Assembly (NCBI GenBank): GCA_951406725.2
Contig: OX597829.1
Location: 35,650,001 to 35,714,000, forward strand
Length of the DNA stretch: 64,000 nt
Reading direction: 5' to 3'
From: Octopus vulgaris
Taxonomy: Eukaryota
Numbering within the stretch: position 1 is the first letter of the stretch; the number at the start of each line of letters is the position of its first letter. This document shows, in pieces, positions 1 through 64,000 of this stretch. Made by a program: the position numbers and the translations under genes. A model generated the notes under the pieces. That model did no database searches, was not told where the DNA came from, and saw only the letters and a program-made list of their open reading frames with translations.

Positions 1-97
1 GGTTTTATCTCTAATTTAATATAATATAATATTTTACTATAAAATTGGATTCAATCCTAAATCTGATATTTCCCTGTAAGTTTGGATTTATTCCCTA

Positions 98-170
<73 letters not shown>

Positions 171-281
171 ATGTATACATATGTATATAAAGGTTTTATT
201 AAACTTTTCGCATTGTCAGAAGCTTCTATTTTCTTTCTTCCCTTCTTCGATATTACCATACTTCAAGCGAGCTACAACATT

Positions 282-322
<41 letters not shown>

Positions 323-1439
323 ACACACACGCACACACACACTTGAAGAGGTACTCAGCATTGAATGGCTGTTAAATGTATATACCTTTACTATGTTTAA
401 CTAAGTTTTATGCAACAAGTTTTTATGTAAATATTTTTGCATTTAATTTTGTTGTAATATAAATTATGTCTGAATTTGAACTTTTCAAGGTTCTTTGGTG
501 TGCGAAGCTCTTTTTTCTCTGTTGATTTTAATTTTACGATTTTAGGAAACTATATTTTGTTTTACAGTATATATTTTCTTGTAATTCTAAATCATATTGA
601 ACACACAAAAAAGGACGTAATTTTAACAGAAAACTGATTTATTCAGCAAGAGCTATTTGAGAAAGTGTTTCTTGTTCTACAGTTTTGTACTTTAATTAGA
701 GGATATCCACTTGTCATGACACGTATGCACACATTGACCGTGAAAGAAATATTGATTCGACAGTTCAATCTTAGAGGATGGCCTCTTAAGCTTCATGATG
801 GCTACAGAAAACATGGGACCTGGAAACTGAAAGGGGCTTTCAATTTGAAGTGAAGTGGCGTATTTGATGGGATATCGGAAAGCATGGAAAGAAAACATCT
901 TTGTCCTTGGTACATCAAATTATATAATGGTGTCCATATTATGGGACATAAAATCTTGACAAAATGTCTTGTACTGTTATAGAGGTTTGGGACATCAAAA
1001 TTTTATAGCAACATAATGGGTGGTTTTACTTTCTGTTGCAGATTATGAGGATAAACAGTAGTGGATTGATGTTAGCCAATGTGAAGTTTGAGAAGATGCA
1101 CGTTCAACGAGAATAGCATTAATATTCTGATCAAACTCATTTGGAAGACTTGAAGTTAGGATGATACGTAAACAAATTCATCCATGAATTATCTGAGAAG
1201 CAAAGATAAAATTTTAGAAGGATTTCTAGAAACGTGTTGATGATTATTCCGGAATGGTTTGTTTTGGGGTTGGGTTGATATAGTCACTTTCATTTATTGC
1301 TAACTGGTAGCTGCTTATCCTTTCCATAGCCTGACGGCCAGTATTGGTTTGTTTACGTCCCCGTAACTTAGTGGTTCGGCCAAAAGTAGTTTACATTTCC
1401 CGCTTGGTTAAGGGCTGTGAGCGTCTGATGGCATTCCGG

Positions 1440-2335
1440 ACATCAAGCACCCTACGTTGTTACTTTCTTGAGCCGTTGACCTGCCCAGTGTACTGAGTAG
1501 TTCAGAAGAACCTAAAGCTAGAAAAAATAAGTTTCAGCCCCACCCCCACCCCAGGACTGCAGATCTGATAATGAAGCGAACTGTGAAAGATCCCATCTGG
1601 AAACGGTAAAAACAGATTAATTGCCAAAGAGTTGCTGGAGATGTCGCGACATCAACCCTTCTCTATGCATCATCACCTACTGCATTCCAAGTTCTCCACC
1701 CAGCGGACGTTGACAACGAATTAAACGTCTGACCAGTGGAATGCGTCCCCTTCATAGAGAGCAGGACGACAGGCACCCCAGTCCGGTGAACCATGAAGTG
1801 AAACAGAGCTAAAATATATGACGGGGGTGATGTAAGCGTCCGCCAACTCCGACCAATCTTTCAGGGATAGCTTCCTCTCAGCCAATATCTGATTTAAATT
1901 TGCCGTTCTACTTGTCACACATTCCAGTTCTTTTCCTCTTGGAAATCTGTGTCAAACCAATTTTACTGTCCGCCGTCATGTGCCTCTCAAAGTTTATGGA
2001 TGACACAAGCAACTCACTGACTTTGTTGGTTAATTTTGCTCGTCACCAACTCATCTTTCCTTAGAGTAATGCTTGGTACTGGACCTATAACGGTGACGCT
2101 GTCCACGTATGACAAAACATTTTCAACATCCCAGTTCATGCGGTAAATCACTCAATGTCGTTAGTTTCCTCAGTTGCATTCATGGACAGGTACATACAGG
2201 AGAGACGTAAAGGAACAATCTCGTCAGAAAGAATACATGATGCTGAATGGCTTCGATAGCTGATCATTCAATCTAAACACCGGACAAATGTCACCGAACA
2301 ACGCAGCAATTCAGCCCCTGCAGTTCAAATTTTCT
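1440..2335 (-). pseudogene. Decayed L1/Tx1-clade LINE ORF2 (RT region)
   Basis: Minus-strand translation gives PFSIMYSF*RDCSFTSLLYV (cf. PF.I.RSVRQGCPLSPLLYV), VLSYVDSVTV (cf. AYADDVTV) and ERKLSLKDWSELADAYITPVIY (cf. RKLSLKGR...N). Contains stops and frameshifts. Confidence 0.7.
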
Positions 2336-2565
2336 GTGAAAAGTAGCGCATTTGCAAAAGAGCCAGTTTTAATCAGCCGTCTTGTTATAATTCGATATTG
2401 CAGTTGTTGTCACTGCTGCTGCAGTGATCATTGTAGTAATATTATTTGGAAATAGGATGGGGTTCAGTTGACTTATAGGTAGGCTGTCTGCAATGATGTT
2501 GCCATTATGGTTTTGCTGCCCGTCACCTAGCTGTTGCACTTTGGTAGTATTATTTTATAATATTA

Positions 2566-2941
2566 CTAGCAGTATCGCTCGGCGTTGCTCGGGTTTGTTT
2601 CGACCCTTTAGAATTGGAATTTTTGAAAAGTAAAAATTTTGCATTATGTAGCTTGTTATTCTCTTTGAGTGAATATTTTTTTGGTTGAAATACACTGAAA
2701 AATGGCAACGCAGCAGTCAAAAATCATTAAAAAAATAGGGATTTTCATAGAAAAAAAAGCACCTTTTTGATATAAATAACTTTCGGTGTCAACATGGTCC
2801 GATTTCAATTTTTGGTAGCCTTCTTCTATCATATTCTCAATTTTGGTCAACTTGCGCCGCAGGGTCTCGGAGGGGATAGTGTTAGTTGAAGGCTACCAAA
2901 CCTGCCATACACAGACAACTTCAGCTTTATATATATAGAGA
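2566..2941 (-). mobile_element. Non-autonomous Helitron
   Basis: Minus strand begins A|TCTCTATATATATAAAG and ends cccgagcaacgccgagcgatactgCTAG|T (GC-rich subterminal hairpin-like motif plus CTAG). Inserted between A and T with no TSD. Confidence 0.8.
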
Positions 2942-3566
2942 TTACTGTTGTGATTGTTGCCTCTACTGCTGGACGTGTAACTGTTGATTTAGTAGTGGTT
3001 ATTTTCCTTCACTTTTCAAGTTTGTCGCCATCATTTTTGTCCCTAGCATTGCTCCCTTCGACCGATAAAGCCAGGTAATTTTTCCGTTAACATAACGAAC
3101 TGGAAGTTCATTGTTGTTGGAGATGGTATTGTTCTTGTTCATAATGGTGTCATTGTCGGTGGCTATGCGGTTGCTGCTGCACTTCGAGAACTTTTACTTC
3201 AAACTATTACTCTCCCCTCTCCACTCTCTCCCCCATTTCTCTCTCTCTCTCTCTCTCTCTGGGTAACAAAGCTTTCAAGGCAAGCGATAGCTTTAGCGCT
3301 GTTGTTGGTATCACATGTCATGGCTATACCCTACCGCTTCTTCTTCATCAATGTCAAACTTGCCGATGTTATAAATACTATGTTTCTCTGATGACTGCAA
3401 CAAACAAGAGTAATTGATGTATATTCTTTGATTCAGTAGATACTGAGAGTTTCAAAAACTGTCTTGCAAATACCGTAGGATTTGCAGATGAATAGATAAT
3501 GAATAATAAACATTTTCATCGGAGAAATTTACAAAATTAGGAGTAAACTTATGGAGTATTAATCTT

Positions 3567-3683
3567 TTGAAAGGATAAAAGGCAAAGTCGGCCTCGACGG
3601 AATGTGAACTCAGAACGTAAAGACGGACGAAATGCCGCTAAGCATGTCACACGGCATGCTAACGAATCCGTCTGGTCCTCGTC
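3567..3683 (-). mobile_element. tRNA-derived SINE family A, partial
   Basis: Matches the reverse complement of the 5' part of the copy at 41365-41595. Confidence 0.8.
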
Positions 3684-3950
<267 letters not shown>

Positions 3951-4162
3951 TTTCTACTATAGGCACAAGGCCTAGATTTTGTGGGGAGGGGGACAGTCGA
4001 TCACAATGATCCCAGTGTTTCACTGGTACTTAAATTATCGACCCCCGAAAGGGAAAGTCGACCTCAGCGGTATTTGAACTCAGAACGTAAACACGGACGA
4101 AATGCCTCAAAGCATTTCGTCTGGTTGTGCTAACGACTCTGCCAGCTCCAGCTCGCCGCCTT
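3951..4162 (-). mobile_element. tRNA-derived SINE family A (alternative 3' tail ...ggccttgtgcctatagtagaaa)
   Basis: Head ggcggcgagctg...gagttcaaat, then gactttccctttcggggtcgataatttaagtaccag. Flanked by microsatellites. Confidence 0.85.
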
Positions 4163-4374
<212 letters not shown>

Positions 4375-5394
4375 ATATGTTACATAAAAGTAAAACAATG
4401 GTGAAAAGAAACTCCATTGAAAACACAAGCGTGACAGATGTTTAGTTTGTTCGGCTCTGTTGGTTAGACAATCTTTTGATAAGAATAATAAAACATAAAA
4501 AAATAAATATAAAATATAAATATAAATATAAATATAAATATACAAAGCAAACGAATGAAACAAACAAAACGAAGAGCAGCTATGAAGTCGAAACTCTTTC
4601 TCTACAGACTGAAAACTATTCTGCTCAGACAATCTGTTCCATATAATATTTCATACTATCACCACCACCACCACCACCACCACTACTCCCCTCTCGCTTC
4701 CCCCCCCCCCCCTCTACGTTTTTACTTCTTATAACAAAGATCCCTTTCACGCTACTCATTACTGTATTTCGAACTCTTATCGACATTCCCCTCTTTCTCT
4801 CTTCACTTATATATATCTATCATTCTTTTTTCTTTTATTTTCCATAACACTGTCTTCTCTCTATCCCTTTATATTTCCACTGTGTCTTCTAAGCTCTCCC
4901 CCTCTCTCTGTCTCTGTCTCTCTCTCTCATTTTTTTTTCTATTGCAGTCATTTATTTCCCTAAGTTATCCTTGCTGTTTACCTACCATCTTCATTTGTTC
5001 CATCTTCATTTGTTCCTCTAACATTTATTTCATTCAACGTAACTGATAATCTCTTTTTACTTTACCTTGTGTTTCTCACTCTTTCCTCTCTCCCTGTAAT
5101 TCTAGCTTTCCGTCTCATTTATTCATCATTTCTTTCTTCTCAATCCCTCTAACACTCATTATATTCTTTCTCTCCCTCCTTCACTTTCTTTCTCTCTCTC
5201 TCTCCCTCCCTCCCTCTCTCTCTCTCTCTCTCTCTGTGCATTTTTTCACTCTGTCATTCTCATGGATTTACTGCATCTGTATTTCTATAATAATTCTGTC
5301 TTTCATTCGCTCTTATTTGCTCTTTTTCTCTTGAACAGTTTATCCTTTTAACAAATGCAACGACCTTAATTATAAATATCTGAATGCTCTTCTA

Positions 5395-5822
5395 AGTGCT
5401 GGCAGAATTACTAGCACGCCAAGCGAAAAGCTTAGCGGCATGTCGACTGTCTTTACTTTCGTAGTTCAATTTCTCCTTAAGGTGGAGAGCTGGCAGAAAC
5501 GTTAGCATGCCGGGCGAAATGCTTAGCGGTATTTCGTTCTGAGTTCAAATTCATCTGAGGTCGACTTTGCCTTTCATCCTTTCGGGATCGTTATATCAAG
5601 TACCAGTTGCGTACTGGGGTTGATCTAATCGACTGACTCCCTCCCCACAAATTTCGGGCCTTGTACCTAGAGTAGAAAAAAAAAAGTTTCAATTTCCCCT
5701 GAGGTCCGCTTTGTCTTTCATCCTTTCAGGGTCGATGAAATAGGTATCAGCTGAGCACTAGGGCGATGTAATCGACTAGCTCCCTTTCCCAAAGTTTCAG
5801 GCCTTGTGCCTGTAGTAGAAAG
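5395..5822 (+). mobile_element. Three tandem family A SINE pieces (5395-5475 head, 5478-5676 near full, 5688-5822 3' half)
   Basis: Repeated gctggcagaa..ttagca and ctttcatcctttc.gg.tcg.t motifs. Confidence 0.85.
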
Positions 5823-5824
5823 GA

Positions 5825-5894
<70 letters not shown>

Positions 5895-6059
5895 CATTAT
5901 TATTATTATGATTACGCTAGAGCATGCTAATTTAGTTAGCAAGTATTTCATCTTGAGGTATCATGGCAAAAAGTCTCCACAATTCTCAAGAATTTTTCTG
6001 AGGATACTTGCTGAATAAAGGATGGCCGAACTTGATAATGCGAATTTCAACTTCTCGTT

Positions 6060-6370
<311 letters not shown>

Positions 6371-6899
6371 TATTATCGTTTCTTGTGGGCGTACAACGTA
6401 TCGGTTCCCGAAGGTTTCTTAAATCTTGTTGAATGCAATTTGTAACAGTAAATTTCAGTTAAAATGTTGAAGTACCCCTGTCTTAGTGGGGAAGGAGGAG
6501 ATTGTCAAATTGCGTCCTTGAGGGGAGAATATCTGCAATATTCTAGTTGCAATCGTCTATTTCTTTTCTCTGTTGGAATTATAGCATTAGTAATGCCAGC
6601 TATCATATTCAGTAACAAGGTATGAGAAAGAACGACTCATACCACTAACAGCTTCGTTACAGAAGATTTGCATGAGCATAACAGCGATGGTAATGCAACA
6701 GTAAGAACAGTAAGGATAAAGTTTTTTAACAATCAGAACACTATCACGAGATAATTGCTCTATGAGTAACAGCAAAAGGAGCGGCATTAAAAATAGTAAC
6801 AACAGTAGTAACAATACTAACGACAGCGACAAAATAAGTTGTGATGGCGACTCCACAGGCAGGCAAACTTTTGCGAAGCTGGCGGCGAAATGATCACAC

Positions 6900-7600
6900 C
6901 AATTCTCGCTTTCTTTAAACGATAAGGACACCTACTGAAAAAGGGGTGGCTCATCTTGTTAGGATGAATGGGAGGAAAGCACAAGTTGCAATCCCAGTCG
7001 AGATTTTGGTAGTAACGTCTCGGAATATGCAGTTATATTGTTGCATATCGGCAAAAACCGACAATTAGAAGCAGTAACACACATCCAAGTGGAAAGTCTT
7101 CGAAGAAATGTGAACAACTGCACATATTGTGACCAGGACAAAGCAGTTCGGGAGGTTCGCACTGAAGAACTTCCTTTCCCCATACAACGCAGAGAACTCA
7201 CCATCTATCCAATATATTGAGGGAGAAGGACTTGTCGTATCAAGATAGAGAGAATTCTGCCTATGTTGGAAAATTGGAGGTGAGAAACGCCAATTTACCA
7301 TAATTCTGTGGAGACAGGTATTTCGTCCCCCCACCCCCGGCTGATTGTAGTGGTTTCTACGAGCAGTTCTTTACGCAGCTACCCTGAAGTCCCATTCAGC
7401 CTGGTTTGAAGTAATGCGCTCTAGTTACAGTCTTTTAGTCGACAAGTGTCAATACCATTTGTTTTCGTTTCAATTTGGTCTAAAAGGTGCAGCGATTTAT
7501 TAAACGTAAATTTTCTGCGTTCTAATTTGTAGACGTGTTCTTCGCTTTTCCTGAATTCTGATACTTTTTGTCTTGTGAGATAATGTCGAAAACTTTGGTT
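6900..7600 (-). pseudogene. Highly decayed L1/Tx1-like ORF1 fragment
   Basis: Weak similarity by eye to the ORF1 remnants at 16.5-17.5 kb and 19.0-19.7 kb (LSPQNYGK, cf. IPIYFGR). Many stops. Confidence 0.35.
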
Positions 7601-9082
7601 ATCATGCCAAAATAGTTATTTTTTTAATTATGTTTTCACTACTGCTACTATTGTTGTTAGTATCATCTTTGTCACTGGGGTGGTGTTGGTGGTGAAGGCG
7701 CTTTCGCTACTGCAGCTTGTTGCTATAGCGGAGGTAACAATGCAAGATTTTCTAATGCTGGTAATTCTGCGAATTTCTTTGTTTAACATGCCATTGTTCT
7801 TGCAGCTGCTACTTTAGCTGCTTTTGTGCAAAAATTACTACTACACCTGGAAGGATTTGACTAATATTGGGGGCGTGGTGCGGGTGAGTTTAAATCATCC
7901 GACGGCTGTTCTGTGAGTAATCCGTATTTGTCCTGACTTCAGAGGCTGAATCGCTTTAATGTACAGTAGCATCTTTTCAGTAGCCAATCAAGACAGACGC
8001 TACTAGGAATAATCTTACCTAACACAGTAGACATGTCAAGGTCTCTCCCTTATCTCCCTTACCCCATTCCTTCGTCTACAATTTGATGCGGGTATCAAAC
8101 GTGTGTGCATATATCTATATGTGTGAGTGTGTGTGACCCCAAATGTAGAAATGTACCAACGTAATACATCACTAATAATTGGACAGTGAAAAGCAGCAAC
8201 TTCCTTGTGTTTTGAGTAAATGAGTCCAGACTTGAGCTAACTAGACGTTTGTCCACGACCTCATCTCTTCTTTTAAAGTACAATTCTTATAGCTGCATCG
8301 ATTTTCTACAAAATCTCAACAAAAAGAAAGGCAGTAGTCTAAAGCATGGGACAAACCCCAGCACTTACAGATAAATTATTTTCTCAACCCGAAAGGATGA
8401 CGGTGATTTGGAAAGTAGAGGAACGCAAATAAATACCACAAGGTATTTTTGTCTCATACTGCTGTGATTCTGCCATACTTCACTTAGTACTGCTATAAAG
8501 CTCCAATTATTCTTGCTTATTGATATTTACATGGGTTTCTTGGCGGTTTTCTAGTTTATATAACACGTGTATAGTCGCCATTTTTACAAGTAGGATTACA
8601 GTGTCCATTTAATGTAGAATCAAAATATATAAAATTGTGAAATATGACAGGAAAACAAAATACAAAGTTAAAACAATTTAAGGAAAATCCCAAGTAATAA
8701 AATAGTGAAATATGGAAGAACATTAATTTCTTCTTATGTGAACAATATTTTTTCATTTATTACAAATAATTGCTATAATGATATTGTCATAACAATGAAA
8801 ATTAGCATAAGATTCTGTCGAGCGAAATTGAGAAAGATGTGAAGAATGTAAGTTTAAATAAAAAGTGATATTAGAGAATGATAAATAGGTAGAGAGGGGA
8901 GAAGTTGGGAGGGGGGGTCAGAGAGTTCTGAGCAAGGAGAGTGTAAAAGGCAAAGCAAAAGCGATATAATTAGAATATGTTGAAACTGGAATTTTAAAGA
9001 TTAATTATACAATGATTTCAGATTGATCCCAAAAGTTGTTTTGAGTATTTGTAATATATATATAGGTTTACTTAGTTTGGGA

Positions 9083-9132
<50 letters not shown>

Positions 9133-9771
9133 ACACACACACACGCACACACACATATTACATTTATTGGGGTAAACAATTTCGCTTCCTTTAATTCAAT
9201 AAACTTATGATTACTCTATGAAAAATGCAGCTAAGAAATCAATATTTTCTTATTTATTTTACAATTATATTTTTATTTCGATTTGGTTAATGTGTGCAAT
9301 CTCCATAGAGCATGGGGCAATCACCAGAGCTACTTGAATAATCCTCCTCCTTCTCTTCCCTATCAACTTCCTCCTGCTCCTCTTCCTCATCCTCCTCATC
9401 ATCATTAAATTATTTATTACTACGGTCGCATTCGATATTACTGTTGTTGCTCTTTCGTTATTGTACATCGTTTTCGGTCTCAACCTTCATTTCCTCTTTT
9501 TTCTTCTGTGGAATCTACAAATTTCTACGTTTCTGTTTGCACCTCCCATCTATATTGTTATTATTATTATTTTAATTTTCCTCCTCCTTTTCCTCCTCCA
9601 TCTCCATCTCCTTCTCCTCCTTCTCTCCCCCCTCCTCGTCTTCATTTTTCTCTTTTTTCTTTCTCTTCCTATTCTCTTCCTCTCTTTAACCACCGCCCAT
9701 TGCTCCGTCTTTCATAATTTCCACCTAATTTTCCTCACCCCTTCTCCTCTTCATTTTCTTTCTCATTCTTC

Positions 9772-9802
<31 letters not shown>

Positions 9803-10044
9803 ATGTGCATGTCTTACTCTCTTCCGCACTAATCACTGGTAATTTTACAGAACTCCACAATTCTTTCTTCACTAGTTTCCTGCTGCGTCTGTTTAACCAT
9901 AGTTTGTTTTCTTTCTCTTCTACCACCGATATCAACATTTCCTCCATCTCTTCTTCCACCAAATCTCTTTCTCCTTCATCATACCAACACCACTGAGCTT
10001 CTGCTGTCATCATGTTTTTCAATTCCCTTTCTTTCTCTAAAGAA

Positions 10045-10292
<248 letters not shown>

Positions 10293-10626
10293 AAGATTCC
10301 TTTTTTTATTTCACCAGCGACATTTCTCGACTGAACGTTTTTCGCTTTATTCCATTCATTGCTGTAGTGACATTTTATCGCTTTTTGGCATCTCTTCTGT
10401 TTTCAAAAGAACTCAGGCGCTTATCACAAAACGATATCACGTGCTTCCTCTTTCTATGCGGAAGACGAAAAGCAAATAACTAACAACAAAAAAAAGTGTA
10501 CATATTTACACCTGCACATATATAAACTGACATACACACATATATACGCATATATACACACATATATACGCACACATACACACATGTATGCTTATATGTG
10601 TACGTATATACATATATGGTAAAAAC

Positions 10627-10664
<38 letters not shown>

Positions 10665-10736
10665 CGAGGGGGATAGATATATATACATACATACATAGAT
10701 ATGTATATATACGCATTTATATATCTAATATAGATA

Positions 10737-10793
<57 letters not shown>

Positions 10794-10946
10794 TACATAT
10801 ATGTAAGTATACATGCATACATGCTTACATATAGTATATGCATGTATCCATTAACGTGTGTGTGTGAGGATCAGCGTGCATGCGCGTGTGTATGTACACA
10901 CACTCCCACACATATATGCATACGTACCTAAATATATAAATACATG

Positions 10947-11000
<54 letters not shown>

Positions 11001-11277
11001 CACGCACGAACTCACCAATACATACATTGCATGGAACGAAAGAAATCATAAAAGAATTTTAAAAATATATAGTCAAAATAACATATAAGGAAAAAATACG
11101 AAAAATTCAACATGCTAAGCTAATAAATAAATATCCATATATACATGACTGTTGTATAAAGAGAAGAAAAATATTACTGCTAGTACTATTACTACGAATA
11201 ATACTGAAGGTGATGGGAACGGTGACAATAATAACAAAAAGAATAATTGTTATAAAAATATAGCACATGATCGACTT

Positions 11278-11285
11278 GAATAATG

Positions 11286-11319
<34 letters not shown>

Positions 11320-11324
11320 TAATA

Positions 11325-11421
<97 letters not shown>

Positions 11422-11423
11422 TG

Positions 11424-11490
<67 letters not shown>

Positions 11491-11501
11491 TGATGATGAT
11501 G

Positions 11502-11554
<53 letters not shown>

Positions 11555-11594
11555 TAAAATAATAATAATAATAATAATAATAATGATAAATATG

Positions 11595-11656
<62 letters not shown>
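11278..11656. repeat. (AAT)n microsatellite
   Basis: Directly visible; source of the poly-I/poly-N ORFs. Confidence 0.98.
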
Positions 11657-11658
<2 letters not shown>

Positions 11659-12097
11659 TGAAGGAAAGAAAAAGAAATGTACATGTGTGAACATATACAC
11701 ACAAACATACACGCACACACACAATATACAAGTAAGGTAAAATAACTAAACAAACACGGAGCTCTCCAGCATTGAAGTGACGAAAGGATGCATCCTTAAG
11801 CGACACTGATTGGATCGGATATCGCTTTTCAGCAGAGAACGTCAATAAAAGTCGATTTTGGAGATGGCAAGATTTGCAGTATTTTCCAACGCATCAACGT
11901 CCCTTTTGGACTTTTTAGCTTTCTACTTTACTTTTTTTTAGCTTTCTGCTTTATCTTCGCCCTCTCACCACTCACCCTTCTCCATCTTTCTTTATGTGTA
12001 TATATATTTACACACATATGCACACTCACAAAGAATACACATACATATATTTTATAATTGCCTACATATATGTATATACGAGCATATACATACATAT

Positions 12098-12345
<248 letters not shown>

Positions 12346-13888
12346 TAGTAGTAGTATGTGCTCAAATGTATATATAAAAGTATGTATCGGTGTATGCATA
12401 TTCATAGAGATCCATAAATACAGATAAAGTTATACTAAAATGTATGTCAATAATATATATGTATATCTATATCTAGTTATAAATATGTATCCGTTTGTGT
12501 AGATACGAATGTTGTTTACATACTCTTTATAAACACAAACGCGCGCACGCGTACACACGCGTTCATATACTTATACTTACCTATAATCAATGTGTGTGTA
12601 CGTATGCATATATATATATATGTGTGTGTGTGTGTGTATGTGTGTGTGTGTGTGTGTGTGTGCATATATACATATATATGTATATATATATATATATATA
12701 TATACGTGATTCCGATATAGATATAAACGTATGTATATTTCCTTTTCTCTCCATTTATCACACTATATACTTACATATGTAAGTATGTATGTATTCATAT
12801 ATAGTTGTGTATGTATAAGATAGTTTATAAGTGAGTGAGTTTGTTTAATGGAGATTTATCTTTATTTTTTCATAGATTATGAACGTGTTACATAAATGTT
12901 GTATGTTTAAGTCATATTTTTTTCCCACAAAGACGCGGCTTGGTGTTCAAAGCCTCTGGTGCAAATATATGCATACTGACATTTTTTTTTTACATATTTT
13001 ATTTGTGTTCTCTCTGCTCCACCCCGTCTTTTTTTTTTTTCTTTTCATTTTATATCTTTTCTGTCTTTTCCTCTTTATCCTCTCTAATTTCTTTCGTGTA
13101 TACTCTCTAAGGTTTTCTTTCTTTCGCTTTCAGTTTTCTTTATTCGCGGAACATTTATTTTCTTTACATTTTCTTTCTTTCTTTTTTTTTTTTTGAAATA
13201 GAAAGCCCTACTGCATTACAAAAACACTATCGGAAACAATCTTAACAACACCTCTTCTTAAGATGGGTTATCGAAGAATATTCTATGAAAGTATAATAGC
13301 TATTAGGATTAGCCTAGAGGTGATGGAAACTTGAAAAATAAGGACCATGTTAAAACAAGTCAGAGCAAGAAAAACATACTTTTTCTTTTCGGCATTTTTT
13401 CTTCTTCATTTCTATCACAAAATAAACAAGAAAATAGATAAAAATCAAACACAAAAGACAGAAAAAAGGTGTAAAATTTGTTGTTATGGCGATCGTTTTG
13501 AAGAAATTGTAAAAACTTATGTAACAACTGTTTTTTTTCCCTCTATCTTTTACGCTGATAAATAGAAATTATTTGTACTTCACATTTGTAATCAGCAGAC
13601 ATGAAATAACAGATTCAAATTGATATCATTCTGATCGTCAGAAAATCATCATGATCACCACCACCAGCACCAGCACCACCACCGCCGCCGCCGCCGCCGC
13701 CGCCGTCTTCGTCGTCGCCATCATCATCATCATCGTCTTCATCATCATCATCATGACGACGACGACGACGACGACCACCACCACCACCACCACCACCGCC
13801 ACCACCATCATCATTGCTGTTTTTGTTCCGTATAATATTGTCGTCCGTTGTTATATTTTGTGGTTGCTTTTGTTGTTATTATTATCAT

Positions 13889-13919
<31 letters not shown>

Positions 13920-14479
13920 AGCAGCATCTTCTTTGTCAATAATTTCGCCATCATCTTTATGAAATTTTTTAACCTTCTTGATTAAAGAATTGTTTATATA
14001 ACAAAACTTTTGAGTATATGTCTCTAAGGGCAAAGAATATTTTCCAAGATTGTGTAACTCTCTTCACCCTTGTAGGTGTTTCTAGAAATCAGAAGATAAT
14101 GAAAAATTAAGGTTTTAAGTTTTCTTCAAATATTCGTGGCCTGTAGGGCAAGTAAATCTTGATTGCTGTATGTATTAGGCCAGATTCAACGTCTTCAAAG
14201 TAATTCTCTACAAGCATCACCTACAGAAGCTGTATCGTTATTTCCATCATATTTTACATCATCATCATCATCATCATCATCGGCATGATATTTATCGGTA
14301 TAATGGTTACGGACATATAAGCATCATAACCAGTATCACCACCGCCAACATCAGGATCTTCATTATCAGTGATTATACATATCATTGTCACAGACAGACA
14401 GACACACACACATACACATATATCTATATTTTTGTACATATATACAAAACATAGATACAGACAGACATGCATATGTATG

Positions 14480-14510
<31 letters not shown>

Positions 14511-14948
14511 GAATATATATATATATATATATACATACGTATATATATGCATATATAAATATATACATATATAAATATATATATGTATATATATACATAT
14601 ATATATGTGTATATATATATATTTATATATATATATACACATATATATACATATATATATTTATATATATGTGTGTATATATATATATGTATATACATAT
14701 ATAAATATATACATATATATATACAGACTTATTATTGTTTGTTTCTTTTATGCGGAATTGCAATTAAAACGATTTTACATTAAACTGAAGGATTACTCGA
14801 TATGTTTTATAGAGTACAAAACCATTATTCTTTAACATGAGCAGTAATTTCGAAATTTCGGCTTTTTTTGCCTTCACCGCTCACACGCCGATCACTGTCA
14901 CACTATTTTTGTCAATGAATAATGAATACCTTCATGCATATGTTTGTG

Positions 14949-15032
<84 letters not shown>

Positions 15033-15150
15033 CCTGCCTGTCTGTCTATCTATCTATCTATCTATCTACTTGATTATCCGTCTGTCTACCTGTCTGTCTG
15101 TCTGCATGTCTGCCTGCCTGCTGTCTGTCTGCCTTTCTGTCTGTCTGTCT
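14480..15150. repeat. (AT)n-rich and (TATC)n/(TGTC)n microsatellites
   Basis: Directly visible at 14480-14722 and 14948-15150. Confidence 0.95.
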
Positions 15151-15570
15151 CTCTTTATTGTTGACTTAAGAATTTGTAAACTGTCGAGAGAATATGGATA
15201 AATTTCTTTTAGGAACAGTTGTTCTCGAAGTACATAAATGCATTAAATAAAAGCATGTAAATATTGATTTGAAAATCTTTTTATGACTGAATAAAAATTC
15301 GAAGGCTTCCATTGGAACTTGAACCCACATCTGTGTGGACACAACAAGTGTTCCACCATTGGTCAGGAGATACGATTCGAGTCTCACGGAAAGCATTCAA
15401 CTTTTTCCGTCGAAGAGTTTGTCAATATTTACACGCCATTATTATCCATAGTATTTATGAGAATTATATAAAAAAGAATCTTACATGTGAGTGCATGTAT
15501 ATATATATATATATATATATTTATACATACGCACACACACACACACTCGCACACACACATACACACACAT

Positions 15571-15642
<72 letters not shown>

Positions 15643-15961
15643 ATATAAGGAAAATAATCTTGATCGAGCTTACAGTCCTATAAAATAAAGGTTGAAGTGC
15701 GCACGATTGAAGAGGTAGCAGAAAGAGCCTCTTGCTGATTATGAAGCAAAAAAGAGGAAATATGCTGGAGGTGAGGAGGAGATGAGGAGTGATTTAGCCA
15801 TCCCTGCTGACCCACCAATGGGTGGGTTTTACAGTATTGGGTTAAAACATCCTATGGTAGTTGGATACTTTCTGATGACATCAGTTCCTCCTGGCCAAAG
15901 CTCCATTCATTTTGGTGACAGTATATACACACGCGCGCGCCTGTGCGCACACACATATACT

Positions 15962-16381
15962 CTTTATTCTTTTACTCTTTTACTTGTTTCAGTCATTTGA
16001 CTGCGGCCATGCTGGAGCACCGCCTTTAATCGAGCAACTCGACCCCGGGACTTATTCTTTTGTAAGCCCAGTACTTATTCTATCGGTCTCTTTTGCCGAA
16101 CCGCTAAGTAAGGGGGACTTAAACGCACCAGCATCGGTTGTCAAGCAATGCTAGGGGGCCAAACACAGACACACAAACACACACACGCATATATAAATAT
16201 ATATATATATATATACGACGGGCTTCTTTCAGTTTCCGTCTACCAAATCCACTCACACGGCATTTGTCGGCCCGAGGCTATAGTAGAAGACACTTGCCCA
16301 AGGTGCCACGCAGTGGGACTGAACCCGGAACCATGTGGCTGGTAAACAAGCTACTTACCACACAGCCACTCCTGCGCCTAT
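15962..16381 (-). mobile_element. tRNA-derived SINE family B, full length (CORE-like central motif)
   Basis: Head taggcgcaggagtggctgtgtggtaag (A-box-like), ccgggttcagtccc (B-box-like), gcaccttgggcaagtgtctt (CORE-like), internal (AT)/(GT) run, tail gaaacaagtaaaagagtaaaag. Near-identical to 24301-24715. Confidence 0.9.
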
Positions 16382-16489
16382 TGTATAATTTTTTTTTACT
16401 TGTTTCAGTGGGGACACAACATTGCAGGGTTTAATCGAACAAATAGACCCGGTACTTACTATACTAATGTTAGTGGTGTTTGAGTATTG

Positions 16490-17560
16490 TTGCTCAAATG
16501 CATTTCCCTCATTTGTTCGCATTTGCTAGTTTTTTGTTTTTTTTTATCTTGGTGTGTTTTTGTTCCTCTCCCTTTTCTTGGCCTTGGTGACCATGTTTTT
16601 AGGAGACGTTTGGTGTTTTGTTGAAGCAGCTGCTGCTATTTTGGAGGCTTCTGATGCTGTTGTTGTTGGTGGTGGTGTGATGTTGCTGTGGATGATGCTG
16701 TTTACGCAGCTGTCTGTTACTTTCGGGTTTCTTGTTGGTAATGTTGGTAATGTTGTTCATGTTATTGCTTGTTGTTGTGGTGGGAGTTGTGTTGGTTTTG
16801 GTGGTAGCGATGGTGTCGGCAGCAGTGTTGGTTTCCTTTGCTGTGGGCAAAAGGCTTTGAGGTTATTTGTATTTTTGCACAGGCGACATCTCAGCCTTCT
16901 TCCCTCAACAGTTTTGTGTAATCTGGTAGGGTTATGAAGTCCAGGATGACCTCGATGCTTTATTGAACCGCTTGTATTAACAACTGCATACCCTGTCCTA
17001 ACAAGTTCTACTTCTATATTCTCCATATCTTCAGGATACTAGCCTTGTCTTCTATGTCGAAGAAAATCGCTGCCATCATCCATCAAATATTAATTTCTGA
17101 TGACATATTTATTATTCTTATTTTATACACCCTTCGGCCAAAGTAAATAGGAATAAGAATAAGTTCGTAGCTCATTAAGGTGGTGGTTGAGTGCTTTTTG
17201 GCTTCTTCCTCTGAGACAAACCTCACTTCAACAGCTCCATATTCTCCACCCCACCCTGGTTATATAAGTTTTGCACTTTTAAATCGGTCACAGACATTTT
17301 TGAATCTGTCGATTGTTACCTGTTCTATTTTTCTACTCCTTATTCTAGATGTTTTGTAAATTGTCTGCAATTTAGTTTCTTGCTGGTCAGATCTAGTGTT
17401 ATTCAGTGCCACATTTCGCTCACATTTCTGTAACATATATTTTGCACTTTTAAATTCATTTTCATTAATTAAAATGTCTTCACTTATTTGCTGCTTCACG
17501 TCGGCAAAACCACTAACGGTGTCAGTTCTCTCGCTAGTGTTGTTGCTTTTTTGTCTTTGA
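16490..17560 (-). pseudogene. L1/Tx1-like ORF1 (gag-like) remnant
   Basis: AVEVRFVSEEEAKKHS...LIPIYFGRR and TVEGRRLRCRLCKNTNNLKAFCP (CX2CX4[H>N]X4C knuckle), followed by a Q/T/P-rich tail. Confidence 0.65.
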
Positions 17561-17789
17561 TCGCTTTTGTTATTCCTGTGATGGTAATGCGGAGATTTTT
17601 AGCATTGGAAAGTTATTTTCACGTGCTACGTTGTGGTTGTTGCTGCTGCAATCCTTGACCATTTGAAGGACAAAATTGCATAAAACAGAAAGTGTTTTTT
17701 TTTTATGTGTAAATATAATGTAAACAAAAGACAAACAGGGTAACATTAATATTTTAACGAGTAAAATTCTCCAGTAAGGGTGAGATCTC

Positions 17790-18800
17790 CGACGAATGCC
17801 TGTTAAAACGGCATAAATGCTTGGTTATCTGGATCACTAAAGCAAACAGCTTTTCCCAGCTTTTCTCCTTCATTCTAGAATCATTTAATCAGAGCAGACC
17901 AATTAACTCACCACTTTCATCCAACTTTGAACGAATTTTCTGGGAAGCAGCTCTCTCTTCTACACCCTCACTTTCCTTTTCATTTGAAACTAGAAAAAGT
18001 TGATGAGATATCGGCTATTTGACGAAAGACGGTCCATCCTGCAACCTCTTCCTTTAAGGTAAAGACTTACACAACGGAGCGATTTTCACAATGAGTTCAG
18101 CTAATAACCGGGACCGTCATGCATCTGATAGCAAATGTTCAACATTAACTTTGCTAGTCAGTAATGCTCTTGCATTGAGGGTGTGCGTGCAGAAAGTGTT
18201 CCACCTTCGACGCATCCAGGACGGACCTAGTTGACAACCATTACGTACTTGTAGGCTTTACTTTAAACCTGCAATGCTGCTCAGTTGCACTGCCAGGCCA
18301 GGGTTTTTTGAAACCATCCATGATCCCTAATAGAATGTTCTCCGGAACAGACCAGCCGATTAATTTTTCGTCGGCATCCAGTGCTATCTCAATAACGTTT
18401 ACGCTTTTCCATCCGTTTTGGAATTTCTACCAGCCGTATTACTCGATATGTAGAGGGCTGTGGGCGGTATACCACATTCCAGATGCTAAGCCCCCTCTCT
18501 TGTTCTTCACTTGACCAAGGACTGCAGCTCCGTCACAGATACGAGGCGGGGCGGGTGACGGTCTGAGAAACGGCGATCAAACCTGCTCTCCGTTAAGAAG
18601 TCACTGGAAAGGAGGTAACCTCAACATGTGTGGAAATCATTAGTAACTGCATACCCATACTTCACGTAGCAGCTGTTGACTGCAGCTGGAACTTTAGAGT
18701 AGTGGAATGCATTTTTTACAAAATCAATTCTAGCATTTAAAGGTAAAAGTTGGAAGGCAGACCACTCACATCATGTAATTTTCCCATCGCTCAGTTTGTA
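17790..18800 (-). pseudogene. Decayed L1/Tx1-like ORF2 C-terminal region
   Basis: KNKRGGLA (cf. P...GGLG) and a residual Cys/His zinc-finger-like stretch near 18170-18230. Heavily frameshifted. Confidence 0.4.
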
Positions 18801-18949
18801 ATCACTTCATAATTTCAGTGGCTGTTATCGATTTTTTGTGGCACTTTGCCATTTCTAGTATTGCTCCTCATCTTCGCCGTATCTGAGTAGTCTGACGCAC
18901 TGAGAAGCACATTTTTGGAGTGGGGTTTGTTCTTTGTTCGGTTATCGCC

Positions 18950-19760
18950 CTTTCTGTTACTGTTGCAGTCACTGGTGTCCCTTTGAGAGAGGCGTTTCTT
19001 TTGTTGTCTTTATTGCTGTTAGTCCCACTGTTTGTGTTGCTGCTGTTATGCTACAGCTACTATTTCCAATCTTGTTCCTAGTGCTGCAAACACTACAGCT
19101 GCAGTTGCACACTGGTGTAATCTTTGCTGTTGGCGTTGTAACTGCTGTCATTGATGTTCATCTTGAAAGAACTGGAGGCTTTTCAGCTGTCATTTTCTGT
19201 TGTTTTTGTGAGGGCTATTTGTATGCGTATGTGTGTGTGCTACTTTTGAGGCCTTAGATGATCGGTTTTCCACATTAGTAACATTTAGGCATTTAACTTT
19301 CCACTACCATTTGCAGTTGTTGTCTTCGTAGGTTTTCAAATGGGCTGAAAATCTGATGTGTATTGGATTTCACACGAATTACGATCACCAATACCACTCT
19401 CAAACCAATATTTTTCGAATTTTGTTTTATCTCTCGCAGCGTGCTAGTACTTGTATAATTGTTATAGTGATCCCGCTCCTATCCAGGTAACATGGTATCA
19501 GTGTAAATTACACAATTTTACTTTGGACGGTGGAATACTTCTGAAGAAGTCACCTAAGTGAAAATTCCTACCACATAAGCAGGCATGTGTAATAAAATTT
19601 AAGCATCTGTTGCTTTTCAAGCAGAGTTTAGCATATTCTAAAGAGACTCGCTTCAGTTTATGCTTCTTCAGCGATATTCATCATCATCTCACTTTTCTAC
19701 TAACTGTTTGCTCTATGATTTTCGTAGCATCGTGAGCATAACCTCTCTCCTCATTTTGTT
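18950..19760 (-). pseudogene. Second L1/Tx1-like ORF1 remnant
   Basis: Residual knuckle PKCY*CGK..HL near 19255-19290, followed by a T/A-rich tail. Confidence 0.45.
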
Positions 19761-20479
19761 GAGGTGTATTACTTCAAGGCATTGATGTTTTTTAGTCCAT
19801 TGGTGCTAAATCAAATTATTTTGCAGCATCAGCATATGAATACAATGTAACTGCAGCATTTCCGGGAGATATTGTTTGCTGTCGGCTATTCTCTTCTGTT
19901 ATTTTGCCTTCGTCATCACTTTGATTTTAATAGCGAGAAGAGATTCCATGGCTTTCTAGTCGCGGACAAGATGCTCTCCTCTGTAATTTCCAGAATCTTG
20001 ATCTATTGTATATTTTGCATGCCAGGTGTTCAGTCACCGTCTTTGCTCCACTCACAACTGTACCTCAGTGAAGGAGACGAGCTGCAAAAAGATGTAACTC
20101 ACGAACTGTGACTACACCCGTTCACCTGACCAATGGAACGTGTTACACCCCCAAAAAATTGATAACAGACGCTACTATCTGACCAAGTGGGAACTGAGGC
20201 AAGGCAATGTGGTGAAGCAGTAAACAAAAAACGGAGGCGATGTAGGCATTGTCTACTTCTTGTAGTCTATCGACCTAGTTGGGTAGTCAAAAAAGCTGAC
20301 AATAATGTATCACACTGTTGTCTTATGCAGTGCCTGGGGACAACGGTGGGAGTGGGTCAATGAGAAGATAAACAGTTTTTAGAAAAAGCGATGGTATCGC
20401 AGTAAGTGGAACTAAAATAATAATAACAATAACAATAATAATAATCATATATATTATATAAAAAAGTATCAAGCTAATC

Positions 20480-21175
20480 TCCTAAACAATGGACAGACTA
20501 CAAGTGCAGAGTCTGTTATACTCATGCAAAACAACTGAACTTAGCTCCAACCGATTATAAAGCTAGACACAACAGTGTTGACCAATGCACTCACTGGACA
20601 TTGTGAAAAAGCCTCGGTGCTGAACGTGCGAGAAGCTGCTATGAACACGAACCTAAACTAGTAGTTGAGAGTTACGGTATTACAAACCATTGGGACTTTA
20701 CAGTATATACTGGTCGTACATTTAATGTCAAGTGTCCTGATATTATTGTTAAAACCACCAAAGATAAGACGTCATCTTATAGATATGATAATACTATTTG
20801 ACACAAATGTACTTGCCAAGGGATATGAGAAACTTGCTATGTATAAAGACTTTGAAATTTAAATACATCTAAAATGTAAACAATACTAGTTGTGATTGGA
20901 GCATTCCAGATTTACAAAATGAAACAAAAAAAACCCAAAAGACAAAACAAAACGAAAAGAAAATCAAAGCAAAAAAAAAAAACAGCCTATGGATTTCTGG
21001 AAAAACTCCAGGCAAGCCTAATAAATGCGAAATATGAAATATAGTATTAAACAGTAGAACTCACACTCTACGTAAGTCCTTGTCTTTGTCATCTATATTC
21101 TCAAAACTATGCTTGCCCTAGTTAATTGTTTGTCGCGGGACAAGTATTTGTTATCCTAACCGATATAAAAATAAA
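20480..21175 (+). pseudogene. R4/Dong-like non-LTR retrotransposon 3' fragment (restriction-like endonuclease region)
   Basis: LAPTDYKARHNSVDQCTHWTL, WDFTVYTGRTFNVKCPDIIV (RPD-like), FDTNVLAKGYEKLAMYKDFEI, VVIGAF. Flanked by (TAA)/(CAA) runs. Confidence 0.7.
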
Positions 21176-21209
21176 TAACAGTAGTAACAACAACAACAAC
21201 AACAATAAC

Positions 21210-21330
21210 AAGATCTGAAATTTTGGGGAAGGGATGAGTCGATTACATCGATTCCAGTGCTCACCTGGCACTTATTTTATCAAACCCGAAAGGATGAGAG
21301 GCAAAGTCAACCTCGGCGGAATTTGAACCA
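21210..21330 (-). mobile_element. SINE family A, 3' half
   Basis: Contains ccgaaaggatgagaggcaaagtcaacctcggcggaatttgaac. Confidence 0.85.
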
Positions 21331-21404
21331 TTATGTATAATTCGAAGTATTAGATAGCTGAAAAGAATGAAAAGCATGAGCTCCAATGAAATCTGTGGTA
21401 AAGA

Positions 21405-21994
<590 letters not shown>

Positions 21995-22400
21995 CTAGCG
22001 GGAGCCGTGGAATTTCCACGAACCGATTAACAGAATGTTGAGTAAATAATAAACTTTTTCTATAAATATGTAAGTATAAAAATAATGTTTGAAGAAAGAA
22101 GTTAAAATCTCTATATATATAATATAATGAGATACTTAGGCAGAAAATACTAAAATTGCGTGTGTTTGTACAGTTCTGTTTACAAATACATAAAGTTTAG
22201 CTATTAATTCTATCCTTTTTTAACGTATCCTTTTTTACTCATAGGCTGGGAAAATAAACGACACATAGAGATACTTGGGAATGTCCACCATGTGTGCAAA
22301 GATTGCCAATACCAATCAGTCCGTGGTACTCCCCACTCCCAACATAGAGCCATGCCAGTTTCCTCCAATATAAATACAGGAAACGAAAATAATAGAACCT
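21995..22400 (-). mobile_element. Helitron-like remnant (3' end at 21995)
   Basis: Hairpin cgtggaa-t-ttccacg (22006-22020), 7 nt from CTAG|T on the minus strand. 5' end not identified. Confidence 0.5.
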
Positions 22401-22728
22401 ATAGGATTTTGGTCGAACAAATCGAACTCAGGACTTATTCTTTGTAAGCCTAGTACTTTATCGATCAATCTCTTTTACCGACTCACTAATTTACAGGAAC
22501 GTAAGCACACCAACATCGGTTGTCAAGCGATGGTGGGAAGAAAACACAGACACAGACTCAGACAGACAGAGAGACAAACACACACGCAGTTTTCGTGTAC
22601 CACACACAAGGCTTTGGTCGGCCCGAGGCAATAGGAGAAGAGACTTTCCCATGGTGCCACGCAACGGGACTGAACCCAGAAGCATGTGATTGGGAAATAT
22701 ACTTCTTACCACAATGTCGCGCCTGCAC
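22400..22728 (-). mobile_element. SINE family B, diverged
   Basis: Contains gtgccacgcaacgggactgaaccc and ccaacatcggttgtcaagcgatgg. Confidence 0.8.
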
Positions 22729-22744
22729 TCATATATAAGTGTAT

Positions 22745-22817
<73 letters not shown>

Positions 22818-22841
22818 TGTGTGTGTGTATCTAAATGTGTG

Positions 22842-22978
22842 CGCGGTTCGGCAAAAGTGACGATAGAATAAGTATTAAGTTCTAAAAGAAATAAGCCCTG
22901 GGGTCGATTTGTCCGACTACAACTGTTGGAGACGGTGCCCCAGCATGGCCACAGTGACATGACTAAAACAAGTAAAAG
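22842..22978 (+). mobile_element. SINE family B, 3' half
   Basis: gcggttcggcaaaag...ggtgccccagcatggccacagt...aaacaagtaaaag. Confidence 0.85.
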
Positions 22979-22985
22979 TATTATA

Positions 22986-23039
<54 letters not shown>

Positions 23040-23173
23040 TGAGAGAGAGAGGGGGGAGAGAGATGGATGGATAGATAGACAGATAGATAAGTATATATAT
23101 ATACTTATATATATATAGATATATACATATATAAATACAGATACACACTCACGCGCGCACGCACACACACACT

Positions 23174-23205
<32 letters not shown>

Positions 23206-23580
23206 TAAACACACGTCTTTGTGTTTATGTCATATTTGTCATCTGCCACCGGTGTTGACATCTGGTGTTGATTCGTTTACGTTCTCTGTAAAAAAAAAAA
23301 GTGGTTCAGTGCAAGTGATCGACAGAATAATACTAGACTTCAAAAAATATTTAAGCACAGATTGATCTATTCACCTTCGAGGCGTGCCCCAATATTAAAA
23401 TAAATAAGAGCTGAAAGATTCATGTTTTGTTGCCTTTTCCTCAACCATTACTCCACGTTTCCGGCTACTGCCAGGTACCTTAAAATCTGCTCTATAAACC
23501 TTAAACAGTGTCAGTATAACATAATATAATGGAATAGTGTCGACAAAATATAATAGGCGCAGGAGTGGCTGTGTGGTAAG

Positions 23581-23790
23581 AAGTGATGATAAAAAGCTTA
23601 GGGTAAAAGGAAATAGAGTGGGATCCGTTTATTATGATTTTATTCAACATAATCCCGTCTCAGATTGACACACTTGTTGCAGCAGTCCTCCAGGTTTTCT
23701 AAGCCCTGTAAAAGGACTCGGAATGTTGGGCCTGCAACAAGGCCTTTCGCGATATCCTTAAAGTTAGCCACTTTTCAGCACCTCCGTCAT
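23581..23790. mobile_element. Mariner-derived MITE remnant
   Basis: End cttttcagcacctccg resembles the mariner TIR at 56900-56929 (cttttcagcttaccctcg). Confidence 0.45.
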
Positions 23791-23800
23791 ATACATGATT

Positions 23801-23888
<88 letters not shown>

Positions 23889-23924
23889 TAAGAAAGTTTG
23901 TTTGGTAAAGCACGTGGGTGAATA

Positions 23925-24280
23925 TATAAGAAAATAGTAAAGAGTGAAAAAACGACAGAAGGCTTAAATGTTAAAAATATATATATTTGCGTCAAAATGT
24001 CTGGAGAATATTGCAAAAAATTTTTTCCTCCTTAAAATGACATAATTTTATAATTTTTAAAGAAATACGGTTTCGCAGTTAGCTCTTCAAATTTCTTGTG
24101 ACTTCAAGAAATTTGAAGAGCTAACTGCGAAACCGGTATTTCTTTAAAAATTATAAAATTATGTCATTTTAAGGAGGGAAAAAATTTTTCCAATATTCTC
24201 CAGACATTTTGACGCAAATATATATATTTTTTAACATTTAAGCCTTCTGTCGTTTTTTCACTCTTTACTATTTTCTTATA
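23925..24280. repeat. Long palindrome (about 175-bp arms, 6-nt loop) of a PLE pLTR-like sequence
   Basis: Arms are reverse complements with a few differences. Loop tgactt at 24099-24104. Confidence 0.95.
24106..24144 (+). ncRNA. Hammerhead-like motif (U3.G8 variant)
   Basis: AAGAAA-U-UUGAAGA-GC UAACU GC-GAAA-CCGG-UA-UUUCUU; stem III palindrome ACCGGU. Confidence 0.5.
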
Positions 24281-25377
24281 CATATATATATATATATATA
24301 TGGCTGTGTGGTAAGTAGCTTGTTTACCAACCACATGGTTCCGGGTTCAGTCCCACTGCGTGGCATCTTGTGCAAGTGTCTTCTGCTATAGCCCCGGGCC
24401 GACCAATGCCTTGTGAGTGGATTTGGTTGACGGAAACTGAAAGAAGACTGTCGCATATATGTGTATATATATATATGTGTGTGTGTGTGTGTTTGTGTGT
24501 TTGTGTTTGTCCCCCTAGCATTGCTTGACAACCGATGCTGGTGTGTTTACGTCCCCGTCACTTAGCGGTTCGGCAAAAGAGACCGATAGAATAAGTACTG
24601 GGCTTACAAATAATAAGCCCCCGGGGGCCAATTTGCTCGACTAAAAGGCGGTGCTCCAGCATGGCCGCAGTCAAATGACTGAAACAAGTAAAATAGTAAA
24701 AGAGTAAAGAGAGAGAAAGAGAGACGATGAGACAATAAATGTGTTATGTATCTTACGACTGCTTAACAAGTAAAAGTATGAATTTACAGAATTCGGATGA
24801 ATTCATTTGAGACATATACATGGATAATAGCAGATTGTTTTTATTGACATTACTTCAGGAAGAAATAAAAAGAACAACTAAAAATTAAATTGAAACAATA
24901 AGAATTACGCCAAATGTTAGAGTGAATAAAATCAATCGGGTTGAAGAAATTATTCTTGAACATAGTATGCAAAGTAGATGCGTAGATACTAAGATTGATC
25001 CGGGACATAAAATTAAGTTATGATGCATTAGACGCACGTGTCTTCAGTAGGGAAGTGACAATTTGAAATTTCGAGGGTTATACGTACGCACATACATACA
25101 TACATACATACATACATACATACATACATACATACATACATACATACATACATACATACATGCATACGTACGTACGTACGTGCTTAAATAAATTCGTACG
25201 TACATACACGCATACGTATATACATACATACAAAAATACATACACACACATATATATACATATATACATAGAAATATATACACACACCCATTGTTATGTT
25301 TACTTACATATTTTCACAGTGTATACCTAGGTAAACTATCCACCTGCAGTTTCTCAACTTCACTTATCCACTGATTA

Positions 25378-25738
25378 TCTATCTATATATATATATATCT
25401 ATATATATATATATATAAAACTGAGAATATCTGTCTGTCTGTATGTGTGCATACCTAAAACTCAAGAACTACTCAACTGATTTCATTCTAATTTTACACA
25501 TGTCTTACTTAGGTCCCATGCAGTGTCATGGGGATGGGGCAAAAACATTTACAGCTTCTTCCCAAATGCAAGCCCGGGGCAAGCTCTTGCACTATTTCAG
25601 TATTACTTCTCAAAAGTGAAACAATAACATCTCTATTGTAATAGGAGATAATAGTTTCAGTTCTAATAGCTTCACTATGTTCATAATATATACATAGTGA
25701 AACTATTGTTTCACGAATAATATATAATTATTGTCTCA

Positions 25739-25740
<2 letters not shown>
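25378..25740 (+). mobile_element. Helitron-like 5' end
   Basis: A|TCTATCTATATA...aaaactgagaatatctgtctgtctgtatg...aactactcaactgatttcattc, the same style as the 5' end of the 2566-2941 element. Confidence 0.55.
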
Positions 25741-25800
<60 letters not shown>

Positions 25801-26032
25801 ATAGTGTACATTTGAACACAAAAGAAATGGCCTTAACTCGCTAGAAAGAGTAGTTAAACTCTAAACCACTATTAGGGGTAATTTCGAAAGGGAATGAAAG
25901 AAAAAACATTTACCCTGTATTTCCTGTACCATGCATGGTTTCAAGCAATCTTTAGTAAACAATATAATTTACACTAGCGAAGCTATTGTCAGCAGGAAAG
26001 CCTAAATTAACATATAAAAACGAAGCGATATT

Positions 26033-26071
<39 letters not shown>

Positions 26072-26097
26072 CACACACACACACGCACACACACACA

Positions 26098-26155
<58 letters not shown>

Positions 26156-26644
26156 CATATAATGGAATAAATACTATGAAGTATTGTGTAGAATATATTG
26201 TATAAAGGATCGTGGGTAAGGTGAGAAAAATACGAAGTAAATGCAAGGTAAATCACAAGAAACAAATATATGAATTAACATTAATTCATAGATTTGTTTC
26301 ATGTGATTTACCTTAAATTTACTTCCCATTATTCTGGGCATACCCATGATCCCATATATATATATATATACATACATACATACATACATACATACATACA
26401 TACATACATACATACATACATACATACATACATACACACACACATATTTCAAGGGAAAACGAGTACGTATAGGAGTCACCAACATGCTAGAAAAAGATAC
26501 CAATGACCAAAATCTACCTAAATATATCACCGTGAAGTATAAACATGCGCCGTACTTGTTGAAATAAAAGAACAGATTCATGAAACGGTTCAATTACATA
26601 ACAATGGATTTCAAGATTAAGGGGTAATCCCTTTTTCTATCATC

Positions 26645-26905
26645 ACCCTCTGCATCATTACCCTCCGCAAAACATCCCAAATTTTATTTACTTTGCTTTG
26701 CGGGAAGGACTGTTTCAACGAAGTTGCGTCCCGTCCTTACCTTCGAACGCGGAGTAGACGAAACTGAAGAAGGGGAATATTCCTTGTGTTGTATGTTTTG
26801 TACTCTGTTTCTTTTTTTCGTTGTTTGAAAAAAGTTCGTTTCTGTGTTTTTGCTTTTATGTTTTCGTTTCGCATTGTGTTCCACATTTTTTATGTCCTGT
26901 ATCCA
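26645..26905 (+). mobile_element. Dispersed repeat, PLE pLTR-like; inverted relative at 29240-29470
   Basis: Shares gcgggaagg, ttccttgtgt.gtatgt.ttgtactctgttt and tgtcctgta with the reverse complement of 29240-29470. Confidence 0.65.
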
Positions 26906-27061
26906 TATATGCATGTATTTATACATATATATGTAGGTATGTACATATATGTATGTATGTATGTATGCATATATTTATATATTATTTATATTATATATGT
27001 ATATATTTATATGGTTATATATATGTATGTATATGTATGTGCATGTATATGTATATCCGTA

Positions 27062-27132
<71 letters not shown>

Positions 27133-27216
27133 TTAGAGACAAAACCACTATTTTGTAAAACAAACAAGGAAAGATTTAATCAATACATAAACTTTTAATA
27201 AAAAGTAAAAAAACCG

Positions 27217-27259
27217 CCACTACAATTGTTTCATGTCCTCAATGACAATCTTCAGGTGG
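27217..27259 (-). ncRNA. Minimal type-I hammerhead ribozyme (canonical C3-G8 core)
   Basis: CCAC-CUGAAGA-U UGUC AUUGAG GACA U-GAAA-CAAUUG-UA-GUGG. Stem I CCAC/GUGG, palindromic stem III ACAAUUGU, GUA cleavage triplet. Confidence 0.75.
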
Positions 27260-27609
27260 ATTTCCGATCTAAAATATCAATACATTAAAATATAATTTTA
27301 AAATAATTTTAAAATAATAAAAAAATATAAATATATAATCTATATATAACCTATATATAGTCCATATATAATCAATATATAATCTAAAATCAACCCTATC
27401 AACAATTAAATATAAAACAAAAAGATAAATAAACTATATATACACACATACGCATACACTTATAACTAAGTATATATAACCATATCTAAACACATACACT
27501 AACTCACACACCTATATATATATCCCTATACATACACATAAAAACGTCTAGGCAACGATAAATAAATAAAATAGCCAAATACTTCAACACATTACTTATT
27601 CATATTCCC

Positions 27610-28730
27610 TCACACACACATACAACCCACATACATAAACAATATACATATACCCGCTCACACATACATATACATACATACAGAACTCGATATATACACC
27701 AATATATTCACACCCACATCTATACAGATAAATAAATTACGCAAACAATCACACACACACACACACACCCACATTCACACATACATAAACACTCAAAAGA
27801 AAAATAAACAATTCTTTACACGTGGTGATCGAACGTATTTTTAAAAATTATGAATGGAATAATATATAATCAACGTAAATATACAAAATTTACTCCAAAC
27901 ATTAATAAACCATCATGATAAAAGAAACCCATATATACATATAATGATAAAACTCCCTTTAACCATACACAATAATACCTATATAGCAATCTCCATATAT
28001 ACATTCACACACAAATACATATACGTAAAACACACACACACACAACATATACGTATACCCCCTCACATATACATATACATACGTACTAAACTCGATATAT
28101 ACAACAATATGTTCACACCCACACTCATACAGATAAATAAATTACACAACCAAAATACGCACACACACATTCACACATACATAAACACTCAAAAGAAAAA
28201 CAACATTATTACACATAATACGATATAGAAAATACTCCATAATTAACCAGAATATCATAAGTAACAAGATTACCATAAGGAGAAAAAATATATACATACT
28301 TTCAAATCAGTTTCAATTTATGAAGTGAAATTAAACTCTAGCCGTTATAACGTCAAACAAAAGTACGTTACCATAGGAACCTAACATATGTATAAAAAGT
28401 CTTCTCGCTATGTAAACGAACGTCACTTAAAATTATGAATGGAATATATGGAATTAAAAATTCTTCGCGCGTGGTAAACGAACATTACTTAAAAATTATG
28501 AATGGAATAATGTAATAAAATATCAAACATCTTAAATATACAGAAATTACTACAAATTCTTTAATAAAACTACCATGATAAACTAAAACTCATAAATACA
28601 TATAATGATAAAACCTCCCTTTACTAAACACTATAACATACCTATATAGCAATCCCCTTAACCTATACATTCACACACAAATACACACACGTAAACCACA
28701 CACCTACAACATATACAAATACCCACCCCA
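27610..28730. repeat. Diverged local duplications (27610-27830/28030-28210; 27830-28060/28480-28730)
   Basis: Repeated ctcgatatatac, cagataaataaattac, aaattatgaatggaata (x3) and tacctatatagcaatc. Confidence 0.8.
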
Positions 28731-28795
28731 CTCACACATACCTATACATACGTATAAACCTCAATACATACACCAAATATATATGTATATATAAC

Positions 28796-28847
<52 letters not shown>

Positions 28848-28909
28848 ATGTGTGTGTGTGTGGGAGAGAGAGAGAGAGAGTATGTGTGTGTGTATGTGTA
28901 TGTGTGTTT

Positions 28910-29075
28910 ACCCCCACTTGACAATCGATGTTGTGGTGTTTACATCTCCGCAACCTCGCCGTTTGGCAAAACAAACGGATAGAATCAGTACTAGGCTTAC
29001 AAACAATAAATCCTGGGATCGATTTTTTCAAATGAAGGTAGTGCATGAGCATGACCGAAGAAAATAAAACAATAA
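28910..29075 (+). mobile_element. SINE family B, 3' half
   Basis: cttgacaatcgatgttgtggtgtttac...gtactaggcttacaaa. Confidence 0.75.
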
Positions 29076-29092
29076 AAAAACTATGTGATTTT

Positions 29093-29122
29093 AACCCCGT
29101 GAAACGCCGGGTATCTCTGCTA

Positions 29123-29123
<1 letters not shown>
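29093..29123 (+). mobile_element. Helitron 3' terminus
   Basis: cccgtgaaacgccgggtatctctgCTAG|T. Confidence 0.6.
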
Positions 29124-29163
<40 letters not shown>

Positions 29164-29239
29164 GCATACATACAAACATATATGTACGTACCTACATCTA
29201 CATGTGTATATACATGCATATATAAATATATATACGTGA

Positions 29240-29590
29240 GTACAGGACACCATAACTAGACGTAGAACTCAACGAGAAACGAAGACGGAAAAGCCATTTT
29301 TTTACAACAGAAAAACAGAGTACAAGACATACTACACAAGGAAAAATCCCCAATCATCAGCTGTCGCTAGTTAGACTCAAGCGTGTTTGGAAGGCAAGAC
29401 TGGACACGACTCTTCAAAACTAGGCCTTCCCGCGAGAGAATTAAAATAAAATTACCTCGCAGAGGGGTAAAAACAAGCAAGAAAAAATGTAACACAAACA
29501 GGACGTAAAAACGATACGAATAAAACTGCACAATAAAATACAAGATAAAAATACATGTACAAGAAGATACAAAACGAGAAATAAAAAGAA
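29240..29590 (-). mobile_element. Dispersed repeat related to 26645-26905
   Basis: See 26645-26905. Confidence 0.6.
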
Positions 29591-29830
29591 ATTTGGGGAA
29601 CAGAGTGCCTCTCTGACCAGATTCTCTGGTCAACTTTCCCTGTCATGGTCAGTGCGACGATCACATGTTACACACGTTCCTTCCAAACACTGCTGTAAAC
29701 AGCGGAAGTGAACTAGGACGTTGAAACTTAGTGTGTATGCACAGCAGAGTTCAAGGTCAATCTGGTCAAATCTGTGTGCTTTTAGCTTCGTTACTATGGC
29801 AACTGTCTGGATACTTATTGATCAAACCAT
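29590..29830 (-). mobile_element. Mariner 5' end (TIR, UTR and start codon)
   Basis: Colinear with 59068-59280 (aataagtatcc...gttgccatagtaacgaagctaaa...ccatgacag). Confidence 0.75.
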
Positions 29831-29969
29831 TTATATATATACATGTATGTGCATATATATATATGTAAGTATGTATGTATGTATGTATGTATGTATGTAT
29901 GTATGCATGTATATGTGCATGTATGTGTATGTGCATGTGTGTATGTAAGTGTTGATATTAGTATGTGTA

Positions 29970-30019
<50 letters not shown>

Positions 30020-30526
30020 CATACATACATACATGCATGCATAATGTATGTATATGCATGTCCACACACACTCTTGCACACATACTAATACGCTACATTA
30101 TCCAATTTTTGTTTTTATTAAGACCAAACTTCACATCAACATATTCTTTATCTCATTCTTTCCCAACAATTTCTCTATTTGTGTTTACTTGTTTAACCTT
30201 AAAGATTTTACAGAAATTAGGAAATGAAGTTTATTTCAGAAATTCCTTCTCCTGAAATAACAACATTGTATTAGAAGGAGATAAAATACTGTAACCTGCT
30301 TTTCAAGCTTTCAACTTTTACCATCTTACACTGTATACTATTTAGCATTGTCTCTTAATCAGATTTTTCTCCTGTTGTTCACGTTCGCAAGGATTTCTAA
30401 ATATCTGTCTCCCTCTATGCAAGTATGTACACAAGTTGTTTATATGCTTCTCTGTCACCTCTTTCTAGCTTCACTCCATCTCTCTCCATCCCTCCCCCTC
30501 ACTCTTTGTTTCCTTACATATGTTTG

Positions 30527-30583
<57 letters not shown>

Positions 30584-30661
30584 ATATACATATATATACA
30601 TATATATGCACATTATATATGTGCTGTATGTATATTATACAAGTATATTATACGTGCATGA

Positions 30662-30705
<44 letters not shown>

Positions 30706-31842
30706 ATGTACTCATGCACATATATACTTATATGTACGCATCTATGTGAATATTTATGTGTGTGTGTGTGTGTGATCGGGTTTATAAACTATCTATACTG
30801 CGCCTAAATTCATCGACATACATATGTATACTGTCAAATACTTTCTACTACTGTTGAACAGTCATCTAGACATACACAGATCTTCATAGGCTAAAGCATA
30901 TTCACAGAAACACAGACGTTCACATACCTGTCATGGAGGAAATCGCATGAACTTATATACGCAAGTTGAAATATATGTAAAATTCATTTCCTTCAAATCA
31001 GATTTTTATTTTATCTCAGCTGTTCATGTGTGTGTATGGTGGGGTGTGACACAACTAAACAGACACAACCAAGTATCACTGCTACGAATATTATTTGGAA
31101 TTATTTGAAATTAGACCAAAACTGGTGTGGACATTAATTTAACGTATCATTTTCGAGAACCACAGGACCTTGATGTGTATAAGCCTTTTTATGACGACCA
31201 AACACCTGTTTTCAAGGAATGAAGATTTAGATAGTGATCGACAAGTAATATTAATTAAAATAGTTGTTACCAAATGTGTATCTGAATATAGAAGGATGTC
31301 ATTATCATTGTACCACGATTTTGTTCGCTTTAATTTTTAGTTAATAATTTAAGTCTCATTTTTCGGCTGTTTGATTTAAGATATATGTTACGTTTTATAT
31401 GAAGTCTTACTGGTTTAAGGTTGTATATCCACCATAAAAAATGACCATTCAAAGCTCATGTACATATCTACCTTCAGTATATATAAATTACTACTAATAT
31501 AAAATTTACCATTAAATCTTCCCACACGCTAATGAATTTTTCTGTACCAACTTCAGACTGTAACAGATTCTATTTTCATTAATATCCTGAGTATACCGTA
31601 AGTATTCCAAATTCATCATTTCTGACTCATTTCTTCAACAACACTTGAAAACGTTAACCGTATTAACCTCAAACTATTAATTTTACATATCAGCCACTAG
31701 TTGAACACATTATCCAAGCTGGGTTTATACTGATATTTATTTTATCGACCCGGAAGGACGAAATACAATGCAGCTGAAACTCGTTGCTTATTGCTTGTGT
31801 GTGTATGTGTGTGTGTGCGTGTGTGTGTGTGTGCGTGCGTGC

Positions 31843-31904
<62 letters not shown>

Positions 31905-31915
<11 letters not shown>

Positions 31916-32520
31916 AAATTTAAAATAGGGCAAGTTAAAAAATGAAATGTGCTGACAATGATCTGGAAATCTAAATTTACAATTCAGAGTAAGAACATCA
32001 AATGTAAATTAGACGCGGTTACAAGGATCCCACCTTCATAACATTGCCCTCCCCACGGAAAAGGTGGCAACTCGCAATTTACAACCGAAAGGCAACAAGT
32101 ATAGTCATCATTAAAGTGAGGAAAGGTGCTAGTGAGCACCAGCATCGCTAGAGATAAGAGTCAAAACAACTCTAGCCACGTGAGAGCACTTTTCTAATGA
32201 CTGACAAGGGAAACATGCTCCCTACGGCAAGCGAGTCATATCAGCGCTGATTTCCGATTTAATCAATCTTCATCAGTGACCCATTATTCCGTCGCCGATG
32301 GTTAAAGAACTTAATCCACCCTGTCAGTCTTATAGATAAGATCTTAGGAAACATTGACTGATTCTGAAAATGGTGAAATGAGAATTATAAATTAATAAGG
32401 TGGCTAATTCACAATTTACAAGCGAAACGCAACAAGTATAGTCGTCACTAATGTGACGGAGGATGCTAGTGACTACTAGCATTGACTAGCACTCACCGCC
32501 ACTTTAGTGACGATTATAGC
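31905..32520 (-). mobile_element. PLE pLTR-like repeat with internal direct repeats (about 32075-32150 and 32411-32490)
   Basis: caatttacaa.cgaaa.gcaacaagtatagtc.tca occurs twice, with a hammerhead motif between the copies. Confidence 0.55.
32234..32281 (-). ncRNA. Minimal type-I hammerhead ribozyme (C3-G8 core)
   Basis: GGUCA-CUGAUGA-A GAUU GAUUA AAUC G-GAAA-UCAGCGCUGA-UA-UGACU. Stem III AUCAGCGCUGAU is a 12-nt palindrome; AUA triplet. Confidence 0.7.
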
Positions 32521-32620
32521 ATATATATGTGTGTGTGTGTGCGTATGTGTGTGTATGCGTGTGTATGTATATATGTATATGTGTATATGTATATCTATCT
32601 ATCTATCTACCTATCTATCT

Positions 32621-33042
32621 GGCACGTATGAATGACGAAGCCACCTTGAGCATGATCCTATGAACCCAGAAATTGAAAACAGAGAGTTGCTTATTCGAAA
32701 AAAAAAAAAAAAAAAAGAAATATAACATGTGACTCCATTGACCGAGGTTACCGTGGTCTTTTCCGTAGGCTTTTCTTTCCACGGGTAAACCTCACATGTC
32801 CTCCCCTTTACACTTCATATTGACATTTCTGTGATAACGATCCCTATTTATCAAATTTTTTTTTTTCCTTTCCCCCCTTTTTTTTAACCCCCCTTTTTTT
32901 TGTCCTCTTTCTCTCCTTTTACGATCCCTTTTGATCGAAACTCCCCTTCCTTTTTTTTTTTTCTTTTAAACCTTCAAAAGAAAAGCTCTACCTTGTAATT
33001 TGTTCTATCTGTGTGCAGCCCTGTGTGGCTAATAAAGAAACA
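32621..33042 (+). mobile_element. 5'-truncated LINE 3' end (probably L1/Tx1): ORF end, 3' UTR and AATAAA
   Basis: Reads ARMNDEATLSMIL*. UTR stem gaggttaccgtgg/ccacgggtaaacctc, AATAAA at 33031. (TATC)n on both sides. Confidence 0.55.
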
Positions 33043-33380
<338 letters not shown>

Positions 33381-33496
33381 TATATAGTAGTCTAAGAATC
33401 TATAAGTCAGAAAAATATGCACTTTTATATATATATTTTAGTAAATTTGTTAGTAAAGCTCGCATGTCAATCAATGTTTGCAATACTAGGAAGCCA

Positions 33497-33573
33497 TTAC
33501 AGCCGATGCTACTAGTCGGTTTCGCTCCGGATATTTGATAATGCATTATCTAATACATGTGCTCTTCGGGGAA
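33497..33573 (-). ncRNA. Degenerate hammerhead-like motif
   Basis: UUCC-CCGAAGA-GC[35-nt hairpin]GC-GAAA-CCGA CUAGUAGCA UCGG-CU. U4 and U16.1 are altered. Confidence 0.4.
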
Positions 33574-34019
33574 GGCAGATGTAGGAAAATATGGTGACTT
33601 CTGAATGTCATTGGGGTTAGAAAATGTTGCATTGAAGCCAATTCACGGGAGATAATCCTTGCGACCTATTTGATCATGATGTTAATAACATTTTACTTCT
33701 GCTGATTGTATGTCATCATAAAGTGACTCAAATGACATCAAGATATTTGGCAAGAATCAAGAAGACAGGCGGCATGAATGCCCGAAATATTTCACATTGT
33801 CTTCAAAATAGGATGATTAAACGGTGCTAATAGCTAACGTAATTTTGTTATAATTGGCACTGTTTTCTTCAAGTTTCCAGAAAACATAGCTATGCTTAAC
33901 TTTTTCTGTTCGTAAGGGTGTTTCTTCTTCAGGTTATGGCTAAAGAAAGTTTTACAAGTGGTTTTTAAGCAAAACGCCCATCTTTTGAACAGGTATCATT
34001 TTTAATGTGAACGATATTT

Positions 34020-34420
34020 GCTTTGCCGTAAAATCATTTAACACTGGATTAAAATCGTTTCAATATGATTTCATTCTTTTTTTTTTATATATATAACCAA
34101 CAGAAGGTTCGTCTTTTGCCGCTTTATAACAATTAAGTAGTTTATAATAGAATTCATAATTCCATGAAATGTATGTATGTTTGTATGTTTGCTTGTTTAT
34201 ATAAATTAACTCCGTTCCTGTGAGGTCTGTCAGCAATTTACATATTTTTTCATACTTTCAGCTATATCACCTTATTTAGTACATTTTCTTTATATGTATA
34301 CTTCTTTATTTCAGGGTATTTGAACAGCAGACCCTTTACAAGACACTTAGTATTTTAATATGTCTATTTTTTGTCTTACACATAAGTGTATCACAAGTGA
34401 AATAATAGTGCCCATAGCCT
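34020..34420 (-). pseudogene. Possible PLE GIY-YIG C-terminal remnant
   Basis: Residual FNPVLN (cf. P.LN) and H..T.H.SW.Y motifs upstream of the hammerhead-like motif. Very decayed. Confidence 0.3.
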
Positions 34421-34840
34421 TTTCATGCCATACTTGACTAGATGGAAACACGAAAACAACAATGATAACAAAGTTTGCACGCAAGTTCAACCGAATTATA
34501 TTATATATCTACGTAGGAAATTTATAAAAATGTATAAAGAATACATAGAAACATATGTGGGATACGAATACATGCAAGTATGCATTCAGACATACATTCA
34601 TACTTACATATACGCATACATAATCATGTATGTTTGCATGTATACATATATATGTACGTATGTATAATTAAATACACACATATACATGAATGTATATGCG
34701 AATAGAACATATATGTGTGTGTATATATATATATCTATAAATATATTTATAACACACACACATACATAAATGTTTATGTATATATAATTAAATATATATA
34801 AATATATATATATATATATACATACATGTATTGATGTTAA

Positions 34841-34899
<59 letters not shown>

Positions 34900-35504
34900 C
34901 GTCGATGCGCGCACATGTGAGTGTTTTCGTGTGTGTTTGTTTTGTATTCGAATTAAAATATTTGCTTTCTTCTCAAAAACAACAGTTAAACGTTATTATT
35001 AAATCTATTTTTTTTTTTAAAAAGGAGGGGGAGAGATAGAGAGGGAGGAAGAAAAAGAAATCTCTACAGAGACTAAATAATGAATTCTGAAAATTTAAAA
35101 TAAAGAATAGATAAATAAGATATATAATCAAAACATAAATTAAGAATGTAAACGTAAAAGAAAAACTAATAAATAAAAATAAAAATACATCTTCCTCTTC
35201 TTTTCCCACACTCGATGAACGTTTAATCTTTGAGGACTTAAAATATTAGATTTCCGCTTTTTGGTTTTCTTGTTTGCTTTACAAATGTTTCACAACAATG
35301 GTATTCTGATTTTTTTTTCCGTGTTTCTTGTTTCTCGTGTGTTTTTTTAAAAATAGAAAATTCAAAGGAAACAGTGGAAAAGAAAAAAAAAAGTTATGAA
35401 CAAAGAAAACACAATCGAAACAAAACATGCAGACACGCAGATACGTACACATACGTGTGTTCGCAGTGCGCGCGAACACACAAACACACACACAAACACA
35501 CACA

Positions 35505-35573
<69 letters not shown>

Positions 35574-35837
35574 GCACATACATGCATACATGCATATAAA
35601 AATATAGGTATTCCTGTGTGCATGTGTACGAATACAAAATACAAACATCTACAGAGATGCATACAGGCAACACTTAGAGTGACAAGCGAATATACATACA
35701 TACATGCATACATATACACACATACATACATACACACACATACATACAAACATACATACATATATACATACATATGCACGCAGACATATATACGTATATA
35801 CATAACATATATATATATACATACATACATACATACA

Positions 35838-35873
<36 letters not shown>

Positions 35874-35882
35874 GAGAGAGGG

Positions 35883-35943
35883 AGACAGTTCATCTTTGCA
35901 TGAACCTAGATATAATATATATACATAAATACATACATACAGG

Positions 35944-35979
<36 letters not shown>

Positions 35980-36004
35980 CTAGGTTCATGCAAAAATGAA
36001 GTCT
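35883..36004. repeat. Short foldback: 35-bp inverted repeat around an (AT)/(TACA) spacer
   Basis: ttcatctttgcatgaacctagatataatatatata and tatatatattatatctaggttcatgcaaaaatgaa, one mismatch. Confidence 0.9.
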
Positions 36005-36375
36005 AATATTTACCACACATACACTTGAAAACACACAGAAATACACCCACACATTTACAGAATATATAAATGAAACAAATTTCATTACAAAAAAGTTACT
36101 GAATTTTTTTTTCTTTCCAAATGAAGACGAAACAAAAGAAAAGTTGAACATTATCGTGAGAAAAAATAAGATTCTCTGGCTTTGCAGCAGATCACACATT
36201 TGAAGAGTTTACCGTTGCTGAAACCAGTATATTTCTGGTATTAATGTAAGCGGCTACAAAAATATGTATTCGATATTGACCGACTTTGTTTGAACTCAAA
36301 ATATACTATGTTAATTTCTAACTTTAAACCCAGGATCTGAAATTATGTGTGAGGGCAGGTAATTAAATCGATCAG

Positions 36376-36808
36376 AGGCACAGGCGTGACTGTGTGCTAA
36401 GAAATTTGCTTCCGAAGCAGATGGTTTTGGGGTTTAGTCTCACTGCGTTTCACCTTGGGCAAGTATTTTCTGCTCTAGTCTCGCGTCGACAAAAGCCGTG
36501 AGAATGGATTTAGTAGACAAAAGCTGGCGAGGCCCAGTGTATATGTGTGTATGTGAGTGTGTGTGAGTGAGTGCGTGCGCGCATGTGTGTGTGCATGTAT
36601 GCGTGTGTTTGTGTTTGTTCCTCGCCTCGATTGACAATTGGTATTAAGTCTCCGTAACTTAGCGGTGCGGCTAAGTGGACGATAAAATAAGTAACAGACT
36701 TTAGAACAAACGAAGTACAGAGGTCGATTCGTTGGCTAAATTTCTTCAAGACGGTAACCTAGCACGTCCGCAAGCCAAATGATTGAAACGAGTAAAAGAA
36801 TAAAAGAG
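36376..36808 (+). mobile_element. SINE family B, diverged full length
   Basis: aggcacaggcgtgactgtgtgctaag...caccttgggcaagt...gagtaaaagaataaaagag. Confidence 0.85.
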
Positions 36809-37094
36809 TACAACAATAATACTGGACGAAAGATAAAAGTCATGTAATCTCTACTGAATTTGGAATCACAACGCAAAAGTTCGGAAAAATTACCGCAAGT
36901 TTTGACCGAATTTTACAGTTTTTATGCACCTATAAACAACATAAATACCCGTTCTCATTTAAAGGATGCCCTAAGATCTGAAACATACTGAATAATGTAG
37001 TCTTAGATCATAAAAAAAATGGGGTAGTCTTTGATAGAATGCTTTTGATTATAAATCTACACGAACTAACAAATGAAATATTTTTTTAGTTTTT

Positions 37095-38835
37095 TTTTCC
37101 TTCTCTATTTCTTCCTATTTCCATCTGTCGAAGAGCTTAGACTCGAAACGTAAAATACTTTTCCATTTCCCCGGGTGGCAAACTAATACACTTTCTTGTT
37201 GTTCCTACACCACTCTCCGTCTTTTGTTTTTCTATAAATTTCAACTATATATCTTATGCTGACGTGGGGTTACCCCAGTTTGATCCTGACTGAACTTCCT
37301 ATTCTCTTGGACTTGCATATCTTAACCACTTTCAGGCCTTTCAACACCTTTCCTAATCCATACTCCAGCACTGCACCAGGATTACCACTGGATATTCGTA
37401 CTCATTTGGGCTCTACCTTCACGGATTTCACTGTCTATTTTCATTAATATAAATCGCTCTAATCTACCACTACTTTTGAATTTTCTGAACTTTAGTACTT
37501 TAATAGTATGCCAGTCTCTCTCTTTTTACTTTTCTTACTTTTCTTTTTCTCTTTTTCCTTTTTCTCCTTTTCTCCTGTTTTCCTTTCTTCTCTTTTTTTC
37601 TCCTTTCTCCTAATTATAAATCCTTCCAGCCCACCTTCACCAACAACTAAAATCACACATGTCCACGCTGCTTTCAACCTTCCATTAATCTTTCCCTACG
37701 GGTTTAAAAAAAAAAATCGTTTCTGTAGTCATGCTTCCTTTCTCAGTCGTTGCCTACACCACCACCTCATTCCCAAATGTTTTCACCTCCATTTCCACCC
37801 TGTTTTCCATTCTGCTTCTGCCATCATACCCATAATCCTCACCACTTCCTTCCGCCTTATATGTGCCACCATTCGTTCCAATCTCTCCAAATACACACCC
37901 TCCACCGCCTTCTCCCTCTTGCTTATTCCACCTGTTTTTCCTGCTGTCCACCATCCGTTGCACATTCCACTTTACGCTTCATCCTCCATCTAAACCACAT
38001 TTTCCACGACTTGCTCGCACTAAACAACATAAACTCTTTCATCCTGTTCCACCCGATGCCACTACACCCCTCCCACCCTGATCCACTTCCCTTCATGCTT
38101 ACTCCTCTGCCCTCCAACCCTACGCCTAACTGTGCCGGCCACAGTCTAATGATACTAATTGGTTAAGCAGTTCTTTGGGGTTGCATCGAGCTGTATCGAT
38201 ATAATCTTGAATGAATATATCAATAATTACAATAAACCTTCCTACCCACCACTTCCACCTCTCTCTCTTCCTAGCCGTCCACCGCCTCCGCCCCCACCTA
38301 ATCCATCCTCCCCCATTCCAGTCTGTTGTTACCATTTCCCCTCATCTCCCTCTCTCTGGAGCGGAGCGCACTCTCCTCAGTAAGGGTATGCGCTTCATCC
38401 CCCTCACTCCAGCCAATAACGAGTTTCAGACCCATGTTCATATTCAAAACTTGGTGCACCACGTCAGGTTACATGCACTATTCCACAACACTCCACCGGC
38501 ATCTAATGGAGAAGACTGCTTCACTGACCTGGGCTGCCGCCTATCCCACTGGACGCCAGCTCTTGGCCAGTTCCAGGCGGTTGATCATTTTTCAAATATC
38601 TGCCAACGTGTTGTGGATCGGTTCAACTTCCGCAGGCGTCCCTGACATTTCAACATCTTCTGGGCCGAACTCTCATTCCTTCGATGTCTCCGACGTTGCA
38701 AAGATATCGTCATCAAACCGGCCGACAAGGGTGGAGCTGTAGGAGTGTGGAGCGCAGACATTTACAAAGCTGAAGCTATCCGTCAACTTCAAGACACCTC
38801 TTTCTATTGTCCTCTGCCCTCCAACCCTACGCCTA
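37095..38835 (+). mobile_element. Penelope-like element, 5' part (pLTR plus ORF N-terminus), 3'-truncated
   Basis: SHASFLSRCLHHHLIPKCFHLHF, LSGAERTLLSKGMRFIP and DIVIKPADKGGAVGVWSADIYKAEAIRQLQDTSFYCPLPSNPT (PLE DKG motif). Frameshifted. Hammerhead-like motif in the upstream pLTR. Confidence 0.85.
37123..37156 (+). ncRNA. Degenerate hammerhead-like motif in PLE pLTR
   Basis: CUGUCGA-A GAG CUUAGA CUC-GAAA-CG-UA (A6 changed to U). Confidence 0.45.
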
Positions 38836-38946
38836 ACTGTGCCGGCCACAGTCTAATGATACTAATTGGTTAAGCAGTTCTTTGGGGTTGCATCGAGCTG
38901 TATCGATATAATCTTGAATAAATATATCAATAATTACAATAAACCT
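38103..38946 (+). repeat. 137-bp direct repeat (38103-38239 and 38810-38946)
   Basis: Identical except gaatGaatat versus gaatAaatat. Confidence 0.95.
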
Positions 38947-39689
38947 CGGATGGAATTTATACATATTTTAATGCATCGCTAGGATCTTTTTCAATTTTCA
39001 ATCTCATCAATTCCTACTCGAATTGCTTCGAAATTCATTTTGAAATAAATCAATAAGTAAAAAGTTATTAGTTTTTAAAATTTGAAAATGTTCAGCAATT
39101 TTAGCAATCGTAAGCCACAGACACACCCATGCCTGTTTCCATAGTAACAAGCCAAATATGAGAACTTTGTTGTCTGCGAGATAGCACGCGTTGACAAATA
39201 TTCTACGTGAAAGCATGTGCGGCGACGCTGTGTGCTGCTGCTTGCGCTCATCTTCTGCTTGTACCCTGGTCGAGAGATGTGCTAAATATAAGCCGAATAG
39301 GCCTTAAATCTCTCACCCCTCATCCAATTACTTTTTCTTTTTTTGTTTTGGTTTTTGCATAATCGTATGAATTTCCGAATGTAGAATATAAATTTGCAAA
39401 TTTTTCTGAAAAAAAAAAATATTGGTAGATAGAATGGGTTATATGTCGTGCGTAAAGCAGAAGTTGATTTATTAACAGTTTCATATTAAAGAACGTCATG
39501 TACAAAAAAAAAAAAAAAGAAAAAACTCGGCTCCAAATCCTGTTTTCTTACTGGGTGAATTTTTTTTTCTGGAAAAAGTGAAATATCTCCTGTGATTCAG
39601 CTTGGAAAACTACGTTAATGTACCAAATTTTCAAATTTTTGTTAAACTTTGAATTTTCGAAAATCACACGTTTCTTAAGATCATAGTCC

Positions 39690-40190
39690 GTATTCTTCGA
39701 ATGATTACAGTGCAAGACCTGTCACCAGCTTCGCTCTCAGAAATACAGTATTGTTCATCGAGAGTTCGTCCCAATGGTCAGACCGTCAATCGAGAGTTCT
39801 ACTGCGTTGTTTTAAAGCTTTCTAGGGAGAACATTCGGCAAAAGCGACCGCATCTGTGGACAGTAAAATATTGTATTTCCTACCGAGCTCACTTCACTCG
39901 TTAGTTTCTTGCCTAAAACAACATAATATCGCTGCCGCACCCGTCCTATTCGCCAGATTTAGCATTTGCGGATTTCCATCTTTTCTCCACGATGAAAATA
40001 CAGCTCAAAGGTCACCGTTTTAGCATCGTTGTTGAGATCCAGAGCGACTCGCAGAAAGTCTATGACTCGCTTATGGAAAACGACTTCGAGGTGGCAGGAA
40101 CGCTGGGACCGGTGTATTGCTGCGTAAGGTGACTATTTTGAAGGAGATGAAGGTAAAACTTAGGTAAATAAGTTATTTGATACCACCTCG
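39690..40190 (+). pseudogene. Mariner transposase 3' fragment with TIR
   Basis: PNGQTVNREFYCVVLK, RQKRPHLW and LPHPSYSPDLAFADFHLF (YSPDLAP motif). Ends ttatttgataccacctcg|TA. Confidence 0.85.
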
Positions 40191-40820
40191 TACCAAGGTT
40201 CTGTAAATTTGCAAAATAGGGAACAAGAATGCACAACTACTCTATACAGGGGATAAAAATCTTTCTGGAGTTTCGAACACATGTCGTTGTATGATTTATA
40301 ATTTCCATTTCATTGTATTTCGTCGGTACATATATTTGTACTTACAAAGGTATTAGAATTATGGTGGCAGAGAGAGAGGGGGGAGAGGGGAGAGAAAGAG
40401 AGATTGTTGGTAGGGAACAGTAGAAAGACATGTAAGAGGTTAACAAAAAAACATGTTGCAGTGAATGTGTTTTCTGATTAACATGTTGAAATCTTCAATA
40501 ACAAAAGAAACTTAAAAGCCACATCTCCATATAAATATATTAAGATTGGAAATTATAATAAGTTTATAAGCAGTAGAAACTTAAATAATTACTTTCTTTT
40601 TGTAAAGGCTATATATCCCCAACTAATTAATAAGCAGTTTTCATTATGATATTATAGATATATATTAAATAACATCTGTATGGCAAAAGAAAAGGAGTTA
40701 CGTATATTCTTTCGCTAGCTTTCAAGTGTTTCGGCTACAAAAAAACGAAAAAAAAAAACGTGCACTCCGAGTTGCGAATTAGTACAATATCATTGCTTCT
40801 TTGGAGCCAATTCCATGCAG

Positions 40821-41155
40821 TGTATGTATGTATGTATGTATGTATGTATGTATGTATGTATGTATGTATGTATGTGTGTATGTATGTATGTATGTATGTA
40901 TGTATGTATGTATGTATGTATGTATGTATGTATGCATGCATGTATGTATGTATATATGTATGTATGTATGTATGTATGCATGTAGGTATGTATGTATGTA
41001 TGTATGTATGTATGCATGCATGTATGTATGTATGTATGTGTGTATGTATGTATGTATGTATGTATGTATGTATGTAGTGTATGTATGTATGTATGTATGT
41101 ATGTATGTATATATGTATGTATGTATGTAGGTATGTATGTATATATGTATGTATG

Positions 41156-41187
<32 letters not shown>

Positions 41188-41350
41188 CATGTATGTATGT
41201 ATGTATGTATGTATGTATGTATGTATGTATGTATGTATGTATGTATGTATGCATGCATGCATGCATGTATGTATGTATGTATGTATGTATGTATGTATGT
41301 ATGTATGTATGTATGTATGTATGTATGTATGTATGTATGCATGTATGTAG
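40821..41350. repeat. (TATG)n tetranucleotide array, about 530 bp
   Basis: Directly visible. Confidence 0.99.
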
Positions 41351-41362
41351 GTATTCATGTGT

Positions 41363-41595
41363 TTTAAGGCGTCGAGCTGGCAGAAACGTTAGCACGCCGG
41401 GCGAAATGCTTAGCGGTATTTCGTCTGCGTTACGTTGTGAGTTCGAATTCCGCCGAGGTCGACTTTGCCTTTCATCCTTTCGGGGTCGATAAATTAAGTA
41501 CCAGTTACGCACTGGGGTCGATGTAATCGACTTAATACATATGTCTGTCCTTGTTTGTCCCCTCTGTGTTTAGCCCCTTGTGGGTAATAAAGAAA
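41363..41595 (+). mobile_element. SINE family A, full length, with 15-bp TSD
   Basis: gagctggcagaaacgttagc (A-box-like) and gagttcgaattcc (B-box). TSD taggtattcatgtgt at 41348-41362 and 41596-41610. Confidence 0.92.
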
Positions 41596-41885
41596 TAGGT
41601 ATTCATGTGTGTGCGTGTGTGTGTGAGTGTGTATAAACACATACTTATACAGCATCCAGAACTTTTGTTGCTTGTGTGTATCATCCACTTCACTTTGTCG
41701 AAAGGAACATTACATTTTCGTAAAAATATAAGTCGATTGTGAAAAAACTGGATGCGTCTGTATTAATTTTTATCTTAGATAAATAAATTTAGCATAGGTT
41801 AAGACATAAACCTGCAGCATAACTACATTCAGTAATGCAAATTATTCCTGAATTTTCTATAAAACTGTTGATAATTTTGCTCCAT

Positions 41886-42109
41886 AACTCTTTCGTTACC
41901 AACCCGGCTGAAACTGGCTCTGGCTCTGAGTACAAATGTCTTGTTTTCATAAGTAATGAATTAAACTCTTCCACCAAACCTCAGTCACAATTTCTGTTCC
42001 TAACACTAACTGAATGATAGCTAAGTTATTTTATTAAATTCTTTGTTATATTTAAAGTAATTGAAAGAAACACAGAGCATCTCAAAATAAATACAGTAAC
42101 GAAAGAGTT
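41886..42109. mobile_element. MITE with 14-bp TIRs (piggyBac-like ends)
   Basis: aactctttcgttac ... gtaacgaaagagtt, with degenerate TTAA-like flanks. Confidence 0.7.
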
Positions 42110-42217
42110 GAGCAACTTCCTAACTTCAATGCTTCACAGTCCTGAAAAACAATGAACAAATAATAGGAGTCTGTGTAATCTATTTCTCCTGTTGCAATAT
42201 ATGTAAAATACTGACTT

Positions 42218-42425
42218 CAAATTTTGGCACAAAGCCAGTAATTACTGGGGAGTGAATAAGTCGATTATATCAACCCCAGTGCTCAACTGGTACTTATTTT
42301 ATTAACCCCGAAACAGTGAAAGGCAAAATCGACCTCGGCAGAATTTGAACTCCGAACGTGAAGACGGATGAAATGCTTCTAAATTTTAGTCCGGCGTGCT
42401 TAACGATTCTCCAGCTCGCCGCCCT
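42218..42425 (-). mobile_element. SINE family A
   Basis: Contains ccagctcgccgccc and gaaaggcaaaatcgacctcggcagaatttgaactc. Confidence 0.85.
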
Positions 42426-42537
42426 AATATGTGTAAAATACTACATCACAAAAGCAACATACAGTATATATAAAACATTGTTATTATGATTTAAAAAACA
42501 ATGATATTGATAATGACAAAGTCGTTAATATATTTCA

Positions 42538-42665
42538 TTAAATTCCGCCGACCTTGACTTTGCTTTTCATCCTTTCAGGGTCGATAAATTAAATACTAGT
42601 TGCATACTGGGGTCAATCTAATCGACTGCCCCCCTCCCTAGGCTTTGTGCTTAGAGTAGAAAAGA
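42538..42665 (+). mobile_element. SINE family A, 3' half
   Basis: Contains aaattccgccgaccttgactttgcttttcatcctttcagggtcgataaa. Confidence 0.85.
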
Positions 42666-42986
42666 ATATATTTCGTTAAATATACATACAGTATATATAA
42701 AATATTTGTTATTATGATTTTAAAAATTGTGCTATAAATTTAGCGAAACATTATAGTGATACATACTCAATTATTGTAATAAAAAATAAAATTATGCTAC
42801 AGAATTTAGCAATGATTGGCGTATAAAAAAACATATTATGATACTGTATAATATTTAAATCTTTAAACGATATAAATTTCGTATATTATTTAAATTTGTT
42901 GTAGCATTACATAGATAGCTATTTGACAATTATACAACAATGAAACAACAAACAGCAAAATTATTAACTGAACTTCTTTTTCAAGG

Positions 42987-43055
<69 letters not shown>

Positions 43056-43158
43056 TGAATTGAAAAAGTCTATTATTCAGAACTGCTTGTAAATTGAAAT
43101 GAACGACAAAAACATAAAACTTAGTGTTTTATGTTAGAAGTTAGCAATAGATGTACAG

Positions 43159-43190
<32 letters not shown>

Positions 43191-43195
<5 letters not shown>

Positions 43196-46100
43196 TTAGA
43201 TAAAACTTAGATATGTTTCGACCAGAGATTGGTCCAGGCCATGTCTAACTTAATAGCACCACCTGATAGGATTATTCGAATCCTGTTTAAGTCAAGTTTT
43301 GTTCAAGTAGTGAGTTCTTGTTGGGTGAGTTGTATCCAATTATGGGTGGCTTGTCTGGTATTCTTTGAAGGAATCTATCCAGACTCTGTTTGAAGTTGAT
43401 GGGATCCTTTTCCTCTTTGATCTCCCTCGGGACAATGTTAAATAGGGCAGGGCCTGTTGAGGAAAAGAAATTATGTTGCAGTGTACATGTATGTTGTGAT
43501 CTTGAATTTGGCAGGGGACGTATAGCCCGTGGTCCAAGTCTCGGATGAACCTTGAAGCTAATGTTTAGGTCGTTTGGGCAAAGTTGGCGGTATATTTTCC
43601 ACATCGTACAAATGATGTACCGCTCACGGCGACGCTGGAGGGAGTAAAGTTTCAAGGCTTTAAGGCGATCCCAATAGTCGAGAGCAGCCATGCCTTCAAT
43701 TTGTTTAGTGAGAGCCCTCTGGGGTGACTCAATTCTGGAGATGTTTTGTCTTGTGTGAGGAGACCACAGTGGGCAGCAGTATTCAAGGTGTGGCCGTACA
43801 AAGGATGAAAAAAGTGGTATGATGACACCTTGTTCTCTGGACCGGAAAGTTCTTAAGATCCAGGAACTCATCCTACGAGCTGTATCGACCTTCTTGTTGA
43901 TGTGTGCGCTCCAACTGAGATCGTCATCAACAATTACACCCAGGTCTCTGATATTGTTAGAGGCTGTGAGCGGTTCCCCTGAAGGAAGAGAGTATGGTTG
44001 TTTTAGTGAGGAATTTCTTCCAAAATGCATCAGCTCAAATTTTCCCTCATTCAGTTGCATTTTGTTTCTGTCTGCCCATTGACTCACAGCATATAGGTCA
44101 GACTGGAGTTGAGTTCGGTCTGCTTCTTCATTGACGATTTGCTGGAGCTTAGTGTTATCAGCGAATATTTTCACTTTGCAGTGATGTACGACACTGGAAA
44201 GGTCGTTTACATAAATTATGAAGAGTAGCGGACCCAAAACAGTTCCCTGGGGAACACCGCTGGTGACTTTTGCTGGGTTTGAGTGGACTCCATCAACTAC
44301 AACATGTTGTGTTCTATTCGCTAGGAAATACTGAATCCAGTGTAGAACTTTTCCACGGATTCCAAAATTTGCCAATTTTGAGAGTAGGATGTTATGGTCT
44401 ACCCTGTCGAACGCTTTACTGAAGTCAAGGTATATGACGTCAGAGTTCGAACCTGTTCCCAAGGCTTTGAGTACATCTTCAATGTGGTGTAAGAGCTGTG
44501 TTAGACAGTCCCTGCCACAGCGAAAGCCATGTTGATTTGAATTTAGGAGTTTGTGGGTCTCCAGGAAGTCAGCTATCCTTGATCTTAACACTCTTTCAAA
44601 CACTTTAATGATGTGGGAGGTGAGTGAGATTGGGCGATAGTTGACTGCGAGGGATCTGTTTCCCTGTTTGAAAACCGGGATGACCGACTGGGATAGAAAC
44701 TTTTTCGGTATATAACCTGCGTCTAACGAGTTTCTCCAGAGGTTGGTCAGAGGGACTGCAAGTTGATATCTACATTCCTTCAGGAGACTGGCGGGAAATC
44801 TATCAGGGCCTACAGCGGAGTAATGTTTGACCTCATTTATTGCTGCTACGATGTCGGTGGCAGTGAAGGTTATGTCTGCGATTTTGTGTTGGGAGTCAGC
44901 TTCGTTCGTTTCCCTCACATCAATATCAGTGGGAACACTGAAGACAGAGCAATATTGTTTCTGCAGTATTTCTGCCATTTCTTTAGCATCGTGTTGGGGA
45001 ATGCCGTTTTCATCAATCAATGGTCCAATAGGTGAGACAGTGGTTCTATGCTTATTTGCCTAAGAATAGAACACTTTTGGGTTCTGTTTGATGTTTTTGA
45101 TTACCCATTGTTCCTCCACAGCTCTTTGATTTTCAATGGAGGTTTTCATGTTAGTCTGCAGATGAAGTTTTTCCAGCTCTAGTCTTTTCATTGTTGTTGA
45201 ATGTGGATATTGCGTGTGGGAATATTTTAATTGGTTGATTTTTTTGTTGAGTCTTTTGATGCGCCTGATGAGTGTTTTTTTCTTTTTAGGGAGCCGGTTT
45301 CTGTTTGTGTTAGTAGATTTCTTGGGAGCGTGTTTAGAGCATGTGTCGGTGACAATGGTTTCAAAGTGCTGCCACGCGGTCTCAATATGAGGGGAATTGA
45401 GAGTAAAAGACCAGTCGATGGAAGACAGATCCTTTCTGATTGTTCCCCAGTCCGCTTTGTGGAAATTTATGTTGTCAAATGGGTGCCATGGAGTGGGATT
45501 GGCTGGTTTGGTTTCTATACGTCGGGAATTAAGATTGCAGAGTACCATGTCGTGGTCTGAGAGGAGAGTTTTTTCGACTGAAATGCTGTGAACGTAGCTA
45601 GAGTGATTGGTCAGTACCAGATCCAAGATCGTTTTATTCTGTCTCGTTGGTTCAAGCACTAGCTGAGTCAGGAAATACTCATCCATCAGATTAAAGAGCA
45701 GTTCTGCTGCTGCCCTATCTGATGTAGAGCACTTGCCCAACTTCGGAGTATTTGTGGGCCAGTTCACATGAGGGAGGTTAAAATCACCCATCACTATTAT
45801 GTTTCCGGAGTGGTACTTCCGAAGAAAGGACTTGACTTTGCTAAGGCACTCTTCAAAGTACTTTAGAGGTGCCTGGGGAGGCCTGTAAAGACCAACAATG
45901 GTTATGTCCTTGGCTTTGTTGTATACTGATACCGATTCACAGTAGCCATTGGAAAATGTGTCCTTGGCATCAAGTGAAAAGGAGTCATGGATAAAGATGG
46001 CTGTCCCTCCCTTATTTCGGTCTGTGCGATCCGCACGAACAATGGTGAAATCTTTTATTTTCACCTCTGCGTCCATATGGGTGTTGTTCAGGTGAGTCTC

Positions 46101-46490
46101 GGTATATATGGCTTTCTCTCCCTTTCTTCTCTCTCTATATATCAAGTACAGAAATTAATCGTAACTCAAAGTGCTCAGTGCCATGTATTTATACAACAGA
46201 CTTTAAGAATAACATACTAAATATCCTACAAACACGCACTTGACACAACTAGGGCCGTATCACAATAACTAACTCTTCTATATAGTACCAGAAAATGTGT
46301 CAGTTCCCAAAAACTGCTGACGATCTTGAAGTTTTAATTGAAGCCCACAATTAAGTAATTTTTCTATATGTAATACAATGCTGTTGACAGACACACTGAC
46401 ATCCTGGATCGCATCTGTAGAAGGCTGCTCGGTTGATTAGCGTTCCAACACTTACGGACACACTCTCATATCTAGCCCTCAGATTTGGTT
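43191..46490 (-). mobile_element. CR1/L2-group LINE, recent copy
   Basis: APE plus RT ORF2, 3' UTR stem GACCA-ATCTC-TGGTC and short tandem tail (atctaagtttt)x2. 5' boundary uncertain. Confidence 0.85.
43287..46145 (-). pseudogene. LINE ORF2 (APE endonuclease plus reverse transcriptase) with one premature stop
   Basis: EN motifs ETHL, YRPP, MGDFN, LDLVLT, SDHD. RT motifs NYRPISLT, QHGFR, LDFSKAFD, SGVPQGTVLGP, FADN, DLGV. The two listed ORFs are in frame and separated only by TAG at 45060-45062. Confidence 0.93.
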
Positions 46491-46715
46491 GGTCTCGTAT
46501 TTTCACCACCCAACCAACCCCATCCCACAAGCCTCTCTACCTTACGCCTAAAGCTCTTTCTCCACACTAACTACAAATTCTAATCCTTCATCTTCAAAGC
46601 ATTGGTCCTCTGGAAGCTCATCATAGCTTCTGACCTTCTGGTTTATCGTGGACCAGCAATTGTTCAGATAGAATAATAATGAAATCAAACTTTTCCAGAC
46701 TCAGTAAGTATAACA

Positions 46716-47335
46716 ACGCTTGCCATTTGTACCTATAATTGTAGATCTTTGGTAGGGAGAACAAACCAGAAAGACCCATCCAATGCAAGAGAAAAAAGAA
46801 AAATCAAAACCGATGTGCTATGGCTCTGTGAAAGCATCGAAAGTAAGAAATGAACGTGAGATAGGCAGATGAAAGTGTCGTGAAACTGGGAAAAGCGGAA
46901 TGCACGAGAATAACAGGTGGTATAGAGCTCATCATACGCAAAGAAAAGGTTTCGAAAATTATTTCTTACTAAATCTCTTCATCACACATAAGAGTGCTAA
47001 ACATTCGTCTCTCAAGAAATGCCACCCCGAAGATCATCAAGATCTATGCTTCCATGAATATATGAGAGAAGATTACGAAGCGGCAGAATTTTACAAAGAA
47101 CTAGAGAAAGCGCTAGCTCACAGATCTACTTACACCATAGTGATCAACACAAAAGTTGGAAAAGAATGACGCAGAGAGAAATATGTTCGTAAATTAGGAT
47201 CAGGAAAGGGAAACCAAAATAAGGAGAAAGTTTGGTTTTTGTGACAGAAACAAGATGACTTTATATTGGGAACAGCCTATTCAGGAAGCTATCTGGAAGG
47301 AGATAGACCTGGACAGCCAGCCCCAAACGTTCAGC
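46716..47335 (+). pseudogene. RTE-clade LINE endonuclease remnant
   Basis: LAICTYNCRSL, KIIKIYAS, EFYKELEKAL, NTKVGK, NSLFRKLSGRR*TWTASP. Frameshifted. Confidence 0.75.
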
Positions 47336-47554
47336 ACACAAAGAAAAATGATATATATATATATATATAAAGGGAGAGTGAGGGATAGATAGATATATAT
47401 AGAGTGAGAGAGACAGGGGGGAGGGAGGGGAAAGAGAGATATAGTCAGTTATCAACAAATGATTTACATTCAATTTCTTGCTCTGTATGACATTCTTTAA
47501 TATATTAAATAAAAAGTGATATCAAGCTGTTGCGTTGCATGTTTTTTTTAAAAT

Positions 47555-48319
47555 TGATTCAGTCATTAGATAGCGTCCATGTTGGGGCACCGCTTTGAAG
47601 AATTTTAGTCGAATGAATCGACTCCAGTACTTTATTTTTTGAAGCCTGGTACTTATTCCATCTTTTCTTTTGCCGAACCACTAAATTACATGCAAGTAAA
47701 CACACCAAAATCGATTCTCAAGCGATAGTTAGGGGCAAACACATACATAAAGATGCATACACAGATGTATTTGAAGCACTCCGTCGGTTACAACGACGAG
47801 GGTTCCGGTCGATCCGAATCAATGGAACAGCCTGCTCGTGAAATTAACGTGTAAGTGGCTGAGCACTCCACAGACACGTGTACCCTTAACGTAGTTCTCG
47901 GGGATATTCAGAGTGACAAGGCCGGCCCTTTGAAATACAGGTACAACAGAAACAGGAAGTAAAAGTGAGAGAAAGTTGTGGTGAAAGAGTACAGCAGGGA
48001 TCACCACCATCCCCTGCCGGAGCTGCGTGGAGCTTTAGGTGTTTTCGCTCAATAAACACTCACAACGCCCGGTCTGGGAATCGAAACCGCGATCCTATGG
48101 CCGCGAGTCCACTGCCCTAACCACTGGGCCATTGCGCCTCCACACACACAGATGTATATAGTATATACGACGGGATTCTTTGGAGTGCTGTTGACCAAAT
48201 CCACTTGCCAGTCTTTTGTCGGCCCAAGGCTAATGTAGAAGACATTAGCCCCAAGGTGCCATGCAGTGGGCCTGAATCCGTAAGCAAACTTCTTACCACA
48301 CAGCCACGCCTGCGTCTAT
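47555..48319 (-). mobile_element. SINE family B, diverged, host of a nested SINE
   Basis: Head at 48160-48319, tail at 47555-47760. Confidence 0.8.
47771..48142 (-). mobile_element. tRNA-derived SINE family C nested in family B, with TSD
   Basis: Head ggaggcgcaatggcccagtggttagggc...gcggtttcgattcccagacc (A and B boxes). TSD acacagatgtat at 47759-47770 and 48146-48157. Confidence 0.88.
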
Positions 48320-49130
48320 GACAGCATTTTACCGACCAAAATCTGGCCGTTGCTCTTAGCTTAATAACATTTCTATTTGACTTATTGCTTCGAAATGTGC
48401 TGCTTCTCAGGAATATATAATGAAGTGATAAGGCAATTACACCCATCACCTTGGCTAGAATTTTATCCAACATGCTCAGTTAATCTTATAAATTCTGAAT
48501 TAATAATAATTTATATAAGTTGCATAAGCGCTTCCTTCGAACTTCCTACTTCACGGTAAGAATACGTAAGTACTTCTAGAGTTCACTAAGTACAGCAAAA
48601 TTAGTTTCATGAAGATATTTTTGAGATAGATGCATGAAAATATTACATACATATGAACACTCATACATAAATCCAAGCATATCTGTATGAATGTGTATAT
48701 GTACGTACGACAATCTTTTGCATACATTCTACTTTTTCAATTTCGATCGTAATGCATTGCTCAACTCGAGGCTTAGTTGAAAACATTTCCACAAGATGTT
48801 AAACAATATGATCAAATCCGAAACCATATGGCTGGAAATCGAACCTCTAAATCACATTGCCATCCCTTCGTTTATGTTCTCGTGTATATATGTGTGCGTA
48901 TGTGCGTATGCGTGTGTGTGTGTGTAGACACATGCATATACATGTACATTAAAACATGCATGCATGTGTGTGTGTGTGTATATATATATTCATATACACG
49001 CACACATATATATATAAATGTATATACATTTGCTACACACAAACACAAAAATTCACGCGCGCGCGCACACACACACGGACACTCACGCGCGCACATACAC
49101 ACATACACACATGTGCTTCTATTTTAGGAA

Positions 49131-49202
<72 letters not shown>

Positions 49203-49364
49203 TGCCCGCATGAATAACAGCTATCATGCATGGATGCATTATTAATTAGTTCTTGGTTTTAGGTGCACGAGTTAATTTATTATGAATATCACTTAAAGAT
49301 TCAAATGGTATGAACAAAAATCGCCTAATAAATTAATGCTAGACAGCTATAAATGAACAATCTT

Positions 49365-49715
<351 letters not shown>

Positions 49716-50593
49716 AAGAAGAAGAACTCTTCAATATTTATCTAGCAATTGTTTTTGTTTGTTATTGTATATGATCACTTTATTTATTATTTCGACGCAT
49801 TCAACTGTGCAGTGGATGCACACTTTTGTGTCACTGTAACGCGTGTATGCACTTTTGCTTCGGCCATTATTCCCATTATATTTTTTACATTATATTCTGG
49901 CGAGTGTCGGTTGGAGGTCTCGCTTACGAAAATAATCGTACATTGTGGAAGATGAAGTATTCTATGGCATTTAAAGTGATGTAGCTGAATCTGTGATTAG
50001 TGAAACAGGGCAATGGAAGGCGGGGGGTGGGGGTGGGGGTGGGGGGACGGGAACGAAGAAAATAGTAAGAGAAAGAAGATGAAAAGAGAAGGAGACGAGA
50101 AGGAGGAAGGGTGGACAAAGAGGAGGATGAAGAGAAGGAGAAAAAAAAAGAAGAAATAGAGGAAGAGAAAAAGGAGGTGGAGATGATGAAGAAGAAGAAG
50201 AAACAGTAGGAGGAGGAGGAGGGAAATACTACAGCAGATGAATGCGATATAGAAGTACAAAAAGATGAGCTAAATAGAGAAATAGAGAGTAGAAAAGAAC
50301 AGTGGAGGGGAAAATGGTAATAAAAGAAAGGAGGAAAAAAACAAACAAAGCATGCTGCATTTGATGTGTAATTGTCCGCTTCTAAAGAGAACAATGTAGC
50401 TGTTATTGAAAACTTCCTCTCTAACTAAAGAGGTTATGATTTGAAAAATCGCGGACGCAATTAATCTACAGCGCGTTTCAGCTTAATCGGTAATCAGTGA
50501 GCCAAGGTCGGCGATGTGTATCTTCAGGGAATTCTCAATGGCCCATCTATCCCGTCAGCAAGTCAGGCAGCAAACCGGCAAGCTCGCCAGGCT

Positions 50594-50642
50594 TTTATTA
50601 TTATCATTATTATTATTATTATTATTATTATCATTGTTGTTG

Positions 50643-50713
<71 letters not shown>

Positions 50714-50732
50714 ATTATTATTATTATTGTTA

Positions 50733-50826
<94 letters not shown>

Positions 50827-50845
50827 CATCATTATTATTATTAAT
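50594..50845. repeat. (ATT)n microsatellite
   Basis: Directly visible. Confidence 0.98.
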
Positions 50846-51369
50846 TTATATGTCACTGTTATGTTTTGGCTCGTTGGTGTGTTTTTCTTGTTGGTTGGTT
50901 GGTTGGCTGCACGTCTCGGTTCAGCAGCCATTTTGATTTACTGTGCTAATGCATTATCGCACTGTTTTCCAGGTAGTCTGCATTGCATGCGTCCAGTTGA
51001 TGAGAAAGCAATTTTCTTCGTCTAAGTTAAATAAAATAAATGAATATATAAATAAAATATTAGAAAAGAAAAGGGAAAACAAATGGACAACATGAGCAGT
51101 GAGTGTTTATTGTTATATAGTTTTGTTGTTGTTTTTCTTTATCTATAGATTTCTTCAAGTTAACCCAGTCATTCAGTAGTCGTGTGCGTTTAAACCTGGC
51201 CATCTGGTGCATCGAATTTCATCTGATATCACGTCAATGTGCTTGACTTTTTTCTTCAATAGACGACAAGCAACGTCACACAATCTTTTCTTGCCCTCTC
51301 TTGCACCCATATACTCTCACTCGCTACTGCTTTTATTGCAGCACAGCACAATGCCTCCGTCGCTGCCGT

Positions 51370-51659
51370 TCCGCCGCTACCGCCACATACGTCGACAACG
51401 CCATATACGTCACCACCACCACCATTACCGCCACTACCACCAACACCATTACTACAACAACTGTCACAACGACGATGACGACGACCACCGCCATCACCAG
51501 CACAACCAGCACCAGCGCCAGCACCACCAGCACCACCACCACTACCACCACCACCACCATCATCACTTTCACTTCTACCACCATCTTCACTATCAAAATC
51601 ACACTCACCATTACAACCACTATCACCACTGTACTTCCACCATCACCACCACCACCACC

Positions 51660-51691
<32 letters not shown>

Positions 51692-51720
51692 CAACAATAC
51701 TTCCACTGCTAACACCAACA
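51370..51720. repeat. Degenerate (ACC)/(CAA) trinucleotide tract
   Basis: Directly visible; source of the His/Thr-rich ORFs. Confidence 0.9.
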
Positions 51721-52888
51721 CTGTCACTACGGCTACCATCATAACCATTATTTCTACCACTATCAACATTCCTGTTACCTTCACTACTGATAATAATACT
51801 CTACAAATACTATCACCGTATGACCATTCCATTCTCACTCTTTCCTCTCACTCACTCACTCTCTCTCTCTCACACACTCTCTCTCTCTATTTCTCTCTCT
51901 GTCTCTATATTTCATTTTCTGTCCCTTCTCTCACACATTCGTTCACTTTCTCTCACAAGGAGACTTTATCTTCATCACATTTTCGCTTATCGTTCCTACA
52001 CCCTCTTTTCTTTCTCTCTATATGATTCGCACTATCTTACATGCATATATTGATATCATCTTTCTCTATCCAACTCATTCCCTCTCTTGACTTCTTTTTC
52101 TTTTTCTTCCTTTACTTTCTTTCATTTTTCTTCTTTTTTTTCTTTCTTTCTCTCCCTTGTTCCGCCTATTATTTCTCCTCCACTCTTTGTCCTATTGTAT
52201 TCACTCACTATTCCCTATGGTGGAGCTCATATCCACCCCGAGGGTATCGTTAATGTTTGATCTCAAACAGAAATAATGATTATTATTAATTTCTCTGCGT
52301 CCCTACCCAAACACTACCACCAGCGTTTCCAACACCACCACCACCTTCACTAACACCACTGTCACTGCTATCGTCCAGTGACAAGTCTCCTGTTACACAC
52401 ACGTTTAAACGCTGGCACACGTACACTAAAACTGTCTTAAGTACACACACACAAAAGGATTCATTCATTCTTTCTACAGATATACAAACATACACACACA
52501 CTTCCATACATATAAATACAAATTTATACAAGCATGTGTATACAAACATCCATTTGATGACACACACGCGCGCACGTACAGATGTACGTAGAGGTGCAGA
52601 TGTACATAAACGTATGTGAATTATAAGGAAACATAGATATGCATATATGTAAGTCGTAGTAAATCTTGGATTGGCTTAGGGCTCATCTAGCATTGGCAAT
52701 TTTACATTTACCTCAGAAGTTTGTCACATTGGCATTATAATGCAATGAAACCACTTAAGTCATATTTTGCGACTCCTGAGCCCACTCGTGTAGAGAGATG
52801 TTTAATGACAACTGAGCATCACTGGTTTGTTTCATATTACTTAAAGATATTTGTCTAGATAACGTTTGAAAGCATCGGAAACTTGATT

Positions 52889-52973
<85 letters not shown>

Positions 52974-53147
52974 ATATCTATCTGGCTGTCTGCCTGACTG
53001 TCTGCCTGTCTGTCTGTCTTTATCTATCTATCGATCTATCTATCTGCCTGTGTGTGTGTGTTTGTGTCTGCATGTCTCTGTTCTACCCCCTCTCGCTTCT
53101 GTATCATATATACACAAATACATATTATATATATATATATATGTGTG

Positions 53148-53183
<36 letters not shown>

Positions 53184-53260
53184 TGCAGCGTGGAAGGTGT
53201 TTATAAGCCATTTAAGAAACACACAAAAGCCGTTCGATTCACTTCAACATTTAAGTTTAA

Positions 53261-53310
53261 TTTGTCAAAATATTTTCGTCGCTAAATTCCGCGACCTGTT
53301 CACTGACAAA
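53261..53310 (-). ncRNA. Minimal type-I hammerhead-like ribozyme with G3-C8 core
   Basis: UUUGUCA-GUGAACA-G GUCGC GGAAUUUA GCGAC-GAAA-AUAU-UU-UGACAAA. 7-bp stem I, 5-bp stem II, palindromic stem III AAUAUU. Confidence 0.7.
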
Positions 53311-53318
53311 GTCCGTGC

Positions 53319-53393
<75 letters not shown>

Positions 53394-53397
<4 letters not shown>

Positions 53398-53612
53398 CGT
53401 AGGCCTGGCTGTGTGGTAAGAAGTTTTCTCACCAGCAACATGGTTCTGGCTTCAGTTCCACTGCGTGGTACCTTGGGCAAGTGCCTTCTATTATAGCCTC
53501 GGGCACACCAAAGCCTTGTGAGTGGATTTGGTAGGCTGAAAGCAGCCCGTTGTATGAAAGTATATATGTGTGTGTGTCTGTGTGTGTCTCTGTGTGTGTG
53601 TGTGTGTGTGTG

Positions 53613-53643
<31 letters not shown>

Positions 53644-53860
53644 CTGAGTTTGTCCAGCTCCCTCTGCGCCTTTGCTTGACAACCATTGCTGGTATATTCA
53701 TGTCCCCTTAAATCTGTGGCTCGGCAAAAGAGACCGATAGAATAAGTACTAGGATTACAAAGAATAAGTCCTGGGGTCGATTTGTTTGACTTAAGTCCTT
53801 TAAGGCAGTGCTCCACCATGGCTGTAGTCAAATGATTGAAACAAGTAAAAGAATAAAAGA
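53394..53860 (+). mobile_element. SINE family B, full length
   Basis: taggcgtaggcctggctgtgtggtaag...accttgggcaagtg...gaaacaagtaaaagaataaaagaa. Confidence 0.9.
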
Positions 53861-53987
53861 ATGCACACGTATATATGTATGTATGTGTCTATGCATTCTA
53901 TGTGTGTGTATGTGTGTATGCATACAGCCATGTAAACACACACATGCTGTTCGTGAAATTTTTCCTTCTCTGGACTTTCCCATTTCA

Positions 53988-54022
53988 TTTTCTGACGAAG
54001 TGCGATACTCGAAACGTCAAAA
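53988..54022 (+). ncRNA. Minimal hammerhead-like motif in a pLTR-like repeat (about 53945-54130)
   Basis: UUUU-CUGACGA-AGUG CGA UACU C-GAAA-CG-UC-AAAA. GUC triplet, stem III ACGU. Same family as 37123, 63599 and 63985. Confidence 0.55.
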
Positions 54023-54158
54023 ACCCATCCTTTTTTTCCACTTTTACCGATCGTCAAACTAATATATTCTATGTGCACGTCCCCTTGTTGCATTGGTAAT
54101 GTTAATTTTAATGTTCCATTGTTAATATTCAACTTCAAATATTCTATTGGACTATGTA

Positions 54159-54243
<85 letters not shown>

Positions 54244-54288
54244 ATATACATATACATACATACATACATACATACATACATACATACA

Positions 54289-54319
<31 letters not shown>

Positions 54320-54975
54320 GAAAACTTTTACTTGTTTCAGTCATTAGATTGCAGCAATACTGGGACACCGTTTGAAAGATTTTAGTCGAAGGAATTGGCC
54401 CGAGTACTTATTTTTTTAACCTGGTACTTAAAGCGAGGAGCCGCTTTACGGGACACCAATTTTTTGAGTTTTATGTTTCAATCGCAAACCTAAATTTTGA
54501 ACAAAGTGCAAAAGTTTCTTATACCGTAACAAATGCTTCTGCGTCTAAGTGAGAAATTTATAGAGTGTGAAAAAAAATGCTTCTTCTACGCAAATAATTA
54601 TAGACTTGTTTTTTTAAAAAGAAATCTACAATTCCGTCTACGAACGCTTGTGAATCGGCGATCGCGTGTACAAGTGATGGTGTGTGCGAGTCTAGTACGA
54701 GTGAAAGTGATTAAGAAAATTATAATAATAATAATATTCTTTATCATAAATGATCTTGACATTCTTTTTACTTAACATAAAATATTTTTACATTCTCCTG
54801 TTGTTTTATTGCCATTTATTTATGAGTATTTTAAATTTTATAGGTAAAAATATTTATTTTTCTGGGAATGAATTACGATTTATAACATGGGAAATTATTG
54901 CTCTGATTCATAAGTTCTCGTTTTACGAGTGGTCTCTGGTAACAAATCAAGTCGTATATCGAAGCATTTCTGTAA

Positions 54976-55034
<59 letters not shown>

Positions 55035-55115
55035 CGTGTGTGTGTATAATGTTTTTTTCATAATGAGATAAAAGAACCAAGGCTGTGTAGATTTTAGAAC
55101 ATTTATAGACAGAAG

Positions 55116-55164
55116 GTATTACAGCTGTTTCCAGGATATTTATTATATCCCTTCATCGGAGATG
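55116..55164 (-). ncRNA. Hammerhead-like motif (C4 variant)
   Basis: CCGAUGA-A GGGAUAU AAUAA AUAUCCU G-GAAA-CAGCUG-UA. Stem III ACAGCUGU; stem I weak. Confidence 0.5.
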
Positions 55165-55205
55165 GTGTGAGAGGATGGTTAAATAATAGTTAATTTAGAT
55201 AAGAT

Positions 55206-55254
<49 letters not shown>

Positions 55255-55645
55255 CTGACTTTTTTCAGTTTCTGTCTACCAAATCCACTGACAGGGCTTT
55301 GATTGGTCCAGGATTATTTTGGAAGATATTTACCCCATAGTGGGACTGAACCCGGAACACACACCGAAACACACACATAGACAAACATATATGTGTACTT
55401 TCTCTACTTCTTTTTTTTCATTTTCAAATAGAAAGTCTTGTATACTCATGTATGTGTTTACGTATATGTATGTTACGTATATATATGTATATAAGCATGC
55501 ATGCATATGTGGTAAGAAGCTTGCTTCTCAGCTACACGGGTCCAGGTTCAGTCCCACTGTGTGGTACCTTGGGCAAGAGTCTTCTATTATAATCTCGGCC
55601 TTGTGAGTGGATTTGGTAGACGAAACTGAAAGAAGACCGTTGTAT
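55255..55645. mobile_element. Two divergent SINE family B 5' fragments (55255-55360 minus, 55507-55645 plus)
   Basis: gtggtaagaagcttgct...gtaccttgggcaag...gatttggtagacgaaactgaaagaag and its reverse complement. Confidence 0.8.
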
Positions 55646-55783
55646 AAATATATGTATATGTACACATTGTAGTTGATAAAGCCTACACACACAAAGAATG
55701 ATACGATTAGTTCCAACTCATAGACACAGACACACATGATAGTCACATACTAATACATTTACATATACAAACACAGAGAAATA

Positions 55784-56929
55784 CGAAGGTCAGCTGAAAT
55801 GTTCATAGTCTGACCAAAATGCTTTCATGGAGTATAACCAAAGGAGGTTTATTTTTCGACTTAGTCGAACAGATGATAAAAGAGATGATAGTCAAATTGG
55901 GCCAAATTAGGAGAATGGGAAGTGTGATCAACCAGCTCAGAACCGTAGTCATCAACAGCAGCCGCTGAAATCAAGGACTTTTATGCTGGAGCATTGTCCT
56001 GATGAGATGCAACCTCTTTCGTCAGTTTTCCTGGGCATTTGGGCTTGATAGCCTTTCGTAGCTGACTCAGTAAGTTGGCATAGTACTTTCCATTGATCGT
56101 GTTGCTCTTTTCAAGATAGTCAATAAACACTATGCTTTTTGCATCCGAAAAATCTAAGGCTGTCACTTTACCTGCGGATAAAGCGATCTTGGCCTTTTTT
56201 CGAACAAGTGAAGGGGTGTTTCCACTGCCCGGCTTGTCTCTTTGTCTCTGGATCAAAGTGATGAACACAACACTCATTCTGGCTAAAGGAACTTCAAGGA
56301 AACCAGGTCGATTTGGTCAAGCAATGTCAGATATTTCCGTGATGTGATCAGCCTGGTGCGCTTTTGATCAGGTGTAAGAAAACGTAGCAATCACCGAGCA
56401 GAAACCGTCATGTCAAATTCATTGTACAAAATATTTTCAACTCTGTCACGGGATATGTTAATAGCATCGACTATTTGATTTATAGTCAATAGCCTGTTAT
56501 CCATCACCATGTGGTGAACATGATCAATGTTTACCTAAGTGGTGACAGTTGCAGGAGGTCTCGACCTTGGGTCGCCTTCAAGATTCTTCCTTCTCTTCCT
56601 AAGTTCAGCTACCCAATTTTGTACTCTTGATAAAGCTAGGGCACCCCCCCCCCACTAATGTATCAACCATGTCAGCATGCATGTCTCTGGAGGCTAAACC
56701 GTTATTTCCGCATGTACTTGATAATACCACGATGCCGAATTTTGTCCATTTTCAAGAAAAGTCGCTACTAGTTACTTTTGAAGTCTTCTTTGAACAGTGA
56801 GATATCAGTTTACCTGGGAAAAAAAAAACAATGCAGTTATTAATAAGACGGGTTGAAATTAATGCAAGCAAGATTTCACAGCTCTAGCATCATTTTTTGT
56901 CAGCCTATGAACTTTTCAGCTTACCCTCG
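55784..56929 (-). mobile_element. Mariner transposon with both TIRs, defective transposase
   Basis: TIRs cgaaggtcagctgaaatgttcatagtctgac and gtcagcctatgaacttttcagcttaccctcg, TA on both sides. MDKIRHRGIIKY from 56749; SAGKV...FIDYLEKSNTINGKYY...HQDNAPA. Stops and a deletion around the YSPDL region. Confidence 0.9.
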
Positions 56930-57092
56930 TACATTCACATAGCACTGTAATGCTATGTGAAAATCATAGCTACGTAAATCATAGGTGCACACTAGGTCTT
57001 AAGACGTTATAGAAGTTAATGGTAAGAGCTGGATCTGTCATAAATTAACTTTTTAAAAGACAAACCTAAACAGCAAAATGTGTGTGTGTGTA

Positions 57093-57136
<44 letters not shown>

Positions 57137-57186
57137 GGAGAGAAAGACAGAGAGAAGGAAAGAGAGAGAGAGAAGAGAGACAGACT

Positions 57187-57226
<40 letters not shown>

Positions 57227-57604
57227 CAAATAAACAGGTATGCAAATAGACAGACATAAACAGAGATAAATATATTATAGAATATTATATAAGCATAAAT
57301 GATACTGAGGCAAAAAAAAATGAAGAGAACGTAATCGATGGTGACACGACGACGACGATGATGACGATGACGATGACGATGATGATGATTTTCTTTTTCT
57401 TTCCCCTTATTTTCCTCTTCATCTACATCATCATGATTATCTTCATTATCATCATCATCATCATCAATCTTAACATCAAGCTGATAGGACTTCTATAAAT
57501 TCGCTTGACTTGCTAAAATTAACGGCCAGATCTATTTTAGTATTTTAGTATTTTGTCTTTAAAAGAAAGCAATTCATTGGATATGGTTCAGGGTATTAAG
57601 AATT

Positions 57605-57797
57605 GGTCATTATCACAACAACAACCATCATCATCATCGTCATCGTCTTCGTCGTCGTCATCGTAGTCGACGTCGTCGTCATCGTAGTCGACGTCGTCGT
57701 CATCGTAGTCGACGTCGTCGTCATCATCATCGTCGTCATCATCGTCGTCGTCACCATCACCGTCATCATCATCATCATCATCATGATCATGATCATG

Positions 57798-57855
<58 letters not shown>

Positions 57856-57871
57856 ACAACAACAACAACAG
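57605..57871. repeat. (CAT/CGT)n tract containing a 21-bp unit x3 (gtcatcgtagtcgacgtcgtc)
   Basis: Directly visible. Confidence 0.9.
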
Positions 57872-59067
57872 CTGACTCATTAACAGCAGAGATTTTTAAT
57901 TGAATAGGTTCAAACCAAATACTGAAATCATTTAGTTTAGCGCAATACTATATTTGTCAAAGCGCTGCTACTTTCGCGAGAGATGTTAGGAAAGCTATTG
58001 CAGAATAGTTAAACAACTCACATTAAATACTGAACTTAATGATAATAATAAGATAATAGTTATCAATATATTTACTTTCTGAATACTCTTTTACAGCTAT
58101 AATAGAATAAACTTAGATAAGCTAATGGAATATCTTAGATAAAATAACCAGGAAGGTGGTGTCAGAGTTACATATCGACCGCCTTAAATCAGACACTGAT
58201 TTAATATATCTACTTTGTGCACGTTCAGTCGTCTTTATACTGATATAGAACTGTTTCAAACTAATCATAGCGGGTCAGAAAAGTATTTAAATGAAAATAA
58301 GAGGAGTCTAATAATTAATTTTTTTAAGTGAACAAAATTACTCTCAAGTAAGGAAACAAGGATAGTAAATTATGATACTGAAGACAAAAAATATTGCCCA
58401 ATATTCCGACGGAAAAGATAAAAAAACGGAAACGAAAGTTATGGGACGGGTATTCAAATTGTAATGTAATAAAATAATCAAGTCAGCTGTGGTTAGAATC
58501 GAGTGACGAGTGAAAAAAGATTGCATGAGAAAGACATTTCAACTTCTCGAGCACGAAATTTTGCTATAGGTAGGATGGAAATGTTCCAAATGTTAAATTA
58601 ATGGACTTGGATTAAAGGTGATATAAAAAGGAATGCATGTTTGGTTACGGCTCTGATTTTGTTAGTGGGCTGTTGTACAATTCTTTGTGTTGATAGCGCT
58701 GATGGTAGCGGTGTCAGTGGTGTTGTTGCTATAGTTGTGTATAGCCAGAATACAGGTTTCACTGAGAAAATCTGTAGCTTACACAACTCTAGATCAAGAT
58801 ATGACACACATCTAATTATATATTTCAAGATAGTACTGCACATTTCGTCGTCAGTAATGAATTATTTACGGTGCCGTGTGGAAGTTTTGTAATGTTGCGC
58901 CATTTTCACTCTTTAATGCGTTCCATTTCTATTTTTGTGTAAACACTTGTGATAACCACAACAGTAATATGTGCAGTAATATAGGTGTGTATGTGTGTAT
59001 ATATGCATGTGTATGTGTATGTGTGTGTGTGCGTGTGTGTGTGTGTGTGAGAGTGTGTATGTATATA

Positions 59068-59410
59068 CGAGGTCTGATGAATAAGTATCCGTACTGTTGC
59101 CATAGTAACGAAGCTAAAGCACACAGAGTGAAGCCGCTTGGCGAAGATTGACTTTGAACACTGCTGTGCATGCTCACCAAGCTTTAACGTTCTAGCTCAC
59201 TTTCGCTGTTAACAGCAGTGCTTGGAAGGAAAGTGTGAAGCGTGTGATCGTCGCAATAACCATGACAGAGAAAGCTGTCATGGCGATACCTGCTCAGATG
59301 CCTACGCAAAGTTACAGAAACTGTATGGAGAGGAGAGCATGAGCCGCATTATAGTGAACGAGTAGTTCAGACGTTTCCAAGATGACCGAAAAAATGTCGA
59401 TATTGACGAA
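59068..59410 (+). mobile_element. Mariner 5' fragment
   Basis: TA|cgaggtctgatgaataagtatcc TIR; residual N-terminal HTH (YAKLQKLYGEESMSRIIVNE*FRRFQD). Confidence 0.8.
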
Positions 59411-59839
59411 CCCTTATTCTCTTATGTTATGGATCTTTCACTATATATTTTTCTATTAAATTGTGTGTGCTTATTTACGGTTGAAATAATATCGAATTAT
59501 GTGCTATTCTAGCACATTATATCTCATACCTTGTCATTTTGTTCTGTCTTCTTTCAGCTGTATCTTACTGCTCTTAATCCTCATATTCGTCCTCATCTTC
59601 ATCAACTTTCTCACCTCTTCCCCTGACTCTTGTGTCGTAGTTTCTATTTTCATAGAGCCTCTACCCTTATTCCGCAAATCCGAATTAAATTATTTGATCT
59701 CAAGCTAATACCAGTTCGTGTGCGCGCGTGTGTGTGTGTGGAGAGAGAGAGAGAGAGAGAGGGGGAGAGAGAGAGAGGGGGGAGAGAGAGAGAGGGAGAG
59801 AGTGAGAGAGAGAGAGTGAGAGAGAGAAGAATTCCTTTA

Positions 59840-60040
59840 CTGAAGCGTCCTCATCCTCTAGGTTGATGAAGTGCTGCGAGTGCAGGAAATGCCAGGGATC
59901 GGAACATGTAATAACCCGAGGGAGCAAGGTCCGGACTAGATGCCGGATGTGGTATCAGTTTGATTCGTACAAGTTCCTGATGTTTATATTGGGTCGTTCG
60001 ATCAGTGTGAGGTCTTTCGTTGTCTTCCTACAGAAGAGCA
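59840..60040 (-). pseudogene. Mariner transposase fragment
   Basis: LIPHPASSPDLAPSGYYMFRSL. Confidence 0.75.
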
Positions 60041-60043
60041 CAC

Positions 60044-60472
60044 TTTCTTATTTCTTTATTGCCCACAAAGAGCTAAATATAGAGGGGACAAAAAAGGACA
60101 GACAAAGGGATTAAGTCGATTATATCAATCCCAGTGCGTAACTGGTACTTAATTTATCGACCCTTATCGACCCCGAAAGGATGAAAGGCAAAATCGACCT
60201 CGGCGGAATTTGAACTCAGAACGTAACTGAGGATGAAATACCTATTTCTTTACTACCCACAAGGGGCTAAACACAGAGGGGACAAACAAGGACAGACAAA
60301 CGGATTAAGTCGATTACATCGACCCAGTGCATAACTGGTACTTAATTTATCGAACCCGAAAGGATGAAAGGCAAAGTCGACCTCGGCGGAATTTGAACTC
60401 AGAACGTAACGGCAGACGAAATACAGCTACGCATTTCGCCCGGCGTGCTAACGTTTCTGCCAGCTCGCCGCT
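60044..60472 (-). mobile_element. SINE family A, head-to-tail 1.7-mer
   Basis: Full unit at 60472-60240 followed by a second unit lacking its head, joined at ggtatttc. Confidence 0.88.
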
Positions 60473-60714
60473 GTTAACCAATAGGTTTGCCGTATATATT
60501 CGCTCCAGCTGTTTGGAGTACTAGTTGGCATCGATGGTTCAACCGCCCGGAACAAACTCGTAGTGAATTCCACCGAAGGCATATCATCGCCTTATGTTTG
60601 AAACGCCCATGTTTGAAGACAGGTTCAAAAGCAGGCCCTAGCGACAGATTTCTGAAGCAGGTCCTTGCTTAATCACTGCTTCTGCAAACTTGGATTGCGG
60701 AAAAATATTTTCTT

Positions 60715-60912
60715 GTTCCGGATTATATCTTGTTCCGATCCATTGCTCACTACTTGCGCTCAGGACGCTTCATCAATCAAGACGTGGTGGATGTTTCAGT
60801 GAATGATTTATTCACCTCGAAGGACAAGAACGGGTACAAGAGTGGGATCAAAGAACCTACAGAAAGGTGGCTTCTGGTGTTGCAACACGATGGCCTGTAT
60901 TTTGACTGCTAG
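60715..60912 (+). pseudogene. Mariner transposase C-terminal fragment
   Basis: DYILFRSIAHYLRSGRF...FTSKDKNGYKSGIKEPTERWLLVLQHDGLYFD*. Confidence 0.8.
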
Positions 60913-61090
60913 GCTGCTTTTGTTGTTGTTGTTGTTGCTGTGTGTGTGTATGTATGTGTGTATGTGTGTGTGTGTATGTGTGTGGACAAAAGAAGTGTAT
61001 TCCCCCGCAGGAAAAGATTTAGGAGAATTTGTTTGGGGGTTTGAAAATGCGCCTGAATCTGTTTTTAGATTTTGCAAAAGATTTATTCAA

Positions 61091-61133
61091 ATGCCAAACC
61101 GGTTTCAACAATTCTTTTGCTTATCAATGGTAC
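61091..61133 (-). ncRNA. Minimal hammerhead-like ribozyme with U3-A8 core
   Basis: GUACCA-UUGAUAA-GCAA AAGAA UUGU U-GAAA-CCGG-UU-UGGCAU. Confidence 0.6.
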
Positions 61134-62385
61134 AAATATATAAATAAAGGGTTTAGGAGCATTTAAATTTATAGAGTAAAAACTGGGCAAACACGTTTTA
61201 ACCTTCAAATGTTCACAGAAATTTCAATGAGTTTCACAGGGATAGCTGGTAATACAAGAGTAAATGTTTGGTGAAGATCATAACAAATGTACATTATTGA
61301 GAGTTCAGTCATATTGAATTTTTATTTTCAAAAAAGTTGGGGGTGAGGCTGGGAAAGGAGAAAGAGAAAAATATGGAGAAAAAGTAAAAGTTTGTTTTTT
61401 TTACAATTTCTATCGTGATGCGTGTAGTTCTTTTCTCGATTTCAGTCGAAGCGCACGGGTCTCTTCACCTTCTAAGCTTGATAGAGTTCCAAATTTTTTA
61501 GTATATTTTAGTTTTATGGTAAAGAATCAAGTTTTGATTGGTTGCAATTGTGATGAGCTTTTATGTTTTTCTCCTGTATATTTTGGTCAAAATATTTTTG
61601 CTTTGGAAAAGTCCCGCGTTCTGTTTGGACGGTTTCCTGGTGACGTCATGTGTTTGTAGAACATTTTCATTCCTTGGTGATCACGGTTAGGAAACAAATT
61701 CTGATTGGTTGTAGGTTTCGTGCCGTCACTTGTTTTGATCAAAAAATTATTTTCCGTTTTCGAAATAATATTTTTGTTTTAGCAGAGTTAGCGTTCTGCT
61801 TGGTTAACTTCCTGGTAGGGACTCGGCAAGCTTTGTTTGCTTGATGGTCATCTAGCGTTCCGGTTGGTTGGGTCGGTTCGATGCTTATTTATCTTTTTTC
61901 CTGAGAGTCTGGTTCTAACCAGAGAAAACTTTTCTTGATCTGATCTGACATCAGCAACTGGTGTTTGAAAAGATGTATGGTGTTTTTTGCATAGTAGCTT
62001 GGAGTTCGGTGTCAAATTCCTGAGGAAGCGTCCAACTTAAATTTTTCAACTTATATTTGTTGTTTCTGGTCGTTTTTCGTGAATAAAATGGGTTTTCTCT
62101 TCTGGAGTGTTATTATATGATATTTAGTTGTGCTTTGTATTTTTCAATGAACATACTTTCCTTATTTAATCAGAATCGGGTTCAAGTGTTTCCGCTGCAT
62201 TAATAGAGAGAGAAAACTTGGTATTACGGATTTATATTTGTGGGGCATTGATCTAAGTGTTTGCTCACAGAAAATTTTCTGGTCATTGGATCCCATAATC
62301 ATTGAAATTTCTGTGAACATTTGAACATTTGATCGTTTAAACATGTTTTTCTAACTTTAAACTGTCCTAAACCGCTTATTTATTC

Positions 62386-62435
62386 GTACCGTTGATAAGC
62401 CAAAAGTTGGAGAAACCGGCCAACCGGTTTGGTAT
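62386..62435 (+). ncRNA. Hammerhead-like ribozyme with U3-A8 core and full stem III hairpin
   Basis: GUACCG-UUGAUAA-G CCAA AAG UUGG A-GAAA-CCGG CCAA CCGG-UU-UGGUAU. Confidence 0.6.
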
Positions 62436-63120
62436 TTGAATAAATGTACTACAAAATTACAAAATTTAAAAACGACTACAAGTTTTGAGATTCAGGTGCA
62501 TTTTCAAACCCTACAACAAATTCCCTATGTATGTGCGAGTGTGTGGGTGTGTATGTACACACACACACATATCTTGCCCATATGTTGGTTAGTCGGGGCG
62601 TCGGCTAGCCGACCGATTTACCGATCATTTATGGGATATCCGCCAGCGAAAAGTGTCTCGTTGCCCGTCATTTTTGCTCTGCCGGCCATTCCACTGCACA
62701 CCCCACAGTCTTCAGTCTGGTCTCGCACCATGGATCTAACAGCACCACTCTTCACGTTGAACAACGCTACATTTTCTCGCTTGAAACCCATATACCGTAT
62801 GGACTTAATACTCATCGCCTTCCAGTAACATCCTCCACACACCTTTTTAAGAATAGTTTTTTAATCTTAATTTAAAAAAATTTTAATCTTTAAATTTTAA
62901 GTTTTAAGTTTTAATTTCTCTTAATTTTAATTCTTATCGATTTAAATTTTTTATTTAAATTATTCTTAATCTTAATTCATCTTCCATACACTTCTACACA
63001 CTCACATACATAGCTTGTGCACACCCCCACATACGCATACTACATACACAGTTAACGCGCACGCACACACACACATATTTCTATATCTTGGCACGACCAA
63101 AAGTCTCTTCACATACACCA

Positions 63121-63196
<76 letters not shown>

Positions 63197-63479
63197 AGAT
63201 ATACATGCATGCACATATACACACGCACATATACACACAGAGGCACATGCAAACATTATTATACATATATACACACGCATACATCAACACACACACATAC
63301 GTATACACAAAAACACATATATACACTCCCACACTTGTCATCTCACCTCTCACCACCAAATCTAACTGCAACTGCTAACCTGTCCACACCCTTACTCACA
63401 CATCGTTCACATAAACACAAACATCCACGCACACAGATACTAACACACACACTCACACTCACCATTTTTTGCACTTTGC

Positions 63480-64000
63480 TGTCTTAAAAACCACTTCCTC
63501 TATCTCTCTTCCTCTTCCGGTCACTTCAGCCATGTAGCCACAAACTTTATTTTCCTGGACATTCTTTCTTCTCTCCGTACCTTTGCTCTCTCCTTTTTCG
63601 GACGAAGAGCCATGCTCGAAACGTTATATTCTGCCTTTTCCTTTTATACTCTATACTTAGCGTCAACTTAATACATCCCATGTGTACATATACATGAGCG
63701 AGAGGAGTGAAAGAAATTGAGGGAACAAATTTCAGCATCCCACTCTAGCGTCTTCCCATTACAAACATGATTATGTATATATCTGTGTGTTTTCATCTCT
63801 CCATATCTTAAATGTTATGTATGCATTCACATACATGTATACATACATATACATATATACATATATATATATATATACATATACACATATACATACAAAC
63901 ATATATGTGTGTAACTCGTGAATACCACCGGCGATTTTTTTTCCTCTGTCCTCCCGTCTCGGGATCTTTCCTTCTCCCATGTTTCCGACGAAGAGCTCCG
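63480..64000 (+). mobile_element. Two PLE pLTR-like repeats with hammerhead-like motifs (63599-63626; 63985 to window end)
   Basis: cggacgaagagccatgctcgaaacgtt and ccgacgaagagctccg (cut by the window edge). Same family as 37123 and 53988. Confidence 0.55.

Follow-up and report, generated by a model that had tools for sequence, protein, structure and literature searches.

What kind of element occupies a stretch of about 140 bp in the genome of Octopus vulgaris that lies between (AT)n and (CT)n runs and carries, on its minus strand, a hammerhead-like fold whose 3-8 core pair is flipped to G3-C8? A preliminary description, made from the letters alone, had proposed a tiny non-coding retrozyme or, alternatively, a solo pseudo-LTR (pLTR). 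All coordinates refer to the window, the whole 64,000-nt stretch analysed (contig OX597829.1, positions 35,650,001 to 35,714,000 of the forward strand), unless a locus is named. Our reading, to which we give a probability of roughly 0.75, is that we are dealing with a short copy of a high-copy Penelope-like family's 5' end (pLTR, hammerhead motif and first 10 codons), made from an uncleaved, capped RNA template, inserted into a (TA)n target and bearing a compensatory G3-C8 pair.

The hammerhead motif

Sequence, fold, descriptor search and pair comparison together delimit a minimal type I hammerhead motif at 53261-53310 on the minus strand, with a 7-bp stem I, a 5-bp stem II and a palindromic helix III. 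Stem I pairs UUUGUCA (53310-53304) with UGACAAA (53267-53261), and stem II pairs GUCGC (53295-53291) with GCGAC (53282-53278). The core GUGAACA with its G3-C8 pair lies at 53297-53303, GAAA starts at 53277, and the palindrome AAUAUU (53274-53269), predicted to pair between two copies as helix III, is followed by U17 at 53268, so that cleavage is predicted between 53268 and 53267. The preliminary description had identified the stems, core, GAAA, palindrome and UUU triplet correctly; it had omitted an extra G at 53296, between A9 and G10.1, which is a described hallmark of Penelope minimal hammerheads (PMC4209133). The motif thus has both stems, GAAA, an NUH triplet, the extra 9/10.1 nucleotide and the palindromic helix III of minimal type I hammerheads, and its core departs from the consensus CUGANGA with the Watson-Crick 3-8 pair kept.

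The 58-nt motif folds better than expected (z -3.46; one of 200 shuffles as good); the stability of the full 142 nt is within the ordinary range (z -1.51). A hammerhead descriptor that admits any Watson-Crick 3-8 pair matched once in the window and never in 40 shuffled windows. These results bear out the earlier statement that a flipped pair with all stems intact is improbable by chance. An Rfam search returned no hammerhead at the gathering score or at E values up to 10, its matches being low-complexity miRNA only, and the two core positions off consensus would likewise suit a fortuitous resemblance. Against it stand the pLTR location, the extra nucleotide, the palindromic helix III, compensatory changes relative to C3-G8 families (see below) and the empty shuffled windows, and we consider a chance likeness next to negligible.

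The closest published counterparts are the Penelope hammerheads of PMC4209133, which share the type I topology, the extra 9/10.1 nucleotide, G10.1-C11.1, the short palindromic helix III, U17 triplets, the pLTR location and an occurrence mostly as single or opposite-strand genomic pairs. They differ from the octopus motif in the 3-8 pair, since none of the 56 motifs in their Fig. S3 has G3 (53 C3-G8, 2 U3-A8, 1 U3-G8), and the octopus family stands apart in that its sequence is very highly conserved across thousands of copies. Minimal hammerheads of this kind are described there as having low activity, in dimers only, and as including U3-A8 cores. The same figure includes a Penelope-associated hammerhead from Crassostrea gigas with an identical UUU triplet, which weakens the earlier worry that UUU is a poor cleavage site; activity itself is only predicted. 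For helix III, the duplex prediction gives a marginal -0.2 kcal/mol, and when two motifs were cofolded as RNA the outcome was a duplex with swapped loops II, other than the active dimer. We put weak cleavage after U17, as a dimer or with protein assistance, at slightly better than an even chance.

The parent Penelope-like family

A search of the 2.8-Gb genome at the DNA level gave 940 candidates, of which 40 were scored, nearly all 99% identical. Exact-pattern counts gave 5,711 matches to a 21-mer over the core and 8,427 to a 26-mer downstream of it, the reversed controls giving none, which sets 8,427 as a lower bound on how often the segment occurs in the genome. The stretch had been called a unique island and its copy number left for checking; with thousands of genomic copies it is neither unique nor single-copy.

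The window copy spans 53180-53325 on the minus strand and corresponds to the 5' end (pLTR, positions 1-146) of a Penelope-like family, hereafter family A, as a short, tail-less copy of a young subfamily. It is 97% identical to the pLTR of the near-full-length natural element at locus L223 (4 of 146 positions differ) and has one difference to many genomic copies, in agreement with the solo pLTR put forward earlier as the alternative. Positions 53211-53180 are the first 10 codons of the element ORF (MAYKHLPRCN), so the label of a non-coding element does not hold; this frame, downstream of the motif, runs into the RT-GIY-YIG ORF at L150, L223 and L224. The near-inverted ends noted earlier are present, with 9 of 11 positions paired between 53312-53322, the 5' arm of a predicted closing stem, and 53184-53194, its 3' arm just inside the tail-less 3' end (both on the minus strand). 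Transposon terminal repeats were rejected as an explanation, given that 51 of 95 sampled copies run about 60 nt past the 3' arm.

Some copies extend upstream through a UTR of about 1 kb into a GIY-YIG frame. The frame at L055 is 1,025 aa long and contains the RT motifs DKSG and YVDD, a CX3CX2C linker (CQSNCAVC at 896, between RT and endonuclease, which fits the pattern CX2-5CxxC), a GIY-YIG domain (PF01541, E 1.8e-5) and a C..C/H..H motif. Matches to the endonuclease numbered 8,294 candidates in the genome; among the 150 scored, most were 80-100% identical. At L223 the layout is an inverted truncated copy followed by pLTR, ORF and pLTR, and the two hammerheads, at 4242 and 8503, lie 4,261 nt apart. 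The family therefore has what is expected of an EN+ Penelope-like element, namely a single ORF with a PLE-type RT plus a GIY-YIG endonuclease at the C terminus, partial tandem pLTRs with inverted truncated copies (the L223 and L055 layouts, and an inverted partner in 46 of 95 short copies) and a pLTR that includes the first ORF codons and an optional tail. A rotifer element has likewise been described whose pLTR holds the first codons, a TATA with an Inr and, optionally, a tail (PMC3846280). Among named clades, Neptune/Nematis (Craig et al. 2021, PMC8557442) share the order of RT, CX2-5CxxC linker and GIY-YIG with CCHH, the (TA)n insertion bias and the inverted truncated copies. This is a likeness of layout; no named clade member was among 92 homologues. 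Recently active Penelope families have already been catalogued in O. vulgaris, the passages on them making no mention of hammerheads (PMC13282606).

Several other features were seen near family-A insertions. C2H2 zinc-finger frames occur on contig C28 (L222:8465-9736 on the plus strand, L222:3795-5114 and L226:126-1265 on the minus strand), and in the window a SINE-like repeat, probably an octopus SINE, adjoins the element at 53397-53870 (plus strand) and is common in the loci examined. Two long adjoining open frames of 590 and 364 aa at 43287-46154 (minus strand) are probably a LINE.

Copy ends and the insertion template

We mapped the ends of the short copies in the first 100 of the 8,427 exact 26-mer matches (contig C1, 0-35 Mb). 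Six identical composite passengers were collapsed to one, which left 95 copies, not fully independent in that 46 have an inverted partner, and 5' ends were mapped against seven references because subfamily differences otherwise distort the map. The sampled copies at L125, L183, L184, L188, L189, L192 and L211 share one inverted junction and one 3' flank, so the composite was multiplied as cargo of another repeat or a duplication.

The 3' ends fall at two places, 43 near position 146 (tail-less) and 51 near position 206 (tailed), with one elsewhere, and mostly run into (TA)n. The window copy is flanked at its 3' end by a (TA)n target microsatellite (53150-53179), like most sampled copies. The 5' ends are concentrated at AG|ATG, with 47 of 95 within -10 to +10 of it; 5 copies continue upstream, 27 begin at 11-54 and 14 at 64-110. 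At the predicted cleavage site (59 +/- 4) we found 2 of the 43 internal ends, compared with 3.9 expected, and this absence of an excess indicates that the insertion templates were not cleavage products. The 5' pile-up is 30 nt below a TATA box, TATAWAWR being present at -30 in 7 of 10 pLTRs examined; the three without the exact motif are older ones, and the TATA sits in a TA-rich repeat and could have arisen by chance.

An extra G at the 5' end of an insertion is a mark of reverse transcription through the cap, known from LINE-1 work. By hand count, the base before AGATG in the first 100 of 891 junctions not continuing upstream was G in 65, C in 27, T in 6 and A in 2, at a position where the element has T or C. 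Among 30 of those junction loci, 18 had G, 8 of which are explainable by the inverted arm, leaving 10 of 22 against a background of 17.8% (p 0.0025). In the window copy the 5' junction, G followed by AG|ATG, lies at 53323-53326 on the minus strand and is a likely transcription start; its G is possibly cap-derived, and ambiguous in that it merges with the (GA)n flank. Our literature search for cap or strong-stop products in Penelope elements found none. Fold-back to the tail was rejected as the source of the extra G, since GG would then be expected ahead of AGATG and 2 of 65 junctions have it. The tail end CATCTCC (element positions 199-206 at L028 and L223) is complementary to the G-AGAUG 5' end, and this complementarity, or the closing stem of the tail-less unit, may guide the RT start or the pairing of cDNA ends.

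The pile-up site also resembles a 3' splice site, with CTAAC, a pyrimidine tract and YAG (TTAG or TCAG in subfamilies) preceding it, and a Penelope promoter and intron have been described (PMC2377424), the intron in D. virilis Penelope ending at helix I (PMC4209133). The short copies might accordingly derive from spliced or lariat-processed RNA in which the pile-up marks the end of a pLTR intron. We consider this unlikely, as there is no constant upstream exon (the bases before the extra G vary freely), copies begin at several positions from -5 to +10, and a TATA lies at -30, a layout of TATA and Inr being known from the rotifer pLTR (PMC3846280).

We thus favor a capped transcript as the template. 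In the proposed mechanism, a TATA/Inr promoter in the upstream pLTR would start a capped mRNA at about position 1, the element protein would nick (TA)n, and cDNA would be begun at either of two internal positions, about 146 nt or about 206 nt. Target-primed synthesis on the uncleaved RNA would then reach the cap and often gain a non-templated base. A cDNA that begins at an internal site and stops at the capped 5' terminus leaves the promoter behind, and the result would be a promoter-less dead copy such as the one in the window, which is itself most likely an inert insertion. The predicted hammerhead cleavage would play no part in making the short copies; cleavage after U17 would instead take off a capped leader of 58 nt, at a point 56 nt upstream of where the ORF starts, or shorten tandem transcripts.

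Several of these properties are known from Poseidon of Anolis carolinensis, PAc (Frangieh et al. 2024, PMC11167929), in which two internal RT start sites with the tail between them, an AT-rich target, a pLTR overlapping the ORF start and uncleaved RNA as insertion template are described. The octopus family differs in a tail of about 60 nt (30-40 in PAc), in a hammerhead wholly within the 5' UTR, in having a linker Zn finger and in its natural G3-C8. The copy ends lend support in vivo to a pair of internal RT start sites and to a template that was uncleaved and probably capped.

The same data bear on the original proposal of a non-autonomous retrozyme, spreading via self-cleaved monomer or circular RNA. 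Retrozymes are known as tandem units and circles (PMC7229834, 10.64898/2026.07.22.740005, PMC6765202), and an origin of retrozymes from pLTRs has been proposed (10.64898/2026.07.22.740005). The animal non-LTR retrozymes (Cervera and de la Pena 2020, PMC7229834; Li et al. 2026 preprint) are likewise short, with a type I hammerhead and a relation to pLTRs, yet theirs are tandem, with canonical hammerheads and circles, whereas the octopus copy is solitary and of the minimal type, contains an ORF start and has its ends off the predicted cleavage site. A tandem array, for which the preliminary description suggested looking, is absent from the window, and the sampled copies are solo or inverted pairs; one array was found elsewhere, at L221:614-1952 (C28, about 4.997 Mb), where eight tail-less head-to-tail units spaced 166-192 nt apart each contain the motif. 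This is the only retrozyme-like arrangement seen, and its units are split by (TA)n of variable length and a short shared flank piece, as from local DNA duplication. Copy ends throughout the sample fit the pLTR start and the RT start sites rather than the predicted cleavage site, and the copy with its ORF start is not non-coding. We consequently regard spread as a retrozyme as very improbable, and the tiny retrozyme of the preliminary description is given up for a Penelope-like pLTR copy.

Fixation and possible function of the G3-C8 pair

We selected 65 copies that span the motif by the downstream anchor only. G3 is present in 61 and C8 in 61, C3 never occurs, and U4, A9 and U17 are invariant, so that the flip, whose fixation the preliminary description wanted checked, is kept across the family. 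Genome-wide, on the same motif scaffold, there were 6,442 G3-C8 and 4,454 C3-G8 matches. The C3-G8 matches listed belong mostly to a sister family with a protein 54% identical over 742 aa, and none of 19 double variants in family-A context was C3-G8. A comparison of nine related motifs from four apparent families, on a hand-drawn structure, showed 90.6% of cells paired and 5 of 13 pairs changing on both sides; pair 3-8 was CG in four, GC in four and other in one. The flip is a natural, family-wide compensatory change, as is shown by related motifs that have C3-G8 on this scaffold.

Natural covariation of the 3-8 pair has a precedent in U3-A8 cores (Perreault et al. 2011, PMC3088659), the only natural 3-8 variant in section 8 of that paper. 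U3-A8 takes two transitions with a tolerated U-G step, unlike G3-C8, which needs two transversions through a mismatch. Engineered G3-C8 hammerheads are partly active (PMC3884650), and the engineered C3G/G8C change partly restores cleavage in a Penelope hammerhead that is assisted by protein (PMC11167929). In the literature covered, which stops short of the largest survey (Lunse et al. 2017), we found engineered G3-C8 cores only, and a natural G3-C8 hammerhead core is apparently unreported before. With the compensatory flip the hammerhead would still be able to cut, though probably with low activity and either as a dimer or aided by protein.

What Penelope-like elements gain from the hammerhead is left open in the literature (PMC8557442, PMC11167929), and the same element could have a hammerhead that is dead or dispensable, the fold being kept as a structural or protein-binding element and G3-C8 being fixed with little or no selection for cleavage. 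The lack of an excess of ends at the cleavage site would agree with this, as would the finding in PMC11167929 that hammerhead mutants leave insertion in vitro unaffected, the Penelope hammerhead there being dispensable for it. Variants of the core point the same way. We found 268 family-A copies with the unpaired core G3-G8, the sampled ones confined to older subfamilies, about five times as many as in the C3-C8 class, put at about 49 on the basis of 17 in the first 100 out of 288, which suggests that the mismatched core was itself copied. In the sister family, young copies have the core CUGAUGC (A9C) and older ones A9. Together, the G3-G8 copies and the A9C sister copies indicate that these families tolerate core damage. 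On the other side, both family types have a Watson-Crick pair at 3-8, change at the level of subfamilies spares the core (2.7% substitutions there, compared with 7.1% in the parts beyond core and stems, a figure raised by a loop indel and by subfamily sites), and U4, A9 and U17 never vary in the 65 copies. We therefore take a dead or dispensable hammerhead seriously as a possibility and still do not expect it.

The G3-G8 copies may record an evolutionary intermediate. The young form of loop II was absent from all 25 G3-G8 copies and present in 17 of 48 comparison copies, a comparison set that leans young. A tree of 61 units (13 G3-G8 and 48 G3-C8, position 8 masked; 17 of 30 G8 loci were left out as truncated or non-family-A) was poorly resolved, with seven changes. 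A tentative and somewhat doubtful extension would be the crossing of a fitness valley, from C3-G8 through a still-transposing G3-G8 to a sweep of G3-C8, with solo pLTRs as cap-terminated, "strong-stop"-like cDNAs of uncleaved RNA. If true, it would show in vivo that Penelope insertion can do without hammerhead cleavage although such cleavage is selected in the long run, and the promoters and RT start sites of Penelope elements could be mapped from genomes only.

Under the favored reading of a compensatory, still cleavable core, a natural G3-C8 fixed in a recently expanded family is evidence for selection on the tertiary 3-8 pair in these minimal ribozymes. Standard CUGANGA searches miss the entire family, more than 6,000 motifs in one genome, and family A, its G3-G8 copies and the A9C sister family make up a set of natural variants ready for assays of cleavage and mobility.

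The sister Penelope-like family (L261-L305, for example L266:58-100) has open frames of up to 1,312 aa, and its motif, with A9C and a short stem I, is overlooked by the strict descriptor and was spotted by eye. Two loci, L290:1494-1548 and L303:1494-1546, hold hammerheads of further families that share the scaffold and have CUGAAGA, the motif at L290 being the closest C3-G8 relative of the family-A motif.
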